Source: a virus
IMG/VR virus record: IMGVR_UViG_3300024268_000164
Coordinates: 1 to 40,832 of that record
Direction: 5' to 3' (one strand)
DNA: 40,832 nucleotides
Made by a program: the position numbers and the translations under genes
Notes under the pieces: model-generated
Told to the model about the DNA's origin: nothing
The model's database searches: none
The model's input: the letters and a program-made list of their open reading frames with translations, nothing else
In this document: piece after piece, positions 1 to 40,832 of the stretch
Layout of the letters: the number at the start of each line of letters is the position of its first letter
How positions within the stretch are numbered: the first letter of the stretch is position 1

Positions 1-127
1 TTGCCCTTTGAAGCAATGCACACCGGCAATTGCAATCTTCTTCTGCCCTGCCGAATGCACCCGGATAATCTGCTTTCATTCCTGATACTTCAAAGGATTC
101 ACCCACTTCCCGAATTTGTCCGTCAAG
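1..127. repeat. Left copy of an exact 127-nt terminal overlap (identical to 40706..40832)
   Basis: Direct comparison of the first and last 127 nt shows they are identical. The MuF-family ORF is continuous across the join. Confidence 0.97.
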
Positions 128-817
128 TAATCTGTGATGTGTTCTTGTCCTGCCATCCAGGACTGAATTCCACTGCTTTACTACATCCGCACCATTGGAA
201 ATGGCAGCCTTCTGTGCATCATAGGCTGACTGGCACTGAATCCGGTGCCCTTCCGTTCTTGCTATCCTCACAGCATTGTTGTATGCCTTGTTATAGTCTG
301 ACTTCATATCCTTGGCAATCTTCACTGCAATCTGATTGTATGAAGCCCCTTGTGTGATACCCCTTGACAGTTCTGCCCGGATGCTTGCCTTCAGCTTCTT
401 CACATCCTCACCAAGCCTTGTATATAAGCTTGTGGAAATCTTTGAATCTGTCTGCAAGGCTTTCACAACCTGCTTCGGATCAATGGGAACAATAATTGGA
501 ATCCCCTGCCCTGCAATGTCATACATGGCACCCAGGAAGCCATCAGTATAGCAATGTGTCAGGAAGCTTTCCACAGTCGCAAATTCCTGTGTGTGAAGTG
601 CTTCAAGTACATTTTCAATCTGCTTCTTCAATACTTCCTGATACTGCTTTTGGTATATGATGGTTTGAAGGTTTTCCATGTCTGTTCGCATGGACAGTTC
701 CCTGATTTTCTGTTCCACATCCTTTGCTGCCTGGGCATATACCTTCTTCAATTCAGCAATGGTCTGTTTTTCTCTATTCAGTTGTGCCTGCAAGACTTCC
801 TTCTGCTTCTGATTCAT
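1..817 (-). CDS. Minor head / head morphogenesis protein, Phage_Mu_F (SPP1 gp7) family. N-terminal 272 codons; the gene wraps the junction and ends at 40575 (315 aa in total).
   Basis: Not in the ORF track because it is open to the window edge. Hand translation from the ATG at 815-817 gives MNQKQKEVLQAQL...WNSVLDGRTRTHHRLLDGQIREVGESFEV...DYPGAFGRAEEDCNCRCALL. Lies directly downstream of the portal gene. Confidence 0.85.
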   Translation of the reverse strand, partial: MNQKQKEVLQAQLNREKQTIAELKKVYAQAAKDVEQKIRELSMRTDMENLQTIIYQKQYQEVLKKQIENVLEALHTQEFATVESFLTHCYTDGFLGAMYDIAGQGIPIIVPIDPKQVVKALQTDSKISTSLYTRLGEDVKKLKASIRAELSRGITQGASYNQIAVKIAKDMKSDYNKAYNNAVRIARTEGHRIQCQSAYDAQKAAISNGADVVKQWNSVLDGRTRTHHRLLDGQIREVGESFEVSGMKADYPGAFGRAEEDCNCRCALLQRA

Positions 818-2258
818 CCGTCACAACCTCATTCAATGCATTTTCGGCTGCCACCACATCCTGTTCTTCAGGCTGTGGAAGCTTGCCCTTTATTTCTTCA
901 TAATCAATATCAAGCTGTTCACAGATAAGCTGCACAATAGTTTCACCGTCAAGCATTTGTGCAAGGTTCTGCAAGGTTGTGATTTCAACCTGCTTCTTCT
1001 GTGCCTCGGTCAATTCAATCTGTGCATTTTCCTGTGCATTGCTCATGATTTCATGCTCAAAATTGAAATACACCTGATGCATCTGATAATCTGTGCCATT
1101 GGTATCATTGATTTCCTGCAAAACAACCTTGATAAGCTTCCGCAAGAACTGCTTCAGTCTGATTTCAAGCTTTGATACCTTCAAATCAAGTAATGAATAG
1201 GCAGCCTTGATTGCAACATTTGTGGTTGCACTTGTATCTTTCAGGCCTGCTGTATTCAATCCCATTCCAAATCTGTAAATATTCTTTTCATCCAATTCTA
1301 ACTTGGTAAGTCTGGCCTGATAGGGAATGTCAACTGTTTTGAAGTCTACACCGCCACCTTCTTCAACTCCAATGTGCTTCTTGGTCTTGGTGTTCTGTAT
1401 CAGTTCTTCAAGGTTGTCACCCTGGAAGCCTGACACCACAACAAGATATTCTGAAGCATCCTGAAGGTTATTAGAAAGCCCACAGGCCATCAAATCATAA
1501 TCATCTATCAGTTCCTTAATGGTTTTCAGCCCGGAATGCTGCTTCTTGTTATTATCCAAGCGGAAGAAAGGAATGAATCCAAAGTTTTCATAATAGGTTT
1601 TTGTCTTTCCATCTTCCTGATACAGTGTGTGTGGCTTGGGATTGATTTCTGCTGATGTGTCAAGTTCAATGTTTCCATCACCATCCTGCACATAGTAATA
1701 TACTTCTTTTGCACCCCACACCTGAATCCGCTTGATTTTCTTTCTGCCCTTTTCAATGCGGTCAGTATAGTGATATATCATGTGTTCGGTCTTGCTGTCT
1801 GTGTCCTTGGCTCTTACCTCAATCACACCGATTGAATCAGCACACTGAAATGCTGTTTTGTTCTCTGCATCCTTGTATGCAAACATGTATTCAAAGCCTT
1901 TTGCCTGGCATCCTGTCAGCACTTCTGACAATTCCGCTGTGAAATCTTCATTGTCATTGAAATACTTGTCCAATTCGGTCTGTAATTCAGGCAAATCAGA
2001 CTTTATGAAGCCATCATCACCGGACAGCATATATTGCACAGCCTGATCCACCAATTCAGTGAAGAATGGATGTGAAATTTTTATGTTGCTTCTTGTGGTG
2101 TCCTTTATCAATTCACCATCTGCATTGTAGTAATACATTTCATAATCTTTTATGTCATGCCTGCCTTCATAATATGCCTGCCCTTTTCTTGCAAGCTGTT
2201 TCTTTTCTGATGTTGCATCATCTTCAATGAATTGCTTTATTTCATCAATTGTAAGCAT
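774..2258 (-). CDS. Portal protein (SPP1 gp6-type)
   Basis: About 494 aa and lies between terL and the MuF gene. N-terminal pattern TIDEIKQFIEDD..ARKGQAYYEGRHDI is typical of SPP1-family portals. I prefer the ATG at 2258 (SD AAAGGCGGTG upstream) over the track start at 2285. Confidence 0.88.
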   Translation of the reverse strand: MLTIDEIKQFIEDDATSEKKQLARKGQAYYEGRHDIKDYEMYYYNADGELIKDTTRSNIKISHPFFTELVDQAVQYMLSGDDGFIKSDLPELQTELDKYFNDNEDFTAELSEVLTGCQAKGFEYMFAYKDAENKTAFQCADSIGVIEVRAKDTDSKTEHMIYHYTDRIEKGRKKIKRIQVWGAKEVYYYVQDGDGNIELDTSAEINPKPHTLYQEDGKTKTYYENFGFIPFFRLDNNKKQHSGLKTIKELIDDYDLMACGLSNNLQDASEYLVVVSGFQGDNLEELIQNTKTKKHIGVEEGGGVDFKTVDIPYQARLTKLELDEKNIYRFGMGLNTAGLKDTSATTNVAIKAAYSLLDLKVSKLEIRLKQFLRKLIKVVLQEINDTNGTDYQMHQVYFNFEHEIMSNAQENAQIELTEAQKKQVEITTLQNLAQMLDGETIVQLICEQLDIDYEEIKGKLPQPEEQDVVAAENALNEVVTDESEAEGSLAGTTE

Positions 2259-2272
2259 TTTGCACCGCCTTT

Positions 2273-3553
2273 CTAAAACATCCAACCATTTTTCTTGATG
2301 TATTTTTCTAATGCATAACGCATGGCATCCATCAAATGGTTAAAATCATCAATGGGCTTGTTCAGTTTGTTGTCAAACTTGTCTTTGTCCCATGTATAGT
2401 TGCTTATTTCCGTTAGGAAGTTCACACACCTTGGATGGATAATGATTTCAAGTTCCTGAATCCATTGAATACCATTCAGAATGCTATCCCTGCCCTTTTG
2501 TGCAGCTTTTACACGCAAGCCCAGGCCATTCAATTCATCAATTGATTTTGGCTCTGCTGAATCCGCTGTGATATGGTCCTTTTTATAGCCCATTTCTATG
2601 ACTGTATCTGCAATCCGTTTATTGCTCATACCTTTTTCATAAAATTCATCCCACACATACAGCTTCTTGTTCTCTATATCTAAAAAACCAACAAAAAAAG
2701 CACTTGGGTCATTGGTATATCCAAAGTCAAGACCAAATGCTGATTTTACATCTTCTGCGAATACAGGGTTTTTGGGTTTCTTCTCTGCATCCTCATATTC
2801 TTTTTTGTTTGTCAGTGTGAATTCTTCTTCTTTCCAGTTCTCATATACTAAACCATCAACAATACCCCATCCACCAAGGCCTGCCACCGCATATCTTCGT
2901 GGATTGTTCTTCTTCATGGTTTCAAATACTTTCAAATCCGCTTCATCCAACCATTCATTGCACATGTAATTGGTTGTCATTGCAAGAATATCTTCATCTT
3001 CTTCATCAAAGAATCTTTTCTTCAGCCAATGTCTTTCATTCCAAGGGTTGAATGTCAGAATAATTTGCTTGAATAACCCTTCCGGTGTCTTACCTCGGAT
3101 TGATTCATCAAGCATATTGAAATCTTCTTCCTTGGTGATTTCATAGGCTTCTTCTATCCATGCCCAACACAAATATCCTGTATCAACTGCAATGGATGTG
3201 ACTTTCAGCGGATCATCAAGCCCCCTGAAATATATCTTCTGTCCTGTGGGCTTGTATGTGGCTTCCAATGGTGACAAGGTAAAATCCCATAGGTGTTCAA
3301 CCTTCAACCGCTTTGCTGCCCATTTCAGTTCCTTATAACAGGAATCCTTCAGGGTACGGAATACTTTTCTTATAACAAGTGTATTTGCATCCTTATTCCG
3401 CATCATCATGTATATTATCCATAATGCAGTTGTTTTAGATTTCTTGGATGCTCGGCTGCCTTTACACACCTTGTATCTACCTTTGAAATTCCAAAATCGT
3501 TTATACCCCCTGCCAACTAAATTGGGAAGGTTTATATACTCCTTTTTAATCAC
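2273..3553 (-). CDS. terL: Terminase large subunit (PBSX / Terminase_3-like)
   Basis: 426 aa. Walker A-like CKGSRASKKSKT, then WIEEAYE and TFNPW motifs. GTG start overlaps the stop of the upstream ORF. Followed by the portal gene. Confidence 0.9.
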   Translation of the reverse strand: MIKKEYINLPNLVGRGYKRFWNFKGRYKVCKGSRASKKSKTTALWIIYMMMRNKDANTLVIRKVFRTLKDSCYKELKWAAKRLKVEHLWDFTLSPLEATYKPTGQKIYFRGLDDPLKVTSIAVDTGYLCWAWIEEAYEITKEEDFNMLDESIRGKTPEGLFKQIILTFNPWNERHWLKKRFFDEEDEDILAMTTNYMCNEWLDEADLKVFETMKKNNPRRYAVAGLGGWGIVDGLVYENWKEEEFTLTNKKEYEDAEKKPKNPVFAEDVKSAFGLDFGYTNDPSAFFVGFLDIENKKLYVWDEFYEKGMSNKRIADTVIEMGYKKDHITADSAEPKSIDELNGLGLRVKAAQKGRDSILNGIQWIQELEIIIHPRCVNFLTEISNYTWDKDKFDNKLNKPIDDFNHLMDAMRYALEKYIKKNGWMF

Positions 3554-3783
3554 ATTACATCACCATCATATCTTTTACATTGCCTTTGTACACATCTGTG
3601 TGTGTCTGCAAGGCCTTCTGTCAGAAATGCACCATACCGGGAACAATATGCAATGGGATAATAGGAAAGGTTGCCATCTATCAACAGGACCATTTCAGGC
3701 TGTTTCTGTGGCAGGTGCTTCCTTCTTTCCCTTTTCCGCTTCCGCTGTGCTATTCTATTTCCCCTTCCATGACTTTTTTTCAT
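3550..3783 (-). CDS. Hypothetical protein, 77 aa, with a very basic N-terminus (RIAQRKRKRERRK)
   Basis: Fills the terS-terL gap exactly and is translationally coupled at both ends. No motif recognised. Confidence 0.55.
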   Translation of the reverse strand: MKKSHGRGNRIAQRKRKRERRKHLPQKQPEMVLLIDGNLSYYPIAYCSRYGAFLTEGLADTHRCVQRQCKRYDGDVM

Positions 3784-3785
3784 TC

Positions 3786-4172
3786 TTAATCTTCCAAATC
3801 TTCTTCACCGCCAAATACAGGAATAATGAAATCCGCTTCAACCTTTTCTGTGGGCCGCTGCCCTATGGTATCACGCACATATTCCGCTGCCCTTGTATCA
3901 CCCTTCATGGCTTTCTGTATCTGTGCAATCAGGATTGCTTCCTGTACTGATATATTTTTCCCTTTGATTGCTGCAAAGTTCTTTATTTCATCCACATCCA
4001 TGCACTTGCCTGATTTCATGGACATGGAAAGCAAAGATTCCAAGGTTTCCCGGAACAGTTTCTTTTCCCTTCTTGCTTTACCGGATGCAATACCGCCCTT
4101 CTTGCCATTCTTCACGGCTTCTTCTCGGTTTTGTTCACTTGTGAATGGTGTCAAGTTTTCTTCATTTGCCAT
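3786..4172 (-). CDS. terS: Terminase small subunit (putative)
   Basis: 128 aa, upstream of terL. KNGKKGGIASGKARREKK segment is typical of Firmicutes-phage small terminases. Confidence 0.7.
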   Translation of the reverse strand: MANEENLTPFTSEQNREEAVKNGKKGGIASGKARREKKLFRETLESLLSMSMKSGKCMDVDEIKNFAAIKGKNISVQEAILIAQIQKAMKGDTRAAEYVRDTIGQRPTEKVEADFIIPVFGGEEDLED

Positions 4173-4193
4173 ATTGCATCACCTGCCTTTCTG

Positions 4194-4964
4194 TTAGTTT
4201 TTCTTTCTGCTGTACTGATAGCCATATTTCTTGGCATTCTTTCTCAACCACTTATCAACTGCATCATCATAATCTTTGCCCTTCATCTTGGCTGTTTTTA
4301 CTGCCTTGGCAAATTCATTGGCTTTGAAATGGGTTCCCTTCTTGAATGTATAATCATACTTGCTACCACTTGCAATGATACCTTTTGACCGTCTATCCAT
4401 TGCAGTTGATAACAAATCTGCATCTGAAAAGGCACCGCCACTTGGATGGTTATGAATAATCATTGTGCTTCTGTTCCTTGATGTATTTGTGCCACCAATT
4501 GCTACACTGTGCTTTCCGCCTTTTACATACTGATGCACATATCCCTGATCATCAACTTCATATGCCCATTCACCCTTGGCCAACATGTGCTTGCTTTTAA
4601 ACTCTGCCAATGCCCCTTCAAAGGTTTTGCTTTTTATTTTTGTATTGGCATATGCAGGATGTATGGGATTGTAATTGTTCTTCTCGTCACCTGCACCACT
4701 GAAAGAAAATTCTGATTGATTGCCACCTGCACCCCGGCCACCTTCAATGGGTGGAATATACAGTGTTTCACTTCTTGCAATGATGTCCTTTACCGGCTCA
4801 CCATCCAATTCATATTCAAGGGCTTCTTCCAGTGTTTTGAATGTCTTGCCTTCACCGGTTTTCTCATTCCAAATTTCAATTGGTTTCCTGAACATGATCA
4901 CATGCTCTTTTAAGTAAAAACCATTTAATCTATTAAACATGTATCTGAAATGTTCAATTCTCAT
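4194..4964 (-). CDS. Hypothetical protein with a JAB/MPN (RadC-like) metallopeptidase motif and an internal GGRGAGG motif
   Basis: 256 aa. Residues 171-183 read HNHPSGGAFSDAD (HxH..S..D). Residues 75-81 read GGRGAGG. SD GAAAGGTGAAG precedes the ATG. Confidence 0.6.
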   Translation of the reverse strand: MRIEHFRYMFNRLNGFYLKEHVIMFRKPIEIWNEKTGEGKTFKTLEEALEYELDGEPVKDIIARSETLYIPPIEGGRGAGGNQSEFSFSGAGDEKNNYNPIHPAYANTKIKSKTFEGALAEFKSKHMLAKGEWAYEVDDQGYVHQYVKGGKHSVAIGGTNTSRNRSTMIIHNHPSGGAFSDADLLSTAMDRRSKGIIASGSKYDYTFKKGTHFKANEFAKAVKTAKMKGKDYDDAVDKWLRKNAKKYGYQYSRKKN

Positions 4965-4989
4965 TTTTCTTCACCTTTCTTTTGTACGC

Positions 4990-5017
4990 AAAAAAGGCCA
5001 AGTATTTCTACTCAGCC
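4990..5017 (-). terminator. Rho-independent terminator just upstream of the JAB-motif gene
   Basis: Minus strand reads AAAGGCTGAGTA-GAAA-TACTTGGCCTTT followed by TTTGCG. The stem is 12 bp with 2 G-U pairs and a GNRA loop. Confidence 0.6.
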
Positions 5018-5046
5018 TTTCTAAAAATTATGTAATTTGACAGCAG

Positions 5047-5082
5047 AATTGTGGATTATGCACCACAATTTCAGTTTTGCAA
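5047..5082 (-). promoter_or_regulatory. Candidate sigma-A-type promoter (TTGCAA-16-CATAAT) embedded in an 8-bp inverted repeat AATTGTGG-N8-CCACAATT
   Basis: The -35 is at 5077-5082 and the -10 at 5055-5060. The perfect inverted repeat at 5047-5070 is centred on the -10. Confidence 0.4.
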
Positions 5083-5101
5083 CTGCGTTTTCCTTCTTAA
5101 A

Positions 5102-5491
5102 CTAATTTCTGCTGTTTTGATGATAATACCATATTTTGTAAATTCTTTCAATCATCTTTTTTTCTTTTTCGTTAATATCTCTTGTGCCTTTTTCATCATG
5201 GAAGTATCCTTTGTGCGTATGCTGCATTAAACCTTCATGCTGATGTGTAAGATCAACCTGCTTGAATCGTTTATTGTTCTTATCATAGTAAGTTATGCTT
5301 TTTAGTTTATTGTCTTTATTTACTGTTACATACACCCTGCCCTTTGTCATGGTTTCCATAGGTGTGCTTGTAGAACTACCATCAGCATTTCTTACAAACT
5401 TAATATTTCCACTTTGTAATAATGTATTATATTCAGTGCCATACTTCTTGCCCTTATCACTTATGCCACTACTTGCACCCCTTCCACCCAT
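5102..5491 (-). CDS. Hypothetical protein starting MGGRGASSG, with a His-rich C-terminal part (THQHEGLMQHTHKGYFHDE)
   Basis: 129-aa ORF 8 nt downstream of the ParB-like gene. Shares the GGRGA motif with the next gene. Confidence 0.6.
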   Translation of the reverse strand: MGGRGASSGISDKGKKYGTEYNTLLQSGNIKFVRNADGSSTSTPMETMTKGRVYVTVNKDNKLKSITYYDKNNKRFKQVDLTHQHEGLMQHTHKGYFHDEKGTRDINEKEKKMIERIYKIWYYHQNSRN

Positions 5492-5499
5492 CAGCCTTT

Positions 5500-6528
5500 T
5501 TATCCTTTCATTCTTTCGGTGACTTTATTTTCAAAGTATACTGTTTTAATATTTCCATAATCATATTCAACTTTGCCACCGTATATCAGCAATGTTTTAG
5601 GCTGCAACCGCCTGATCATTTCATCAACACCGGCTTTCCATGTTTCAAAGTTGTCACTATCCCTTTTTACACCTATGGTTGATATGGACAGTGTTGATTT
5701 CTTTGGCAATCCGTCAAAGCAAAAATCAAATGTAGCTTCTTCACACCAACTGACTGTTGGAATCACCACCAATCCCATCCGCTGTGCCATCTGTCCAATC
5801 AATCTGCTTCTGTATGTGTTCCAAATCTTCATGGCAATGGGCATTTCTGTATACAGTGAAAAATCAGGTGTAAAAATACAATTGTATTCTGCCAATTTTT
5901 CAATGTATAACTGCGGTTGATTCCACACCCTTTCAAATTGGTAATCATCAACATAAAAATGAATGCCACAATCTTTGTTTTCAGATGTTAGTGCATAATT
6001 GAATCCAATAATATCATTCGGAATATATGAACACGGTTCAATTATAGGCATCTGATAATATCCTTCTGTTGAATATTCGTCATATTCATCAAGATTGTAT
6101 GCGTTTATGGTTCTTTCCCTTTCGTTGGGCTTTTCTTCCGGTTCCTCATGTTCTATAACATCAGGAATATCTTCAAAACCAAATACAGACATGTCAAAAT
6201 CAATAAGTTCATTCAGTTCTTCTGCAAGATAATCAAAATCCCATTCTGCCTTTTCTGCAACCTTGTTATCAGCAAGCCGGAAGGCCTTTATCTGTTCATC
6301 TGTCAGATCATCTGCAACAATGCAAGGCACTTCTTTCAGTTTCAGCTTCTTGGCTGCTTTGTATCTTGTATGCCCGGCAACAATTACATTGTTTTTGTCA
6401 ATGACAATGGGCACCTTGAAACCAAATTCCTTTATGGATTCCATAACATATTTTACGGCTTCATTGTTCTTCCTTGGGTTCTTATCATAAGGGATAAGGT
6501 CCGCAAGGTTCATCCGTACATTCTGCAT
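5500..6528 (-). CDS. ParB-like N-terminal (nuclease/CTPase-fold) domain protein with a DUF4417-like C-terminal domain
   Basis: N-terminus DLIPYDKNPRKN...VIDKNNVIVAGHTRYKAAKKL is the ParB/Srx signature. The C-terminal half (IHFYVDDYQFERVWN...) resembles DUF4417. I prefer the ATG at 6528, preceded by SD AAAGGTGAA. Confidence 0.75.
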   Translation of the reverse strand: MQNVRMNLADLIPYDKNPRKNNEAVKYVMESIKEFGFKVPIVIDKNNVIVAGHTRYKAAKKLKLKEVPCIVADDLTDEQIKAFRLADNKVAEKAEWDFDYLAEELNELIDFDMSVFGFEDIPDVIEHEEPEEKPNERERTINAYNLDEYDEYSTEGYYQMPIIEPCSYIPNDIIGFNYALTSENKDCGIHFYVDDYQFERVWNQPQLYIEKLAEYNCIFTPDFSLYTEMPIAMKIWNTYRSRLIGQMAQRMGLVVIPTVSWCEEATFDFCFDGLPKKSTLSISTIGVKRDSDNFETWKAGVDEMIRRLQPKTLLIYGGKVEYDYGNIKTVYFENKVTERMKG

Positions 6529-6554
6529 GCTGTTCACCTTTATCTTCTGTAATC

Positions 6555-6593
6555 AAAAAGCCTGGAATGTGAGAGAGGTGGCACATCCCAGGC
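6555..6593 (-). terminator. Rho-independent terminator 27 nt upstream of the ParB-like gene start
   Basis: Minus strand reads GCCTGGGATGTG-N10-CACATTCCAGGC followed by TTTTT. The stem is 12 bp with one G-U pair. Confidence 0.7.
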
Positions 6594-6707
6594 ACAGGAA
6601 AAGGCACCCCCATGTGGAAGTGCCCTTGGTTCATCATTTTTTGTTATTATAATAATATCATAAAAAATTACAGAACAAACACCCTTTTTTTCATCTTTTT
6701 CTACCCA

Positions 6708-7079
6708 CTATTTCATTTTTTCTTCCGGTGCCTGATAAGGTTCAGGAAGCGGTTGCCATGCAATAAAACGAAAAGCATTAGGAAAATATGAATCATTTAC
6801 ACACCAATCTTCATTTACATCATAATAACCTGTTTCAACCATTCCATCTTCTGTTTGGAAAATTACAGTTTGATTATGATTCGGCAAGTTTTCATCACAA
6901 GGAATCCAACTGTTTGCTATTGGTGTATTTTCTATTGCCGTATATACTCCCCTTACTTTATCCTCAAATGGCTCATATCCCATATCTATAAGTGCTTTCT
7001 GAACTGATAACATGACAGCACTTTCCAACAGCAATCTATCTTCTTTTCGCATTTTTCCCAAGATTTCATTCACTTCCAT
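6708..7079 (-). CDS. DUF551-like protein (paralog 2)
   Basis: Contains SWIPCDENLP and ends ..AWQPLPEPYQ, the DUF551 hallmark. Tandem with 7085..7501. Confidence 0.7.
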   Translation of the reverse strand: MEVNEILGKMRKEDRLLLESAVMLSVQKALIDMGYEPFEDKVRGVYTAIENTPIANSWIPCDENLPNHNQTVIFQTEDGMVETGYYDVNEDWCVNDSYFPNAFRFIAWQPLPEPYQAPEEKMK

Positions 7080-7084
7080 AACAT

Positions 7085-7501
7085 TTATTCTCCTTCCGGC
7101 TGATAAGGTTCAGGAAGCGGTTGCCATGCCAAAACATCCTGCCCTTCCCACTGCATAGGACCATTTTCAAACCATGCATACGGTTTTAAGTTGTTTCCCC
7201 ATTGGTCTGCGGAACCAAAACAAGGCCGTTCCATAGCTTGCAATTCTTCCTTAGTTTTCCCTTTTCTAAATTCTACAACACTTATACCTGAACAATGTCC
7301 ATTGTCACAATACGCAAGAACTTCCTGACCATCTTCCGGCAATCTCTCACTGCAAGGAATCCAACCGCCATTGTGTTCTTCTGCAAGTTGTTTGACGATT
7401 TCGATTGCACCATCTATGCACTGTCTGTCTAAATTGTCGTGGTCTTCAAAATTTCTGTATTCTTCCAATCTACCAATCAGCTTTTCTATAAATTCTTTCA
7501 T
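7085..7501 (-). CDS. DUF551-like protein (paralog 1)
   Basis: Contains GWIPCSERLPEDG and ends ..AWQPLPEPYQ. Shares a 30-nt identical 3' segment with the paralog. Confidence 0.7.
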   Translation of the reverse strand: MKEFIEKLIGRLEEYRNFEDHDNLDRQCIDGAIEIVKQLAEEHNGGWIPCSERLPEDGQEVLAYCDNGHCSGISVVEFRKGKTKEELQAMERPCFGSADQWGNNLKPYAWFENGPMQWEGQDVLAWQPLPEPYQPEGE

Positions 7502-7515
7502 GTTACACCTACTTT

Positions 7516-7710
7516 CTATGCACCTAACGCAACATTATCACTATCACATGCCATTTTACAGGCTACCTCTTCCATTAAAGTGAGTTTTACATTTTCCATA
7601 AAATACTCTTCACAATATGCTTTCATAAGCAACAATGCTGTTCTCAAATCCATATTGCTTGCAATAACATGGTTTAACTCGTCAATCACTTTGTACTTTT
7701 TTTCACTCAT
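7516..7710 (-). CDS. Hypothetical protein (64 aa)
   Basis: Tightly packed in the early operon with start/stop overlaps. Confidence 0.5.
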   Translation of the reverse strand: MSEKKYKVIDELNHVIASNMDLRTALLLMKAYCEEYFMENVKLTLMEEVACKMACDSDNVALGA

Positions 7711-7979
7711 TCCACCCCACCCCTTTTCACTATGTCGATTGCTTTATTTTTTGAAATTGCTTTGATTGTTTTATATGTATTTTTGCCTTTAGATTTGTAG
7801 CTTTTTGTATGATTGCTTGATTTTTCTTCAAACTCTGCCACAACTGCATCCACATCATAGGCTGTTGGAACTTCTTCAAGGATGCAGGTGATGTCATTAT
7901 CCAAAACAATTTCAAATTCATCCTTTGTGTGTCTGTCTACTGCTTTTATTACATCATCAATGTCTACTAATCTACCCAT
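7707..7979 (-). CDS. Hypothetical protein (90 aa from the ATG at 7979)
   Basis: SD GGAAGGAAGGGAAG upstream of MGRLVDIDDV. Operon packing. Confidence 0.5.
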   Translation of the reverse strand: MGRLVDIDDVIKAVDRHTKDEFEIVLDNDITCILEEVPTAYDVDAVVAEFEEKSSNHTKSYKSKGKNTYKTIKAISKNKAIDIVKRGGVE

Positions 7980-8157
7980 TTTCTTCCCTTCCTTCCTTTC
8001 TTTCAAAAAGTTTTTGATAACACTCCCGGCAAATATCAACCCTTTTTTCAGATTGTTGAAAAATCAATGTAAATAAGCTTTTTTCAAATACTGTATAGCT
8101 GTAATCAGCATCATTCTTTTTGCAAAAATCGCATAAACATTTAGTCATTTTCTTCAC
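7972..8157 (-). CDS. Hypothetical small Cys-containing protein (CxCxxC...CxxC)
   Basis: 61-aa ORF reading KCLCDFCKK...ICRECYQK. Possible zinc ribbon. Confidence 0.5.
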   Translation of the reverse strand: MKKMTKCLCDFCKKNDADYSYTVFEKSLFTLIFQQSEKRVDICRECYQKLFERKEGREENG

Positions 8158-8533
8158 TTCCTTTCAACAATTCCGGGCTGTCAAATATGTTGCCGATTAC
8201 TTCACAATCACATCCATTTACCGCTTCACCAAAGAAATGTCTAAAAGCCCATCCTTTTCTACTCAAACAGAAACTTGCAAATTCCTTTTCCCATGTAACA
8301 ACAAGACCGCTTTTCAAAACATCATTTTCCCAAATCTTGTTTCCGTTCTTGTCGGTCAAGCCTGTGTATTGGCAGATGGTATTGGCATCAACAACATACA
8401 CTTCTTCATTATCATCTTTATCAGGAAAACAACTGATAAAAATTTTGTTTGTGATGTATTTTTTCTTCCAAAGAAGTCCTTCCACCCATTCTCCATTGTC
8501 TTTCCGCTTTGCTTTGAACAATATTTCTCTCAT
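8141..8533 (-). CDS. YopX-family protein
   Basis: MREILFKAKRKDNGEWVEG...QYTGLTDKNGNKIWENDV...VIGNIFDSPELL matches the YopX pattern. Confidence 0.8.
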   Translation of the reverse strand: MREILFKAKRKDNGEWVEGLLWKKKYITNKIFISCFPDKDDNEEVYVVDANTICQYTGLTDKNGNKIWENDVLKSGLVVTWEKEFASFCLSRKGWAFRHFFGEAVNGCDCEVIGNIFDSPELLKGSEEND

Positions 8534-8874
8534 TCCACACTACCTTCCTTCCACACCAAATCATTCAGTTCCGGTTTCACAATTGACTGTTCCAAGGCCC
8601 ACATCAGGTTCCAACATGCTGCCCTCAAATGGTTTTCATCCATATCACCACGCATGTATTTGATAAGATGTCGCATTCCTGAATCACACAAGCTGTGCTG
8701 TGGGATGCCCTTGTCAATGTTGTGTTCCCCATATTTCAATGCACCTTCTTCACAGTGCTTTGATAATTCAATCACCGCTGTCAATGGTAACAGGTCCATT
8801 CTGCCCTTCCCGGTGTGCATATCACGCACCGCACCTGTTTCAAACTGTGTTCTTTCTCCTGAATCCTTAATCAT
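8530..8874 (-). CDS. DUF5664-like protein (dATP/dGTP diphosphohydrolase N-terminal-domain-like)
   Basis: KDSGERTQFETGAVRD..GKGRMDLLP...GALKYGEHN..KGIP....DSGMRHL....GD.DENHLRAACWNLMW resembles this phage family as I remember it. Confidence 0.55.
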   Translation of the reverse strand: MIKDSGERTQFETGAVRDMHTGKGRMDLLPLTAVIELSKHCEEGALKYGEHNIDKGIPQHSLCDSGMRHLIKYMRGDMDENHLRAACWNLMWALEQSIVKPELNDLVWKEGSVE

Positions 8875-9109
8875 TCAGATCACCTACCTTTTCTGATAAA
8901 AATTTTTTCAAATCTTTTATGAAAGAATGCAATCCCTGCAATTCCTTCTGCATTTCTTCATATTCTTCAATTTTTAATTCCATGGTGCGGAATGTAGCAC
9001 CGCAATATACACATTTTCTTCTTCTGCGGATAAGTTCATCCTTTTCCCTGCTGTCACATACTGACATGCCATATTTTCCGCAATTCTCACAAAGTCGCAC
9101 ATTCTTCAT
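8867..9109 (-). CDS. NrdR-like zinc-ribbon protein lacking the ATP-cone
   Basis: CENCGKYGMSVCDSREKDELIRRRRKCVYCGATFRTME matches the NrdR N-terminal signature CxxC..V.DSR...RRRR.CxxC..F.T.E. The rest is a short coiled coil. Confidence 0.65.
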   Translation of the reverse strand: MKNVRLCENCGKYGMSVCDSREKDELIRRRRKCVYCGATFRTMELKIEEYEEMQKELQGLHSFIKDLKKFLSEKVGDLND

Positions 9110-9488
9110 TGGCACCGCCCTTCATCTGCTCTGCGATTTCACATGCAATTTCTGTTGCATAATCAAGTGTGACAACATCAGCCCATAATCCGTCAGGCAA
9201 CATGACTTGTAAACTATCATCCGTTACTTTGTCACACAGCTTTTCTGCAAATTCATCAATAGCAGCATTACGCACTGCCTGAATATCCGCTTTAAATTCT
9301 TTGATTTTTTCTTCAATCACTTTCTGCAACATATCCATATCAATTTTGATTTCAGCAATACACTTCTTATTGACTTCTTTCGGTTCAAATCGTTCTTCTG
9401 CACTATGAATACAATGCCTACAATGCGAACCTTCATATTCTTCTTCTTCCCATTTGCAATTTTCACAAGTCTTTTCTATTTCTGCCAT
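9087..9488 (-). CDS. Hypothetical protein (133 aa, N-terminal CxxC...CxxC)
   Basis: SD GAAAGGAGAAAAT precedes the ATG. First gene after the repeat array. Confidence 0.6.
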   Translation of the reverse strand: MAEIEKTCENCKWEEEEYEGSHCRHCIHSAEERFEPKEVNKKCIAEIKIDMDMLQKVIEEKIKEFKADIQAVRNAAIDEFAEKLCDKVTDDSLQVMLPDGLWADVVTLDYATEIACEIAEQMKGGANEECATL

Positions 9489-9501
9489 ATTTTCTCCTTT
9501 C

Positions 9502-9585
9502 TAACTTGCCGATAACTTGCACAATCGTGCGTTTTCGTGCGTTTTTCGTGCGTTTTCGTGCGTTTTTAACTTGCCGGTAACTTGC
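9502..9585. repeat. Ordered repeat array: [TAACTTGC-N3-TAACTTGC] + 4x CGTGCGTTTT(T) at 10/11-bp phase + [TAACTTGC-N3-TAACTTGC]
   Basis: Read directly from the sequence. TAACTTGC pairs are at 9502-9520 and 9567-9585. The four phased units span 9526-9567. Confidence 0.9.
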
Positions 9586-9947
9586 TAATGCCAATCAAGT
9601 TCCCCATGACATTTTGGGCAAAGTCTTGGATTCATAAATGCCCCTGTAATACTTCTTCCACAATGCGGACAGTGTGGGTGTGAATCATGTGAAAATATAA
9701 CCTTATTACTCTTTTTCTTTTTCGGTTTCTTATCTTTCAAAGCCTTAAATTCTTCAATTGTGCCGATTGCTCTGTACTGTTGGATTTCTTTAAGCCATTT
9801 GATTTCAAACTCTATATCTCTGATATTCTCTCTTATTGTATTTTGCAATGGTACAGAATAATTTTGCCTGGCAAGTCTAAGTTTCTCTTGCTCTAGGTTT
9901 TCTTCATACTCTTGTATTGCTTTTTGCAATGCTTCATTCTCCGCCAT
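9585..9947 (-). CDS. Hypothetical protein with a C-terminal zinc ribbon (CPHCG...CPKCHG)
   Basis: 120-aa ORF. SD GGGGGAATAAGC precedes the ATG. Confidence 0.6.
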   Translation of the reverse strand: MAENEALQKAIQEYEENLEQEKLRLARQNYSVPLQNTIRENIRDIEFEIKWLKEIQQYRAIGTIEEFKALKDKKPKKKKSNKVIFSHDSHPHCPHCGRSITGAFMNPRLCPKCHGELDWH

Positions 9948-9949
9948 GC

Positions 9950-10120
9950 TTATTCCCCCATTTCAAAATCCTGCACATTTTCAACCACAACATCATCCAC
10001 ATCCAATCCCATCTTCAGGATGGTTTTCAAGGAAGAAGCTGCTTCTTCCCTGGGTTTCAATTCCTTTTCATCCTTGATGATTTTGGTGATCTGCACATTA
10101 TAAATTCTTGTTACTTCCAT
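9950..10120 (-). CDS. Hypothetical protein (56 aa from the ATG at 10120)
   Basis: Strong SD AAAGGAGAATAGACAA precedes the ATG (MEVTRIYNVQ...). Confidence 0.5.
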   Translation of the reverse strand: MEVTRIYNVQITKIIKDEKELKPREEAASSLKTILKMGLDVDDVVVENVQDFEMGE

Positions 10121-10124
10121 TTGT

Positions 10125-10586
10125 CTATTCTCCTTTCCTTTCATCCAATGCCTTCTGCACCTGGGCCAATGCCCTTTGGTGTAGCCCACCTGATACCCAC
10201 TTGTATGTGAAATTCATATCAACTGCAATCCGTTCCCATGTGTTGAAAACAACCCTGTCCTTTTCTTCATCATAGGTTCCTATGTACCGCTTATGCAGAA
10301 GCCGGCTGCAATCAGCATCACATGCTTCATCAATCAGCTTCCGGGCTTCATTTCTCATATCAATGAAGCGGTCAATTTCTTCATTCAGTTCTTTCTTCAG
10401 GTCAACAATCTTCCCAACAATGTCTGCCATTTTATCCTGGGAAGAAGATGCAGGCACCCTTTCTTCCCCCATCACTGATGTTGTCCTTTTTGCAAGTGCA
10501 TCCAAGGTTGCAATTTCATCAATCCGGGCATCAATGTGGGCATCAATCTTCTTTATCCTTTCCAAATATGTTCTTGCTTTCATCAT
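10125..10586 (-). CDS. Sigma-70 region-4-like phage transcription regulator (DUF1492/ArpU-RinA-like, tentative)
   Basis: The pattern YLERIKKID..I...IDEI..L...A.R.TS......V..S...DKMADIVGKIVDLKKELNEEIDRFIDMRNEARKLID....D..RLLHKRYI....W..IA.DMN.....V....H.RAL matches the family as I remember it. Confidence 0.5.
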   Translation of the reverse strand: MMKARTYLERIKKIDAHIDARIDEIATLDALAKRTTSVMGEERVPASSSQDKMADIVGKIVDLKKELNEEIDRFIDMRNEARKLIDEACDADCSRLLHKRYIGTYDEEKDRVVFNTWERIAVDMNFTYKWVSGGLHQRALAQVQKALDERKGE

Positions 10587-10729
10587 CCCTGTTCCTCTCT
10601 GATTATTTCAATTTTTGAAAGGTCATATCCGCTATTTTTCAGCCGTTTGCAGGCCTGACTCCATTCTTCACGGATTTTATTCATGTATGTGCTGTCAAAA
10701 GACTTTTTTCTTGATATTGAATTTTCCAT
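10583..10729 (-). CDS. Hypothetical small protein (48 aa, hand-called)
   Basis: MENSISRKKSFDSTYMNKIREEWSQACKRLKNSGYDLSKIEIIREEQG. Fills the gap exactly, and its TGA overlaps the downstream ATG (ATGATGA). Confidence 0.4.
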   Translation of the reverse strand: MENSISRKKSFDSTYMNKIREEWSQACKRLKNSGYDLSKIEIIREEQG

Positions 10730-10733
10730 CTTC

Positions 10734-11612
10734 TCAATTCTCCCTTCCTAATCTCTCTTTTAATGCGTTGATTCTTTCTTCCAATGCCGGATCAGGTTCA
10801 TTTTCACCAAGCAATTCCTTTTCCAAGGCATCCATGTCACCATAATCTGTTTTATCTTTTGACATCCAAGAAGGCACCATTTCTTTTCTTGCAGGCTTCT
10901 GTTCTGCATCCTTCCTTGCCCAATTCCTAATGGTTGCATAATGGCTTTTATACCTTTTCCCGGTGCTTTCCACATAACAAGATAATCTTTCAATGCGGTC
11001 CTTGTAATCAGAATATTCAGTCTTTAATTTCTGCAATTCTTCATCAGTCAGAAGCACATTCTTGTATTCACCATATTTATGCTTCACTTTTTTGGGTGCA
11101 GGTTCCGGTTCGGAAGAAGCGGATAATATATTATTATCTTTTTCTTTTTCTTCTTCTCTTTCTTCTTCTTTATCTGCCTGTCTAACATTAGGTTTACTGT
11201 TAGGTTTACTGTTAGGTTTACATGTTAAAGCCTTCTGTTTTTCACGATATTCACGCATATAATTCCGCATAAATTCCTTCCGGTTTTCCATCTGATCCAA
11301 GTTTTGGTGCTTTCCCCAGTTCGGAATGGTGATAACACCATCAATAATTTCAATCATGTCAAACTGTTCAAAAGTCTGAAGTGCCATTGTGACTGTTGAT
11401 TCCTTCATTCTGAAGATGGTTGCAAGCATCTTGTCTGTATATGCAATCTTCCCCATCATGAATACACCGCTGTTGTTCTGTTTCCCGGCAAGGCAAAGAA
11501 GCTTGAACCACACCACAATGATTGCATAGGCATCCGGAAGGCTTTCAATCAAAAGAATCTTTTCATCATCAAACACATCCGTTGTAATCTTGATCCATTT
11601 GACATCAGCCAT
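10734..11612 (-). CDS. Phage replisome organizer (N-terminal organizer domain, DnaD-like C-terminus)
   Basis: ADVKWIKITTDVFDDEKILLIESLPDAYAIIVVWFKLLCLAGKQNNSGVF is the replisome-organizer N-terminal pattern. The C-terminus KSHYATIRNWARKD is DnaD-like. Confidence 0.75.
   Translation of the reverse strand: MADVKWIKITTDVFDDEKILLIESLPDAYAIIVVWFKLLCLAGKQNNSGVFMMGKIAYTDKMLATIFRMKESTVTMALQTFEQFDMIEIIDGVITIPNWGKHQNLDQMENRKEFMRNYMREYREKQKALTCKPNSKPNSKPNVRQADKEEEREEEKEKDNNILSASSEPEPAPKKVKHKYGEYKNVLLTDEELQKLKTEYSDYKDRIERLSCYVESTGKRYKSHYATIRNWARKDAEQKPARKEMVPSWMSKDKTDYGDMDALEKELLGENEPDPALEERINALKERLGREN
11188..11222. repeat. About 3 tandem copies of a 12-bp unit TTAGGTTTACTG inside the replisome-organizer gene (encodes KPNSKPNSKPN)
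   Basis: Read directly from the sequence. Confidence 0.9.
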
Positions 11613-11929
11613 CACACAACCCCCTTTGCATAAGCCCGGAATGCTTCTTCATTCAACATCCGCTGTGCTTCCACTTTGCTATCTCCTGCAAGTTCAGGGA
11701 ATGCTGCCTGAAGTTTCTGCCTTGTTCTTCTGACCGTTTCAATGTTCGGAAGGTTGTATTCCTTCAGGGATACAAGGACCACCCAAAAAGGCTTGCATAA
11801 TACAGCCGGATTGATTTTTTCACACACCTTGACATACAATGCCATGTCACTGTTTCTTGCCATTTCACAGGTTTCAAGGATTTCTTTCACAACATCCTGT
11901 GTAGTCTGTAATTCCTTTGCTTTACTCAT
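11612..11929 (-). CDS. Hypothetical protein (105 aa)
   Basis: SD GAAAGGCGGTG upstream. Stop overlaps the downstream start (TGATG). Confidence 0.6.
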   Translation of the reverse strand: MSKAKELQTTQDVVKEILETCEMARNSDMALYVKVCEKINPAVLCKPFWVVLVSLKEYNLPNIETVRRTRQKLQAAFPELAGDSKVEAQRMLNEEAFRAYAKGVV

Positions 11930-12284
11930 TCCCTGCACCGCCTTTCAATGTCTGTGATGCTTCCCATTCCTTGTATATGCCCATCCAATCTTCAAACCGC
12001 ATGGTCACAAGGATTTCTGCATTATTCTTCTTGTGGAATACCACAGGGAAGTTTCCACTTCCCTTGGAATCCCTTTTTGCCTGTTCCATCCAATCATACA
12101 ACTGCATTCTTTCCTGATGCTTTGCTTCAATATGTATTCCAGGAAGGCCCACAACATCTGATGCATCACCGGTGTTGCCACAATACTGTGCTGTTCTTCT
12201 TGAATCTGTGTAGCCATAATCACGGAACAAGTCGGCAAGATGTCTTTCAAATCTTGCACCCTTCTGTTTGCTGTTGATTGCCAT
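11922..12284 (-). CDS. Holliday-junction resolvase-like PD-(D/E)xK nuclease (Hjc/RecU-like, tentative)
   Basis: KQKGARFERHLADLF...DASDVVGLPGIHIEAKH fits GxxFE...D...E.K. Confidence 0.55.
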   Translation of the reverse strand: MAINSKQKGARFERHLADLFRDYGYTDSRRTAQYCGNTGDASDVVGLPGIHIEAKHQERMQLYDWMEQAKRDSKGSGNFPVVFHKKNNAEILVTMRFEDWMGIYKEWEASQTLKGGAGNE

Positions 12285-12295
12285 GTTCACACCAC

Positions 12296-12853
12296 CTATC
12301 CAATCATTTTGGCAAGAAGCTGTTCATATAAATCTTTGTAAATTCCGGCTTCTGTTTTTGCCTTTGCCAACATTTCCGCTGTTTTAAGATGGGTTTCAGC
12401 AGGATATTGTGCAGGTACTTCCACAATCTTTTCAACAGGCACTTCCACTGTTTTCTGTTCAATGCCCAGGCACTTGGCAATGCCTTCATCAATCTGCTTC
12501 ATTTCCGCATCTGTTGCGGTTCTGATATAGTTGCCAAGCTGATGTTTTCTGCCGAATGACACCATTGCACAATCTGCATACATCATTCCACTGCACACAA
12601 TGGGAACTGTGTATGCATCCCTTTTTTCTTCATCTGTCAGGACAATGATATTCAAATATCCATATCCATTGCGGAAGTTTGCAGATACAATCAGGGCTTT
12701 CTTGATGCCCATGCCATTATTCATTTCATATTCATAAATTTCTCCACGGTTATATTCCATCTTTTCAACCTCTTTCTGATAACTTGTAATTGCCTTATAT
12801 GCTGTTACATCCACATATCCTGAACCATTGCGGATGATTTCAAAGTCTGCCAT
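12296..12853 (-). CDS. Protein with a PemK/MazF-like fold core plus N- and C-terminal extensions (tentative)
   Basis: RGEIYEYEMNNG..KKALIVSAN......LNIIVLTDE...PIV....MYADCAMVSFGRKHQLGNYIRTATDAEMKQIDEGIAKCLGI follows the MazF/PemK sequence logic. Confidence 0.45.
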   Translation of the reverse strand: MADFEIIRNGSGYVDVTAYKAITSYQKEVEKMEYNRGEIYEYEMNNGMGIKKALIVSANFRNGYGYLNIIVLTDEEKRDAYTVPIVCSGMMYADCAMVSFGRKHQLGNYIRTATDAEMKQIDEGIAKCLGIEQKTVEVPVEKIVEVPAQYPAETHLKTAEMLAKAKTEAGIYKDLYEQLLAKMIG

Positions 12854-12865
12854 TATATGTCCCCC

Positions 12866-13276
12866 CTACTTGAACGGAAGTTCTTCCTGGGATGCATCCA
12901 TGAAATCTTCTTCAGATGCAAGTGCAGGTGCTTCATTGGCATGTGTTTCATTGTTTGCTTTGCTTTCACAGAATTCCTGTTCTTCCACAATCACATCTGT
13001 GGTGTATACTTTCTGATTATCATTGTTGGTGTAGCTGCCGGTCTGAATCCTTCCCACAACACCAATCTTCATGCCCTTCTTGAAATACTTTTCTGCAAAT
13101 TCAGCAGGTTTTCCGAATACAACACAGGGAATGAAATCTGCACCCTGCTCACCTTCTCTTTTGAATCTTCTGTCTACTGCCAATCTGTATCTTGCAATTG
13201 CAATAGGTTCTGTTCCCTGGGAATATCTCACTTCCGGATCAGCCACCAATCTTCCTGTTAAAATTACTTTGTTCAT
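12866..13276 (-). CDS. ssb: Single-stranded DNA-binding protein
   Basis: MNKVILTGRLVADPEVRY...OB-fold pattern and acidic tail ending EELPFK. Confidence 0.9.
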   Translation of the reverse strand: MNKVILTGRLVADPEVRYSQGTEPIAIARYRLAVDRRFKREGEQGADFIPCVVFGKPAEFAEKYFKKGMKIGVVGRIQTGSYTNNDNQKVYTTDVIVEEQEFCESKANNETHANEAPALASEEDFMDASQEELPFK

Positions 13277-13294
13277 GTTTTTTCCTCACTTTCT

Positions 13295-14224
13295 TTATTG
13301 TTTTTGATATTCTTCAAATGTTTTGCATTTCGCAAAAATAAATCTGTTATTCACCCACCTTGCCATCTTCCGCAATTCATGGCCTTTTGGAATGTGTTCT
13401 TTGTCATAAAGCATCACATAAGCCCAATATCCCATTTCACGCAAGGTGTATATCCGTTCCAAATCTTCTTCAATGGTTGTGTCAAAATTACAAAGCACAT
13501 ACACAATCAAGTTTCTTTCATTGATTCCTGATATATCTTTGAACATCTTGAATTTTGGAAGAATCATGTCTTTGTCCTGGTATCTATCCCAGGCAAAGTG
13601 CAACTGCTTCATCTTCACCTGTTTCAGCATTTCAGCCTTTTCTTCTGTCATTAGCCGGATGTCAAGCCCTTGGTTGATGTCCACCCATGCTTTGCTGTCA
13701 ATAAGCTGTTGCAGCAGGTCCTTCCACTGCTTACATGCAAGAATATTTGGATCACACAGGACAATGTTTTTTTGTCCATTCCAAAATTCATGCAAATCAG
13801 CAACCTTCCTTGATGCTCGGCCTTCCTTTGCTTCCACATGGCAGAACGAACACCCTCTTGGGCATCCCCTTGACAAAAAGCCATAGGCTGTATCTGTTAT
13901 TCCATACAGTGAATAATCAGGATAAATGTGTTCTATTTCATGTGGCAGTTCAATGTCTTTTGACTTATCAAAGACTTCCTTGCCATCCACAAGGCTGATG
14001 CAATATCCGCTGCCACCCTTCACAATTTCATCAGAATCAACATGATACTGATAATCAGGTGAAAAGCTGAAAACTTTTGACATGTACACCTTGTCCATGT
14101 GTCCTGAAAACATTGGATCATGCCATTCCACAGAATCACCCTGTGCTTTGTGCCATGCGGACAACTTCATCAATGGTATATTGGGGAAATTATGACCATC
14201 AACATCAATCAACCCAATTTTCAT
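13295..14224 (-). CDS. Radical SAM enzyme (phage-encoded, substrate unknown)
   Basis: CX3CX2C cluster CPRGCSFC at residues 121-128. 309 aa. Sits inside the recombination/replication module. Confidence 0.75.
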   Translation of the reverse strand: MKIGLIDVDGHNFPNIPLMKLSAWHKAQGDSVEWHDPMFSGHMDKVYMSKVFSFSPDYQYHVDSDEIVKGGSGYCISLVDGKEVFDKSKDIELPHEIEHIYPDYSLYGITDTAYGFLSRGCPRGCSFCHVEAKEGRASRKVADLHEFWNGQKNIVLCDPNILACKQWKDLLQQLIDSKAWVDINQGLDIRLMTEEKAEMLKQVKMKQLHFAWDRYQDKDMILPKFKMFKDISGINERNLIVYVLCNFDTTIEEDLERIYTLREMGYWAYVMLYDKEHIPKGHELRKMARWVNNRFIFAKCKTFEEYQKQ

Positions 14225-14241
14225 CTTTTGTTTTTTCCTTT

Positions 14242-14538
14242 CTACAAGTACGATTTTCCAAATTCTTTGATAAAATCTTCCCTTGTTCCATAATGTTCTT
14301 CATAATAGGCCTGTGCCTTTGTTTTTAGTGCCAAATCAACGGCTTTTGCATCCTTCCCGGCAAATACTCCATTAGGGTGTAAATCAGGTCTTAATGGGGC
14401 AATAAAGCCGAATTTCTCACTTCTCTTTTTGTTTGGTCCACCAAAGATGTGATGCCTTTCCACAGGTGCAGTTCCGGTGAACATGCAATGGTCCATATCA
14501 TCTGTGAATACACTGTGCAGCCTTTTCACTTTCCCCAT
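14242..14538 (-). CDS. Small HNH-like / ERHHIFGG-motif protein (tentative)
   Basis: CMFTG....VERHHIFGGPNKKRSEKFGFIAPL..DLH resembles a recurrent Firmicutes-phage small nuclease-like family. Confidence 0.4.
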   Translation of the reverse strand: MGKVKRLHSVFTDDMDHCMFTGTAPVERHHIFGGPNKKRSEKFGFIAPLRPDLHPNGVFAGKDAKAVDLALKTKAQAYYEEHYGTREDFIKEFGKSYL

Positions 14539-15050
14539 TGTGCCTTCATCCTTTCCAATTCTTCCGGTGGAAGGGTTTCAATGCCCAGGTCCTTTGCTTC
14601 AGATACAACCCCATCAATCAACACTGACATTTCCTTGCTGTCATAGGTGGATGATCCAAAATAGCACTGAAGCTGAATCCCTGTGGTGCCATTCACACAC
14701 ACTTCACCAAGTTCCTTCACGGCTCTCCATTCTTCCTTGACTTTTTCCACCACATGTGGCTTCACTATGATGTGGGTGAATACCCCATACCTTCCAAGCA
14801 TGTCAAGGTATATATCCCACTTGTCACGGTGTAGGGAATCAGCCATCTTTTGAAGCAGTACCCACATGTATGCATTGGCATCCAGGCTTCTTCTGTTTCT
14901 GTACTTCACCGCCCGGATGCTCAATTTTTCACAATCCTTGATGTTGTTCACCTCATTGATTGCACCGCCTTCATTCACTGTGAATGTGATGTGATACTGT
15001 CCTGTTTGCCAATCCCTTGACACATTCTGAATCTGTCCTGTGAATTCCAT
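14526..15050 (-). CDS. NinB/Orf-family recombination mediator
   Basis: YRNRRSLDANAYMWVLLQKMA parallels lambda Orf ERNRSLDQNRKLWACLGDVS. C-terminal GSSTYDSKEMSVLIDGVVSEAKDLGIE...RMKAQWG parallels lambda GQSTSRMRVGEFAELLELIQAFG...EWKARWG. Confidence 0.7.
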   Translation of the reverse strand: MEFTGQIQNVSRDWQTGQYHITFTVNEGGAINEVNNIKDCEKLSIRAVKYRNRRSLDANAYMWVLLQKMADSLHRDKWDIYLDMLGRYGVFTHIIVKPHVVEKVKEEWRAVKELGEVCVNGTTGIQLQCYFGSSTYDSKEMSVLIDGVVSEAKDLGIETLPPEELERMKAQWGK

Positions 15051-15056
15051 AAGCAA

Positions 15057-15767
15057 CTACCCCTTGATTTTTTCCCAATGCTCATTGATGTTTGCATACT
15101 GCTTTTCTGTAAGGTCTGCCAAACTGCTAACCTTGTAAAGTGTCAGGATTTTGCCTGTGTCAACACCTTCCTTGTCACACCTTGCAAGCAGGGCTTTCAG
15201 TTTCACTTCAGAAATGACTGATTTTTCAATCTTTTTCTGTTCTGTGTGTTCCTGGGCAGGCTGTCCAAATTCAATGTAAGTATTGTTTTTTGTGTTCAGC
15301 ACCTTCACATAGACAATCCTATCTTCCACATATTCAATTTCTGTCACCTTGAAGGTGTCCTTGCAGGTGTATTTCTTCTTGCCCTGCCATTCAGATTCTT
15401 CAAGGGTTTTCAGGTCCTTCTTATTCACGAACATGTCAGGTGCCGTGTAGAGTTCCCTTCCAATGCCCCAATTGAAGCAGGCCCTTTTGAAAGAATCAGA
15501 TGCAAGCCCTTTTTCTTTTTCAGTGAAGGATTCTGTGCCGGTGTCCTCTTTTTCAACCCACTGCTTCTTGAATTCATCCCAAATGGACACAATACAATTG
15601 GCATTATCCCGGTTGTGGTGCCGCTGCCAATTCATAGGCCCAACAGCTTCATCCAGGATATTCTGATCACACCGGGCATCCTTATATAAAAGAAGCCCAA
15701 CACCCCACTGATTGCAAATGGAAATCCTGCAATCAATTTCTTCTGCCGTTAATTTTCTGAACTGCAT
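15057..15767 (-). CDS. Rad52-family single-strand annealing protein (tentative)
   Basis: KGLASDSFKRACFNWGIGRELYT motif. Sits next to NinB and SSB. Confidence 0.6.
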   Translation of the reverse strand: MQFRKLTAEEIDCRISICNQWGVGLLLYKDARCDQNILDEAVGPMNWQRHHNRDNANCIVSIWDEFKKQWVEKEDTGTESFTEKEKGLASDSFKRACFNWGIGRELYTAPDMFVNKKDLKTLEESEWQGKKKYTCKDTFKVTEIEYVEDRIVYVKVLNTKNNTYIEFGQPAQEHTEQKKIEKSVISEVKLKALLARCDKEGVDTGKILTLYKVSSLADLTEKQYANINEHWEKIKG

Positions 15768-15949
15768 CTTCCTTCACCTTCCTTTTCAATTTCTTCAAGC
15801 TTGTACCATGTCTTTTCAGGTGCTTTGCTCTTTGATAAATTGCAGATAATATCAAGCAGTTCAAAAAGCTTTTCTGATTCAAAAACAATCTGTTCTTCAG
15901 CCGTCCAATTATCAAACTTTTTGTTCTGATATACTGTTAATTTCCACAT
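15749..15949 (-). CDS. Hypothetical protein (66 aa)
   Basis: ORF in operon context, overlapping the downstream start. Confidence 0.45.
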   Translation of the reverse strand: MWKLTVYQNKKFDNWTAEEQIVFESEKLFELLDIICNLSKSKAPEKTWYKLEEIEKEGEGRCSSEN

Positions 15950-15964
15950 GTGTGTTTCTCCTCT

Positions 15965-16192
15965 CTAACGGTTTGTTATGTTTTCAAAAACAACATTCCC
16001 GGCTTTGTCATAAATGATGGTTTTTAATTCATCCCCATCAGCAAAGCATTCAATGGATGCACATTTTTCAATGCTGTTGTTGTTCCTCTGTGTAAGTGTC
16101 AGAACCATTCCACCATCTTTCCTTCCAGGTCCACCTGAAAGATTTGTTCTTCTTCCATCAATGCTTCCTTTTATGTAAAAATTTCTGACCAT
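15965..16192 (-). CDS. Hypothetical protein (75 aa from the ATG at 16192)
   Basis: SD GAAAGGTA upstream of MVRNFYIKG. Confidence 0.5.
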   Translation of the reverse strand: MVRNFYIKGSIDGRRTNLSGGPGRKDGGMVLTLTQRNNNSIEKCASIECFADGDELKTIIYDKAGNVVFENITNR

Positions 16193-16232
16193 ATAGATAC
16201 CTTTCATTTTTTTGTGTAGGTATCTTTTGTGC

Positions 16233-16439
16233 TTACTCTTTCATGTAATCTTCAGTCCATTTGCGGAAGTTCTTTTCAGCACATTCCGGGCAATATATTT
16301 CATCATTGACCACCCAACATTCATCATCCGTGATGCGTTCCCCACATTCACTGCACTTTGGAAGCCTTTCCAATTCTCTTTCTTCTTCAGCACAATATGC
16401 ATCCCAATCCGCAACCGGGTTATCAGTTCTTATGAACAT
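16233..16439 (-). CDS. Hypothetical zinc-ribbon protein (CSECG...CPEC)
   Basis: 68-aa ORF. SD GGGGTGA sits 6 nt upstream of the ATG. Confidence 0.55.
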   Translation of the reverse strand: MFIRTDNPVADWDAYCAEEERELERLPKCSECGERITDDECWVVNDEIYCPECAEKNFRKWTEDYMKE

Positions 16440-16542
16440 TTGTGATCACCCCATCTTCAATGACAAATTCATAACCCAATTCATGCAACCGGCATAAATC
16501 TTCAACAGTGGCCTGTCCACTATAAATCAGCTTTTCATCCAT
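16423..16542 (-). CDS. Hypothetical micro-protein (39 aa, hand-called)
   Basis: MDEKLIYSGQATVEDLCRLHELGYEFVIEDGVITNVHKN. Starts 1 nt after the upstream stop and overlaps the downstream start. Confidence 0.35.
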   Translation of the reverse strand: MDEKLIYSGQATVEDLCRLHELGYEFVIEDGVITNVHKN

Positions 16543-16543
16543 T

Positions 16544-17056
16544 TCATTCACCCCTTTCTTTCATAAATACTTCTGCATACTGCACACCGAATTTCACCGC
16601 TTCCTGATGATTTTCAAAGTAGACATCAATTCTGTTTTCCTTAATGGCACCGCCACAATCGTGTGCTATGTATTCCTTGCCATTTATCACCACTGTGCTT
16701 CCATAAGGAATGACTTCCTTATCAACCGCAATGCTGACACCTGCAATCAGCCTTTCACCGCTTGCACCAATCACAATCTGATTTCCTGCTTCATCAACAG
16801 GCCTATTCAATGCCCATTTCCCACAGCACCGCTGACAGCTACAAAATGCTGTCAGCCGGAATTCTCCAAGTGATATGGTTTCAGGTTCTTCAGGTTCCGG
16901 TTCCGGTAATTCAACCACCACGGCTTTTTCAATCACTGCCGGTGTTTCTGTCTGTGCTTTCACTGTGGTTTCCTGGGTATTGGCTGCAAGCAACACAAAG
17001 GATGTAGCAATCAAGGCACCAATTCCAATGCCAATCAAGTCACTGTGTTTCTTCAT
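16544..17056 (-). CDS. Secreted or membrane-anchored 3D-domain (RlpA-like double-psi beta-barrel) cell-wall-active protein
   Basis: N-terminal hydrophobic segment LIGIGIGALIATSFVLLAA, a PEPEPEEPE linker, then FRLTAFCSCQRCCGKW...IAVDKEVIPYGSTVVING..YIAHDCGGAIKENRIDVYF, the 3D-domain signature. Confidence 0.75.
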   Translation of the reverse strand: MKKHSDLIGIGIGALIATSFVLLAANTQETTVKAQTETPAVIEKAVVVELPEPEPEEPETISLGEFRLTAFCSCQRCCGKWALNRPVDEAGNQIVIGASGERLIAGVSIAVDKEVIPYGSTVVINGKEYIAHDCGGAIKENRIDVYFENHQEAVKFGVQYAEVFMKERGE

Positions 17057-17283
17057 TCGGTTTCTTCACTCCCTTCTGTAATTGGCTGCACATTGAATGG
17101 ATCACTCAAATCACAGCCTTCATACTTTGCAAGGAATTCCTTCAAGGTTGACATTCTGCATTTCAGCCTTCCAATCTTCAGGAACCTAAGAAGCCCTGAC
17201 TTCTGAAGCTTGTATACATAGTCAACATTGGTTTTCAAAACTTTTGCCACTTCCGGCACCGTCAAAAGTAAATCTTCATTCAT
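17053..17283 (-). CDS. Excisionase-type (MerR-like HTH_17) DNA-binding protein
   Basis: LLTVPEVAKVLKTNVDYVYKLQKSGLLRFLKIGRLKCRMSTLKEFL. Second gene of the lytic operon. Confidence 0.55.
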   Translation of the reverse strand: MNEDLLLTVPEVAKVLKTNVDYVYKLQKSGLLRFLKIGRLKCRMSTLKEFLAKYEGCDLSDPFNVQPITEGSEETE

Positions 17284-17330
17284 TTTTCAGCCCTTCTTTT
17301 CATTTTTCGTCCTTTAGCATCATTTTTTGT

Positions 17331-17343
17331 TGATTTTAAATCA
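17331..17343. promoter_or_regulatory. Operator O2: perfect 13-bp palindrome TGATTT-T-AAATCA at the 3' end of the cro-like gene
   Basis: The same extended motif TTGTTGATTTnAAATCAC occurs at 17576-17593. Confidence 0.6.
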
Positions 17344-17554
17344 CTTCCTTAGCAAAAAAAATACGCTCTTTATCAGTCAACTTTGTGATGTTTAATATCT
17401 CGCAAAGTCCACTGATTTGTTTTGATGTGAAAGGTGTCTTGTTTTCACATTTGTTCTTAAATCCTTGTCTTGAAAGGCCTATTGTTTTTGCAATATAGCT
17501 TTTTTTCAAACCGGATTCAGCAATAATTTTTTCAAGTTCAGCCGTGTTGGTCAT
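17336..17554 (-). CDS. Cro-like HTH regulator (first gene of the lytic operon)
   Basis: 72 aa with HTH KKSYIAKTIGLSRQGFKNK. Divergent from the XRE repressor. Confidence 0.7.
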   Translation of the reverse strand: MTNTAELEKIIAESGLKKSYIAKTIGLSRQGFKNKCENKTPFTSKQISGLCEILNITKLTDKERIFFAKEVI

Positions 17555-17579
17555 CCGTTTGCCCCCCTTTCTTATTTGT

Positions 17580-17592
17580 TGATTTCAAATCA
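17580..17592. promoter_or_regulatory. Operator O1: perfect 13-bp palindrome TGATTT-C-AAATCA just downstream of the lytic promoter -10
   Basis: Read directly from the sequence. Positioned to block the leftward promoter. Confidence 0.65.
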
Positions 17593-17599
17593 CGATTTC

Positions 17600-17628
17600 A
17601 ATATAATACTTGTGTGATTATTTGTCAA
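17600..17628 (-). promoter_or_regulatory. Candidate lytic (cro) promoter TTGACA-17-TATATT
   Basis: The -35 is at 17623-17628 and the -10 at 17600-17605 on the minus strand. Confidence 0.55.
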
Positions 17629-17646
17629 CAGGTTTTTGCAAAATTG

Positions 17647-17675
17647 TTGATTTAAAATGCAAATAGTGGTATTAT
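17647..17675 (+). promoter_or_regulatory. Candidate repressor promoter TTGATT-17-(TGg)TATTAT overlapped by the degenerate operator O3 (TGATTTAAAATGC, 17648-17660)
   Basis: Extended -10 TGGTATTAT at 17667-17675. The -35 overlaps the O3 half-site. Confidence 0.5.
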
Positions 17676-17700
17676 CTATTCACGGAAGGTGGTGAAACTT

Positions 17701-18051
17701 ATGTCAAACATTGGTAAGAATATAAAAGAACGCAGGGAATCACTTGGAATGTCGCAAGATGAACTTGCCGAAAAAATGGGATATAAAAGCAGGTCTACAA
17801 TTGCCAAAATTGAAAAAGGTGTAAATGACATTACACAAACTAATATTGTTAGATTTGCAGAAATTCTTAGAACAACCCCTGCTGTACTTATGGGTTGGGA
17901 AAAGGTGCAAGAAAAAAACAATGCCATTGTGGGCATTGTTGGAAGGTTAAGAACTGATGATGAATTTCTCTCTTTGGTAGAAACACTGAACAACCTTGAC
18001 AAAGAAAAAATTGCAGGTGTTCAGCAAATGATTTCAGCTTTCCTGAAGTAA
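17701..18051 (+). CDS. XRE-family HTH repressor (probable maintenance repressor, CI-like role)
   Basis: IGKNIKERRESLGMSQDELAEKMGYKSRSTIAKIEKG is the HTH_3 pattern. ATG at 17701 follows SD GGAAGGTGGTG. Upstream of int and divergent from cro. Confidence 0.8.
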   Translation: MSNIGKNIKERRESLGMSQDELAEKMGYKSRSTIAKIEKGVNDITQTNIVRFAEILRTTPAVLMGWEKVQEKNNAIVGIVGRLRTDDEFLSLVETLNNLDKEKIAGVQQMISAFLK

Positions 18052-18132
18052 TTTCAGAATAAGGTCAAGCAAAGATATGTCATTACATTTTTCTAATAAC
18101 TCGGTGATTTTATTTATGTATTCTTCTCTCAT
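18034..18132 (-). CDS. Micro-ORF A (32 aa): MREEYINKITELLEKCNDISLLDLILKLLQES, paralog of micro-ORF B
   Basis: Hand-called. SD AAAGGAG sits 6 nt upstream. 17/32 residues are identical to the ORF at 21805..21906, with many synonymous differences. The 3' end overlaps the repressor 3' end in antisense. Confidence 0.6.
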   Translation of the reverse strand: MREEYINKITELLEKCNDISLLDLILKLLQES

Positions 18133-18152
18133 GGCATACTCCTTTCACCGGG

Positions 18153-18200
18153 GAACGAATGTTCTGAATTTATTTTAAAACAAGAATTGAAACAAAACAA
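18153..18200 (-). promoter_or_regulatory. Candidate promoter for micro-ORF A (TTGTTT-17-TAAAAT) followed by the palindrome GAACGAATGTTC
   Basis: The -35 is at 18195-18200, the -10 at 18172-18177 and the palindrome at 18153-18164. Confidence 0.4.
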
Positions 18201-18298
18201 TGGTAAATGTTAGCACTTGGAATATCATGAATTTTTTACTAAAAAACATATTTTTTTCATAAAAAATAATTTTTCGTGCAAAGAAAGGGGATGGGATA

Positions 18299-20053
18299 AT
18301 GGCAAAAGTTATCATCACGAACAGGGGAGATAAAAAGAAACCTTCTTGGCAATACCGTTTTGAATTGGCAAAGGTGGATGGCAAAAGAAGATATGCAACC
18401 AAGGCAGGATTCAAAACTAAGGAAGAAGCAGAAAAGGCAGGCAACCTTGCCCTTGCTGAATATCTCCGGGCAGGCAAGCACTTTGAACCTTCTGAAATGT
18501 CTGTGGCAGATTATCTTGATTATTGGGTAAACAATTATGCCGTTGTGAATCTTGCGGATAATACAGTCAGTGCATACACCAATATCATAAAAAATCATAT
18601 CAAGCCCCGGATTGGCCACTTTATGCTGAAATCCATTGATGTAATGACATTACAGGACATGATCAATGACATATACCTTCAAAAAGGATTCACCAAGAAG
18701 TTCCTGGGGAACATCCTGAAGGTGTGCAAGGGTGCATTCGGATATGCTGCATATACTGCAAAGCTGATTCCATACAACATTGCTGAACCTGTCAAATTGC
18801 CCAAATTCGAGCCAAAAGAAGGAACAATGAAGATTCTATCCAAGGAACAAATGGAAGCCGTTCTTGACCGTTTCTGCAACTCTCCATATCAATATTATGC
18901 AATGCTTATAGGTTACTACACAGGAATGCGAATTGGTGAAGTATATGGATTGACATGGGATGATGTGGATTTGAGAAATGGCATCATTCATGTCAGACAG
19001 CAATGCAAAGTAAAAGACAAGGATGCCATGGCAGGACGGAAGCCACAAAAAGGCAAGGCATTGAACAGATGGTACCTTGGTGCCTTGAAAAACAATTCTT
19101 CATACAGAACCATCAAAATTGGTGATGAATTGCTGAATGCACTTACTGCATATAAGGAAATGCAAGAAAAGGCTGAAGAAGAATATGGTGAATTTTATGT
19201 GAAGCACTACCTGAAGGAAGAAAAGCTTGCCAATAGTAGAATAGAACACCGGATCATATCACAAACGGATGAAGCAGGCCTGTGTCCATATCCCAGGGTG
19301 AAGCTTGTGTGCGTGAAGGAAAATGGTGAATTCCGGGGAACTGTACCAATGAAATATGTTGCAAAGGTTGTCAAAACAGAAATGGGCTTTGAAGATTTCC
19401 ATTTCCACATGTTGCGACACACTCATGCCACTGTGCTTGTGTCAAATACAGAAGAATTGCAAATCAAAGATGTTTCAGAAAGGCTTGGTCATGCATCAAT
19501 TAAAACCACAATGGACACCTATGTTTCAAACACAGATGAAATGCGTGTGAAATCTATGGAAATATTTGAAAAAGTGGGCAAATTGAATGTGAAACATAGA
19601 AATGAAAGACTTTATGAGATTTGGAAAAGCACAAAGAACAGATGCAACAGCACTTCATTTTATAAAAGCCGGGGAATCAAATTTCATGATGCATGGCTTG
19701 ATTATGAAGTATTCGAGCAGTGGGCAATGGAAAACGGATATGAAGATGATTTGTCACTGATAAGAAAAGATAAAACACTTGATTTTTGCCCTGATAACTG
19801 TATATGGTCATCTGAAAACAAAAATGTGCGTGGAAAGCATGTGTGGACAGATGGACACAACATCAGATCATATTCTGTCAGAAATATTGGTTCATCATAT
19901 CAATACAGTATTACTGAATATGACCAAAAAGGCAAAAGAAAAAATATTCAAAAGGCAGGTTTTAAGTCCGAACAGGAAGCAAAAGAAGCAGCGGAAGCTG
20001 TCATTGAAGCCATGTATGAAAATGCGACAGCATTGCTCAAAAGAATAAAGTAA
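18299..20053 (+). CDS. int: Tyrosine integrase with an N-terminal Arm-binding domain and an unusual ~165-aa C-terminal extension
   Basis: Catalytic motifs YTGMRIGE, HMLRHTHAT and LGHASIKTTMDTY (Tyr codon at 19520-19522). The N-terminus SWQYRFE..GKRRYATKAGFKTKEEAEKA is Arm-domain-like. Confidence 0.9.
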   Translation: MAKVIITNRGDKKKPSWQYRFELAKVDGKRRYATKAGFKTKEEAEKAGNLALAEYLRAGKHFEPSEMSVADYLDYWVNNYAVVNLADNTVSAYTNIIKNHIKPRIGHFMLKSIDVMTLQDMINDIYLQKGFTKKFLGNILKVCKGAFGYAAYTAKLIPYNIAEPVKLPKFEPKEGTMKILSKEQMEAVLDRFCNSPYQYYAMLIGYYTGMRIGEVYGLTWDDVDLRNGIIHVRQQCKVKDKDAMAGRKPQKGKALNRWYLGALKNNSSYRTIKIGDELLNALTAYKEMQEKAEEEYGEFYVKHYLKEEKLANSRIEHRIISQTDEAGLCPYPRVKLVCVKENGEFRGTVPMKYVAKVVKTEMGFEDFHFHMLRHTHATVLVSNTEELQIKDVSERLGHASIKTTMDTYVSNTDEMRVKSMEIFEKVGKLNVKHRNERLYEIWKSTKNRCNSTSFYKSRGIKFHDAWLDYEVFEQWAMENGYEDDLSLIRKDKTLDFCPDNCIWSSENKNVRGKHVWTDGHNIRSYSVRNIGSSYQYSITEYDQKGKRKNIQKAGFKSEQEAKEAAEAVIEAMYENATALLKRIK

Positions 20054-20056
20054 TCC

Positions 20057-20397
20057 TGTACGCAAAATGCGTACACCGGAACCAATGCGTACAGAATGCG
20101 TACAAAATGCGTACAGGACCAAAAAAACACATATTTTAAATTATGAAGCAATCGCTAGAAACCGCATAAAATCAGGGTTTTTTCAGTTTCGTCCACAACA
20201 CTTCTTATACTTCTTACCACTTCCGCATGAAGTTTTTTGGGATATATTTATCGTAATTTATTATCACTTTGTATCACCTTGAAACACCGATAAATACAGT
20301 GGTATCAAGGAAAAACAATACTTTTCATCACTTTTTATCATTTCTTATTATTATGTGCAATTCTGCTAGTGCGTACAAAATGCGTACACAGTACGCA
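20057..20397. other. attP-like region: arm-type sites TGCGTACA (5 left, 3 right) flanking a ~250-bp AT-rich core
   Basis: Sites are at 20057 (inverted), 20068, 20086, 20097 and 20108 (the last three phased at 11 bp), and at 20370, 20381 and 20391 (inverted, partial). Lies immediately after int. Confidence 0.7.
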
Positions 20398-20406
20398 AAT
20401 ATAAAA

Positions 20407-20440
20407 AATAGCCACCGTTTTGGTGGCTATTTTATTTTTT
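20407..20440. terminator. Bidirectional rho-independent terminator
   Basis: AATAGCCACC-GTTTT-GGTGGCTATT with T-runs on both strands. Ends the 20427..20945 gene and would stop readthrough from int. Confidence 0.75.
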
Positions 20441-20945
20441 GAATATAAGAATATGCACTCCGGTGTTTTTCAACATAATTTATGCATTCTTCATCCATCA
20501 CTTCATAATATGTTTGTAGTGAATCATAAAAATTTTGATATTGCCTTATTTGTGCTTTTTCTGTTTTCAATCCTTTTGCTTTGGTTTCAACGGTTTTATA
20601 ATATCTTGTTAAAAACTCATAAATACACCTGTGTTTATTTTGATGAAATTCTTTTAGTACATCACTCGGCTTTACATCCTTAAAAGATACATAGGGTTCA
20701 AACATGACCAAATCAGTTGCTTTTTCTTCCATCAGTTTCAACCTAGAAAAGAATACATCCGGTTTTACTGTTTCCGTTATGGGTTTTTTACAATCATTTA
20801 TTATACGCAAATCGTTATTGATTCTAGGCAATGTCATTTCTAATAATTGGTTTTTATTAAATTTCAATCGTGGAAGTGGTTCTTCCAGTAATGCATTTTG
20901 CCATTTTAAAAGTTTGTCATTCTTTCCAAAACCAAATATACTCAT
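20427..20945 (-). CDS. Hypothetical protein of unknown function (172 aa from MSIFGFGKND), AT-rich, attP-proximal
   Basis: SD AGAGGGGG upstream. Co-directional with and 14 nt downstream of the LexA-like gene. No recognisable motif and no TM segment. Confidence 0.65.
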   Translation of the reverse strand: MSIFGFGKNDKLLKWQNALLEEPLPRLKFNKNQLLEMTLPRINNDLRIINDCKKPITETVKPDVFFSRLKLMEEKATDLVMFEPYVSFKDVKPSDVLKEFHQNKHRCIYEFLTRYYKTVETKAKGLKTEKAQIRQYQNFYDSLQTYYEVMDEECINYVEKHRSAYSYIQKIK

Positions 20946-20959
20946 ATACATACCCCCTC

Positions 20960-21658
20960 TTATGTTCTTATTACACCGCAACATGTGCCAATGTATTGCA
21001 CTTCATCCATCCGCTTCAGAACAATGTCTGAATCCTGATTATGTAGGCACTGCAACCGGTAATGTCCATCTTCTTCAATGAATTTCCTGATATATACCCT
21101 ATCACCACGCAAGAAGGCAGCACATTCTTCATTGCCTGGGAAACGATTTTCAAAAAGAATAACATCCCCTTTGCAGAATTTTGGTGCCAAGTCATTGCTT
21201 GTCATTTTAATTGCAATATAAGCTTCTTGTGTGCCTGTTTCAATTTCAATGGTTTCACATGTATCATATATGATTCCCTTGTGTATTTCCCCATGTGGAA
21301 GAAGGCAGGGAATCTTGTGTTTCATGAAGGCTTCCCTTTCACTTTTTACCGAACCTGCTTCATACTTGGCAATCAATTCAATGATGCTTTTTCCATGCGG
21401 ACCGCATGACCGGTAATTCCGCAATATAGCCTTTTCCTGTGGTGTATGCGGACATTTTCCCATAAGGCAATTCATACTGTGACCGGTTGCTTCTGATATA
21501 GCCATGACGGTTGAAACCTTTGGATCAGGTGTTTTTCCATAATATATATTTCTGATTGTGTCTAATGGCAGTCCGCTTTCGTCTGCCAATTTCTCTTTGG
21601 TCCACCCCAATTCGGCAAGGATTTCTTGTAACCTTTTGCTTAAAATTTTACCCGGCAT
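20960..21658 (-). CDS. LexA/CI-like regulator: N-terminal XRE HTH plus C-terminal S24 peptidase-like domain
   Basis: N-terminus LSKRLQEILAELGWTKEKLADESGLPLDTIRNIYYG. C-terminus KGDVILFEN....ECAAFLRGDRVYIRKF......YRLQCLHN....IVL.....QYIGTCCGVIR parallels LexA DGDLLAV...VVVARIDDEVTVKRL...VELLPEN...IEGLAVGVIR. Ala-Gly at residues 101-102. Confidence 0.75.
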   Translation of the reverse strand: MPGKILSKRLQEILAELGWTKEKLADESGLPLDTIRNIYYGKTPDPKVSTVMAISEATGHSMNCLMGKCPHTPQEKAILRNYRSCGPHGKSIIELIAKYEAGSVKSEREAFMKHKIPCLLPHGEIHKGIIYDTCETIEIETGTQEAYIAIKMTSNDLAPKFCKGDVILFENRFPGNEECAAFLRGDRVYIRKFIEEDGHYRLQCLHNQDSDIVLKRMDEVQYIGTCCGVIRT

Positions 21659-21670
21659 ACATTTCCCCCT

Positions 21671-21690
21671 GTGTCAAGAATGACACCGCA
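21671..21690. promoter_or_regulatory. Operator-like site GTGTCA-AGAA-TGACACCGCA between the LexA-like gene and micro-ORF B
   Basis: Perfect 6-bp inverted repeat with a 4-bp spacer. 15 of its 20 positions recur at 39317..39336. Confidence 0.6.
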
Positions 21691-21713
21691 ACTAACATTT
21701 TTCGACAAAAATA

Positions 21714-21742
21714 ATGTTAAACTTGATATTTCTTTTTGTCAA
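21714..21742 (-). promoter_or_regulatory. Candidate promoter of the LexA-like gene (TTGACA-17-TAACAT)
   Basis: The -35 is at 21737-21742 and the -10 at 21714-21719. The operator lies downstream of the -10. Confidence 0.4.
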
Positions 21743-21804
21743 TATTTGGGATAAATTTTAGATATAACCAATTGGCTTCTTTTACAAAAATGAGGTATAA
21801 CAAA

Positions 21805-21906
21805 ATGGGTGAGGAATATGTTGAAAAAATTATACTAAAGGTAAGGGAATGCAAAGATATAGCATTGTTGGATATGATACTGAAGATATTGGTTGCATCA
21901 AAATAA
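21805..21906 (+). CDS. Micro-ORF B (33 aa): MGEEYVEKIILKVRECKDIALLDMILKILVASK, paralog of micro-ORF A
   Basis: Hand-called. SD GAGGT upstream. Divergent from the LexA-like gene. Its stop is immediately followed by a perfect bidirectional terminator. Confidence 0.6.
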   Translation: MGEEYVEKIILKVRECKDIALLDMILKILVASK

Positions 21907-21936
21907 AAAGGGCAGGGATTCATTTCCCTGCCCTTT
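21907..21936. terminator. Bidirectional rho-independent terminator
   Basis: AAAGGGCAGGGA-TTCATT-TCCCTGCCCTTT, a 12-bp perfect stem with T-runs on both strands. Ends the late operon (minus strand) and micro-ORF B (plus strand). Confidence 0.85.
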
Positions 21937-21940
21937 CTTT

Positions 21941-22219
21941 TTACTGATGCTCTAATTTTACAATCTTTTCATTGATTGCCTTGATCTGTTCTTCCACCAC
22001 AGGCATCCGGTGTGCAAAGTTATTGTGTTCCCTGACTTCCCTGGTCAATTCATCCAATTTGTATTCAATCAGGGCAACTGTTTGCTGTTGCTTTGCTTCC
22101 GTTTCCATTGCGTGGGCCTTATGTTCTGCCAATGTCTTTTTGTGTGTGAAGTGATTGTTTATCAAACACACAGTAAGTGTCACTGCACCCCCAATTCCTG
22201 CTGCAATAATTGTTTCCAT
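21941..22219 (-). CDS. Small N-terminally membrane-anchored coiled-coil protein (BhlA/UviB-like topology; holin or lysis-accessory candidate)
   Basis: TM segment IIAAGIGGAVTLTVCLI followed by a long helix. Last gene of the late operon, where lysis genes normally sit. Confidence 0.5.
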   Translation of the reverse strand: METIIAAGIGGAVTLTVCLINNHFTHKKTLAEHKAHAMETEAKQQQTVALIEYKLDELTREVREHNNFAHRMPVVEEQIKAINEKIVKLEHQ

Positions 22220-22246
22220 GTCTTTTGTGTCCTTTCTTTTGTGTTT

Positions 22247-24187
22247 TTATTCTCTGAAGCCTATGGCCACCCATCCCACAGATGTGTTTGTGGTTCCGTT
22301 TCGTGTTACATAGGCATCAAATCCTGATGTAGTTATATTTGCTGATGCATTCCCGGACACTGATGTTCCGGGCACCGTTGTGATGGCTGTTGTCAATACC
22401 ATTGGCACAGATGTGTATGCGGTTGAAAACTTCACCGCTTTTGCCGTTGGTGTATTTGCCACCGGTGTGATGGTTTCAACACCCCACTGAATCAGCAAAC
22501 CATTTGAGAAATGCACCTTTCCGGTCCTGCTGCCATGTGTCACAGGTGGTGAACAGATAAATTCATCACCGCCATTTGCCCTTGTTACTTTCACATTGGC
22601 ATCAAATACAAGGTTCTGTGTGCCGGATAAATACCGCCAAATACCATGTGCCCTTGCTGAATCCCAACATCCAATGGATGTGACAGAATCCCCATTGCCA
22701 CCATAAAGCTTGCAGTTATGAACATTCGGTGCATCTTCTGTTGTTTGAATGTACAAATTCTTTTCATCATTTGACCGGAATGAACCACCCATGAATATAT
22801 TCCGGTAGATGTTCAGGTCCATGTCAATTTCCATCTGATTTTCAATTTCTGAAACCTTGCCGAATGCCAAGCCTTTTCCACTTGCATTGAAGTCAAGCAG
22901 GCTGAAGGCCGTTGCTATTTCTGAAACTGCCACAACACTTCCAAAGAAATCTGTCACTGTCAAACGCAAATCATAGGAAGCATCTGTGTTCAAATTGATA
23001 TTCAGAAGCATGTTGGAATCATAAGAATATACACTTCCTGTTGCTGCTTCTTCCCAGGTATCACTTGACTTCAGCTTGTATTCCACTTTATATGACTTTG
23101 TGTTCTTATTTCCCAGGGCAGAAATTGCAAATTTGATTCTTGCAAGTGCCATTGTGCCATTGTTATCTGCTGCACCTAACCCATTGGCCCGGATTGCCGT
23201 GAATGTGCTGATTTTGGGTGCAGTATAGGCTTGCACTGTGACTGTGGTGCTTTTGGTGGCTGTCCTGCCCCTTGAATCCGTGACAGTGCTTGAAATCGTC
23301 ACTGTTCCTGAAGATGTAATGACACCGGATGTGACACTGCTGCCGGTGTAGCTTTTCCCGGCAATGGTTGTTTTATAGCTTTTTATAGTGCTTGAATAGC
23401 TTCCTGCTGCCGTGACTGTTGCCTTCAGCTTTGACTTGTTTTGAACATAGCCCCCAAACTGCGAATTTAGCCCTGATTCCGCTTCTGATACTGTCAGGGC
23501 AGAAATACTTGGCACAACTGAAGAAGGCACCTTGGCGGTGAAAGAAGCCGTCTTGGTGCCTATCAATGTACTTCCGTTGTATGTCTTGCAAGTGATGGTG
23601 CAGGTGCCGGATGTTCCATTTGGAATCTGTGAAGCCAATGTCAAGGGAACTGTCCATGCCTTACTTGTTCCCAGGTCACTGCCAATGGTGCCGGTAGCAC
23701 TTCCGAACTTATATGTCAAGGTATGGTCAAAACTGCTTGATGCCCTTGCCATGTTGATGGTGATGCTTGCACCCATATTTACACTTGATGCTGACAGTGT
23801 TGGTGTGGTTGCCCTTGGAATAGTGGTCAATGCCTGTGAGTAGCTTTGACTGCTTGAAGAAAACTGATCATGTGTAATTCTTGCAGATGTGGCCAAGGTC
23901 TTGGTTCCGTCTGCATTATGGGCAATGTTCAGTGTCTTTGAAAATACCACAATTCCTGAATTGGTTATCTTATCAGAAGAAGTGATGCCTTCCGTGTACT
24001 GTGTGCCATTGATTGTGCAATACACTGTGCCGGTGCCGTATGTGGTATAGCCTGTGTTGGTACGATATACCCGGACTGATACGGTCACATTTGAAGTGTT
24101 ATTTGCCACACTTTGGCTGTTTTGCGTTATCGTGATTTTATACTTGATTTTATCATTTGTAGTTGACATTGCACTTGATGTTGCCAT
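22247..24187 (-). CDS. Tail fibre / receptor-binding protein (Ser/Thr-rich, beta-rich)
   Basis: 646 aa, downstream of Tal. The N-terminus (KYKITITQNSQSVANNTSNVTVSVRVYR) resembles the siphovirus DUF859-type tail protein. Confidence 0.65.
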   Translation of the reverse strand: MATSSAMSTTNDKIKYKITITQNSQSVANNTSNVTVSVRVYRTNTGYTTYGTGTVYCTINGTQYTEGITSSDKITNSGIVVFSKTLNIAHNADGTKTLATSARITHDQFSSSSQSYSQALTTIPRATTPTLSASSVNMGASITINMARASSSFDHTLTYKFGSATGTIGSDLGTSKAWTVPLTLASQIPNGTSGTCTITCKTYNGSTLIGTKTASFTAKVPSSVVPSISALTVSEAESGLNSQFGGYVQNKSKLKATVTAAGSYSSTIKSYKTTIAGKSYTGSSVTSGVITSSGTVTISSTVTDSRGRTATKSTTVTVQAYTAPKISTFTAIRANGLGAADNNGTMALARIKFAISALGNKNTKSYKVEYKLKSSDTWEEAATGSVYSYDSNMLLNINLNTDASYDLRLTVTDFFGSVVAVSEIATAFSLLDFNASGKGLAFGKVSEIENQMEIDMDLNIYRNIFMGGSFRSNDEKNLYIQTTEDAPNVHNCKLYGGNGDSVTSIGCWDSARAHGIWRYLSGTQNLVFDANVKVTRANGGDEFICSPPVTHGSRTGKVHFSNGLLIQWGVETITPVANTPTAKAVKFSTAYTSVPMVLTTAITTVPGTSVSGNASANITTSGFDAYVTRNGTTNTSVGWVAIGFRE

Positions 24188-24195
24188 ATTGCCCC

Positions 24196-25788
24196 CTACA
24201 ATTTACCGAATGAAAGATTTCCGCTTTCCCTTGGCATGAATGCAAAATTGCCAAGCTGCAAGGAATGCAGAAATTCACCATCTGTTACATAAAGCTTGTT
24301 ATTGCTGAAATATGCCACTTCCATGCCTGCATCCAAGAATGTGATTTTGTCATTCTCAATCCGCAAGGTCAGGGTGTTGCCTTCTTCCCCCAGGATGATG
24401 TTGCCATCAACAAACCGGATATATTTGCTTATTTCCTCAAATTTGGCATCTGTGCCTGCTGCCACCGCATCCACATCCTGCGAAAACTCATTGAAACGGA
24501 ATTCAATATCTTCTGCGGTCTGTGTGATTTGCGTGTTGACTGATTCAATCAGTGCATCTGTGTCACCTTTCAGATATACTTCATCCATGATTGTGGTTGT
24601 GATGCTCTCGGATGTAGCAAGTATCTGTGCAGACAGCTTTCTTTCCGTTTCTGCAAGCCCATTTACAAGCTTTTCTTCCACATCTGAAGAAATATCCATC
24701 AACATTGTTTCTGTGGCTGTTTGCCCTGAAATTGCCCTTTCTGTAAAGGTCAGATAAGTGCTTCCCAATGTCAGCTTGTTTGAAGCCGGTTGAAGCAGAT
24801 AGATTGACAATTTGCTGACAAGGAACCGCTGATTGATTGAATGCGGTTCTGTGTTCACCTGCACCTGTGTTCCCAGGTGGAAGGATTCAATTGTTCTATC
24901 CACTGTGGCAAGGTCCGCTGCGGTCAATTCCACTGTATAAAGCATCTGCATCTGCTCATTCAGGGCTTCATTGCCCTTTGTCAGAAGGTTTTCAGGCAAG
25001 GTCACATCATCCCATATCTGCTTTTTGTATATCCAACCGTATTGGTCAACCGCTTCCTGATTGAATATATAATCAACACCATCATTCACTGATGTGATGT
25101 TAAGTCTTGATTCACCGCCTTCTTCCTTGGCACCAAGCGGAATGATTGCTGTTGCAATGTCCTTTCCCTCTGTCCGTCTTTTCAAATCAAGAAGGTTCTT
25201 CCCAAAGGTCACTGTCTGTGGTGACAGGAAATTCAATTCTGCAAGATAGTCAAGATATGCACCATCCGCTTCATGTCTTATCCACAAATAACCGCCCAAT
25301 GTTTCAAGCAGCTTCTTTTCAATGCTTTCAAATGTGTTCAGATATTCAGAATCACTTCTGCTGATATAATCATTCGGATCAGTGACAGTGACATTCCCAA
25401 CCTTGAATTGCCGGGATGCATCCACCTGGGCATTATGGCTTGTGATGAACTGCGTGAACAATTCAGCCGGTGTGCCGGTGAAATCATAGGGCCTTTGAAT
25501 AGAATCCACCAAGAATGCAAGTTCACTTTCACATTCCACGGTTTTTTCATTGTAAAAGCCTTCTTCATCATCCAAAATCCTGCCCCGGAAAAGCAAAAAA
25601 TCATCCTGATATACTTGGATGATTGATTTCAGCCTTTTCAGTTTGTCAAAATTCGGATGGTTGTTGTATATGGTGAAATCAAAGCTTCCAATCTTGTTCA
25701 GTTCCAATTCCACCTTGGGATTGAATATTTCATATCCTTCCAATTGGTCATTATACAGAAGAAAATTATCACAATAAGCTTGATACAT
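24196..25788 (-). CDS. Tail-associated protein (Tal; prophage tail endopeptidase-like N-terminal domain)
   Basis: The N-terminus NPKVELELNKIGSFDFTIYNNHPNFDKLKRLKSIIQVYQDDFLLFRGRI is the classic phage minor structural protein N-terminal pattern. Follows Dit. Confidence 0.75.
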   Translation of the reverse strand: MYQAYCDNFLLYNDQLEGYEIFNPKVELELNKIGSFDFTIYNNHPNFDKLKRLKSIIQVYQDDFLLFRGRILDDEEGFYNEKTVECESELAFLVDSIQRPYDFTGTPAELFTQFITSHNAQVDASRQFKVGNVTVTDPNDYISRSDSEYLNTFESIEKKLLETLGGYLWIRHEADGAYLDYLAELNFLSPQTVTFGKNLLDLKRRTEGKDIATAIIPLGAKEEGGESRLNITSVNDGVDYIFNQEAVDQYGWIYKKQIWDDVTLPENLLTKGNEALNEQMQMLYTVELTAADLATVDRTIESFHLGTQVQVNTEPHSINQRFLVSKLSIYLLQPASNKLTLGSTYLTFTERAISGQTATETMLMDISSDVEEKLVNGLAETERKLSAQILATSESITTTIMDEVYLKGDTDALIESVNTQITQTAEDIEFRFNEFSQDVDAVAAGTDAKFEEISKYIRFVDGNIILGEEGNTLTLRIENDKITFLDAGMEVAYFSNNKLYVTDGEFLHSLQLGNFAFMPRESGNLSFGKL

Positions 25789-25790
25789 GG

Positions 25791-26432
25791 TCACAATCTC
25801 CTTTCCTTGTATGCAAAGGTTGCTGTGCCGGTTCCGCTTAATAAAACAGTGTTGTCACCATTTACAAGCTTCAAAGCAGGTAATTCATATCTTCCTTCAG
25901 ACAATGCCCAAAAGTTTGTGCCGAATGTCAAATTTATATTGCCTGTGATGTCTATGATGGGAACAACAGGTTTTATCCCATTTGGAAGAATGACTGTTGC
26001 TTCTGTGCCTTCAACTGCCCGGAATATAACTGTGTCACCATGCCTTGTTTTGAACGGCTCACAATCACAATCAATGGTAAGCTGTCCAATGTTCTTTTCC
26101 GCTTTCCACTCTGAAACTGTGATTCTGCCGGTGTAATACCATTCTGAATCATCATCCAAGATTATCTGCATCTTCTGCCCATGAAGGGCATTCTGTACCC
26201 TTGAAAACAAATCCATGAACTGTTCCTGGGGAACCATTGTTGAAAACTCAAATGATAGATTCCTGTTGTTGTATTTGACTTCACCGAAAAAGTCTGTCAA
26301 ATCCAGGACACCATCACCGCCCGGAATATCAATTGTTTCCGTTTTGGGTGATGGTGTTCCAATTGTCTTTTGTGCAAGTATTAGTGAAAAATCATTCCAT
26401 GAATGATAATTCCCAAATTTGATTCCTTTCAT
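25791..26432 (-). CDS. Distal tail protein (Dit)
   Basis: MKGIKFGNYHSWNDFSLILAQKTIGTPSPKTETIDIPGGDGVLDLTDFFGEVKYNNRNLSFEF is the Sipho_tail pattern. Confidence 0.8.
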   Translation of the reverse strand: MKGIKFGNYHSWNDFSLILAQKTIGTPSPKTETIDIPGGDGVLDLTDFFGEVKYNNRNLSFEFSTMVPQEQFMDLFSRVQNALHGQKMQIILDDDSEWYYTGRITVSEWKAEKNIGQLTIDCDCEPFKTRHGDTVIFRAVEGTEATVILPNGIKPVVPIIDITGNINLTFGTNFWALSEGRYELPALKLVNGDNTVLLSGTGTATFAYKERRL

Positions 26433-26470
26433 ATAACCGCCTTTCTGCACATTTTGCGGTTATCTTTTGT

Positions 26471-29400
26471 TTATTCAAGCCAAATCTTCTTAATTACCGG
26501 CTTAACATTGCCGGATGTAGCTGTGGTGCCACTCTCATTGTAAGCGGTTGAATATGCCAAATTACCTGAATTGTAATTTGTGCTTGTTGCAAGTACAAGT
26601 TGTGAACCAACACCACTGGAAGTTCTTAATTGCTTAATGCCGACATAATAACTTCCGCTTGCATCTGAAATATCAACTTCAACTGTTCTTGCAACTGTGC
26701 CTTCATATATTTCAGCATACAGTTTTGAATAAGCAGTGACATCCACCTTGTTTTCCGTTGTAACAACACAGGATGTATTAGATGAAGGTGTTGTCAGTGT
26801 GATGTCTGTTTCATTGAATATAGGTGCCTTGTCTGTATAACCCGAAGCACCGTCATTTCCCTGAATGAATGCACTTACCAAGGAAGTGTTTATCACACCT
26901 TCATTGTACAGATATGTTCTTCCCTGCAATCCTGCTTTCATCCAATCAACCCATTCCCCATCAACCAAGCATTGAACATAATCTGTTTCTGAATTATATC
27001 TGATTGTGGAATCCCCACCACCTGAAGAACCACCACCGGCATTCCATTTATCAATGTGTGCCTGTGTGATACCATCCAACACGGTTTTGTTTGAATGCGT
27101 GTGTCTTGCGGTTGTGTTGCCTTCCACCTGCTCTTTCAAATCAGCGGTGAAATTGTTGTCAGTATGCACATATTTGTTGTCTGATACATAATTACTATCA
27201 TTTGTCAAATCTGATGTTTTCAGCACAACATTCCCGGTGTAGCCATTCACGGATGTGACAGCACTTGAACCACCGCCACCGCTTGACGAACCACCGCCAC
27301 CGAATGAACCGCTTGATTCACTTGTCACAATGTGATCATCTGAAGCCTGACTTTCCCAGGCATCCTTTAATGACTGAATGCCGGTCAGTGTTCTTCTTTC
27401 CACAATAGTTGTGAAGCTTCCTGCATCCGTTTCAATCTCAACAACATCACCGGCTTCCATATAGGGCAGGCCCATCAATTCAATCTCACAAGGCATGTAC
27501 CGAATGTCCTTGATGCTTTCGGCAAAGCCATTCAGGATGGTGTCCATCTGTTCCTGGGTAAAGGTGCAGTTTTGAATCAGATAATTGCCGGATAAGTCAT
27601 ACAGAATGCATTCATCCGCTTTGTAATACACATTGGAAGGCTTGCAGGACGATACAACAAAAGCACCGGAATATTCCCCAGGTGCTTCAAAGGTTATATA
27701 CACACCTTCAAGTGCTTCTATGTTGCAATTGTAACCACAGTTCTTCTGAAGGATTTCTTCTGTTAAAAGAAATTCTGTTGTTCCACTTTCAATTTCAAAA
27801 TCTGCAATCCAAGCAGGACCATCTTCAAAAGATAATGTCACACCGGTGATGGGATAAGGGCTTTCTATGTAGTATCCTTCCACATCCGCTTTGTCAAAAC
27901 TCAATGAAACAGTGGTTCCGCTTGTGGGTGTTGCTGTTGCAACCTGAACCTTTTCAAGGATGTCCACATCCTTCACGATATTCACACAAGAAAATGATTC
28001 TTCACCATTTTCATTCACATAAATGGCACTTACTATTCCATAAGGATATGACGGCTTGTCCTCATACCACAAATCCGAATATTCCGACTTGGAAAGGCTC
28101 GTTTTGTTCGCAAAGCTATCCGCAAGCTTCAATGTTGTAAAATCACCATTTCTGTCATGTATGCCGAATCTTCCCTGAAATTCAAGGAAGGCTTCAATTG
28201 TATTTGCCAATACCGGCAAATCACTTGTGACCGTATAATATGAACCGTTCTTTGTTCTTGGGATTGTTGTTGTAATACCTAAAGGGTTTTCAAGCATCAC
28301 TTCATAAATCTTTGCATCATCTTCAGAAAAAAGTGGAATGTCCACAATTGTGCCGGAACCATCTTCATGAAGAATTTCAATGCTTAAAGGTATATAAATA
28401 TTTGCAACCCCATAACTAAAGTCCGCATCATGATATAAATAAATATACCTATATCCACCCTCTAGTGAACCAAATGAAGATGTGCCTGTTGCATTATGAA
28501 AACATGCATTTGTGTGAAATATACGATAAGCATATTTTTCAATTGTTTTCATTGTGGCTTCTACCCATTCATTACTTGCGTAAGCGGAAAGGCTTTCTTT
28601 GATTGCTTTGCACTTTTCTTCAACTTCTGCCTGCGTCATAGAACAAGAAGAATAATATAATGCTTGTTGTGCAATGGGTGAAGTATAAATAATGCCCTTT
28701 GAATGCAATATCGCACATGCACCGCTGCTTGAATAAAATGTGTGTTCCGAATCAGTTTGTGAATATGCGGTTGACTCTATCATTGATGCATTTTCCGGTA
28801 TATAATCTCCTGCTATGTTTGAAATGAAGAACTTTTCCATGTCCATTACATAGTCTTTTTTTATTGAATATGGATTTTCTCTTTTTGCCTTTTCAATAGG
28901 GCTGTAATTATAAAGGGAACTGCTTGTGATACCATAAGCAGTGACTTTTCTTCTTGACATGTCAGCCTGCTTTTGGCTGCTGTCTACAATGAATTTGCCC
29001 AAAGGGATAGGGTAATAATCTTCTTCAAAAAAAGATGCCCAAACCTTTCCTGTGTAGGTGCTTGGTACATAAACTTCAAAAAAATCTGTTTCAAAGTTGT
29101 TTGACCATGCATAAACAGTGTGTGTATCTTCATAAAGTTCAATGGAATCATCTGATATTGGGCCTTCCGCATATATTTCTGCCAAACCACAACTTCCATC
29201 AGTAGAAAAAAACACATTAGTATTTGCAGGAAGTGGTTCACCAAAAAGTGACAATATATCAAAACGGTAATAGTCATAATTGGTATAATCAACTCCATCT
29301 GCCGAAATTTCCACTGTGCCTTTATAAGGCAATTCAGTTCTTGCATCAATTTCAATTTCTGCTGTGATTTCCATGCCCTTGATATTTCCAATGCCTGCGG

Positions 29401-29605
29401 TTTCAAATTCCAAAACGGATGATTCGCACAAGCCGAATTTCAGGCTTTCCTGGGAACACACACTTTCTGTATAGGATAAGCTTTCAGCAATCAGGTTTTC
29501 ATTGGTTATGTCTGCCCTTTCCACATTAGGGAAGGAAATGCGGATATTCTTTTTTACATTGGAAGTCTTGAAAAGCTTCTTGACTTCTTCAGGGATATTC
29601 AGCAT
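26471..29605 (-). CDS. Large tail fibre / host-specificity protein (1044 aa)
   Basis: Gly/Ser linkers (GGGGSSSGGGGSS and GGGSSGGGDS). Fibre motifs VNGYTGNVVLKTSDL and HTHSNKTVLDGIT. Confidence 0.65.
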   Translation of the reverse strand: MLNIPEEVKKLFKTSNVKKNIRISFPNVERADITNENLIAESLSYTESVCSQESLKFGLCESSVLEFETAGIGNIKGMEITAEIEIDARTELPYKGTVEISADGVDYTNYDYYRFDILSLFGEPLPANTNVFFSTDGSCGLAEIYAEGPISDDSIELYEDTHTVYAWSNNFETDFFEVYVPSTYTGKVWASFFEEDYYPIPLGKFIVDSSQKQADMSRRKVTAYGITSSSLYNYSPIEKAKRENPYSIKKDYVMDMEKFFISNIAGDYIPENASMIESTAYSQTDSEHTFYSSSGACAILHSKGIIYTSPIAQQALYYSSCSMTQAEVEEKCKAIKESLSAYASNEWVEATMKTIEKYAYRIFHTNACFHNATGTSSFGSLEGGYRYIYLYHDADFSYGVANIYIPLSIEILHEDGSGTIVDIPLFSEDDAKIYEVMLENPLGITTTIPRTKNGSYYTVTSDLPVLANTIEAFLEFQGRFGIHDRNGDFTTLKLADSFANKTSLSKSEYSDLWYEDKPSYPYGIVSAIYVNENGEESFSCVNIVKDVDILEKVQVATATPTSGTTVSLSFDKADVEGYYIESPYPITGVTLSFEDGPAWIADFEIESGTTEFLLTEEILQKNCGYNCNIEALEGVYITFEAPGEYSGAFVVSSCKPSNVYYKADECILYDLSGNYLIQNCTFTQEQMDTILNGFAESIKDIRYMPCEIELMGLPYMEAGDVVEIETDAGSFTTIVERRTLTGIQSLKDAWESQASDDHIVTSESSGSFGGGGSSSGGGGSSAVTSVNGYTGNVVLKTSDLTNDSNYVSDNKYVHTDNNFTADLKEQVEGNTTARHTHSNKTVLDGITQAHIDKWNAGGGSSGGGDSTIRYNSETDYVQCLVDGEWVDWMKAGLQGRTYLYNEGVINTSLVSAFIQGNDGASGYTDKAPIFNETDITLTTPSSNTSCVVTTENKVDVTAYSKLYAEIYEGTVARTVEVDISDASGSYYVGIKQLRTSSGVGSQLVLATSTNYNSGNLAYSTAYNESGTTATSGNVKPVIKKIWLE

Positions 29606-29621
29606 AATATCACCCCTTTCA

Positions 29622-30005
29622 TTAGTATTCTGTCAACACAATCTGTGTTGCTGCATATCTGATATTGTCACCCGGTGCTTCCGTGTGCTTGATTGCCGGT
29701 GCAGTCATGCGGAATGTGCCTGTTGCATATTCACATGCATAATCATCCCAATATTCCACTGTCAGATTTTCTTGTGATGCAAAAATCCCTGTGATGCTTG
29801 CCTGTTCTTCCAGGTTCCGTTCCTTGATGGAAAACTGAACAACCACCTGTGTGGGCTTGAAATGGTCAAAATGGTCATATCCATTGGCATCCTGCCATGA
29901 TCCTGCTTCCCTTTTATTCTTTTTGAAAGTATAACTTCCTTTCGATACTAAAAGATTGGGAACAATGGTGTTCCCAATCTTGATTCTATATCCTGCGTAA
30001 CTCAT
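29622..30005 (-). CDS. Small tail protein (127 aa), translationally coupled to the upstream tape-measure gene
   Basis: ATGA overlap with the TMP2 stop. Position and size are compatible with a minimal distal-tail or tip protein. Confidence 0.5.
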   Translation of the reverse strand: MSYAGYRIKIGNTIVPNLLVSKGSYTFKKNKREAGSWQDANGYDHFDHFKPTQVVVQFSIKERNLEEQASITGIFASQENLTVEYWDDYACEYATGTFRMTAPAIKHTEAPGDNIRYAATQIVLTEY

Positions 30006-32500
30006 GCAAATGCCCCCATTCCTGTGGATTTCTTATAAACAGATGCTTCTTTCTGCATCACCTTGAACATGCCCTTGGCATCCCCTTCAACTGACACATT
30101 GGCTCTAAGATCCGGTGCCACTGTCTGCAATGCCTTAATGAAGCACTGTGTCATGCGGTCATAGTCAATGCCATTGGATGCACCAACACTTTCCACGGTT
30201 GCCGGGATGCTTGAAAAGGCTGCATCCTCAAATGCTGTGCCATCTTCCAATTCCTCTGCACCTTTGTCAAATCCGCTGACACACATTTCACCAATCCATT
30301 CAAACTTTTTGGAAGGTGAATGAATGTCAAGCACTTCCTTGGCACCGTCAACAATGCCGGTGAAAAATCCGCTGATATTTTCCATGAATTTTTCTTTGGC
30401 ATCTTTGATACCTTTCCACACACCATCCACAATGTTCTTGCCAATTTCCTTCACCTTGTCAGGAATGTCCTTGGCCTTTTTGAGAATGCCTTCAATAAGG
30501 GATTTTATAACTTCAATTCCCTTTTCCCTCAACTGTGTTCTCCACTCAACCACCTTCTGAATGGTTGCAACAAACCACTCGGCAAGTTTGCCGGGCAATC
30601 CTGCAAAGAATTCAGCCAATTTAGGCAGGATTTCCTGAAGCCATGTGACTGCATTTGCAATGAATGTAGGTATGCCTTCAGTGAAAAATAAGACAATATC
30701 ATCCCAATACTTGACCACCATGTTGATGATGCTGAAAAAAGCTGCCTGAAGCAATCCAACAACCATGTTAAGGACACCATTCAAAATCTGCATGATGGCT
30801 TCTCCAACACCTTCCCAATCACCTGTAAACAGTGACAGGATAAGGTTGAAAACACCTTCAATCACATTGTACAAACCGGAAATGAATTTCAGGACACCTT
30901 CAAATGCTGTCATAAGATTTGCAATTGCTTCCAGGATAATTGGAAGAAGCAGGTCAACCAACATCTGAATCAATGGAACCAAATACCCCTGCCAAATATC
31001 ACAAAGCTGCTGAATAACAGGAAGCAGTGCATCAACCATCAAGCTTGCCAAGTCTGTGATTGCAGGCAAAACGGCTGAAATTAAAGTCATGACAGGTTCA
31101 AGCAGTGCAAGAACCACATCCAACAATGGCATAATAAGGTCTAACAAAGGCCCAATCAAATCCAAAATAGGTGTCAATAATTTCACCACAGGTGGAAGCA
31201 CCTTGTTGACAATCTGCATAAGCGGTGGTACCAACCTTTGAATAATTGCAAAGGCCTGTGGCAAGGCTGTACTTACCAATTCAATAATCACCGGCAATAA
31301 TGCCTGTACACATGCCAAAACAGGTGGAAACACATCCTGAACCACCTGAAGAATCACCGGAAACATGGATTGCATAGTGGTCACAACCGTATTGAACACT
31401 TCAGGAAGTGTTGAAAATACAGAAGCAATTCCTTCATGAAATTCTGCACCCATTTCCGGGAATAATGCTGCCAATAATTCAGGAAACTTTGTTGAAAGTT
31501 CACTTATCAATGATTGCACTGTTGTAATAATTGCAGGAACTAATGTTGAAACGATTTCAGGAACATAGGCTGCAAGATTTTGAACCACCTGGGAAACACC
31601 CTGTATTATCCTTGGAAGGGTAGCTGTGATTCTAGGCACCAAATTATCTGCCACTGCAACCACAGAATCCACAAGATTATTCATCAATGCATCAAAGTCC
31701 TGGTTCGGATCAGCCATGCCGGTCATAAAGTTTTCCCAGGCACCCTTCAACTGCCCAATTGAACCCTGAATTGTTTCTGAAGCTTCCTTTGCTGTTGTTC
31801 CTGTGATTCCCATGTCCGTCTGAATCACATGGATTGCCTGAATAATATCATCATAGGATGATATATCATATTTGACACCTGACAGCTTTTGTGCATCCTT
31901 CAGAAGTCTTTCCATTTCTGTTTTGGTGCCACCATAGCCAAGCTTCAAGTTGTCAAGCATTGTGTAGTTCTGCTTTGCAAAGCCCTGATATGCATTCATA
32001 ATCATGCCAATATCAGAACCCATTTTATTTGCATTGTCAGACATATCAATGATAGCCTGATTTGCGGATTCTGTTGCCTTTGCTGTGTCACCATCCAAAC
32101 TCTGAAGCAAGGATGCAGAAAAGCTTGTGACAGTTTCCATGTAAGTGTTTGCAGACATTCCTGCGGTTTTGTATGCCTGGTCTGCATATTCCTTCACCTT
32201 GTCTGCACTGTCTTTGAATAAGGTTTCAACACCACCAACAAGCTGTTCATATTGTGCATAATTGTCTACCGCTGATTTTGTCATTGCTGCAATACCTGTT
32301 GCGACTGCACCGGTTGCTGCAACTGCTGCGGTTCCCACTACCTTGGCAGCACTTAATGCAAAACTGCCAATCTTGCCAAACGCATTGCCAAGCTTGCTTT
32401 TTGCGGAAGCTGCCTTGCTTGTGGTTTCATCAATAGCATCATTTGCCTGCCCATTGGAAATTGCAATGGTTCCCATAAGTTTAAAAACCTCATGGCCCAT
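30002..32500 (-). CDS. Tape-measure protein 2
   Basis: YADQAYKTAGMSANTYMETVTSFSASLLQSL...NAYQGFAKQNYTMLDNLKLGYGGTKTEMERLL is the common Firmicutes TMP core. Followed by long helical LLP-type repeats. Confidence 0.85.
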   Translation of the reverse strand: MGHEVFKLMGTIAISNGQANDAIDETTSKAASAKSKLGNAFGKIGSFALSAAKVVGTAAVAATGAVATGIAAMTKSAVDNYAQYEQLVGGVETLFKDSADKVKEYADQAYKTAGMSANTYMETVTSFSASLLQSLDGDTAKATESANQAIIDMSDNANKMGSDIGMIMNAYQGFAKQNYTMLDNLKLGYGGTKTEMERLLKDAQKLSGVKYDISSYDDIIQAIHVIQTDMGITGTTAKEASETIQGSIGQLKGAWENFMTGMADPNQDFDALMNNLVDSVVAVADNLVPRITATLPRIIQGVSQVVQNLAAYVPEIVSTLVPAIITTVQSLISELSTKFPELLAALFPEMGAEFHEGIASVFSTLPEVFNTVVTTMQSMFPVILQVVQDVFPPVLACVQALLPVIIELVSTALPQAFAIIQRLVPPLMQIVNKVLPPVVKLLTPILDLIGPLLDLIMPLLDVVLALLEPVMTLISAVLPAITDLASLMVDALLPVIQQLCDIWQGYLVPLIQMLVDLLLPIILEAIANLMTAFEGVLKFISGLYNVIEGVFNLILSLFTGDWEGVGEAIMQILNGVLNMVVGLLQAAFFSIINMVVKYWDDIVLFFTEGIPTFIANAVTWLQEILPKLAEFFAGLPGKLAEWFVATIQKVVEWRTQLREKGIEVIKSLIEGILKKAKDIPDKVKEIGKNIVDGVWKGIKDAKEKFMENISGFFTGIVDGAKEVLDIHSPSKKFEWIGEMCVSGFDKGAEELEDGTAFEDAAFSSIPATVESVGASNGIDYDRMTQCFIKALQTVAPDLRANVSVEGDAKGMFKVMQKEASVYKKSTGMGAFA

Positions 32501-32530
32501 AGGCATTCACCCCTTTCTTTCGTAAATTAC

Positions 32531-32556
32531 AAAAAGGGCTGAAATATCAGCCCTTT
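32531..32556 (-). terminator. Rho-independent terminator between the two tape-measure genes
   Basis: Minus strand reads AAAGGGCTGA-TATT-TCAGCCCTTT followed by TTG. Overlaps the TMP1 stop codon. Confidence 0.6.
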
Positions 32557-34535
32557 CCTCTATTTGCTTTTGCATATATCCTTCCAAGCCGAACATCCAT
32601 AGCAGGTGCCAATTCACCCACCAATGCACCGCTGTCAAGATATATATTTCTTTCAAGTAGTGCTTCAAGTAAATCAATGATTCTGTTTATTCTTCTTATC
32701 ATTTCATCATTTGAAACACTGTCTATTCTGTTGTTAAACTGTGCAGAAACCTTGTCAATCCATTCTGTGTTTCTTTCCAATGGAACAACCGCTTCTGCAC
32801 CATCTTCACCAATGACCGCTGCTGTTGCTTCATCAACCACAGTTCCCCTTGCAAGCCTTGGAAGGGATATTTTTCCCACGGTTCCAACATTGATGCCCGG
32901 AAGCTTATTGGCAAGCCGGATGGCACTGTTTATCAATCCAATGCCCCTGTTTATGGCCCCTTCTACCTTGGAAAGTGCCCCATTCATTCCATTCTTCACG
33001 GCATTCCCCATTGCTGTGCCAATGGAAGTGCCGATTGAACCGAATTTGGATTTTACCTTGCCCCACAAGCCGGAAAAGAAACTTCCCCAACCGGAAAACA
33101 CGGATTTTATATTTGACCATGCCTTTTGGAATGTGCTGCGGAACCATGAACCCACGGAACCGAACACACCCTTGATGCCTGACCATATCCCGGAAAAGAA
33201 GCTTCTTGCCCCATTCCATATAGTTTTCACACCATTCCATGCCTTGCGGAATAGACTTGAAAACCATGAAGATGTTGCTGAAAAGGCTGATTTGATGCCG
33301 GACCATATACCACGGAAGAAACCTGTCACCGCTGACCATGCTTTTTTCACACCATTCCATGCATCCACAAGGGCTTTTTTGATTGCCTTTCCTGCGGATG
33401 AAGCCAATGATTTGATTGTGTTCCAGGTTGCCTTCCAAAAGTTCCTGAAGCCTTCAACATTGTTCCAAAGGTATATGAAGGCAGCCACAAGGCCTGCTAT
33501 TGCTGCCACAACCAATCCAATGGGATTGGCAAGCAACACCGCATTAAATGCAAGCATTGCAGTTCTGACCACTTTGATTGCATTTGCCGCTGCGGTCATT
33601 ATCTTTCCCCAAGATATAATCAGAATGAAGGTTCCCACCGCTGTGGTTGCACCAACAATCACACCAATCCATGTTTGCACTGTTTCCTGATTCTGCTTGA
33701 TCCATGACACCATATCCTTGAACTTCTCAATCCCTGATTCAAGTGCCGGTGCAAGGTTTTCTGCCAAGGATGCAGCAATATTTCTAAAAGCTGTCATGAT
33801 TGGTTCACCTACACGGCCCACTTCTGCCATTGCATCAGTCAATCTTTCCTGGGCTTTCCGTGATTCAATAATGTCCGCATTGGTTTCCTTGTACTGCGTG
33901 GATGCAGCACTGTATGTGTCATTCAATGTCTTGACAATCAAATCCTGCCTTTCTTCTTCAGTGGCAAGGCCTGCAAGCTTTTCATTGAAGGATTCCACCG
34001 TGATTCCTGACCATTCAAGGGCATCTGCAAGGCTTCCCTGTACTTCACCCAGGGATGCACTGTGATTGATGCCTTCTGCCAATCCTTCCAAGGGAAGTGA
34101 TTCACCGAATGTGGCATATACACCGGTCAGTGTATGTGTCAATCCTGCCAATTCTTCTTCATTGTCTGCAATCTTGGCAAGGTGCTGTGATGCTTCCACC
34201 GCTTGCCCTGAATCCCCAAGCACTGCATTCAATTCTGAATATGTTCTTTTTGCTTCTTCAGAACCGTGTCCGGCTGTCAGGAATGCACTTTCCAACAGCC
34301 CCATTTCAGCCCTGTATTCTCTTGTACCTTCTACCGCACCAATAAAAGCACCACCAACAGCAAGCCCAACAGCCCCAATTCCCAGGGCAATCTTCTTGGC
34401 TGCACCGCCTATCTTTGAAAAGGCTGATTCTGTTTCATCTGCGGAATCATTTGCCTTTTTTGTGGTATCTTCAAGTGCGTTGTTTGCTTCTGTATTGTCC
34501 ACGGCAACAGTGCCAAATAATTTGAACAATTCCAT
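32547..34535 (-). CDS. Tape-measure protein 1
   Basis: N-terminus LADALEWSGITVESFNEKLAGLATEEERQDLIVKTLN and W/F-x-x-IK repeat block (FRGIWSGIKSAF, FSGIWSGIKGVF...). Follows the G/GT chaperones. Confidence 0.85.
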   Translation of the reverse strand: MELFKLFGTVAVDNTEANNALEDTTKKANDSADETESAFSKIGGAAKKIALGIGAVGLAVGGAFIGAVEGTREYRAEMGLLESAFLTAGHGSEEAKRTYSELNAVLGDSGQAVEASQHLAKIADNEEELAGLTHTLTGVYATFGESLPLEGLAEGINHSASLGEVQGSLADALEWSGITVESFNEKLAGLATEEERQDLIVKTLNDTYSAASTQYKETNADIIESRKAQERLTDAMAEVGRVGEPIMTAFRNIAASLAENLAPALESGIEKFKDMVSWIKQNQETVQTWIGVIVGATTAVGTFILIISWGKIMTAAANAIKVVRTAMLAFNAVLLANPIGLVVAAIAGLVAAFIYLWNNVEGFRNFWKATWNTIKSLASSAGKAIKKALVDAWNGVKKAWSAVTGFFRGIWSGIKSAFSATSSWFSSLFRKAWNGVKTIWNGARSFFSGIWSGIKGVFGSVGSWFRSTFQKAWSNIKSVFSGWGSFFSGLWGKVKSKFGSIGTSIGTAMGNAVKNGMNGALSKVEGAINRGIGLINSAIRLANKLPGINVGTVGKISLPRLARGTVVDEATAAVIGEDGAEAVVPLERNTEWIDKVSAQFNNRIDSVSNDEMIRRINRIIDLLEALLERNIYLDSGALVGELAPAMDVRLGRIYAKANRGKG

Positions 34536-34551
34536 AAGCATTCACCTTTTA

Positions 34552-34881
34552 TTACTGCGGAAGAAATCTTTTCACAATGCCAAGTGCATCATCTTTGGTC
34601 ATATCTTCATCCCTTGTATGCCCTTTCTTTGCAGGCTTCAGCACTCGTTTCTTCCAATCATTGAAGCTTTCCCCAGGCCCCCACATGCTGTGCATGATAT
34701 ACATGGACCACAATTTCTGTTCTTCTAACAGGTTTGCTTCTTCCTTCTTCCGCTGATATTCCATTTCAATTATGTTGCTGACAAACTCCCCAAATCGTCC
34801 TTGGTTCATGTAATGTTCCATCAGGTCCATTGGATTGCTGTATCTACTGTACAGCAAATCCATGAACCTGAATTCACCCAT
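34552..34881 (-). CDS. Tail assembly chaperone T-segment (expressed as a G-T fusion by -1 frameshift)
   Basis: Lies in the -1 frame relative to 34881..35276. Open from the slippery site through to its own ATG with no stop. Confidence 0.7.
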   Translation of the reverse strand: MGEFRFMDLLYSRYSNPMDLMEHYMNQGRFGEFVSNIIEMEYQRKKEEANLLEEQKLWSMYIMHSMWGPGESFNDWKKRVLKPAKKGHTRDEDMTKDDALGIVKRFLPQ

Positions 34882-35276
34882 TAGAACAATTTGGAAAGCA
34901 CCTTGAAAAAACCTGAATCTTTCGCACCTTCGTATGCATCAAAGATAATCATGGGTGTGGTTCCAAACTCCATTTCATTCAGTTCTTCAACACTCACACC
35001 AATCAAATCTGCACACAGTGCATCCACCTCTGCCTGGGCCTTGTATGCATTTTTAGTGATCATAACCACCATGTCACAGACAACCATGCCACCAATTTCA
35101 TTGACACTCTTTTCCCCTGACACAATCTGCACAAATGCCTGCTTCAATTCATCAGGAAGAAGCTTGCTAAGAACCTGGACAACCTTCCAAAGGTCACTAT
35201 TCTTCAGCTTTCTGATTGTATAAGGTCTTTCTACTGTTTCAACTGCTTCTGTTGTTACATTCTCAATATTGTTCAT
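34881..35276 (-). CDS. Tail assembly chaperone (gpG-like)
   Basis: 131-aa acidic protein between the tail tube and tape-measure genes. Contains the slippery site near its 3' end. Confidence 0.75.
   Translation of the reverse strand: MNNIENVTTEAVETVERPYTIRKLKNSDLWKVVQVLSKLLPDELKQAFVQIVSGEKSVNEIGGMVVCDMVVMITKNAYKAQAEVDALCADLIGVSVEELNEMEFGTTPMIIFDAYEGAKDSGFFKVLSKLF
34905..34911 (-). other. Programmed -1 ribosomal frameshift slippery heptamer U UUU UUC
   Basis: Minus strand GGT TTT TTC AAG lies 8 codons before the G stop. The -1 frame reads FFQGAFQIVLMGEFRF and joins the T ORF. Confidence 0.7.
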
Positions 35277-35296
35277 AGGGTTTCACATTCCTTTCA

Positions 35297-35920
35297 CTAT
35301 TCCTGGGTTTCTACATTTGCAACATCTTCTTTTACCCATCCGGTAGATTTGCGGATGAAGATAACATAGGGAAGCTTTGTGGTGCCATACTCAATGTCTG
35401 AATGGCATTCAAAGGTGCCCTTGAACACTGTGTTTGTCTTGTTCTTGTTTTCCATTGTGTGACCGGAAGTACACAATGCCTTTTTGAACATAACAATCAT
35501 AGGTCTGCCATCAATGTGTTCACCATAAAAGCCGAATCCGTCATAAAAATGGCCGGGTGCCAATTCAGCGGATGTGATCACATCATAATTTCCATCTGTG
35601 GTTTCTGTGATGGTACCAATCACCTGTTTTGCAACAAGTTCAGGTGTAAGTTCTGCAAAAGAAACTTCCATCTGTGCGGTTTCTCCAACCTTATTCTGAA
35701 GTTCTGCCACCTTTACGGTTGCACCATCAAGTTCAGGTGCGAAAAATTCAGGTGTGATGGTGATGTTTCCACCGTCCTGTGTAGCACCAATGATTGCTGC
35801 CAATACTTCTTCTTCTGTGGGTGCAACAGTTTCACTGTAAGTCAACCCCTGAAAATAAACACCTGCACCAAAGGGAATCTTTGACGGTGTGCCGGTTGTA
35901 ATACCTGTTTTAATGCTCAT
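35297..35920 (-). CDS. Major tail (tube) protein
   Basis: 207 aa from MSIKTGITTGT (SD GGAAGGTG upstream). Position before the chaperones fits the tail tube. Confidence 0.75.
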   Translation of the reverse strand: MSIKTGITTGTPSKIPFGAGVYFQGLTYSETVAPTEEEVLAAIIGATQDGGNITITPEFFAPELDGATVKVAELQNKVGETAQMEVSFAELTPELVAKQVIGTITETTDGNYDVITSAELAPGHFYDGFGFYGEHIDGRPMIVMFKKALCTSGHTMENKNKTNTVFKGTFECHSDIEYGTTKLPYVIFIRKSTGWVKEDVANVETQE

Positions 35921-35922
35921 AA

Positions 35923-36294
35923 TCAATTCACCTTCCATTCTTTAACTGTTAGATTGATTTGTACCTTTTTCAAATTGGCATCCCCTGTGGGAATGTCACA
36001 ATTTGCATTATCATAGACAACAGCCACCCCTGAATGATTATCAAGGATGGCTGTTTTTCCATGCTCAAAATGTTTTTCAATTTTATCTTTTGTCTGCAAT
36101 AATTCAAGATAAGAACCCCTTGCAAAGCCTTCCAATATGAAATTGGTTTCTGCCGGGCCATCTTCTGTGGGCACTTCAATGAAATTTCCCACAAAATACG
36201 GATAAACAATATCAGATGTCCATTCACCGAATTCATAATTGATTCCAAGGTCCTGAAGTTCTTTATCAATGAATTCCAATCCTTCTACTGTCAT
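35923..36294 (-). CDS. Tail terminator / tail completion protein (positional call)
   Basis: 123 aa, between the gp10-like gene and the tail tube gene. Confidence 0.5.
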   Translation of the reverse strand: MTVEGLEFIDKELQDLGINYEFGEWTSDIVYPYFVGNFIEVPTEDGPAETNFILEGFARGSYLELLQTKDKIEKHFEHGKTAILDNHSGVAVVYDNANCDIPTGDANLKKVQINLTVKEWKVN

Positions 36295-36794
36295 TTGTTT
36301 GTCCTTTCTCTCAATATTGCCCCAAATCTGCGGATGATTTTGTTCTTGTTCTTGTCAAAAGCCTTCTGCAAGGTATGGTTTGGTTTCTTGCCCTTGGTGT
36401 AATAAGCTTCAAGTCCATCAGCACGCAACATGGCCATGATCCGTTTTGCTTCTGCCAAGGTATACTGCTTTCCATTCGACTGATAACCTGTTTCGTCTGA
36501 ATTTTTCACATATACCCAATAGCCCTTGCGACCATTGCCCTTCACAGCATATTCACCTGTGCCAAATTCTTCCCAAATGGCATTCTGCTTGGGATTTCCC
36601 ACAACACATTCACCTTTGGATTTGTTCAGCACATGTGTCCATGCATTCATGGTATCACCGGTGTCTGACCGCTTATCCTGATTGCGTTTTGCCTGTGCTT
36701 CCAACTCACCACCGGCTTCTTCCAGGAAGTCAATGATTGCATCATCAATTGCTGCCTTGACAATTGCACTATTGTCTGTGAATTCAATTGCCAT
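36291..36794 (-). CDS. HK97 gp10-family neck/tail-completion protein
   Basis: IEFTDNSAIVKAAIDDAIIDFLEEAGGELEAQAKRN is the gp10-family N-terminal pattern. Confidence 0.65.
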   Translation of the reverse strand: MAIEFTDNSAIVKAAIDDAIIDFLEEAGGELEAQAKRNQDKRSDTGDTMNAWTHVLNKSKGECVVGNPKQNAIWEEFGTGEYAVKGNGRKGYWVYVKNSDETGYQSNGKQYTLAEAKRIMAMLRADGLEAYYTKGKKPNHTLQKAFDKNKNKIIRRFGAILRERTNK

Positions 36795-36795
36795 A

Positions 36796-37158
36796 TCACT
36801 GCCCCCCTGTATATTTCAGATAGATTTCCCACTGCTTGTTCAGTTCCATGGGATTGTCCATCAGTAACACATCAAATTCCTGCGAATTTGCCACCATCCT
36901 TGTGTTTTCCGCTTTCACCTTGACAGTTTTGCCTTCAACCTTCAAAGTGCCCGGAATGGGCTTATAATCACCCACAAAAATATGTGTGGTTTCCTGAATT
37001 TTTGCATTGAAATTGATATGCCCTGCCTGACCACTCTGATAATCAATAAAACCTTCCAAGTCAATGACCGGATGCCATACCTTCACTTTTTCACCAATGG
37101 CATTCTTCTTTGTGCCGGTGTTCACCTGAAGCTGTGCTGTAATATTGCCACCTATCAT
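36796..37158 (-). CDS. Head closure / head-tail adaptor protein (SPP1 gp16-like)
   Basis: 120 aa. NAIGEKVKVWHPV pattern and gene order. Confidence 0.6.
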   Translation of the reverse strand: MIGGNITAQLQVNTGTKKNAIGEKVKVWHPVIDLEGFIDYQSGQAGHINFNAKIQETTHIFVGDYKPIPGTLKVEGKTVKVKAENTRMVANSQEFDVLLMDNPMELNKQWEIYLKYTGGQ

Positions 37159-37171
37159 GCAAACACCCCCT

Positions 37172-37705
37172 TTAGAATCTTGCCTTTTTATACGGCTTTA
37201 AGAAGCCCAACAGTGCTTTGGGATAACCCATTGAAGAATTATCCCCATCCATATTGAAATAGGTCACAGAATGCCGGGAAATCGTTTCAGACTGAATGCC
37301 TACCTTCCCCCGGTTTTCCAAATCCCACTTCAGCATGTTCACAACACCCATCTTCACATCAGCCGGATATTTCACTTTGCATACCTTTACACCGGGAATG
37401 TCAGGAAAACCTTCATTCACTGTGAATGTATTGCCTGTGATTTCCTTGATTGTGTACAGTCCGCAATCCATGGCCTTTTTGCCATAAGACACCTGCACAG
37501 TATCACCCACCGCAAAGGGAACGGATGTTGCAGCAAAAACACCGCCCACAACATCCGCTTCAACCATCACAGAAGGCATCTGATGGAATCTGTTGTTTGT
37601 ATAGCTTCTGATTGTCAGTTCAAGTGCCTGAAGCATATCTTCAAGCACCTGATCTGTTTTATCTGTTGTAATATACTGCTTCAGTTCTTCCACTGAAATA
37701 ATCAT
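37172..37705 (-). CDS. Head-tail connector (gp6-like DNA-packaging) protein
   Basis: MIISVEELKQYITTDKTDQVLEDMLQALELTIRSYTNNRF is the connector N-terminal pattern. Directly follows the capsid gene. Confidence 0.7.
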   Translation of the reverse strand: MIISVEELKQYITTDKTDQVLEDMLQALELTIRSYTNNRFHQMPSVMVEADVVGGVFAATSVPFAVGDTVQVSYGKKAMDCGLYTIKEITGNTFTVNEGFPDIPGVKVCKVKYPADVKMGVVNMLKWDLENRGKVGIQSETISRHSVTYFNMDGDNSSMGYPKALLGFLKPYKKARF

Positions 37706-37723
37706 AGGGAACACCCCCTACCA

Positions 37724-38584
37724 TTAGGCCTTGGTCTTTAAGATAACAACCTTAGCTTCATTGGTAAGTGCAGGCATACCATAAGCAGTACAGATGATAT
37801 TGTCTGCTACACCCGGCTCACGGTCATGTTCAACAAGGTTGCCACGCTTCAAGAAGTAAGTGATTGCCGGCATATCATCTTCAGTTTCATTGTCATTGTT
37901 TAACTTGATAATAGGGTTGAAGTAAACACCTTCTTCAAGCTTTACCTTGTTGGAAACAACAACATCACAGCCTGCGATTCTACCGATTGCACCATTGGTC
38001 AAAAGTTCAGGACCAATCTTGTCTGCTGCAAGGAAATCAGCATCTTTTCTAAGCTGTGTTTTCTGTTTGCTGTGAATAAGAATAACCTTTCTGCTTTCTT
38101 CTTCCTCACCGAACATATCAACACCATCTACAACCGCTGAATACTTGATTGCTGCTGTGGAAGCATCAAATACATTCTTGGATTCATACAGAACCGCAAC
38201 TCTGTCATTGTCTAATTTCTCACTGATGGACATTGCAATCTGATTGGTTGCTGTGCCCATAGGGTTGCCATAACCGGAAAGCTGTGCTTCATCAGTAAGA
38301 CGAACACCTTTACCAATTTTTTTGATACCATACTGTGCAGTTGTGAATGCCATCTTTGTGGTATCAATAGGAACACCTTCTTCATAGTCCTGTGCTTCAC
38401 CGATATATCCCCACTTGGGAATGGTTACAGTGCTTCCGGGCTGCCCCTGAAGTGTGCTGTCAACCTTAATATATCCGGTCATAACTGCCTTCTTTTCTAC
38501 CTTTGCATTGATCATGTCTGATACTACCTGGGGATCGAATACATCACCATTGATGAGTGTTGTTGTTTTAGTCAAATCTGCCAT
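37724..38584 (-). CDS. Major capsid protein (HK97 fold)
   Basis: About 286 aa after the scaffold gene. Alternative start at 38593. Confidence 0.8.
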   Translation of the reverse strand: MADLTKTTTLINGDVFDPQVVSDMINAKVEKKAVMTGYIKVDSTLQGQPGSTVTIPKWGYIGEAQDYEEGVPIDTTKMAFTTAQYGIKKIGKGVRLTDEAQLSGYGNPMGTATNQIAMSISEKLDNDRVAVLYESKNVFDASTAAIKYSAVVDGVDMFGEEEESRKVILIHSKQKTQLRKDADFLAADKIGPELLTNGAIGRIAGCDVVVSNKVKLEEGVYFNPIIKLNNDNETEDDMPAITYFLKRGNLVEHDREPGVADNIICTAYGMPALTNEAKVVILKTKA

Positions 38585-38613
38585 GTTTTTCATTCCTTTC
38601 TTTCATAAAAAAA

Positions 38614-39282
38614 TTAGTTTGCAAGTTTCGCATATAATTCAGGATTGCTTGCTTTCAATTCAACCCTTGAGTTATAGCCCATTTTTTCAAACTGTTCCTT
38701 TGTGACAGATGCACCTTCACCGTCACTTTCAGGAAGTCTGTTATCACCAAGCACCTTCATTTTTCCGGCACCTGCTGATTCAAACATTGAAGGGAACTGC
38801 ACCTTCAATCCGTCTTTCAGTGCATCCCAACCTTTGATATTTTCATTTTCATCAAGTTCCAGGGATTCACCCTTTTCTTTCAGCTTTTCATTCAGCTTGA
38901 ATGTCAGATAATCAACATCAACCGCTTTTTCAGAAAGCAATGCCACCTTGATGGCTGCTTTTACTTTGGTTTCCTGCAACTCTGCCTGAAGTCTTGCATT
39001 TTCCTGTTCATATTCGGTGAACTTTCCCTGTAATTCTTCATTGCCTTTTGTTGCCTTCTTCAACTGTGCAATCAAGTCATTGGCAGACTGCAATTCTGTT
39101 TCCTTGCCATTCACCAATTCCTGAAGGGCTTCATATTTGCCCTTGCCCACATATTCACCTGTTCCAAGGTTTCCGATTTTCACCTGCTTATCCTTGTTTG
39201 CTTCATTGCCGTTGTGTGCGTTGACTTTTTCAGCCACCTGATTGAAAAGTTCTTCACCCAAGATTTCTTTTAAAAATTCCAT
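38614..39282 (-). CDS. Scaffolding protein (GP20-like)
   Basis: MEFLKEILGEELFNQVAEKV... is coiled-coil rich. SD GGAAAGGA upstream of the ATG at 39282. Directly upstream of the capsid gene. Confidence 0.75.
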   Translation of the reverse strand: MEFLKEILGEELFNQVAEKVNAHNGNEANKDKQVKIGNLGTGEYVGKGKYEALQELVNGKETELQSANDLIAQLKKATKGNEELQGKFTEYEQENARLQAELQETKVKAAIKVALLSEKAVDVDYLTFKLNEKLKEKGESLELDENENIKGWDALKDGLKVQFPSMFESAGAGKMKVLGDNRLPESDGEGASVTKEQFEKMGYNSRVELKASNPELYAKLAN

Positions 39283-39316
39283 ATCAATTTTCCTTTCCTT
39301 TGTCTGTGTTTTTATG

Positions 39317-39336
39317 TGCGGTGTCACCGCTGACAA
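39317..39336. promoter_or_regulatory. Second copy of the operator-like site: TTGTCA-GCGG-TGACACCGCA (minus strand), 34 nt upstream of the scaffold start
   Basis: Matches 21671..21690 at 15/20 positions, including an identical 10-mer TGACACCGCA and the TGTCA inverted arm. Confidence 0.55.
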
Positions 39337-39398
39337 GCCCAGTTTTAATGACTTATGGCAGGTCATATTGTGAAGGTATAAATGCCACCTTCAGGGCA

Positions 39399-39440
39399 TA
39401 TAAAAAGCATCATTTCCGTGAAACCACGAATATGATGCTT
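39399..39440 (-). terminator. Rho-independent terminator after the endolysin gene
   Basis: Minus strand reads AAGCATCATATTCGTG-GTTT-CACGGAAATGATGCTT followed by TTTTAT. The stem is 16 bp with 2 mismatches. Confidence 0.7.
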
Positions 39441-39442
39441 AA

Positions 39443-40351
39443 TTATTTGATTCTGATTTTCTGCCCAACATAGATTCTATTGGGATTTTTAATGCCATTG
39501 ATTTTGGCAAGTTCCTGATATGTGGTGCCGTACTGCTCGGCAATCTCTGCAAGGGTATCATCCTGCTTTACCGTGTAATACTTCACCTTTTCATCATCTT
39601 CCAACATTGCATTGACAATGGCCTGAACTGCTTCATAGTCATATCCGGCAGTGGTCAGGTTGTTTTCCCTTTCAATGCCTACACCCCACAGGCCAAGAAT
39701 GACTTCTTCAGCAAGTTCTTCATTGCTCTTTGCCGGTGCTTCTGTCTTTGTTACATTTCCGCTGATTTCACCGGGAAAATCTCTGTAACAGATATTCACA
39801 TCCACATTTCCATTGATTCCGGGAATGGAACCCTTGGAAGTGTACTGCCACATGTCATAGGTGCCACTGATGCCTGTGGGCTTGTTCTTGCTGTACTTTG
39901 CAACCCACTTGGTGTACCGGTCAAGGCCATTCTTCAGATAGACACCCCACCAATTCTGATTTGCATATATACCGCACCAATACCCTTCTTCTTCAATCAT
40001 GGTGCAAAATACATGTGCCCTTTCAACAGCACCATTCTGTGTGCCCTGTTCTTCCAGGTCATAATATACTGGGAAGGAAAGCTTGCCCTTGTAAGGTTCC
40101 AACAGTCTAAGAACATGCAGTGCTTCACTCTTTGCCCCTGCCATTGTCTTTGCGTATGAATACAGATAAACACCAAAAGGAATGCCATGCTTGATGCAGG
40201 CTTCCACATTCTCTTTGAATCTCGGATCATCCTGACTTCTGATGTCTGAACCAAAACCACACCGGATGATTGCACCATCAATGTGGTCCTTTACCTTTGC
40301 CCAATTGATTGTGCCCTGATGCTTTGACACATCAATCACTTTCATTTCCAC
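39443..40351 (-). CDS. Endolysin: GH25 muramidase + CW_7-like repeat + LysM
   Basis: [26 protein letters not shown] matches GH25. [33 protein letters not shown] matches CW_7. [30 protein letters not shown] matches LysM. Confidence 0.9.
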
Positions 40352-40542
40352 TATGATTCACCCCCTTTTGTGATGCTATCCTTGGCCACCTGTGTGCCAA
40401 AGTAGAATGAAATAATCATTGTGTAAATGGTCAGGAATTCTGTTTCCAACTGTCCAACAACAGCCAAATAACAGAACACACCGGTCAATGCAAATGTGAC
40501 AATGGATTTCACTGTCAATAACTTCTGCATTCTCTCTTTCAT
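40351..40542 (-). CDS. Holin (63 aa, two TM segments)
   Basis: TM segments [19 protein letters not shown] and [14 protein letters not shown] with a charged C-terminus. Overlaps the endolysin start. Confidence 0.75.
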
Positions 40543-40574
40543 TTCACATACCCCTTTCTTTGTTTTTTTGCATA

Positions 40575-40832
40575 TTAAAAGGCACCCTTTTGGGATGCCT
40601 TCAAATACTTCTTTTGATAATCTTCAAAATCCTTGGCCTTGTCCAAGCCATGATATGCTGCCCTTTTCTTCAGGGTTTCCAATTCTTCATCATCAAGTGC
40701 CCATCTTGCCCTTTGAAGCAATGCACACCGGCAATTGCAATCTTCTTCTGCCCTGCCGAATGCACCCGGATAATCTGCTTTCATTCCTGATACTTCAAAG
40801 GATTCACCCACTTCCCGAATTTGTCCGTCAAG
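40575..40832 (-). CDS. C-terminal part of the MuF-family minor head protein (same gene as 1..817; 40706..40832 duplicates 1..127)
   Basis: ...DYPGAFGRAEEDCNCRCALLQRARWALDDEELETLKK... with the stop at 40575. The track's GTG start is internal to the real gene. Confidence 0.85.
   Translation of the reverse strand, partial: LDGQIREVGESFEVSGMKADYPGAFGRAEEDCNCRCALLQRARWALDDEELETLKKRAAYHGLDKAKDFEDYQKKYLKASQKGAF
40706..40832. repeat. Right copy of the exact 127-nt terminal overlap
   Basis: Identical to 1..127. Confidence 0.97.

Follow-up and report, generated by a model that had tools for sequence, protein, structure and literature searches.

A short GGRG peptide shared by two adjacent phage genes and by effector-like families encoded beside DUF4417

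Introduction

Why would two adjacent phage genes carry the same short glycine-rich peptide, placed at the N-terminus of one product and inside the other? The question is raised by IMG/VR virus record IMGVR_UViG_3300024268_000164, of which a stretch of 40,832 nt was analysed as a whole (the window hereafter). A first-pass annotation of this DNA had noted a shared GGRGA motif in a 129-aa and a 256-aa ORF, and offered two readings: either a JAB/MPN-type peptidase domain in the larger protein cuts at GG|RGA and releases a small ubiquitin-like domain, or both proteins are cargo or effectors of the MuF-toxin and polyvalent-protein kind. Phage-delivered toxins and anti-defence proteins are mainly known as fusions to structural proteins (MuF, polyvalent proteins) or from model cases such as the T4 internal proteins and P1 Dar.

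Results

Organization of the locus

Both ORFs are read from the minus strand, at the coordinates given in the first-pass annotation, and lie as it had placed them, between the ParB-DUF4417 gene and terS. Upstream is a 345-aa ParB_N and DUF4417 gene (5500..6537, minus strand; Pfam DUF4417 E 1.6e-72, ParB_N E 2.4e-9), and the ATG of the 129-aa ORF (5102..5491, minus strand) is found 8 nt past its stop codon. Downstream of the pair is the terS-like gene with which the packaging module starts (3786..4172, minus strand; phrog_2412 E 2.9e-27), followed by terL (2273–3553) and then by the portal gene (774–2285). The MuF protein of the window is a separate short protein, the gene for which spans both window ends.

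The spacer between the two genes (4965..5101, minus strand) is 137 nt long and contains a hairpin (RNA folding gives −31.5 kcal/mol, z −2.5) with a U run behind it. A promoter and a terminator had been proposed here for the 256-aa gene, and whilst the hairpin and U run stand, the promoter-like hexamers are no more frequent in this spacer than expected by chance. The 256-aa ORF (4194–4964 in the ORF list, minus strand) starts at 4964 behind a good ribosome-binding site, AAAGGTGA, with Met24 picked as an alternative start by one gene caller (P0001).

Occurrence and conservation of the motif

The 129-aa protein begins MGGRGASSG, and its tag GGRGASSG (residues 2–9; 5465..5488, minus strand) would be exposed by removal of the initiator Met. 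The tag of the 256-aa protein, GGRGAGGN (residues 75–82; 4719..4742, minus strand), directly follows an N-terminal part ending LYIPPIE, as had been described, although this part is 74 rather than 73 residues long; it marks the junction of an N-terminal domain with a JAB-like module. In all six reading frames of the window GGRG is found just twice, both times in this gene pair, and the two occurrences of GGRGA compare with 0.04 expected, a count of two being reached in 0 of 200 shuffles.

The motif was also found to be conserved when homologs were compared, as the first-pass annotation had suggested checking. Conservation reaches at least 90% at G75, G76, R77 and G78 in 120 homologs of the 256-aa protein. 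For the 129-aa protein 121 homologs were compared; all keep G3 and G9, and at G2, R4, G5, S7 and S8 conservation is again at least 90%. The consensus of the 256-aa family, GGRGA(S/G)SG, is the N-terminus of the 129-aa family, and in a profile-profile comparison of the two families only 12 columns align, those of the motif. The motif is kept at 32–37% identity, in ORF29 of pneumococcal phage MM1 and in Javan394. The residue preceding GG in the 256-aa family varies freely (E, N, S, D, C, K or T). At the DNA level the tagged ORFs encode the 12 nt of GGRG in 66 versions, with Arg as AGA or CGN; synonymous codons thus vary freely, and selection therefore acts on the peptide.

The Walker A sequence GGRGS(G/L)KSS in TerL of many related phages matches in a motif scan and was excluded as an ordinary P-loop; it is absent from the TerL of the window itself. 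The idea that the tag is a junction motif of MuF-toxin fusions was dropped, as the SM1 MuF toxin gp35 lacks GGRG, and the paper on these toxins mentions no linker motif (PMC5576092). The Gly-rich delimiter KGGxGSGIxGH of polyvalent head proteins is suggestively similar to the tag, but is kept as a resemblance only, as the parts of those loci that were sampled contained no DUF4417.

Tagged families and their linkage to DUF4417

Across approximately 190 related phage loci, 262 tagged ORFs were collected, falling into about 38 unrelated clusters. The peptide opens the protein as M-G(G/S)RG in 187 of these ORFs, follows a Prp-like leader in 30 and follows the N-terminal domain of the JAB-like family in 36. 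The commonest tagged family is that of the 129-aa protein (phrog_9479). Toxin-type domains are present among the tagged families, namely ADPrib_exo_Tox (E 1.3e-13), Gln_amidase (E 1.8e-11 and 1.3e-13) and PBECR RNases (PBECR3 E 6e-9, PBECR2 E 2.9e-4). The array is highly polymorphic, with one to three cassettes per locus.

Of 79 loci anchored on DUF4417, 71 have one to three tagged ORFs immediately downstream of that gene, with a median gap of 8 nt between the DUF4417 stop and the start of the tagged gene. This adjacency is seen in three genome arrangements, including before terS and between portal and MuF: the window and streptococcal phages share the order DUF4417, tagged gene(s), terS, terL, portal, MuF, and a second phage group has portal, tag, tag, DUF4417, tag, MuF. 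From this gene order the DUF4417 gene is the presumed partner of the tag. In an alignment of DUF4417 proteins (A5) the polar residues H48, D52, D53, Y54, Q55, R58, S82, Y84, N95, R98 and Q107 are invariant, and searches turned up no enzyme or solved structure that is homologous to DUF4417. The ParB domain is often missing from DUF4417 proteins, for example from A25 gp22.

Prp-type leaders and virion data

Relatives of both families carry a leader of the form M..(N/D)(L/I)Q(F/L)F directly before the tag. Such leaders (MKLNIQLF|GGRG, MVEYNLQFF|GGRG) match the L27/Prp motif MLxx(D/N)LQ(F/L)F'A, and the same type is found on scaffold-like proteins of related loci. Their position in front of the tag places the predicted cut before GG (F|GG), not after it, and judging from the leader sequence Prp would cleave F|GG in these relatives. 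Unlike Prp-processed phage proteins, the two proteins of the window carry no leader, nor do any of the window's real ORFs, and the residue after the predicted cut would be Gly instead of the Ala known as the P1' residue of Prp. The likeness to the Prp-processed capsid and scaffolding proteins of 80alpha lies in the leader before the tag of relatives and in its presence on scaffold-like proteins; known phage substrates of Prp are capsid, scaffold and tail proteins (PMC5744158).

A literature search on the motif, on DUF4417 function and on virion proteomes of phages with this module returned the Str01 data set alone. In this low-sensitivity LC-MS/MS analysis of S. pyogenes phage Str01 virions, in which 12 proteins were listed, MuF appears at an emPAI of 0.21, and neither the homolog of the 129-aa family (APZ81907) nor the DUF4417 protein (APZ81899) is among those listed. 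If the proteins are packaged, their copy number is low.

The 256-aa protein

A RadC-type JAB-like effector domain is predicted at about residues 100–256 of this protein (4197..4667, minus strand) from conserved residues and from profile and structure searches. The stretch noted in the first-pass annotation, MIIHNHPSGGAFSDADL, is present, although it ends at residue 184 and not 185 (residues 168–184). Within it is the metal-binding signature HNHPSGGAFSDAD (residues 171–183; 4416..4454, minus strand), in which H171, N172, H173, P174, F179, S180 and D183 are invariant across the 120 homologs, with E132 upstream (codon 4569–4571, minus strand) at least 90% conserved. The protein thus has the residues of the JAMM signature E...HxH-x7-S-x2-D (E132, H171, H173, S180, D183), with a His-to-Ser spacer that is indeed one residue short, at 6 against the canonical 7.

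Neither protein of the window gave anything significant in Pfam, NCBIfam or PDB sequence searches; the 256-aa protein has no Pfam match at E ≤ 1, and 0 of 120 family members reach the Pfam JAB-model thresholds directly. Weak Pfam matches were found in 22 of the 120 (RadC in 8, Prok-JAB in 14), accompanied by equally weak matches to VanY and M24. However, the profile of the family (A3) matches four modules of P0379, a MuF-ART-4xJAB protein, with E 3.5e-20, and P0379 is scored as RadC by Pfam with 28.8 bits, above the cut-off of 22.1, providing a transitive link from the family to a curated JAB model. Profile comparison thus indicates that the 256-aa protein is homologous to the RadC-type JAB modules of this MuF polyvalent protein. 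Each of the four JAB-like modules of P0379 is preceded by the Gly-rich delimiter KGGxGSGIxGH.

The AF2 model (pLDDT 91, pTM 0.88) has RadC 2qlc as its top PDB match in Foldseek (E 0.23, probability 0.54), followed by the MPN domains of Prp8 and eIF3h, with no PDB match at E ≤ 1e-3. In BFVD a RadC-like JAB (E 5e-3, probability 0.98) and an MPN domain (E 2.4e-2, 0.97) were matched, and the 16 matches at E ≤ 1e-3 are mostly proteins of 485–633 aa annotated 'Minor capsid protein'. The JAB-type signature noted in the first-pass annotation is supported by the conserved E...HxH...S..D residues, by the P0379 link to RadC and by the RadC and MPN structure matches, those in the PDB being weak. The domain resembles RadC-like JAB proteins (PF04002; 2qlc) in its HNHPSG...S..D signature and upstream Glu, and differs from them in the spacer (6–8 residues across the wider family) and in an extra helical C-terminal part ending KKYGY.Y.

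The 74-aa N-terminal domain (4743..4964, minus strand) was seen only with the JAB-like family among the tagged families. Many JAB-like homologs are 180–200 aa long and begin either with the tag or with a Prp-like leader, and the domain is therefore optional; since homologs without it begin M-GGRG, the GG belongs to the downstream module. AF2 orders its secondary structure as alpha-beta4-alpha-alpha, which is not the beta-beta-alpha-beta-beta order of the beta-grasp fold that had been suggested for residues 1–76, and packs it against the catalytic domain as one compact unit (pTM 0.88), with the lowest confidence at the internal tag (pLDDT 69–79). On one contig the N-domain and the JAB part are separate genes. 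Frameshifts between the two in L021 and L022 were considered as programmed events and rejected, as they lie within a poly-G run and differ in direction, and were read as homopolymer sequencing errors.

The 129-aa protein

AF2 models the 129-aa protein (pLDDT 77) as all-beta apart from a C-terminal helix, and the Foldseek matches of this model in the PDB are noise only (a SidI fragment, E 0.45). Y54, H85 and H93 are invariant in the family, which stands alone in 114 of 114 instances. Ntox24 (PF15529) has been described as all-beta with conserved Y, H and H, and is listed with MuF trafficking (PMC3482391). Matches to this model are collinear but sub-threshold, found in 8 of 31 members (residues 43–112 against model positions 13–85) with a best score of 21 bits against the Pfam cut-off of 24, and the window's own protein gave no Pfam Ntox24 match. 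The protein is predicted to be a small all-beta, His-rich domain, possibly Ntox24-like. The reference annotations of A25 and Str01 begin the gene of this family at an internal Met, and the tag is missed in both.

Discussion

The features of this locus and its relatives point to an undescribed route by which gut and streptococcal phages handle, and probably deliver, small toxin-like proteins. The explanation that we favour, tentatively and with a little less than even confidence, is that both genes belong to a polymorphic set of stand-alone effectors or toxins, for which the N-terminal GGRG tag would serve as a recognition handle, probably for loading into the capsid. Of the two readings first proposed, it is the cargo or effector reading that is favoured, because ART, glutamine-deamidase and PBECR domains are found behind the same tag and because JAB-like modules occur in MuF fusions.

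The shared tag, consisting of G-G-R-G and three or four small residues, would form the mature N-terminus of the module, exposed in the 129-aa protein by removal of the initiator Met and in relatives by loss of a host Prp-type leader. The 256-aa family instead carries the tag at the junction behind an optional accessory domain, and as the tag is there internal to a protein modelled as one compact unit, a free N-terminus needs cleavage by some protease; processing of this sort at the tag may still take place. The co-translated DUF4417 protein, the head-assembly machinery or both would bind the tag, and the tagged effectors would be routed, most likely, into the capsid, to enter the next host with the DNA. 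Such a system would be the trans-acting counterpart of the covalent MuF-toxin fusion and of capsid targeting in T4 internal proteins. A more specific version, which we regard as possible although doubtful, makes DUF4417 and a free GGRG N-terminus a modular cargo system acting in trans, with DUF4417, whether or not it has its ParB-type NTP-binding domain, recognising and possibly covalently modifying the tag and coupling the cargo to the packaging machinery or DNA, by which interchangeable toxins and anti-defence enzymes would be loaded and injected. An 8-residue tag would then be enough to load arbitrary proteins, and DUF4417 would gain a function.

The most serious competitor, unlikely in our estimate, is that DUF4417 is an enzyme that modifies or processes the exposed GGRG(A/S)SS peptide, and that this modification is itself the purpose of the tag, for example nucleotidylation or phosphorylation of the N-terminal amine, Arg or Ser, or ligation; the effectors may then act late in the producing cell. 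The near-obligate linkage in both directions, with start/stop overlap suggesting translational coupling, would suit such an enzyme, as would the many invariant polar residues of DUF4417, which are of the kind seen in enzymes, and the omission of both the tagged homolog and DUF4417 from the Str01 virion list. DUF4417 is often fused to a ParB-type domain, and ParB-fold domains bind diverse NTPs, although the phage DUF4417 fusions are uncharacterised (bioRxiv 10.1101/2025.10.10.680097). The searches that found no homology to enzymes or solved structures count against it, as do the many DUF4417 proteins, such as A25 gp22, without a ParB domain. Delivery is the better fit for the toxin-type domains, for a module placed between portal and MuF in one phage group and for Prp leaders of the sort typical of virion proteins. 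Modification and capsid loading are, however, compatible and not mutually exclusive.

Much less probable is cleavage by the JAB domain at GG|RGA to free the 74-aa N-domain as a ubiquitin-like protein, with the 129-aa protein as a processed-like form or a second substrate. Classical JAB enzymes cleave after Gly-Gly, the JAMM-type residue set is complete and conserved, the Gly-rich delimiters before the four JAB-like modules of P0379 resemble a processed polyprotein, and one contig splits the N-domain from the JAB part. However, the tag opens the protein in about 38 families, and of the 80 loci anchored on the 129-aa family just 4 have a JAB-like gene within 10 kb. JAB-like homologs that begin M-GGRG have no N-domain to release, the Prp-type leaders put the cut before GG, the order of strands and helices in the N-domain is not that of a beta-grasp, and the residue before GG varies freely. 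RadC-clade JAB domains have in addition been argued to lack the groove for a ubiquitin tail and to act on nucleic acids (PMC5512222). Least credible of all is a functionless motif, whether as a flexible linker of Gly and Ser or as the conserved border of cassettes that recombine by swapping 3' parts at a common 5' sequence, for whilst the array is highly polymorphic and polymorphic toxin systems do swap cassettes at conserved junctions (PMC3482391), the DNA of the tag is not conserved, an invariant Arg between glycines is unlike a mere linker, and the tag holds an exact N-terminal position after Met or a cleavable leader in unrelated families.

Among known systems, the MuF polymorphic toxins of temperate Firmicutes phages (PMC5576092) share with the tagged proteins the same hosts, the same head and packaging module and a C-terminal repertoire of ART, nucleases or RNases, metallopeptidase-like domains and Ntox24. 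Structure search links the JAB-like domain in the 256-aa protein to C-terminal extensions of 'minor capsid proteins', and sequence comparison links it to the MuF-ART-JAB protein. In contrast to MuF toxins, both window proteins lack a MuF domain and are encoded before terS, not just after portal, and they are solo modules with a GGRG tag and a DUF4417 neighbour, features that are undescribed for MuF toxins. With polyvalent proteins (PMC5512222) there are common domain types (RadC JAB, ART, PBECR and ParB) and a location beside virion genes, whereas each chain here has one effector module as opposed to 2–15 domains. The same paper noted solo PBECR domains in phages, and it mentions neither the tag, nor DUF4417 linkage, nor Gly-rich delimiters of the P0379 type.

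A wider set of tagged proteins encoded as unrelated, variable cassettes also invites comparison with phage T4. The internal proteins of T4 (IPI, IPII and IPIII, from a variable IP locus) carry an N-terminal capsid-targeting sequence, MKTYQEFIAE, that the phage prohead protease cuts off once targeting is done. They are hypervariable, unrelated small proteins with a common short N-terminal peptide and an early anti-host role. The tagged proteins are similarly unrelated, variable and small with a common N-terminal peptide, and a protease step that sets the mature N-terminus, as in T4, is predicted for them, as is an early anti-host role. They differ in that the tag appears to be retained as the mature N-terminus and that the leader, where present, is of the host Prp type, and their packaging is a proposal.

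A peptide of 4–8 residues is common to about 38 otherwise unrelated effector families, spread over hundreds of phages from gut and streptococcal bacteria, and is tied to DUF4417. If it is a delivery or handling signal, new phage effectors, most of them lacking a known domain, could be found by a rule on sequence, and proteins might be loaded into Firmicutes phages by means of a short tag. A first hypothesis on what DUF4417 and its ParB fusions do would also follow. One such fusion stands in a reference genome under another name: the 'DNA modification methylase' annotated in Javan394 is in fact a ParB-DUF4417 protein.

The Gene Pair and Its Shared Motif

The two genes lie side by side on the minus strand. 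One encodes a 129-aa protein (5102–5491) with the N-terminus MGGRGASSG, and the other a 256-aa JAB-like protein (4194–4964) in which a 74-residue N-terminal part, here called the N-domain, is followed by GGRGAGGN at residues 75–82. Translating the window in all six frames yields GGRG at only two places, each in this gene pair; GGRGA, expected 0.04 times, was observed twice, and none of 200 shuffles gave two. The ParB_N+DUF4417 gene (5500–6537; DUF4417 E 1.6e-72, Pfam) is upstream, its stop codon and the start codon of the 129-aa ORF 8 nt apart, and a terS-like gene, terL and the portal gene follow downstream. The two genes are separated by 137 nt, in which a hairpin and then a U run are predicted (z −2.5); the first-pass annotation put a terminator and a promoter-like element before the 256-aa gene. 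Promoter-like hexamers in this spacer show no excess over chance.

At E ≤ 1e-3, homologs numbered 262 for the 256-aa protein and 1543 for the 129-aa protein, and both proteins fall in PHROGs of unknown function. In the 256-aa family G75, G76, R77 and G78 are conserved at least 90%, and the consensus GGRGA(S/G)SG is identical to the N-terminus of the 129-aa family, where G3 and G9 are invariant and G2, R4, G5, S7 and S8 are conserved at least 90%. MM1 ORF29 and Javan394_0021, at 32–37% identity, retain both GGRGA and HNHP..FS..D. Since the motif persists at this identity and profile-profile comparison of the two families aligns only 12 motif columns, it is a short linear motif common to otherwise unrelated proteins, and the earlier observation that both genes share it is confirmed.

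Distribution of the Tag

Many unrelated small ORFs beside either family, in loci fetched with either, also begin M-GGRG. Pooling ~190 loci gave 262 ORFs bearing this GGRG-type tag, in ~38 unrelated clusters. The tag directly follows the start codon in 187 of these and a short Prp-like leader in 30; in 36 it follows the 74-aa N-domain, found with the JAB-like family only, and in the remaining 9 it is in another position. The leaders (MKLNIQLF|, MKLDIQLF|, MVEYNLQFF|, MKINLQFF| and similar) fit the L27/Prp cleavage motif MLxx(D/N)LQ(F/L)F'A (PMC9405229), and scaffold-like proteins in related loci bear the same leader. Prp is the protease that processes the capsid and scaffolding proteins of S. 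aureus phage 80alpha (PMC5744158). Judged by these sequences, the mature protein would begin GGRG after removal of Met, with Gly at position 2, or of the leader.

The reference annotations of A25 gp23 (L003 4001–4411) and Str01 STR01_54 (L200 1501–1911) begin at an internal Met (MSDKG...) and therefore miss the MGGRGASSG tag, the ATG of which overlaps the end of the DUF4417 gene. The TerL Walker A of many related phages (for example L004 8788, L008 11266, L029 11223), GGRGS(G/L/T/I)KSS, is near the tag form GGRG(A/S)SSG, but was set aside as a coincidental P-loop. Several unrelated tagged families also resemble one another in a basic C-terminal motif, (A/L)KK.GY(K/T/Q)(F/Y) (the C-terminus of the 256-aa protein, window 4194–4240, and families in L032, L050, L071, L101; for example AKKYGYQYSRKKN, AKKNGYKFLSL and LKKRGYKFRNG), which hints at a second shared element.

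Many matches to the JAB-like profile are 180–200 aa long, start MGGRG or MGSRG, and align from residue 2 at profile position ~75; others begin with Prp-like leaders, and a second JAB-like family (L071, L076) likewise begins M-GGRG. In one contig the N-domain and the JAB part are in two genes, with the tag deleted. By sequence comparison the N-domain is optional; AF2 predicts that it packs against the catalytic domain, and it might serve as a pro-domain or have an inhibitory or accessory role. At the N-domain/JAB boundary of two related loci (L021 ~6620–6650, L022 ~10200–10230), frame breaks lie in a poly-G run coding E-GG-GRG, with shifts that differ in direction between the two; these are probably homopolymer sequencing errors, with slippage conceivable.

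A JAB-Like Domain of Probable RadC Type

The JAB/MPN-type signature of the 256-aa protein was upheld. Residues 168–184 read MIIHNHPSGGAFSDADL; across the family H171, N172, H173, P174, F179, S180 and D183 are invariant and E132 is at least 90% conserved, which in sequence terms is the full JAMM-type set. The AF2 model (pLDDT 91, pTM 0.88) matched RadC best in the PDB with Foldseek (2qlc, E 0.23), followed by the Prp8 and eIF3h MPN domains, none significantly. Against BFVD there were 16 matches at E ≤ 1e-3, mostly 485–633-aa 'Minor capsid protein' entries, with RadC-like JAB, MPN, deubiquitinase and metalloprotease entries further down. Pfam gave weak matches only on 120 family members (RadC 8, Prok-JAB 14, VanY 24, M24 16). 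In a profile search of 1.84 billion representatives, the family profile matched P0379 (E 3.5e-20). This protein of 1232 aa, whose gene follows the portal gene of another phage, comprises a weakly matching MuF (minor capsid protein) domain, a DRAT-type ART and four copies of the domain of the 256-aa family, and it matches Pfam RadC at 28.8 bits (threshold 22.1). A divergent RadC-type JAB domain is therefore accepted. MuF and polyvalent proteins use domains of this kind as effector modules, and RadC-clade domains have been argued to be without a ubiquitin-tail groove and probably to act on nucleic acids (Iyer et al., PMC5512222). In P0307, a related protein of 247 aa, the JAB-like domain is naturally fused directly behind a ParB N-terminal domain, with neither tag nor DUF4417.

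Effector Content and Linkage to DUF4417

Pfam searches with one representative per tagged cluster found ADPrib_exo_Tox (E 1.3e-13), Gln_amidase ('papain fold toxin 1'; E 1.8e-11), PBECR3 (E 6e-9), DUF6883 (E 1.2e-8) and PBECR2 (E 2.9e-4), and no known domain in most clusters. The 129-aa family gave collinear matches, all below the Pfam threshold, to Ntox24, which is listed among MuF-trafficked toxins (Zhang et al., PMC3482391); AF2 models the 129-aa protein as all-beta with a helix at the C-terminus, and a structure search gave no match. MuF toxins and polyvalent proteins have the same domain repertoire, whereas the tagged proteins are solo modules.

In the loci examined, tagged genes always adjoin a DUF4417 gene, with or without a ParB domain, in three arrangements: DUF4417, tag(s), terS, terL, portal, MuF (the window and streptococcal phages); terL, portal, tag, tag, DUF4417, tag, MuF, major capsid protein; and terL, portal, MuF, DUF4417, tag. 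In the reverse test, with loci collected by DUF4417 alone, 71 of 79 had 1–3 tagged ORFs, the tag starting a median of 8 nt after the DUF4417 stop. Searches for DUF4417 turned up neither a relative of solved structure nor a described function. A match to the DUF4417 profile (E 1e-94) makes Javan394_0022 (L002 2704–3804), which carries the annotation 'DNA modification methylase', probably a ParB-DUF4417 protein.

Possible Role of the Tag

The tagged proteins are best, though tentatively, interpreted as solo effectors whose mature N-terminal GGRG peptide would be a recognition handle, bound by DUF4417 and/or the head machinery, most likely for capsid loading and co-injection. Such a system would parallel, in trans, both MuF fusion and the T4 capsid-targeting sequence. 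The sole virion proteome found, that of Str01, counts against this reading: MuF is among its 12 proteins, and the homolog APZ81907 and the DUF4417 protein APZ81899 are both missing. That DUF4417 is instead an enzyme acting on the tag seems rather unlikely. Very improbable is the earlier proposal that the JAB domain cuts GG|RGA, freeing a Gly-Gly-ended N-domain, with the 129-aa protein resembling the processed form: although the JAB signature stood, the tag distribution, the M-GGRG homologs and the position of the Prp cut all conflict with it, and the modelled N-domain is not a beta-grasp. GGRG is encoded by 66 DNA versions in 182 contexts, with Arg as AGA or CGN and codons not conserved, so selection acts on the peptide, and a functionless linker or recombination edge is contradicted and can hardly be entertained. 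Neither the motif nor a DUF4417 function was found described in the literature searched, including the polyvalent-protein and MuF papers; phage-borne polymorphic effectors are already known, and the tag with DUF4417 as its partner looks like a novel variation on them.

Related Observations

In P0379 and its neighbours each module is preceded by KGG(E/P/L)GSGIxGH(R/K)T, and an 870-aa neighbour begins M-GGEGSGIPGH. The same delimiter is present in other viral contigs; across L109 4607–14975 and L110–L118 it takes the wider form KGG(E/P/L/H)GSG(I/N/S)xGH(R/K)T and partitions large head-module proteins of other phages. It may be a polyprotein processing site and looks like the same logic as the tag, with modules beginning GG-x-G-S-G; it is not equated with the tag because the sampled stretches of these loci had no DUF4417.

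The window is a circular phage contig: its ends (1–773 and 40352–40832) overlap, both encoding LDGQIREVGESF...CALLQRA, and a short MuF gene (SPP1 gp7-like) spans the junction immediately after the portal gene. Between MuF and the scaffolding gene, in the head module and not a lysis cassette, a 302-aa endolysin-like protein (39443–40351, minus) matches PHROG endolysin families and has C-terminal repeats that are LysM-like by eye. Two adjacent paralogous ORFs (6708–7079 and 7085–7501, minus) share the ending ...WQPLPEPYQ(A)PE and match phrog_924.

Follow-up and report, generated by a model that had tools for sequence, protein, structure and literature searches.

A 32-residue micro-ORF convergent with a phage repressor gene: a member of a large tiny-protein family of gut-Clostridia phages and a putative SOS-controlled antirepressor

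The micro-ORF at 18034..18132 on the minus strand (ORF A; 32 aa, MREEYINKITELLEKCNDISLLDLILKLLQES, present in the ORF list) is a real gene. It is a member of an extensive and so far unnamed tiny-protein family of temperate gut-Clostridia phages. Its product is likely an SOS-induced small antirepressor of the neighboring 116-aa XRE repressor, to which it is proposed to bind. As judged from the sequence, the transcription unit of ORF A is complete and comprises a -10-like box, a LexA-type box, a Shine-Dalgarno site, the ORF itself and a covarying terminator. All coordinates refer to the window, i.e., the whole 40.8-kb stretch of DNA that was analyzed.

The start codon of ORF A is preceded at a distance of 6 nt by the Shine-Dalgarno sequence AAAGGAG (18139..18145, minus strand). 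Its paralogue, ORF B (33 aa, MGEEYVEKIILKVRECKDIALLDMILKILVASK), lies on the plus strand at 21805..21906, with GAGGT 8 nt 5' of the ATG, a terminator of its own and no LexA box. Both ORFs and their Shine-Dalgarno sites were found in the sequence and the ORF list as the preliminary description had presented them. A gapless alignment of ORF A and ORF B contains 17 identical residues out of 32 (pairwise BLASTP E = 1e-10), 11 of which are encoded by different codons, and re-alignment returned the same list of synonymous codons as given before. At the nucleotide level, the identity is 54% and dS is saturated. The neighborhood was also as described: the last 18 nt of the XRE gene (17701..18051) are shared in antisense with ORF A, which is divergent from int (18299..20053), and ORF B is divergent from the gene with HTH and Peptidase_S24 domains (20960..21658). 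The statement that the pair brackets the lysogeny cassette holds only in part, as int, attP, a 185-aa ORF and the LexA-like gene are enclosed but the XRE repressor lies outside. Paired copies of the micro-ORF occur in at least six further contigs, where their relative positions vary. The exact ORF A sequence is absent from 15 billion predicted proteins, probably because of its overlap with the repressor gene; the exact ORF B sequence is an unnamed called gene on 25 public contigs. In its AF2 model (pLDDT 82), ORF A comprises two helices (residues 2-15 and 19-31) in a predicted helix-turn-helix hairpin. Foldseek returned no match for this 32-aa model, and among PDB sequences the peptide profile had chance matches only.

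When 1.84 billion representatives were searched with a profile of the peptides, 610 clusters (50% identity) were retrieved at E ≤ 1e-3. Gut Oscillospiraceae, Acutalibacteraceae and other Clostridia serve as hosts. dN/dS is below 1 (median 0.19) in each of the 105 family pairs whose dS is not saturated, and the start codon and Shine-Dalgarno site are kept across the family loci, with a GGAG-type site in the same place. These data bear out the earlier proposal that the micro-ORFs are paralogous genes with selection on the peptide and a tie to lysogeny regulators, for which a dN/dS below 1 had been named as the quantity to examine. Existing resources do not cover the family: six of its peptides gave nothing meaningful against Pfam, PHROGs and NCBIfam, neither ORF A nor ORF B has a Pfam match at E ≤ 1, and tblastn of ORF A against 50,697 GenBank phages found no match. 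The sole blastn match of the 5.3-kb region was 98 nt long.

The promoter region of ORF A contains the palindrome GAAC-N4-GTTC (GAACATTCGTTC on the ORF strand) at 18153..18164, which matches the Firmicutes/clostridial LexA operator consensus. It is located 32 nt 5' of the ATG, directly downstream of the -10-like box, and is one of only two exact matches in the window. The same motif is the LexA operator of B. subtilis and clostridia (PMC4234289), a consensus derived from Bacillus and Clostridium that is applied here to Oscillospiraceae as the host group. An exact LexA-type box occurs in 21 of the 26 distinct type-A loci (19 at -27 to -48, two at -86 and -95) and a box with one mismatch in three more, whereas 68 control loci give a background of 0.021 per kb. 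The sequences flanking these boxes are otherwise unrelated between type-A loci, save for a TATAAT-like box directly 5', and the LexA-type box stays with the micro-ORF where no recombinase is adjacent (e.g., L011). From these observations we infer that host LexA binds the box at 18153-18164. The candidate promoter of ORF A was read from the sequence as the -10-like hexamer TAAAAT (18172..18177, minus strand), whose position reads TATAAT in most related loci. As a consensus promoter scan did not pick up this hexamer, its role as a -10 box is deduced.

At the other end of the unit, a terminator scan identified an intrinsic hairpin with a T-run at 17907..17940 (minus strand), 93 nt 3' of the ORF A stop codon and antisense within the repressor codons for KNNAIVGIV. 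An embedded terminator 75-93 nt downstream was detected by the scan in 17 of 19 type-A loci, and an 18th with a larger loop was recognized by eye in L017. RNAalifold folds the terminator into an 8-bp helix with compensatory changes in four pairs; 94.4% of cells are paired, a share that drops to 84.2% upon shuffling (0/500) and to 25-69% upon sliding. A terminator that is antisense within the coding sequence of a repressor is a clear case of dual coding and a usable search signature. Transcription that starts at the ORF A promoter and continues into the cro operon was rejected in view of the conserved terminator.

The convergent gene encodes an XRE-family, CI-like repressor of 116 aa (17701..18051, plus strand), with HTH_3 at residues 8-62 (Pfam) and no Peptidase_S24 or other peptidase domain in a Pfam search. 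Lacking an S24 domain, the repressor therefore needs an outside inducer. The repressor has 356 homologues, and its AF2 model (pLDDT 90.8) shows three helices (66-85, 87-97 and 101-115) in the C-terminal domain, which was delimited as a conserved motif (residues 66-116; 17896..18048, plus strand) and which we propose as the target of the micro-protein. In Foldseek, the model is matched best by the SinR chain of the SinR/SinI complex (1b0n_A; E = 7.6e-4, 112 columns), with a TM score of 0.49-0.54 and an rmsd of 14.6 Å, so the likeness is one of architecture only. Divergent from the repressor lies a Cro-like small HTH gene (72 aa; 17336..17554, minus strand; weak HTH_26, DUF739 and CII matches in Pfam), the first of the early operon. 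The intergenic region between both (17555-17700) contains direct and inverted repeats of TTGTTGATTT(C/A)AAAT.

The peptide and the C-terminal domain are associated with each other. Across 80 loci with related HTH repressors, a convergent micro-ORF is present in 12 out of 12 loci that carry the C-terminal domain versus none of the 68 with the same HTH type and another C-terminus. The domain and micro-ORF form a cassette that is combined with at least three HTH types and with recombinases of the serine as well as the tyrosine class. The convergent overlap between micro-ORF and repressor gene measures 18-41 nt in related loci. Neither the LexA-type box, nor the embedded terminator, nor the specific link to the C-terminal domain appeared in the preliminary description. 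Its suggestion of a SinI/SinR-style antagonist is the best-supported reading, given the non-cleavable repressor, the three-helix C-terminus, the SinR match and a layout like that of AimX/AimC. The sequence mimicry that was part of this suggestion did not stand. Residues 3-12 of the peptide had been said to resemble DEFLSLVETL of the repressor, but hhalign of the peptide family versus the C-terminal-domain family yields a probability of 0.55% (E = 0.1) and aligns other segments than those claimed. The peptide as a sequence mimic of the repressor C-terminus was therefore rejected.

The following scheme can be drawn for the switch. In the lysogen, ORF A would be kept off by host LexA bound to GAAC-N4-GTTC at the transcript start, and the XRE repressor, with its HTH and three-helix C-terminal domain and without self-cleavage, would keep the cro-like early operon shut. 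DNA damage would then lead to RecA-stimulated cleavage of LexA and free the ORF A promoter, giving a short monocistronic RNA that ends at the hairpin antisense in the repressor gene. [quoted passage not shown] The antisense overlap of about 130 nt with the repressor mRNA may contribute a minor effect.

ORF B, an old paralogue, has a promoter and a terminator of its own. It lies next to the HTH-S24 regulator and probably passes another signal on to the switch. Its surroundings comprise the tyrosine integrase (584 aa; 18299..20053, plus strand; Phage_integrase, SAM_3 and Arm-DNA-bind_4), an attP-like region (20063..20389) in which a repeat search found AATGCGTACA as an arm-type repeat in six copies and the phage HTH_3 and Peptidase_S24 (LexA/CI-like) regulator of 232 aa (20960..21658, minus strand; Pfam). 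For the catalytic residues of the latter, no informative PDB alignment was obtained. Homologues of this regulator adjoin B-type micro-ORFs in L021 and L119, not in L118. Between the LexA-like gene and ORF B, the inverted repeat TAACATT-N13-AATGTTA (21693..21719) is a candidate operator that is partly kept upstream of the B-type copies in L015 and L039. A bidirectional terminator hairpin follows directly 3' of the ORF B stop codon (21907..21938; terminator scan), with a homologous hairpin 3' of the B-type copies in L015 and L021.

A more speculative reading, which we hold to be rather doubtful as a whole, combines three elements into a cross-reactive 'master key' for induction. Since the peptide and the C-terminal domain are highly conserved in spite of differing DNA-binding domains, a single peptide made upon SOS induction could act on the repressors of several gut-Clostridia prophages in one cell and inactivate them all. 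The second paralogue, under control of the HTH-S24 sensor or the attP integration state, would turn the switch into a two-input OR gate. The antisense terminator in the repressor codons, finally, would impose a dual-coding constraint that holds domain and micro-ORF together as a mobile unit.

Several observations point away from the repressor as the target. The peptide could modulate another partner, such as host LexA or RecA, the HTH-S24 protein, other HTH regulators or the integration/excision machinery, with a merely physical linkage to the C-terminal domain. At least five loci (L008, L028, L029, L034 and L032) contain a close peptide homologue without the domain in the retrieved 6-10 kb. 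In the first four, no LexA box is present and the peptide gene is preceded by another HTH gene and followed by an integrase gene, all three on one strand, which is an odd arrangement for an antirepressor. B-type copies likewise adjoin attP, recombinase or HTH-S24 genes (the window, L021, L119, L016 and L007). In addition, the peptides are 60-80% identical, far above the identity of neighboring genes, and their divergence is uncorrelated with that of the C-terminal domain (mirror-tree; Mantel r = 0.11, p = 0.24), a pattern that fits a conserved, possibly host-encoded, target. A precedent is GIL01 gp7, a small phage protein that binds LexA (PMC4551915). Against these points stands the association with the C-terminal domain (12/12 vs 0/68). 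The peptide also occurs alongside serine as well as tyrosine recombinases, an Xis-like HTH_17 gene is already present at 17053-17283 (Pfam), and AimX offers a precedent of an antirepressor with the same layout. Altogether, we deem another target unlikely.

Alternatively, the RNA rather than the peptide may be the functional product, with the peptide in a secondary role. SOS-induced convergent transcription would then silence the repressor, either because the RNAs pair in antisense or because the polymerases collide. The preliminary description had already raised antisense RNA against the repressor mRNA. It is a possible component, and both the conserved convergent ORF overlap of 18-41 nt and the terminator position, which in nearly all type-A loci lets the transcript extend over about 130 nt of the repressor 3' end, agree with it. 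Nonetheless, the peptide is under strong purifying selection with saturated synonymous sites, and its ATG and Shine-Dalgarno site are conserved. Homologues such as ORF B and the copy in L008 have no antisense partner, and read-through over the HTH part and the promoter of the repressor is prevented by the terminator. For AimX, recoded and stop-codon alleles revealed little effect of the RNA (bioRxiv 10.1101/2025.11.23.689978). The antisense component is thus probably secondary, because the overlap does not extend beyond about 130 nt owing to the conserved terminator, B-type copies are unpartnered and the AimX antisense RNA is dispensable; as the principal mechanism it is distinctly improbable.

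Lastly, a TisB-like type I toxin under SOS control, or a secreted signaling pro-peptide of the arbitrium, SHP or AgrD kind, is highly improbable; both readings were rejected, as neither composition nor context fits. The small size, the putative LexA control and the 3'-overlapping convergence do recall type I toxin-antitoxin loci, and a Cys at position 16 is mostly conserved, but 11-12 of the 32-33 residues are charged, the maximum 19-residue Kyte-Doolittle means of 0.83 (A) and 1.17 (B) are too low for a membrane helix, conservation spans the whole peptide instead of being confined to a short mature part, S, T or I replaces the Cys in several members, and, in line with the earlier remark that these are no AimP-type arbitrium peptides, there is neither an N-terminal hydrophobic signal peptide nor a TPR receptor, AimR or AgrB nearby (the neighbors being int and XRE).

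An SOS-induced antirepressor would have implications beyond this phage. Many prophage repressors in gut Clostridia are short XRE proteins that are not self-cleaving. [quoted passage not shown] It also exposes an annotation gap, as such tiny genes are missed by gene callers.

Several known systems resemble the putative antirepressor module in part. In Gifsy (GfoA/GfhA; PMC3121763), 186 (Tum) and N15 (AntC), a non-cleavable repressor is inactivated by a LexA-repressed small protein, as would be the case here with a candidate LexA operator that matches the consensus at the ORF A promoter and a repressor without Peptidase_S24. However, the sequences are unrelated, those antirepressors are larger, and their genes lie elsewhere in the genome, have no convergent overlap with the repressor and carry a Gram-negative-type LexA box. 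The high conservation of peptide and domain suggests that, by analogy with Gifsy, trans action of ORF A-type peptides between prophages is possible. ORF B and its divergent HTH-S24 gene look like a transcription factor paired with a small protein, as known from the TF-smORF modules that induce linear plasmid-like phages, those of Vibrio among them (Silpe et al. 2023, PMC10432266). Those modules are SOS-independent with an activator as factor (PMC10432266), whereas the factor here carries an S24 domain, and no sequence relationship links the two pairs. In SinI/SinR (PDB 1b0n), the repressor has about 110 aa and consists of an XRE-type HTH and a helical multimerization region at the C-terminus, and the gene next to it encodes a small helical antagonist. 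Unlike the peptide studied here, which shows no similarity to its repressor (hhalign) and no match to Pfam SinI (PF08671), SinI resembles the SinR C-terminus in sequence. Moreover, sinI is upstream, co-directional and Spo0A-controlled within a chromosomal biofilm switch, whereas ORF A is convergent and behind a LexA box in a phage switch.

The closest parallel is the AimX-AimC-AimL module of the 'extended' arbitrium systems in the Bacillus phages phi106, phiW23, Wbeta, BMBtp14 and Waukesha92 (bioRxiv 10.1101/2025.11.23.689978). In the phi106 type, a LexA site precedes an AimX of 29-80 aa that is convergent with AimC and overlaps it by 30 bp. AimC is a short (80-140 aa) HTH repressor without cleavage domain but with a helical C-terminal oligomerization domain, and a cro-like aimL is divergent from it. 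AimX (one of them 29 aa) binds this C-terminal domain and prevents oligomerization and DNA binding, and its antisense RNA is dispensable (bioRxiv 10.1101/2025.11.23.689978 for all these features). Here, too, a small ORF is convergent with the repressor gene and overlaps its 3' end by 18 nt behind a GAAC-N4-GTTC at -32, the repressor is a 116-aa HTH_3-only protein with three predicted C-terminal helices and a divergent 72-aa cro-like gene, and predictions make the small protein helical in both systems. No sequence homology to the AimX/AimC module was detectable, AimX being known here from its published description. Foldseek aligns the repressor with the AimC structure 9iaq over the HTH only (62 columns), and 9iaq is not among the matches listed by phmmer for the repressor against the PDB. 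No aimR/aimP is present upstream, and none of the large window ORFs scanned encodes an AimR-like protein; this position is taken by a divergent tyrosine integrase, and by recombinases or HTH genes in related loci. In contrast to AimX, which is described as highly divergent and belongs to Bacillus hosts, the present peptide family is highly conserved and associated with gut Oscillospiraceae, Acutalibacteraceae and other Clostridia, commonly comes with a second paralogue per phage and has a conserved terminator inside the repressor coding sequence that is not described for AimX. If the proposed antirepressor function applies, the AimX-type principle of a 'tiny antirepressor' would reach beyond arbitrium and beyond Bacillus.

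The window, ~40.8 kb long, spans the complete genome of a siphovirus-type temperate phage. Its genes, almost all of them on the minus strand, include those for the portal, terminase, scaffold, capsid, tail, lysin and replisome organiser. ORF A (18034..18132, minus strand) and ORF B (21805..21906, plus strand), both with a Shine-Dalgarno site, lie exactly as in the preliminary description, which also correctly gave the 18-nt overlap of ORF A with the XRE repressor gene (17701..18051; 116 aa, HTH_3 only) and the neighbouring 584-aa tyrosine integrase (int, 18299-20053) and 232-aa HTH_3 + Peptidase_S24 (HTH-S24) protein. Aligned without gaps, the two peptides share 17 of 32 residues (pairwise E = 1e-10), 11 of these 17 being encoded by different codons, while the ORFs are 54% identical at the DNA level with saturated dS. 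The integrase is unusual in its Arm-DNA-bind_4 matches at the N-terminus and C-terminal extension (residues 534-572), and six AATGCGTACA arm-type repeats form two clusters (20063-20116 and 20368-20389) in an attP-like region. A GH25-CW_7-LysM lysin gene (39443-40351) is found between the portal and scaffold genes and a 92-aa holin-like gene (21941-22219) after the tail-fibre gene, an apparent split of the lysis genes. A 185-aa ORF (12296-12853) with a weak PemK/MazF-like match under the Pfam cut-off (E = 5e-4) is mentioned solely because phi3T AimX works via MazF.

The micro-ORFs are genuine genes of an unnamed family that is widespread. The peptides fit no Pfam, PHROG or NCBIfam model, and tblastn against GenBank phages gave no match to ORF A. 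A concatenated A+B query retrieved seven metagenomic homologues. Searched with the profile built from those, 1.84 billion representatives yielded 610 clusters (50% identity) at E ≤ 1e-3, of which 27 reached E ≤ 1e-10. Members are mostly 32-40 aa long, with the consensus M-K-E-E-Y-I-x-K-I-x-E-L-L-x-x-C-N-D-I-S-L-L-D-L-I-x-x-L-L-x-K-S. The family loci retain the ATG and a GGAG-type ribosome-binding site. The proposed selection on the peptide is borne out by a dN/dS below 1 in all 105 pairs with unsaturated dS (median 0.19). The AlphaFold2 model (pLDDT 82) shows a hairpin of two helices (residues 2-15 and 19-31). Where a genome record names the host, it is a MAG from the Oscillospiraceae, the Acutalibacteraceae or another group of Clostridia or Eubacteriales. 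In a collection of 15 billion proteins, the exact ORF A sequence is missing and the exact ORF B sequence occurs, unnamed, on 25 contigs.

Upstream of ORF A, on its own strand, a -10-like TAAAAT is followed after 7 bases by GAACATTCGTTC (18153-18164) and then by the Shine-Dalgarno sequence and ATG. In B. subtilis and in clostridia, the LexA operator reads GAAC-N4-GTTC (PMC4234289). This sequence occurs exactly twice in the entire window; the second copy (12872-12883) lies inside a coding region, probably by chance. Among 26 distinct type-A loci, i.e., those with the micro-ORF convergent with the repressor, 21 carry the exact box (19 of them at -27 to -48), three have a one-mismatch box in the same place and two have none. 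The surrounding sequence is otherwise unconserved, and the background density is 0.021 boxes per kb in 68 control phage loci. The box also remains with the micro-ORF where the neighbour is not a recombinase (e.g., locus L011). Judged by its sequence, it is a putative LexA-type operator that LexA would bind. Downstream, a hairpin with a T-run on the ORF A strand (17940-17907) lies 93 nt past the stop codon, antisense to the repressor codons of a conserved K-K-N-D-x-x-x-D-I-I segment. Of 19 type-A loci, a scan placed it at the same position in 17; an eighteenth case (L017, larger loop) was recognized by eye. The consensus of the 18 aligned copies is a helix of 8 bp, four pairs of which show compensatory changes; 94.4% of the cells are paired, compared to 84.2% in shuffles (0/500 reach the observed value) and 25-69% with the partner columns slid. 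With promoter, LexA-type operator, ribosome-binding site, ORF and terminator, ORF A is thus a self-contained unit of ~250 nt.

In every type-A locus the micro-ORF is convergent with the gene for a short XRE repressor of 116-169 aa, and the recombinase on the other side is a serine or tyrosine enzyme. The last ~50 repressor residues have a motif in common (KKND...DII.RLRTD.DFLSLVETL..LD.EK..GVKQMLSAFLK), while the N-terminal HTH domains belong to at least three unrelated types (L001-L047), which suggests that DNA-binding specificity is exchanged in a modular way while the induction module stays constant. Reciprocally, among 80 viral loci coding for repressors with an HTH like that of the window repressor, a convergent micro-ORF accompanies this C-terminal domain in 12 out of 12 (11 overlapping, one 86 nt away), compared to none within 3 kb in the 68 loci with other repressor C-termini. 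In the repressor model (pLDDT 90.8), a five-helix HTH precedes three further helices (66-85, 87-97 and 101-115). Its top PDB match is SinR in the SinR/SinI complex (1b0n_A, E = 7.6e-4), comparable in architecture only as the rmsd is large. The 169-aa repressor of locus L009 (2427-2936) contains two tandem copies of the conserved domain. The repressor/cro intergenic region (17555-17700) holds strong divergent promoter-like sites, a repeated motif TTGTTGATTT(C/A)AAAT and a palindrome TGATTTCAAATCA, the latter two probably serving the XRE repressor as operators.

ORF B lacks a LexA box. It has a promoter region of its own, and a strong bidirectional terminator follows its stop codon directly. Two copies per phage occur in L015, L016, L021-23, L039/40, L119, IMGVR_3300031555_001308 and JAZNZV010000165, with a second peptide match also in L007 and L031. 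Such B-type copies adjoin attP, recombinase genes or an HTH-S24 gene (present in the window, L021 and L119; absent in L118), and given their sequence diversity they are old paralogues rather than recent duplicates. The divergent ORF B and HTH-S24 genes are separated by a region with the inverted repeat TAACATT-N13-AATGTTA (21693-21719). Its half-site TAACATT also belongs to a near-palindrome, AACAAT-N4-A(A/T)TGTT, ~75 nt upstream of the ORF A ATG (18196-18211), which recurs as AACAATTACCATTGTT upstream of type-A micro-ORFs in L021, L024, L047 and L119, independently of the recombinase type. This near-palindrome may be an operator of the HTH-S24 protein, linking both micro-ORF promoters.

From the anatomy of the unit and by analogy, we consider it probable that ORF A encodes a LexA-repressed antirepressor of the 116-aa repressor. 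The peptide would bind the repressor, acting on its C-terminal domain, and would thereby affect induction; ORF B would add a second dose of this type of protein, under different control. The concept of a small antagonist in the preliminary description stands, whereas the resemblance to the repressor C-terminus on which it relied does not (profile comparison probability 0.55%). A different or additional target (LexA, RecA, the S24 protein, other HTH proteins or recombination control) is possible but rather doubtful. It is favored by the lack of correlation between peptide and C-terminal-domain divergence and by five loci (L008, L028, L029, L034 and L032) where this domain is missing within the 6-10 kb fetched despite a close peptide homologue. 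In the first four, the HTH gene, micro-ORF and integrase lie in this order on one strand; a LexA box is missing, as is any terminator within 220 nt. Their HTH genes beside the micro-ORF code for 174-233 aa and their integrases are of the tyrosine type; the L029 and L034 HTH proteins end, by eye, in a faintly similar TDxxFF...L motif. Action of ORF A through RNA only is improbable: the peptide is under selection, ATG and ribosome-binding site are conserved, the terminator makes read-through into the cro operon unlikely, and antisense RNA is of little importance in the AimX system, as recoded and stop-codon aimX alleles indicate (10.1101/2025.11.23.689978). A toxin or a secreted signal was rejected from composition and context.

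The antirepressor reading has a close parallel in Bacillus arbitrium phages, where a LexA site precedes the 29-aa AimX ORF, which is convergent with aimC with a 30-bp overlap (bioRxiv 10.1101/2025.11.23.689978, November 2025). AimC, a short HTH repressor of 80-140 aa, lacks a cleavage domain and has a helical C-terminal oligomerisation domain; the cro-like aimL is divergent from its gene. [quoted passage not shown] Since aimR and aimP are both absent from the window, the ORF A locus does not belong to the arbitrium module. AimC (9iaq) matches the window repressor over the HTH only, with no homology in sequence or C-terminal-domain fold, and no sequence or fold homology to SinI was found for the ORF A family. 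The ORF A system also differs in its host clade, its highly conserved peptide, its frequent second paralogue and its terminator antisense within the repressor coding sequence. The layout of the ORF A, repressor and cro-like genes is essentially that of AimX/AimC/AimL, and by this analogy the most likely mode of action is that of an AimX/AimC-type, SinI/SinR-like, LexA-gated antirepressor.

Follow-up and report, generated by a model that had tools for sequence, protein, structure and literature searches.

A second repressor in a phage is a predicted non-cleaving LexA/CI relative that probably controls its own portable, Spo0A-linked cassette

Introduction

The locus analysed here, part of a 40,832-nt stretch of viral DNA (hereafter the window, i.e., the whole stretch), raises the question of why a phage with a divergent repressor/Cro-like switch should carry a second repressor-type gene on the other side of attP, and whether the product of that gene senses DNA damage by cleaving itself. 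The first-pass annotation had described this product as a 232-aa protein combining a helix-turn-helix (HTH) with a LexA/CI-like S24 part, had not decided between an active, self-cleaving repressor and a pseudo-peptidase, and had proposed a two-tier lysis/lysogeny circuitry in which the protein serves either as the DNA-damage sensor or as a dedicated repressor of other promoters through a site at 39317-39336. Its two starting observations held: the protein corresponds to a single minus-strand ORF, and the switch is indeed a separate one, made of an HTH-only 120-aa repressor gene and a divergent Cro-like 72-aa gene (Table 1).

Results and discussion

Table 1. Features discussed in the text, with coordinates in the window (strand left empty where none applies).
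Feature	Coordinates	Strand	Basis or remark
Cro-like 72-aa gene of the main switch	17336..17554	-	
HTH-only 120-aa main repressor gene	17689..18051	+	
32-aa ORF (MREEYINKITELLEKCNDISLLDLILKLLQES), paralogue of the 33-aa ORF	18034..18132	-	between main repressor and integrase, antisense
Integrase gene	18299..20053		
attP-like repeats	20063-20125 and 20370-20398		
Terminator-like hairpin	20405..20433		closes the two-gene operon
172-aa cargo gene	20427..20945	-	phrog_7974; RBS AGAGGGGG; 14-nt gap
232-aa HTH + pseudo-S24 regulator gene	20960..21658	-	ORF, Pfam, homologues, AF2 model
Pseudo-S24 (LexA/CI-fold) C-terminal domain, residues 113-231	20966..21322	-	Foldseek and alignment register
Helical linker, residues 73-109	21332..21442	-	helices 73-84 and 87-109 in the AF2 model; conservation
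XRE/Cro-C1 HTH DNA-binding domain, residues 8-61	21476..21637	-	Pfam HTH_3/HTH_26; profile against PDB
16-bp palindrome GTGTCA-N4-TGACAC	21671..21686		candidate regulator operator or 5'-UTR hairpin
Perfect Spo0A box TGTCGAA	21701..21707	-	sequence match; 6 nt after the -10
Candidate divergent promoter TCGACA-17-GATATT	21702..21730	+	9/12 match; overlaps the regulator promoter
Regulator operon promoter: TTGACA (21742-21737), 17 nt, TAACAT (21719-21714)	21714..21742	-	10/12 match to consensus
Divergent 33-aa ORF (MGEEYVEKIILKVRECKDIALLDMILKILVASK)	21805..21906	+	in the place of Spo0A_C in relatives
Bidirectional terminator-like hairpin	21905..21938		14-bp stem, T run on both strands
Nested two-helix RNA element	39301..39335	-	leader of the scaffold gene (ATG at 39282)

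The regulator has an S24-type fold

The regulator ORF is not a chance one, since homologue searches returned 369 proteins in one case and 4567 in another and the identical 232-aa protein is found on at least 24 metagenomic contigs from several metagenomes. Pfam places HTH_3 (PF01381) at residues 10-59 (25 bits, cut-off 23) and also recognizes HTH_26 (PF13443; 23.4 bits, cut-off 22), and among PHROG families phrog_4, 'transcriptional repressor', matches (1.3e-15); NCBIfam gave nothing above cut-off. The regulator family profile matched, in the PDB, the HTH of Lp1 protein 11, SinR and DdrO (scores of 1e-5 for 3b7h and 1.6e-4 for SinR), and PDB searches with the single sequence and the close-family profile returned HTH matches only and no S24 structure. 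The S24 fold proposed earlier is nevertheless recognized by Pfam (Peptidase_S24, PF00717, residues 143-226, 33.1 bits against a cut-off of 23.3) and by the AF2 model (pLDDT 86.3 overall; 83-93 in the HTH domain), for which Foldseek aligned the LexA-like core with LexA and lambda CI C-domains at TMt values of about 0.57-0.78, among them LexA at 0.57-0.73 and the lambda CI fragment 2hnf/2ho0 at 0.66-0.67 over 130 columns. The top matches were a lambda-186 hybrid repressor (7jvt, E 2.8e-9) and the C-domain of phage 186 CI (2fkd, TMt 0.70), and 'Repressor protein CI' entries from uncultured phages were also among the matches.

Between the two domains, the helical linker carries the motif YR-x-C-G-x-H-G-K, and a clade-specific C64-x4-C69-x-H71 triad, the residues of which co-occur (r 0.66-0.74), lies just upstream of it. 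All residues of the clade signature (N155, P159, D165, R191, C64, C69, C85 and C118) are kept in the window protein. A metal cluster of four cysteines within the pseudo-S24 domain was considered and rejected; the cysteines were gained stepwise, and co-occurrence is limited to C64, C69 and H71. As part of the explanation that we find the most satisfactory as a whole, and probable, the regulator would be a dimeric XRE-HTH transcription factor that uses its C-domain for dimerization or partner binding.

The hallmarks of self-cleavage are replaced

Aligning the regulator with LexA alone by hhalign was uninformative, and the register of the Ser/Lys positions came instead through distant canonical relatives, to which a series of MAFFT alignments was extended; an independent profile built from 16 canonical relatives scored the regulator at 116.7 bits and E. 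coli LexA at 43.1 bits in the same register. In this register, LexA S119 aligns with D156 (nt 21191-21193), LexA K156 with R191 (nt 21086-21088), and both LexA A84-G85 and the P-V-S-A-G-T-G motif of cleavable relatives, which is cut between A and G, with I125-H126 (nt 21281-21286). The earlier alignment had thus chosen the right residue for the Lys position (the R of IRKF) and was off by one for the nucleophile, which it had put on N155; that residue, invariant in the clade, is the D/N of G-[DN]-S-M.

These replacements are a property of the clade and not of one protein. Column 156 reads D99 A9 E5 T3 S2 N1 V1 among 120 close homologues, so that a Ser occurs there in few members (2 of these 120 and 5 of 62 locus-encoded homologues), and R191 is present in 120/120 and 61/62, respectively. 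The Ser/Lys dyad (SM...K) is found in none of the 182 proteins (0/120 and 0/62), and the set of nucleophile, general base and scissile bond was replaced in all 120 close and all 62 locus-encoded homologues. The Ala-Gly dipeptide that had been offered as the cleavage site (residues 101-102) does exist but is not homologous to that site: it sits within the linker, in predicted helix 87-109, 24 residues N-terminal to the homologous cleavage loop, and G102 is shared by just 59 of the 120 close homologues.

It could still be argued that the protein is an active CI/LexA-type damage sensor that employs S154 or K192 in place of the canonical residues, or the A101-G102 bond, given that it has an S24 fold, a Ser two residues before the nucleophile column, a Lys one residue after the base column and an Ala-Gly pair. 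Furthermore, mutagenesis of LexA has shown that Arg at the Lys position slows cleavage without abolishing it fully. However, S154 (N52 S49 T10 G6), K192 (K82 R27 Q7 E4) and G102 are not conserved, the true scissile position is Ile-His, and distant relatives with Ser-Met always keep both the Lys and P-V-S-A-G-T-G, which indicates that the clade lost a coherent set of residues. We regard this reading as scarcely credible. The alignments and the model show an S24 fold predicted to have no protease chemistry, and, judged from its sequence, the regulator is a catalytically dead LexA/CI relative without the ability to cleave itself, which favors the pseudo-peptidase option of the first-pass annotation. 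With D156, R191 and I125-H126 at the catalytic and scissile positions, RecA-stimulated autoproteolysis is not to be expected, and the proposed role as DNA-damage sensor is unsupported because the nucleophile, the base and the scissile bond have all been replaced.

The regulator gene is an autonomous unit outside the switch

The regulator gene occupies a moron slot flanked by the tail/holin genes and attP and forms an autonomous unit with its own promoter and with terminators on both sides. It is not the immunity repressor by its surroundings: the switch (17336-18051) has a different repressor, which Pfam finds to have no S24 domain, and different repeats, and no copy of the palindrome upstream of the regulator was found in the main switch region. 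Downstream, the layout implies co-transcription of the 172-aa cargo gene, which belongs to an orphan family of eight proteins. We rejected this gene as a conserved functional partner, since its homologues occur at other prophage ends without the regulator. A role in defence found no echo in the neighborhood either; PADLOC detected no defence systems, there were no CapP or other defence genes nearby, and the regulator resembles capH (CBASS) at the HTH level only (27.5 bits).

The apparent second operator is an RNA element

The alternative role of the earlier annotation, a dedicated repressor of other promoters, hinged on the site at 39317-39336. The site does match the regulator's palindrome with one mismatch, but we rejected the operator candidate (39321-39336), which lies in the scaffold-gene leader, within an RNA hairpin that shows covariation, and the role lost its footing with it. 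The hairpin is part of a nested two-helix element that recurs in this leader in at least 80 related phages, with 93.2% of the cells paired, compensatory changes in seven of the eight pairs and 47 two-sided cells vs. 13.3 in shuffles (0/500). In two phages with the same regulator, the site is absent as a palindrome. Rfam has no family match anywhere in the window. What looked like a second operator turned out to be an RNA motif, undescribed and with strong covariation, that many phages have in the leader of the capsid operon.

A compact control region with a perfect Spo0A box

The control region proper lies immediately upstream of the regulator gene, and the phage has the complete set (TTGACA-17-TAACAT, the TGTCGAA box and the palindrome, 21671-21742). 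Both promoter hexamers are conserved in 53 unique loci, and the 17-nt spacer is invariant. The box is identical to the core motif of the 0A box (PMC3485338), occurs once in the 40.8-kb window, where 0A-like boxes show no enrichment, and is found without mismatch in 27 of 54 loci, for the most part at an unchanged position. On the plus strand it reads TTCGACA, the last six bases of which (TCGACA, 21702-21707) form the candidate -35 of the divergent promoter; its presumed partner, GATATT (AAATAT on the other strand), is kept inside the spacer in 53 loci.

The palindrome is the only exact match of its kind in the window and begins 26-27 nt downstream of the -10 in 53 of 54 loci. Its dyad symmetry holds in 89% of the cells, with 11 two-sided changes vs. 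4.3 in shuffles (0/500), a test biased by the fact that the 16-mers were chosen by best pattern match. Several loci retain the pairing through G-U only, which is compatible with a hairpin in the 5'-UTR of the RNA, and the centre of the palindrome, about 58 to 61 nt upstream of where the divergent transcript presumably begins, would suit activation and repression alike. The sequence most likely marks where the regulator binds and represses its own operon. We infer that Spo0A binds at the TGTCGAA box, for which it is relevant that the isolated DNA-binding domain of Spo0A binds without phosphorylation (PMC3485338), and the direction in which the divergent promoter is regulated is likewise our reading. 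The box might instead be a site of the regulator itself, because it resembles the half-site of the palindrome (TGTC) and is exact in half of the loci.

Relatives of the regulator pair with a truncated Spo0A

The relatives of the regulator are mostly chromosomal, in gut Lachnospiraceae, and in about 42 of 45 genome loci they are paired with a divergent, receiver-less Spo0A_C gene; six viral loci have the same divergent gene beside the regulator. We define the cassette by such a gene about 120-150 bp upstream. Two phages, L009 and L011, have the whole cassette in the slot that the regulator occupies here, with the tail fibre/holin genes on one side and the recombinase on the other, besides an HTH-only main repressor of their own. 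The truncated Spo0A of L009 scores 98 bits with Pfam Spo0A_C and keeps the SRVERAIRHAI helix. Truncated spo0A genes are known from gut phages (PMC10294663; Schwartz et al., mBio 2023); their pairing with an HTH-pseudo-S24 gene and the shared control region were not found in our literature searches. By genomic context, the regulator is normally one half of a two-gene cassette of gut Lachnospiraceae, the other half being a predicted truncated Spo0A. No Spo0A_C ORF was found in the window, where the 33-aa ORF occupies its place, and the logic of the cassette may not apply to the window phage for want of this partner.

The missing partner, together with the unrelated orphan downstream, could mean that the phage captured half of a host cassette, which is now a decaying remnant, with the role of the regulator limited to autoregulation. 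We consider such decay very improbable, as the ORF is intact and identical on its many contigs, the clade-invariant residues and all promoter and operator elements are kept, and two further phages (L005 and L021) share the arrangement of regulator and small ORF.

The phage regulator shares about 80% identity, and the operator half-sites, with chromosomal Lachnospiraceae copies; hence, it could also act on the host's own cassette, and we infer such cross-talk. A related proposal is that the gene provides heteroimmunity or superinfection control, silencing related phages or resident elements that have the same cassette and operator (e.g., by blocking a truncated spo0A). In line with this proposal, the gene stands in a moron position and is equipped with a promoter and terminators, related phages have the complete cassette and nearly identical half-sites, and two copies are present in some genomes (L029/L038 and L030/L042). 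We nonetheless judge it unlikely: the operator is confined to the control region of the cassette itself, with none at lytic promoters, most members of the family are chromosomal and have no phage genes around them, and cassette silencing as a block to infection is a supposition.

Small ORFs and a possible second tier

The 33-aa ORF is called as a gene on JGI contigs and is separated from the holin-like gene by the bidirectional hairpin, which closes both; its homologues stand in the same place in L005 and L021, and the family has 14 members. One of these is the 32-aa paralogue on the far side of the integrase, a position that is also occupied in L005, L009, L010, L011, L015 and L017. The idea that a small ORF mimics the linker of the regulator or the C-terminus of the main repressor obtained no support from hhalign or the PDB and was rejected.

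Circuits in which a LexA-type protein controls an antirepressor, i.e., LexA-Tum in phage 186 and LexA-antirepressor in the Gifsy phages, suggest another role for these ORFs. The regulator would be the upper tier, repressing the 33-aa ORF, whose product or paralogue would inactivate the HTH-only main repressor, and induction would occur when Spo0A, or a signal sensed by the Cys/His-rich linker, displaces the regulator. A main repressor without S24 domain, the antisense paralogue between main repressor and integrase in seven phages, the resemblance to the non-cleavable C-domain of 186 CI and the fact that no Pfam-recognizable antirepressor is annotated in the phage would all suit such a circuit. 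Against it, the small ORFs resemble neither of the two repressors nor any solved structure, and most cassettes drive the Spo0A_C gene, not a small ORF; it is doubtful, in our view, that the circuit exists in this form. The two-tier arrangement of the first-pass annotation could operate only by way of the regulator's bidirectional control region, which would drive the 33-aa ORF.

A model for the cassette

We favor, as the probable explanation, that the regulator is a non-cleavable, autoregulated repressor of a portable cassette, which probably responds to Spo0A. Under this model, the sigma-A-type promoter (TTGACA-17-TAACAT) precedes a perfect Spo0A box (about +1 to +10) and the palindrome (about +20 to +35), where the regulator would bind and repress its own operon (regulator and 172-aa cargo gene). 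On the opposite strand, the box would double as the -35 of the overlapping divergent promoter, which would drive the receiver-less Spo0A effector-domain gene in most relatives and the 33-aa ORF in this phage. Host Spo0A~P, or a truncated Spo0A, at the box would then turn the regulator operon off and favor the divergent promoter.

A more far-reaching version, which we offer tentatively and consider rather unlikely, is that the cassette is a Spo0A-responsive toggle exchanged among gut Lachnospiraceae and their phages, in which the two divergent promoters, fully overlapping, share a single 0A box. Spo0A~P or a constitutively active truncated Spo0A would flip transcription from the repressor operon to the divergent gene; the orphan regulator of the window phage would read the sporulation state of the host, with the C-x4-C-x-H triad possibly sensing redox or metals as well, and would relay the signal by means of the 33-aa ORF family, the second copy of which is antisense in the main repressor-integrase interval. 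If true, this toggle would be an SOS-independent link of sporulation to lysogeny control.

Under the favored model, the second repressor of the phage is ruled out as a self-cleaving SOS sensor, and the truncated spo0A genes of gut phages gain a genomic and regulatory context, namely a dedicated, predicted catalytically dead LexA-like partner with which they share a promoter region that has a consensus Spo0A box. The control of master-regulator fragments by gut phages and spore-forming hosts can now be addressed at defined sites.

Comparison with known systems

Like LexA, lambda CI and UmuD (MEROPS S24), the regulator has an N-terminal DNA-binding domain followed by a C-domain with the S24 beta-fold, and the Foldseek likeness to LexA and lambda CI includes the cleavage-site region; dimerization through the C-domain is likely. 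It differs from all three in having D156 for Ser, R191 for Lys and I125-H126 for Ala-Gly, and from the lambda CI type also in that its gene is away from the lysis/lysogeny switch. With CI of coliphage 186 it shares an HTH and a beta-rich C-terminal oligomerization domain without protease activity, although the likeness seen here is one of structure, and 186 CI, unlike the regulator, is the main immunity repressor of its phage. The 186 repressor is non-cleavable and is inactivated by the LexA-controlled antirepressor Tum; for the window phage, a corresponding antirepressor logic is only a hypothesis.

The control region resembles that of abrB in Bacillus: in both, a repressor gene has a consensus 0A box placed shortly after its promoter, and it is from such a position that Spo0A~P turns abrB off. 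Further parallels are the sin locus of C. difficile, where repressor genes are repressed by Spo0A (PMC7643835), and the Spo0A boxes of phages phi29 and Nf, from which it is clear that phage promoters can come under Spo0A control (PMC2731898). In contrast to these cases, the candidate box of the regulator is also the -35 of an overlapping divergent promoter, and there is one such box in the window. SinR/SinI and other two-domain repressors of the XRE family offer a comparison at the protein level, in that Lp1 protein 11 and SinR have the HTH sequences nearest to that of the regulator and a small helical ORF adjoins the repressor gene here too; however, the C-domain is S24-like with no SinR helical hook, and the small ORF is unlike the repressor. 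Finally, the window phage itself is without a spo0A fragment, but the truncated spo0A genes described in gut phages (PMC10294663) are the same kind of gene that is paired divergently with the regulator's relatives, in the same type of phage and in the same genomic slot.

Gene layout and domain architecture

The 232-aa protein reported in the first-pass annotation as HTH plus S24-like (hereafter, the regulator) was recovered as an ORF, and both domains are recognized by Pfam, with HTH_3 at residues 10-59 (25 bits) and Peptidase_S24 at residues 143-226 (33.1 bits vs. a cut-off of 23.3); in PHROGs, the protein matches phrog_4 'transcriptional repressor' (1.3e-15). One search returned 369 homologues and an exhaustive profile search 4567 (39 of these <1e-30), and the identical protein is found on at least 24 metagenomic contigs. 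As annotated, the regulator is additional to a classical divergent switch, with its separate HTH-only repressor and Cro-like protein. The regulator unit is autonomous and occupies a moron slot at one prophage end.

Coordinates of the features of the regulator unit, the main switch and neighboring genes
Feature	Position	Strand	Remark
Cro-like gene, 72 aa	17336..17554	-	part of divergent switch
Main repressor, 120 aa, HTH-only	17689..18051	+	part of divergent switch
Tyrosine integrase	18299..20053	+	
attP-like repeats of TGCGTACAAAATGCGTACA	20063-20125 and 20370-20398		
Terminator	20405-20433		closes regulator unit directly before attP-like repeats
172-aa ORF	ATG at 20945	-	14 nt past regulator stop codon; own RBS
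Regulator gene, 232 aa	20960..21658	-	ORF
AGGGGG ribosome-binding site, then regulator ATG		-	3' of palindrome
Perfect 16-bp palindrome GTGTCATTCTTGACAC	21686-21671	-	
TGTCGAA	21707-21701	-	
Regulator promoter, TTGACA, 17 nt, TAACAT	21742-21737 (TTGACA), 21719-21714 (TAACAT)	-	
33-aa ORF	21805..21906	+	GAGG ribosome-binding site; divergent from regulator
Strong bidirectional terminator	21905-21938		
Holin-like gene	21941..22219	-	ends in strong bidirectional terminator
Endolysin (GH25 + CW_7 + LysM)	39443-40351	-	between portal region and scaffold gene; terminator-like hairpin after

Repeats of TTGTTGATTT(T/C)AAATCAC (17323-17344, 17572-17593 and 17633-17658) flank the cro-like gene and also lie within the switch intergenic region; these are probably the operators of the main repressor and unrelated to the GTGTCA palindrome of the regulator. 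The endolysin gene is far from the holin-like gene, an unusual site for a lysis gene.

In the predicted model of the regulator (pLDDT 86.3), the fold of the C-domain is S24. Foldseek matched the model at TMt 0.57-0.73 to C-domains of LexA, at 0.68-0.70 to those of lambda CI, at 0.66-0.67 (130 columns) to the hyper-cleavable fragment of lambda CI (2hnf/2ho0) and at 0.70 to the C-domain of the non-cleavable phage 186 CI (2fkd); proteins named 'Repressor protein CI' and others resembling LexA head the BFVD matches. Residues 64-88 include a clade-specific C64-x4-C69-x-H71 triad, the members of which co-occur across relatives, and, in the linker, C85-x2-H88; in the close clade, conservation reaches at least 93% at nine Cys/His residues. 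The two motifs suggest a putative metal site.

Active-site residues of the S24 domain

Comparison of the regulator with PDB, or with LexA alone, stopped short of the C-domain, and the register was therefore derived through graded relatives from the representative search, that is, a MAFFT alignment of the regulator with 99 full-length relatives, some with canonical G-[DN]-S-M-x-P...G-D and K-[KE]-[FY] motifs. In this register, S154-N155-D156-L157-A158-P159 corresponds to G-[DN]-S-M-x-P and Y189-I190-R191-K192-F193 to x-x-K-x-F. Since the canonical relatives fix the register, the nucleophile column is D156, not N155, where the first-pass annotation had placed the Ser; its placement of the Lys at R191 agrees with our alignment. 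Residues were counted over 282 sequences, including 120 close homologues, 62 locus-encoded proteins and the 39 most distant relatives. Ser-Met together with Lys occurs in none of the close homologues (0/120) or locus-encoded proteins (0/62). In the close homologues, N155 and R191 are invariant and column 156 is variable (D99 A9 E5 T3 S2 N1 V1). Of the 39 relatives at the far end of the series, 14 have the combination, and only one has Ser-Met without Lys.

An independent check used a profile built on 16 canonical relatives. Both the regulator (116.7 bits) and E. coli LexA (43.1 bits) aligned to it in one common register, which again placed the dyad columns at D156 (LexA S119) and R191 (LexA K156), and LexA A84|G85 at I125|H126. 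Similarly, the P-V-S-A|G-T-G of canonical relatives aligns to P121..I125|H126..G128 of the regulator. The Ala-Gly pair earlier proposed as the cleavage site (A101-G102) is not supported, as it lies 24 residues upstream of the homologous cleavage loop, G102 is found in only 59/120 homologues, and the pair falls within helix 87-109 of the confident predicted model.

Hence, none of the three features tested as diagnostic of active S24 autopeptidases is present in the regulator, with nucleophile, base and scissile bond all replaced, which strongly supports a pseudo-peptidase, one of the two options that the earlier annotation had left standing. We conclude that the three were lost together on a scaffold that is strongly constrained. 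The proposed role as a DNA-damage sensor is not supported.

The shared control region

Conservation is far tighter in the control region than in the proteins. The consensus TTATtccAaaTaTTGACAAaaa.AAATATct..ttTAACATtatttttgtcgaaaaa is found in 53 unique loci, with a spacer of 17 nt without exception, and the opposite strand of the regulator promoter reads TCGACA-17-GATATT, a candidate second promoter, in complete overlap with the first, toward the Spo0A_C gene or small ORF. The TGTCGAA sequence corresponds to the core of the Spo0A box; boxes of this kind are bound by the isolated DNA-binding domain of Spo0A with no need of phosphorylation (PMC3485338). TGTCGAA is present in exact form in 27/54 loci, mostly at a shared position, and as a single copy in the window, at the regulator promoter. 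An TTATTCCA element (21748-21755), just upstream of the regulator promoter -35, is conserved at the same place in 53 loci.

The palindrome starts 26-27 nt past the -10 in 53/54 loci and shows dyad symmetry in 89% of cells, with 11 two-sided changes (e.g., GTGTTA..TAACAC and GTGGCA..TGCCAC) vs. 4.3 in shuffles (0/500), although the 16-mers were chosen by best match, which biases this test. The palindrome could also be a 5'-UTR hairpin, a possible reading with which its G-U-compatible variants agree; its fixed spacing points to a constraint at the DNA level and argues for a candidate operator.

Within the window, the palindrome pattern is matched exactly at one place (21671-21686) and with a single mismatch at another (39321-39336), between the endolysin and scaffold genes, where a second operator had been proposed (39317-39336). 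When the DNA upstream of the scaffold gene was compared across 80 related phages (L074-L153), this site instead proved to be part of a structured leader, in which a hairpin (GCGG-UGACA-CCGC) is nested inside an outer helix (UGUC...GACA), with an invariant AUAAAAACA separating the two; pairing holds in 93.2% of cells, 7/8 pairs show compensatory changes, and two-sided cells number 47 vs. 13.3 in shuffles (0/500). The palindrome is absent from the leader in both phages that carry regulator and leader (L099 and L107, on the contigs of L011 and L009, respectively). The resemblance is coincidental, and the second-operator proposal is not supported.

At least 80 related phages have the structured RNA (39283-39345 in the window, minus strand) in the 5' leader of their scaffold/capsid operon, directly before the RBS, with two more hairpins preceding its nested helices. 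No Rfam family matched anywhere in the window, and the element may be an undescribed cis-regulatory RNA.

Relatives in genomes and phages

Scanning species-representative genomes yielded 45 regulator loci, nearly all in Lachnospiraceae MAGs from animal guts. In ~42/45, the regulator is divergent, across ~120-150 bp, from a gene of 115-159 aa encoding a stand-alone Spo0A C-terminal (effector) domain; the two genes and their control region are hereafter the cassette. Phage-like genes are absent within 5 kb at ~40/45 of the genome loci, and the closest chromosomal copies of the regulator (78-82% identity) adjoin ftsH-hpt-tilS-spoIIE or murL genes.

The regulator is also found on 14 viral contigs. 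Phages L009 and L011 carry the complete cassette in the slot used in the window (DUF859 tail fibre/holin genes on one side, a serine recombinase on the other), and the L009 partner, in which the SRVERAIRHAI helix is retained, scores 98 bits against Pfam Spo0A_C. Both phages encode a separate, HTH-only main repressor, and the cassette is therefore cargo rather than the immunity switch. The cassette's own cargo is interchangeable, since an SSB-like (OB-fold) gene of 140-185 aa takes the Spo0A_C place upstream of the regulator in four phages (L010, L015, L017 and L021), with or without a small ORF; the divergent candidate promoter would drive the SSB-like gene in these phages. Downstream of the regulator, the gene varies (172 aa in the window, a 91-aa membrane protein in L005, none in most loci), and the 172-aa protein belongs to a family of only 8 members, which are found also without the regulator.

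Where other loci have the Spo0A_C gene, L005, L021 and the window have a small ORF; the window copy was called independently by gene callers on four JGI contigs. The small ORF belongs to a 32-40-aa family (M.EEYI..I.ELL..C.DI.LLDLILKLL.KS) with no similarity found to anything known and two copies per phage (L005, L009, L010, L011, L015, L017 and L021; in the window, 18034-18132 on the minus strand and 21805-21906 on the plus strand). Both copies face away from the block of regulator cassette, attP and integrase, one being antisense in the main repressor-integrase gap and overlapping the repressor 3' end. Loci L005 and L006 (ENA contig NODE_4_length_342631) are identical tail-lysin-regulator prophage ends 40.1 kb (one phage length) apart, one adjoining a recombinase and the other host phoH/ybeY, which points to a tandem prophage or else to an assembly mixing integrated and circular forms.

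Proposed mechanism and comparison with known systems

The palindrome (~+20 to +35) is the probable binding site of the regulator, through which it would repress its own operon. Because the TGTCGAA box lies at ~+1 to +10 of the regulator promoter and also forms the -35 of the divergent candidate promoter, Spo0A~P or truncated Spo0A would be expected to switch the regulator operon off and favour the divergent promoter. Such a switch would resemble the action of Spo0A at abrB and spoIIG-type promoters. The palindrome is centred ~58-61 nt upstream of where divergent transcription presumably starts, and the effect of the regulator there could be positive or negative. Half-sites are common to the phage copy and chromosomal cassettes (e.g., GTGTCAAAATTGACAC in L029), which makes cross-regulation between prophage and host plausible. 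On balance, we favor the view that the regulator is a non-cleavable repressor that controls a portable cassette, its own gene included, and that this cassette probably responds to Spo0A; the cassette being incomplete in the window phage lowers our confidence in a sporulation-linked role.

The nearest structural precedent for the regulator as a non-cleavable CI-type repressor is phage 186 CI. Literature searches found no description of the pairing of Spo0A_C with a pseudo-S24 regulator or of their common control region. Truncated spo0A genes in gut phages, and the enrichment of Spo0A_C on Firmicutes mobile elements, have been reported previously (PMC10294663, PMC6907783).

What the first reader, a model, noticed from the sequence alone, without database searches (positions are those of the whole stretch)
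21659..21936. Self-contained unit (operator, divergent promoters, micro-ORF B, bidirectional terminator) next to a LexA-like regulator: candidate SOS-triggered micro-antirepressor
Seen in the sequence: the 146-bp region between the LexA-like gene (start 21658) and micro-ORF B (start 21805) holds several elements.
- A perfect inverted repeat GTGTCA-AGAA-TGACAC at 21671-21686.
- Overlapping back-to-back -35-like hexamers (TTGTCA on the plus strand, TTGACA on the minus strand) at 21736-21742.
- The 33-codon ORF B ends 1 nt before a 12-bp perfect-stem terminator (21907-21936).

Established knowledge: several temperate phages, such as coliphage 186 Tum and the Gifsy-type phages, couple induction to the SOS response through a LexA-controlled small antirepressor. 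They do not rely on cleavage of the maintenance repressor.

Inference: here the phage may carry its own cleavable LexA-like sensor that represses ORF B. ORF B would then act on the short, apparently non-cleavable XRE repressor at 17701-18051.
Basis: inference. Interest (0 to 1): 0.7.

Follow-up and report, generated by a model that had tools for sequence, protein, structure and literature searches.

The report
Tiny phage gene under separate switch
A 33-codon phage gene with its own control region and terminator is real, belongs to a large unnamed family of tiny proteins that always sit beside a non-cleavable phage repressor, and is probably a second trigger for waking the dormant phage that does not go through the host's DNA-damage repressor.

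Summary

- **Operator:** the 16-bp palindrome GTGTCA-N4-TGACAC is kept upstream of about 20 homologous regulator genes, with compensatory changes.
- **Regulator:** the 232-aa protein has the LexA/cI fold. Invariant Asn155 and Arg191 replace the catalytic Ser and Lys, so self-cleavage is unlikely. With about 100 bp upstream it forms a portable cassette whose divergent cargo varies.
- **ORF B:** it is protein-coding (pN/pS 0.33). It belongs to an unannotated family of about 32-aa helical hairpins (336 clusters).
- **Paralogue:** ORF A (18034-18132, minus) overlaps the 3' end of the XRE repressor gene tail-to-tail.
- **Linkage:** this convergent pair occurred in all 37 locus hits from three searches (some contigs recur).
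- **SOS link:** 19 of 24 A-type copies, including the window's, carry a clostridial LexA box just after their -10. ORF B has none.

Best model: the microprotein antagonises the non-cleavable repressor. Copy A would be the SOS-controlled trigger (like Tum or the Gifsy antirepressors). Copy B would be a second trigger under the phage's own regulator (like TF-smORF modules). The target and the signal remain inferred.

The parts
20960..21658 (-). 232-aa regulator: N-terminal XRE-type HTH, a Cys/His-rich linker (NCLMGKCPH...YRSCGPHGK) and a C-terminal S24-fold domain lacking the Ser/Lys dyad (Asn155, Arg191)
   Evidence: Pfam HTH_3 and Peptidase_S24, 33.1 bits against a 23.3 cut-off. AF2 model pLDDT 74. 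Foldseek top hits are LexA, lambda cI and 186 cI. 369 homologues were found. Asn and Arg are invariant in the family.
21664..21670 (-). Ribosome-binding site AGGGGGA of the regulator gene
   Evidence: Read from the sequence. A purine-rich block sits at this position in 16 aligned loci.
21671..21686 (.). 16-bp palindromic operator GTGTCA-AGAA-TGACAC. It lies about +22 to +37 of the regulator's own promoter and is centred about 59 bp upstream of the candidate ORF B transcription start.
   Evidence: Only perfect match in the window. Conserved in position, with compensatory changes, in the homologous loci.
21700..21709 (-). Conserved element TGTCGAAAA just downstream of the regulator's -10. On the plus strand it reads TCGACA (21702-21707), the candidate -35 of the cargo promoter.
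   Evidence: Present in most of the 16 aligned upstream regions. Listed by the promoter scan as plus-strand TCGACA-17-GATATT, 9 of 12 matches.
21714..21742 (-). Regulator promoter: -35 TTGACA (21742-21737), a 17-bp spacer, and -10 TAACAT (21719-21714)
   Evidence: 10 of 12 matches. Both hexamers are nearly invariant in 16 loci.
21702..21730 (+). Candidate ORF B (cargo) promoter P1: -35 TCGACA, 17 bp, -10 GATATT (21725-21730). It overlaps the regulator promoter back to back.
   Evidence: Promoter scan. Both hexamers lie inside the conserved cassette and recur in roughly 10 of 16 loci at a fixed spacing. It is a consensus match only, with no transcript evidence.
21792..21795 (+). Ribosome-binding site GAGG of ORF B, 9 nt before the ATG
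   Evidence: Read from the sequence.
21805..21906 (+). ORF B: 33-aa microprotein MGEEYVEKIILKVRECKDIALLDMILKILVASK, predicted to be a helix-turn-helix-shaped hairpin of two helices (2-15 and 19-32)
   Evidence: 53% identical to ORF A, E 6e-8 within the window. The profile of ORF A plus ORF B found 336 clusters at E<=1e-3. pN/pS is 0.33 in frame against 0.72 and 2.29 in the other frames. AF2 pLDDT 82. The exact sequence was called as a gene on at least 23 metagenome contigs.
21907..21936 (.). Bidirectional intrinsic terminator. It ends ORF B and also the convergent 92-aa gene (21941-22219, minus).
   Evidence: 12-bp perfect stem, dG -22.4 kcal/mol, T-runs on both strands.
20427..20945 (-). 172-aa gene of unknown function (phrog_7974) transcribed after the regulator. 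It is an insertion relative to the relatives.
   Evidence: PHROG hit. In L001 and L002 the terminator equivalent to window 20405-20433 follows the regulator gene directly.
18034..18132 (-). ORF A: 32-aa paralogue MREEYINKITELLEKCNDISLLDLILKLLQES. It is convergent with the XRE repressor gene and overlaps it by 18 nt. This is the canonical context of the family.
   Evidence: The same arrangement was found in 13/13, 14/14 and 10/10 loci from three independent searches.
18153..18164 (.). Host LexA (SOS) box GAACGAATGTTC, between the ORF A -10 (TAAAAT, 18177-18172) and its ribosome-binding site (AGGAG, 18143-18139)
   Evidence: 19 of 24 A-type loci have GAAC-N4-GTT(C/T) within 100 nt upstream, against a background of 3.8e-5 per nt; nominal binomial P 3e-42, loci not all independent. 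8 of 10 further loci also have one. The consensus is taken from PMC4234289.
17701..18051 (+). XRE/CI-like maintenance repressor: an HTH plus a conserved helical C-terminal domain (...KNNAIVGIVGRLRTDDEFLSLVETLNNLDKEKIAGVQQMISAFLK), with no S24 domain
   Evidence: Pfam finds HTH families only. The C-terminal domain is shared by repressors with different HTH subfamilies.
17909..17940 (-). Intrinsic terminator for the ORF A transcript, embedded antisense inside the repressor coding sequence (AACAATGCC-CACAAT-GGCATTGTT followed by a T-run)
   Evidence: The equivalent hairpin is present in all 14 loci tested. RNAalifold predicts 11 pairs, 7 with compensatory changes.

Best explanation
**What the interval is.** It is the cargo side of a portable regulatory cassette. 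The cassette consists of:
- a 232-aa HTH regulator with a catalytically dead LexA/cI-type domain;
- its promoter, TTGACA-17-TAACAT;
- a palindromic operator, GTGTCA-N4-TGACAC;
- an overlapping divergent promoter.

In this phage the cargo is only ORF B plus a bidirectional terminator.

**What ORF B is.** It encodes a 33-aa two-helix hairpin from a large unannotated family. The constant genomic partner of that family is a non-cleavable CI-like repressor with a specific helical C-terminal domain.

**Proposed mechanism.**
1. The microprotein antagonises that repressor, probably by binding its C-terminal domain.
2. Copy A (18034-18132) is held off by host LexA and fires on DNA damage. Its roughly 250-nt transcript is also antisense to the 3' part of the repressor mRNA.
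3. Copy B carries no LexA box and no antisense overlap. It is expressed when the phage's own regulator changes state in response to an unknown signal that does not involve self-cleavage. This gives a second route to induction.

**Shown versus inferred.** Shown are the sequence anatomy, the conservation, the coding status, the genomic linkage, the LexA boxes and the loss of the catalytic dyad. Inferred are that the microprotein inactivates the repressor, the sign of regulation at the operator, and the nature of the signal.
For: - **Anatomy:** the features are confirmed.
- **Cassette:** the regulator gene plus about 100 bp upstream is conserved at 72-79% nucleotide identity. The flanking cargo differs: a Spo0A_C-only protein, an SSB-like protein plus microORF, or a microORF alone.
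- **Operator:** it is conserved with compensatory changes.
- **Regulator:** it has the LexA/cI fold with invariant Asn155 and Arg191 at the dyad positions.
- **ORF B coding status:** paralogy E 6e-8; the ORF A/ORF B profile finds 336 clusters, all 31-91 aa; pN/pS 0.33 against 0.72 and 2.29 out of frame; helical hairpin at pLDDT 82.
- **Linkage to the repressor C-terminal domain:** the convergent pair is present in 13/13 microprotein-seeded loci, 14/14 regulator-seeded loci with enough flank and 10/10 loci seeded with the C-terminal domain. This holds across different HTH subfamilies and both serine and tyrosine integrases.
- **SOS box:** found at 19 of 24 A-type promoters, nominal P 3e-42, plus 8 of 10 more. 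It matches the clostridial LexA operator (PMC4234289). None is found upstream of ORF B.
- **No other antirepressor seen:** none was recognised among 10 of the early-region genes screened.
- **Precedents:** LexA-controlled small antirepressors of non-cleaved repressors (PMC3121763) and counter-oriented TF-smORF modules (PMC10432266).
Against: - There is no direct evidence of binding or of any effect on the repressor.
- Profile comparison finds no homology between the microprotein and the repressor C-terminal domain (probability 0.2%), so a SinI-style mimic is unsupported.
- The A copy physically overlaps the repressor gene. Their co-inheritance is therefore partly forced and is weaker evidence of interaction than it looks.
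- A and B copies within one phage are no more alike (47-60%) than copies from different phages (mean 55%). No phage-specific matching is seen.
- In relatives, B-type copies usually travel with an SSB-like gene whose role the model does not explain.
- A LexA box upstream would equally fit a LexA co-factor such as GIL01 gp7, or an SOS-induced protein aimed at the host.
- The candidate promoter P1 is only a 9 of 12 consensus match.
Confidence: 0.5

Rival explanations
1. The microprotein is an accessory factor for LexA-fold proteins, like GIL01 gp7 or Acinetobacter DdrR. ORF B would bind the neighbouring 232-aa regulator, or host LexA, and tune its DNA binding. It would not act on the XRE repressor.
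For: - B-type copies sit next to a LexA-fold regulator in 9 of 17 viral contigs plus the window.
- A-type copies are themselves behind LexA boxes, as gp7 is in GIL01.
- Small phage proteins that bind LexA are documented (PMC9700832).
Against: - Many phages carry the A-type copy with no LexA-like regulator in the fetched flanks, about ±3.5 kb (L011-L021).
- The only universal neighbour is the repressor carrying the conserved C-terminal domain.
- A PDB-wide profile search shows no sequence similarity to gp7.
- The Foldseek search of the ORF B model returned nothing.
Confidence: 0.12
2. The microprotein is an SOS-induced effector aimed at the host, for example a cell-division or replication inhibitor like lambda Kil, Rac KilR or DicB. 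It would sit beside the immunity region for regulatory convenience, and ORF B would be a moron copy.
For: - Small prophage proteins next to immunity regions that block division are well known (own knowledge).
- The SOS box at A-type promoters fits a damage checkpoint.
- ORF B lies in the moron-like region between the tail genes and the att-like repeats downstream of int.
Against: - This does not explain the strict pairing with one repressor C-terminal domain across otherwise mosaic phages.
- It does not explain the conserved antisense overlap with the repressor mRNA.
- The phage would be left with no recognised way to inactivate a non-cleavable repressor, at least among the 10 early genes screened.
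Confidence: 0.13
3. The microprotein helps the repressor, as a stabiliser or co-repressor. ORF B would be a lysogeny-expressed extra dose that strengthens immunity.
For: - The genomic linkage to the repressor says nothing about the sign of the effect.
- The ORF B unit has the layout of a lysogeny-expressed moron, with its own promoter and terminator.
Against: - A helper whose mRNA is antisense to the repressor mRNA would be counter-productive. So would a helper that host LexA switches off during normal growth and that appears only on DNA damage.
Confidence: 0.08
4. ORF B is a decaying remnant. In relatives the cargo is an SSB-like gene plus a microORF. Here the SSB-like gene has been deleted and ORF B may no longer be expressed or needed.
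For: - The closest relative, L024 (regulator 87% identical), and at least 8 other contigs carry an SSB-like gene of about 200 aa followed by the microORF.
- The window lacks the SSB-like gene.
Against: - ORF B keeps the family's invariant residues (I9, D18, L22, D23, L29) and nearly all the near-invariant ones (Y5, L21, I25; L24 is Met).
- It has a well-spaced GAGG.
- It sits directly after the conserved promoter block.
- It is followed by a strong terminator.
- The identical sequence, in the same arrangement, occurs on at least 23 contigs from several samples.
Confidence: 0.05

Closest known systems
TF-smORF induction modules of linear plasmid-like vibriophages (VqmA-Phi/Qtip; TF72/smORF72; Silpe et al. 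2023, PMC10432266)
   Same: - A transcription-factor gene lies next to a counter-oriented small ORF.
- The small protein is proposed here, and shown there, to inactivate the phage repressor without proteolysis.
- The module is independent of the host SOS operator. Here no LexA box lies upstream of ORF B.
   Different: - The proteins are unrelated.
- The microprotein is 33 aa, against 57 aa for smORF72 (a 171-nt ORF).
- The TF has a dead S24 fold.
- The host is a clostridial phage that integrates, not a repA-telN plasmid-like phage.
- The main repressor here is non-cleavable, whereas that study selected phages with self-cleaving cI.
- A second, LexA-controlled copy of the same small gene exists here.
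- Whether the TF activates or represses is unknown.
LexA-controlled antirepressors: coliphage 186 Tum, Gifsy GfoA/GfhA/GftA, N15 AntC (PMC3121763)
   Same: - The maintenance repressor is not cleaved.
- A small gene sits behind a host LexA box and is proposed to inactivate the repressor.
   Different: - ORF B itself has no LexA box.
- The proteins are unrelated and much smaller (32-33 aa against 146 aa for Tum).
- The LexA-controlled copy lies inside the immunity region and overlaps the repressor gene, rather than lying outside it.
- The operator is the Gram-positive type, GAAC-N4-GTTC/T.
Coliphage 186 CI and other repressors with a non-catalytic LexA/cI-type C-terminal domain
   Same: An HTH plus an S24-type fold that appears to serve as an oligomerisation or sensor domain rather than a protease. 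Foldseek matches include 186 CI (2fjr, 2fkd) and the lambda-186 hybrid repressor.
   Different: - Foldseek reports only 11-13% identity to the 186 CI entries, and the family profile found no S24-fold structure by sequence.
- The window protein is not the phage's maintenance repressor.
- It is also found in bacterial chromosomes, paired with a Spo0A_C-only gene.
- It has a Cys/His-rich linker.
GIL01 gp7 / Acinetobacter DdrR (small co-factors of LexA-type repressors)
   Same: A small phage protein encoded near, or controlled by, a LexA-type regulator (PMC9700832).
   Different: - A PDB-wide profile search found no sequence similarity, and the Foldseek search returned nothing.
- The phages here have their own CI/Cro-type switch.
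- The family's constant partner is the CI C-terminal domain, not a LexA-fold protein.
SinI/SinR (Bacillus subtilis)
   Same: A short helical protein proposed to antagonise an XRE-type repressor through that repressor's helical C-terminal domain.
   Different: SinI is homologous to the SinR C-terminal domain. Here profile comparison finds no homology. The gene layout also differs.
Lambda OOP RNA / cII (for the A copy only)
   Same: A short convergent transcript ends at an intrinsic terminator and is antisense to the 3' part of a lysogeny regulator's mRNA.
   Different: - The RNA here also encodes a conserved protein.
- The terminator lies inside the target's coding sequence.
- ORF B has no such overlap.

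Membership tests
LexA/S24 self-cleaving repressors (LexA, lambda cI, UmuD) | N-terminal DNA-binding domain plus a C-terminal S24 fold | tested here: met
   Pfam HTH_3 and Peptidase_S24, 33.1 bits against a 23.3 cut-off. Foldseek gives LexA, lambda cI and 186 cI at E 2e-8 to 1e-4.
LexA/S24 self-cleaving repressors (LexA, lambda cI, UmuD) | Catalytic Ser-Lys dyad (LexA S119/K156; lambda cI S149/K192) | tested here: not met
   Motif alignment places NDLAP against SMTAP, and GDRVYIRKFI against GDEFTFKKLI. This puts Asn155 and Arg191 at the dyad positions. Both are invariant in 28 family members and in 14 further phage copies down to 41% identity, while the neighbouring Ser154 varies. The alignment is by hand, because HMM-level alignment to LexA, cI and UmuD failed.
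LexA/S24 self-cleaving repressors (LexA, lambda cI, UmuD) | Conserved Ala-Gly (or Cys-Gly) cleavage site before the catalytic core | tested here: inconclusive
   The window has A101-G102. Homologues have AG, AS, AE, AI, AT, AN or AC at that position. Ala101 is invariant and the following residue is not.
LexA/S24 self-cleaving repressors (LexA, lambda cI, UmuD) | For a LexA orthologue: binds the host SOS box (GAAC-N4-GTTC/T in Bacillus and clostridia) at its own promoter | tested here: not met
   Its own promoter carries GTGTCA-N4-TGACAC instead. No SOS box was found in the 160 nt upstream of ORF B (21645-21804), and the only two GAAC-N4-GTTC matches in the window are at 12872 and 18153.
LexA-controlled antirepressors (Tum / Gifsy type) | The maintenance repressor is not self-cleaving | tested here: met
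   The XRE repressor (116-120 aa) has only HTH domains and a helical C-terminal domain, with no S24 match.
LexA-controlled antirepressors (Tum / Gifsy type) | The antirepressor gene is directly preceded by a host LexA operator | tested here: not met
   ORF B has no GAAC-N4-GTT(C/T) within 160 nt upstream. The paralogue ORF A does meet this feature (18153-18164).
LexA-controlled antirepressors (Tum / Gifsy type) | The small protein binds the repressor and releases it from DNA | not testable with these tools
   Only genomic linkage is available. No complex prediction or experiment was possible.
TF-smORF modules (Silpe et al. 2023) | A TF gene adjacent to a counter-oriented small ORF, outside the immunity region | tested here: met
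   The regulator is at 20960-21658 (minus) and ORF B at 21805-21906 (plus), 146 bp apart. The XRE repressor gene lies about 3 kb away, beyond the 172-aa gene, the att-like repeats and int.
TF-smORF modules (Silpe et al. 2023) | The TF activates the smORF, and the smORF inactivates cI without cleavage | not testable with these tools
   The operator position (about -59 from candidate P1 and +22 to +37 of the TF's own promoter) is compatible with activation or repression.
TF-smORF modules (Silpe et al. 2023) | Context as originally defined: between repA and telN of linear plasmid-like phages with a self-cleaving cI | tested here: not met
   The window encodes a tyrosine integrase and a non-cleavable repressor. 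No telN or repA search was run.
Microprotein family MKEEYIxKIxELLxxCNDIxLLDLILxLLQKS (unnamed; defined here) | A core of about 32 aa with Y5, I9, D18, L21-L22-D23, I25 and L29, and significant profile similarity | tested here: met
   ORF B keeps all of these residues. It scores E 2.7e-16 against the family HMM, which includes ORF B itself among its 34 seed sequences.
Microprotein family MKEEYIxKIxELLxxCNDIxLLDLILxLLQKS (unnamed; defined here) | Canonical context: convergent with, and overlapping, the 3' end of a repressor carrying the conserved C-terminal domain | tested here: not met
   ORF B is in the secondary (B-type) context, beside the regulator. ORF A in the same window is in the canonical context.
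SinI-type antagonists | The antagonist is homologous to the repressor's oligomerisation domain | tested here: not met
   hhalign of the microprotein profile against the C-terminal-domain profile gives probability 0.2% and E 0.27.
Type I toxins under LexA control (TisB, DinQ) | A hydrophobic membrane-spanning peptide | tested here: not met
   ORF B has 11 charged residues in 33. It is predicted to be an amphipathic two-helix hairpin.

The most novel reading that the evidence does not exclude
Clostridial temperate phages with non-cleavable repressors may be induced by a microprotein of about 32 aa delivered through two separately wired inputs.

- **Input A** is a dual-function RNA. It is a LexA-repressed mRNA for the microprotein. 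It is also antisense to the repressor mRNA and ends at a terminator written into the repressor's own codons.
- **Input B** is the same microprotein placed under a portable pseudo-protease regulator. In bacterial chromosomes that regulator controls a Spo0A DNA-binding-domain-only gene. This would tie prophage induction to a host physiological cue, possibly related to sporulation or redox state, rather than to DNA damage.

Because the microprotein and the repressor C-terminal domain are both highly conserved, one phage's trigger could cross-induce co-resident prophages.
Probability: 0.25. Interest if true: 0.85.

Novelty: new variant of a known kind. Interest (0 to 1): 0.68.

Why it matters
- **The open question.** Many gut Firmicutes carry prophages, yet how phages with short, non-cleavable repressors are induced, and by what cues other than DNA damage, is largely unknown.
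- **A concrete candidate.** This finding points to a very small, widespread effector that no curated database covers. There are 336 clusters at 50% identity, none matched by Pfam, NCBIfam or PHROGs, and none of the looked-up clusters has an NCBI or UniRef record.
- **A two-input circuit.** One copy sits behind the host SOS operator. A second copy sits behind a phage-borne regulator that has lost the LexA protease dyad.
- **What it would extend.** If confirmed, it would extend the antirepressor and TF-smORF paradigms to Clostridia. It would provide a sequence signature for predicting SOS-inducible prophages in gut metagenomes. It would also raise the possibility of cross-induction between prophages sharing the repressor C-terminal domain.
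- **A separate curiosity.** The terminator embedded in the repressor's codons is a clean example of dual coding.

Tried and rejected
- **Known phage or annotation:** blastn of 17000-22400 against 50,697 phage records gave only a 98-bp hit.
- **Family libraries:** Pfam, NCBIfam and PHROGs have nothing for either microORF.
- **RNA families:** Rfam gave only weak hits below threshold, most over the terminator at 20405-20433.
- **Word-indexed protein search:** The exhaustive representative search was used instead.
- **SinI-like mimicry of the repressor C-terminal domain:** hhalign was negative.
- **Solved relatives of the microprotein or the C-terminal domain:** none. Foldseek on the 33-aa model returned nothing.
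- **Sequence-level alignment of the regulator to LexA, cI and UmuD:** this failed. The dyad assignment therefore rests on motif and strand register plus the fold match.
- **CI operators shared between the CI-cro region and the ORF A promoter:** there is a 2-mismatch copy in the window (18172-18186) and a clear case in L021. There is no general signal across 18 loci, so this is left as inconclusive.
- **Genome-collection scan for the microprotein:** it returned one confirmed locus only.
- **Microprotein as a recombination directionality factor:** rejected, because it accompanies both serine and tyrosine integrases.
- **Membrane toxin:** rejected on composition.
- **Complex prediction of a repressor-microprotein fusion:** not attempted. 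The structure tool returns no contact or PAE information and accepts only window sequences.
Full report
**1.

- The regulator gene starts at 21658 on the minus strand and ORF B starts at 21805, so the spacer is 146 bp.
- GTGTCA-AGAA-TGACAC occupies 21671-21686. It is the only perfect match in the 40.8-kb window. With up to 1 mismatch there are 2 matches against 0.11 expected.
- TTGACA (minus, 21742-21737) pairs with TAACAT (21719-21714) at 17 bp, 10 of 12 matches.
- ORF B (21805-21906) has GAGG 9 nt upstream.
- It is followed immediately by a 12-bp perfect-stem hairpin (21907-21936, dG -22.4 kcal/mol). T-runs on both strands let it also end the convergent 92-aa gene.

**2. The window is a temperate phage genome**

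- The XRE repressor (ATG at 17701, ending at 18051) faces a Cro-like gene (17336-17554, minus) across a region with three copies of TTGTTGATTTNAAAT.
- Downstream lie a 584-aa tyrosine integrase (18299-20053) and att-like repeats TGCGTACA(A/G)AATGCGTACA (20063-20125 and 20370-20398).
- Then come a 172-aa gene, the 232-aa regulator, ORF B, a holin-like gene and the tail genes.
- The early genes screened are Erf, NinB, SSB, RusA and a DnaD-like loader. None of the 10 screened is a recognised antirepressor.
- No close relative exists among deposited phages.
- The exact ORF B peptide was called on at least 23 metagenome contigs, mostly 20-50 kb, with identical gene order.

**3. The regulator has the LexA fold but not the protease**

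- Pfam finds HTH_3 and Peptidase_S24.
- An AF2 model built on 28 homologues has pLDDT 74. Its best PDB matches are the lambda-186 hybrid repressor, LexA, lambda cI and 186 cI.
- Sequence-profile searches do not reach LexA or cI. I therefore aligned by motif and strand register.
- ...IKMTS-N155-DLAP...GD aligns with lambda ...EGN-S149-MTAP...
- ...GDRVYI-R191-KFI aligns with lambda GDEFTF-K192-KLI and LexA DDEVTV-K156-RL.
- Asn155 and Arg191 are invariant in 28 database homologues and in 14 phage copies down to 41% identity. The adjacent Ser154 varies (S, N, T, R, G).
- The Ala-Gly of the window is not conserved.
- Canonical self-cleavage is therefore very unlikely.

**4. Regulator plus upstream region is a portable cassette**

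- blastn shows the homology block running from the gene's stop to about 21760, at 72-79% identity. It ends there in every relative.
- An alignment of 16 upstream regions shows conserved elements in this order:
  - TATTCCAAAT;
  - the -35 TTGACA;
  - the -10 TAACAT;
  - TGTCGAAAA;
  - the palindrome;
  - the ribosome-binding site.
- The palindrome shows compensatory changes: L029 GTGTCG/CGACAC, L034 GTGGCA/TGCCAC and L039 GTGTCT/AGACAG.
- What lies beyond the block varies:
  - a Spo0A_C-only gene, in ordinary chromosomal neighbourhoods and in phages;
  - an SSB-like gene of about 200 aa followed by a microORF (L024, L031, L036-41, L044);
  - a microORF followed by an SSB-like gene (L046);
  - here, the microORF alone.
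- On the cargo strand, TGTCGA reads TCGACA. With GATATT 17 bp away, it forms the best candidate cargo promoter (21702-21730).
- The operator lies downstream of the regulator's start site, which suggests autoregulation. It is centred about 59 bp upstream of the candidate cargo start, so either activation or repression of ORF B is possible.

**5. ORF B is a real gene in a large unnamed family**

- A paralogue, ORF A (18034-18132, minus; 53% identical, E 6e-8), lies next to the XRE repressor.
- A profile of the two found 336 clusters (50% identity representatives) at E<=1e-3 among 1.8 billion proteins. Every listed hit is 31-91 aa, with the match at the C-terminus of the longer calls.
- No Pfam, NCBIfam or PHROG family covers them. 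Nine looked-up clusters carry no name and no NCBI record.
- Across 21 copies, pN/pS is 0.33 in frame against 0.72 and 2.29 in the other frames, with synonymous sites saturated.
- AF2 predicts helices at 2-15 and 19-32, pLDDT 82.

**6. The family's constant partner is the CI-like repressor**

- In loci found with the microprotein (13/13), the microORF converges on a CI-like repressor gene and overlaps its 3' end by 18-41 nt.
- The same holds in loci found with the regulator that have enough flank (14/14) and in loci found with the repressor C-terminal domain (10/10). Some contigs recur between the three searches.
- These repressors have different HTH subfamilies, and the phages have serine or tyrosine integrases. 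All share the C-terminal domain ...KKNDxIxxIVxRLRxDEEFLxLVExLxxLDxxKIxGVKQLLxAF.
- Nine of 17 regulator-bearing viral contigs, plus the window, carry a second, B-type copy beside the regulator.
- Profile comparison shows no homology between the microprotein and the C-terminal domain.

**7. The SOS link belongs to copy A**

- Upstream of ORF A, the sequence GAACGAATGTTC (18153-18164) sits between TAAAAT and AGGAG.
- This is the Bacillus and clostridial LexA operator, GAAC-N4-GTTC/T (PMC4234289).
- The same box lies 27-45 nt before the ATG in most loci. In total 19 of 24 A-type loci have one within 100 nt, against a background of 3.8e-5 per nt. The nominal binomial P is 3e-42, and the loci are not all independent.
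- Eight of 10 further loci have one too.
- ORF B has none.

**8. Copy A also makes an antisense RNA**

- In all 14 loci tested, a hairpin plus T-run lies 63-97 nt past the A-type stop codon, inside the repressor coding sequence on the antisense strand (window 17940-17917).
- RNAalifold gives 11 pairs, 7 with compensatory changes. One column pair splits CG:8 and UA:8.
- The stem arms are the Asn-Asp/Asn and Ile-Val codons of the conserved KKNDxIxxIV motif. The T-run is the Lys codons.
- ORF B has its own terminator and no antisense target. Whatever ORF B does, it does as a protein.

**9. Interpretation**

- The anatomy matches two documented designs.
  - One is the LexA-controlled small antirepressor of a non-cleaved repressor (PMC3121763). 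Copy A fits this.
  - The other is the counter-oriented TF-smORF module that induces independently of SOS (PMC10432266). Copy B fits this.
- I put the antirepressor model at about 0.5.
- The main rivals are:
  - a gp7-like partner of LexA-fold proteins (PMC9700832);
  - an SOS-induced effector aimed at the host;
  - a helper of the repressor;
  - a remnant left by loss of the SSB-like gene.
- The physical overlap of copy A with the repressor gene forces their co-inheritance, so that linkage is suggestive rather than decisive.
- The signal sensed by the regulator and the sign of its action are unknown.

**10. Verdict**

It is wrong on two specifics. The neighbouring regulator is not a cleavable LexA-like sensor, and the SOS-wired copy is ORF A, not ORF B.

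Noticed in passing
window 17909-17940 (minus strand), inside the XRE repressor gene 17701-18051: An intrinsic terminator for the ORF A transcript is written into the repressor's own codons. The stem arms are the Asn-Asn-Ala and Gly-Ile-Val codons, and the T-run is the Glu-Lys codons. The equivalent hairpin exists in all 14 loci tested. RNAalifold predicts 11 pairs, 7 with compensatory changes. The conserved protein motif KKNDxIxxIV is therefore also an RNA element.
   Followed up: partly
window 18153-18164, and the equivalent sites in L011-L077: A clostridial LexA box GAAC-N4-GTT(C/T) lies just after the -10 of the A-type microORF in 19 of 24 loci plus 8 of 10 more. This predicts that this class of gut Firmicutes phage is SOS-inducible through a 32-aa gene that gene callers did not call in the four ORF B contigs examined (L064-L067).
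   Followed up: yes
window 18196-18211, and the same position in L047, L048, L053, L056, L061 and L011: A second conserved inverted repeat, AACAAT-N4-ATTGTT, covers the -35 region of the ORF A promoter; it is imperfect in the window (AACAAT-GGTA-AATGTT). It is kept across loci whose CI proteins have different HTH subfamilies, so CI is probably not the binder. The binder is unknown.
   Followed up: no
L003, L028, L029 (chromosomal contigs); L030, L032-L035, L045 (viral contigs): The same regulator cassette is paired divergently with a 115-135-aa protein that is only the Spo0A C-terminal DNA-binding domain. This occurs in ordinary chromosomal neighbourhoods (proS, ftsH/tilS, two-component genes) and in phages. 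It suggests a mobile sensor cassette that can drive a sporulation-regulator mimic.
   Followed up: partly
L024, L031, L036-L041, L044, L046, L022: B-type microORFs usually travel with an SSB-like protein of about 200 aa (phrog_26861, Pfam SSB), often with overlapping or abutting reading frames. The window lacks it, although the phage has a separate ordinary SSB at 12866-13276. The role of the SSB-like partner is unexplained.
   Followed up: partly
window 20063-20125 and 20370-20398: Direct repeats TGCGTACA(A/G)AATGCGTACA lie between the integrase stop and the terminator at 20405-20433. They are probably arm-type integrase sites, that is, attP. This would put the regulator and ORF B at the opposite prophage end from int and the repressor after integration.
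   Followed up: no
window 18299-20053: The tyrosine integrase is unusually long (584 aa). It has an Arm-DNA-binding domain match at its C-terminus (residues 534-572) as well as a second matched stretch of the same family.
   Followed up: no
window 20427-20945 (minus): A 172-aa gene of unknown function (phrog_7974) lies between the regulator and its terminator. In L001 and L002 the terminator follows the regulator directly, and in L024 a different 304-aa gene occupies the slot. The cassette therefore has a second variable cargo position.
   Followed up: partly
window 20960-21658, protein residues 63-90: The regulator family has a Cys/His-rich linker: NCLMGKCPH...YRSCGPHGK. YRxCGxHGK is invariant. 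The first two Cys are lost in the two most distant members. AF2 confidence is low here (pLDDT below 50 for residues 74-89). This could be a metal or redox site or a partner-binding segment.
   Followed up: no
L023 2884-3105 (Oscillospiraceae MAG) and P0249: A 73-aa variant of the microprotein has an N-terminal extension that looks like a second, degenerate copy of the hairpin. It is still convergent with a repressor carrying the conserved C-terminal domain.
   Followed up: no
window 12296-12853 and 13295-14224 (minus): The early region carries a MazF-like growth-inhibitor homologue (phrog_1936) and a radical-SAM protein (phrog_9298) among the recombination and replication genes.
   Followed up: no
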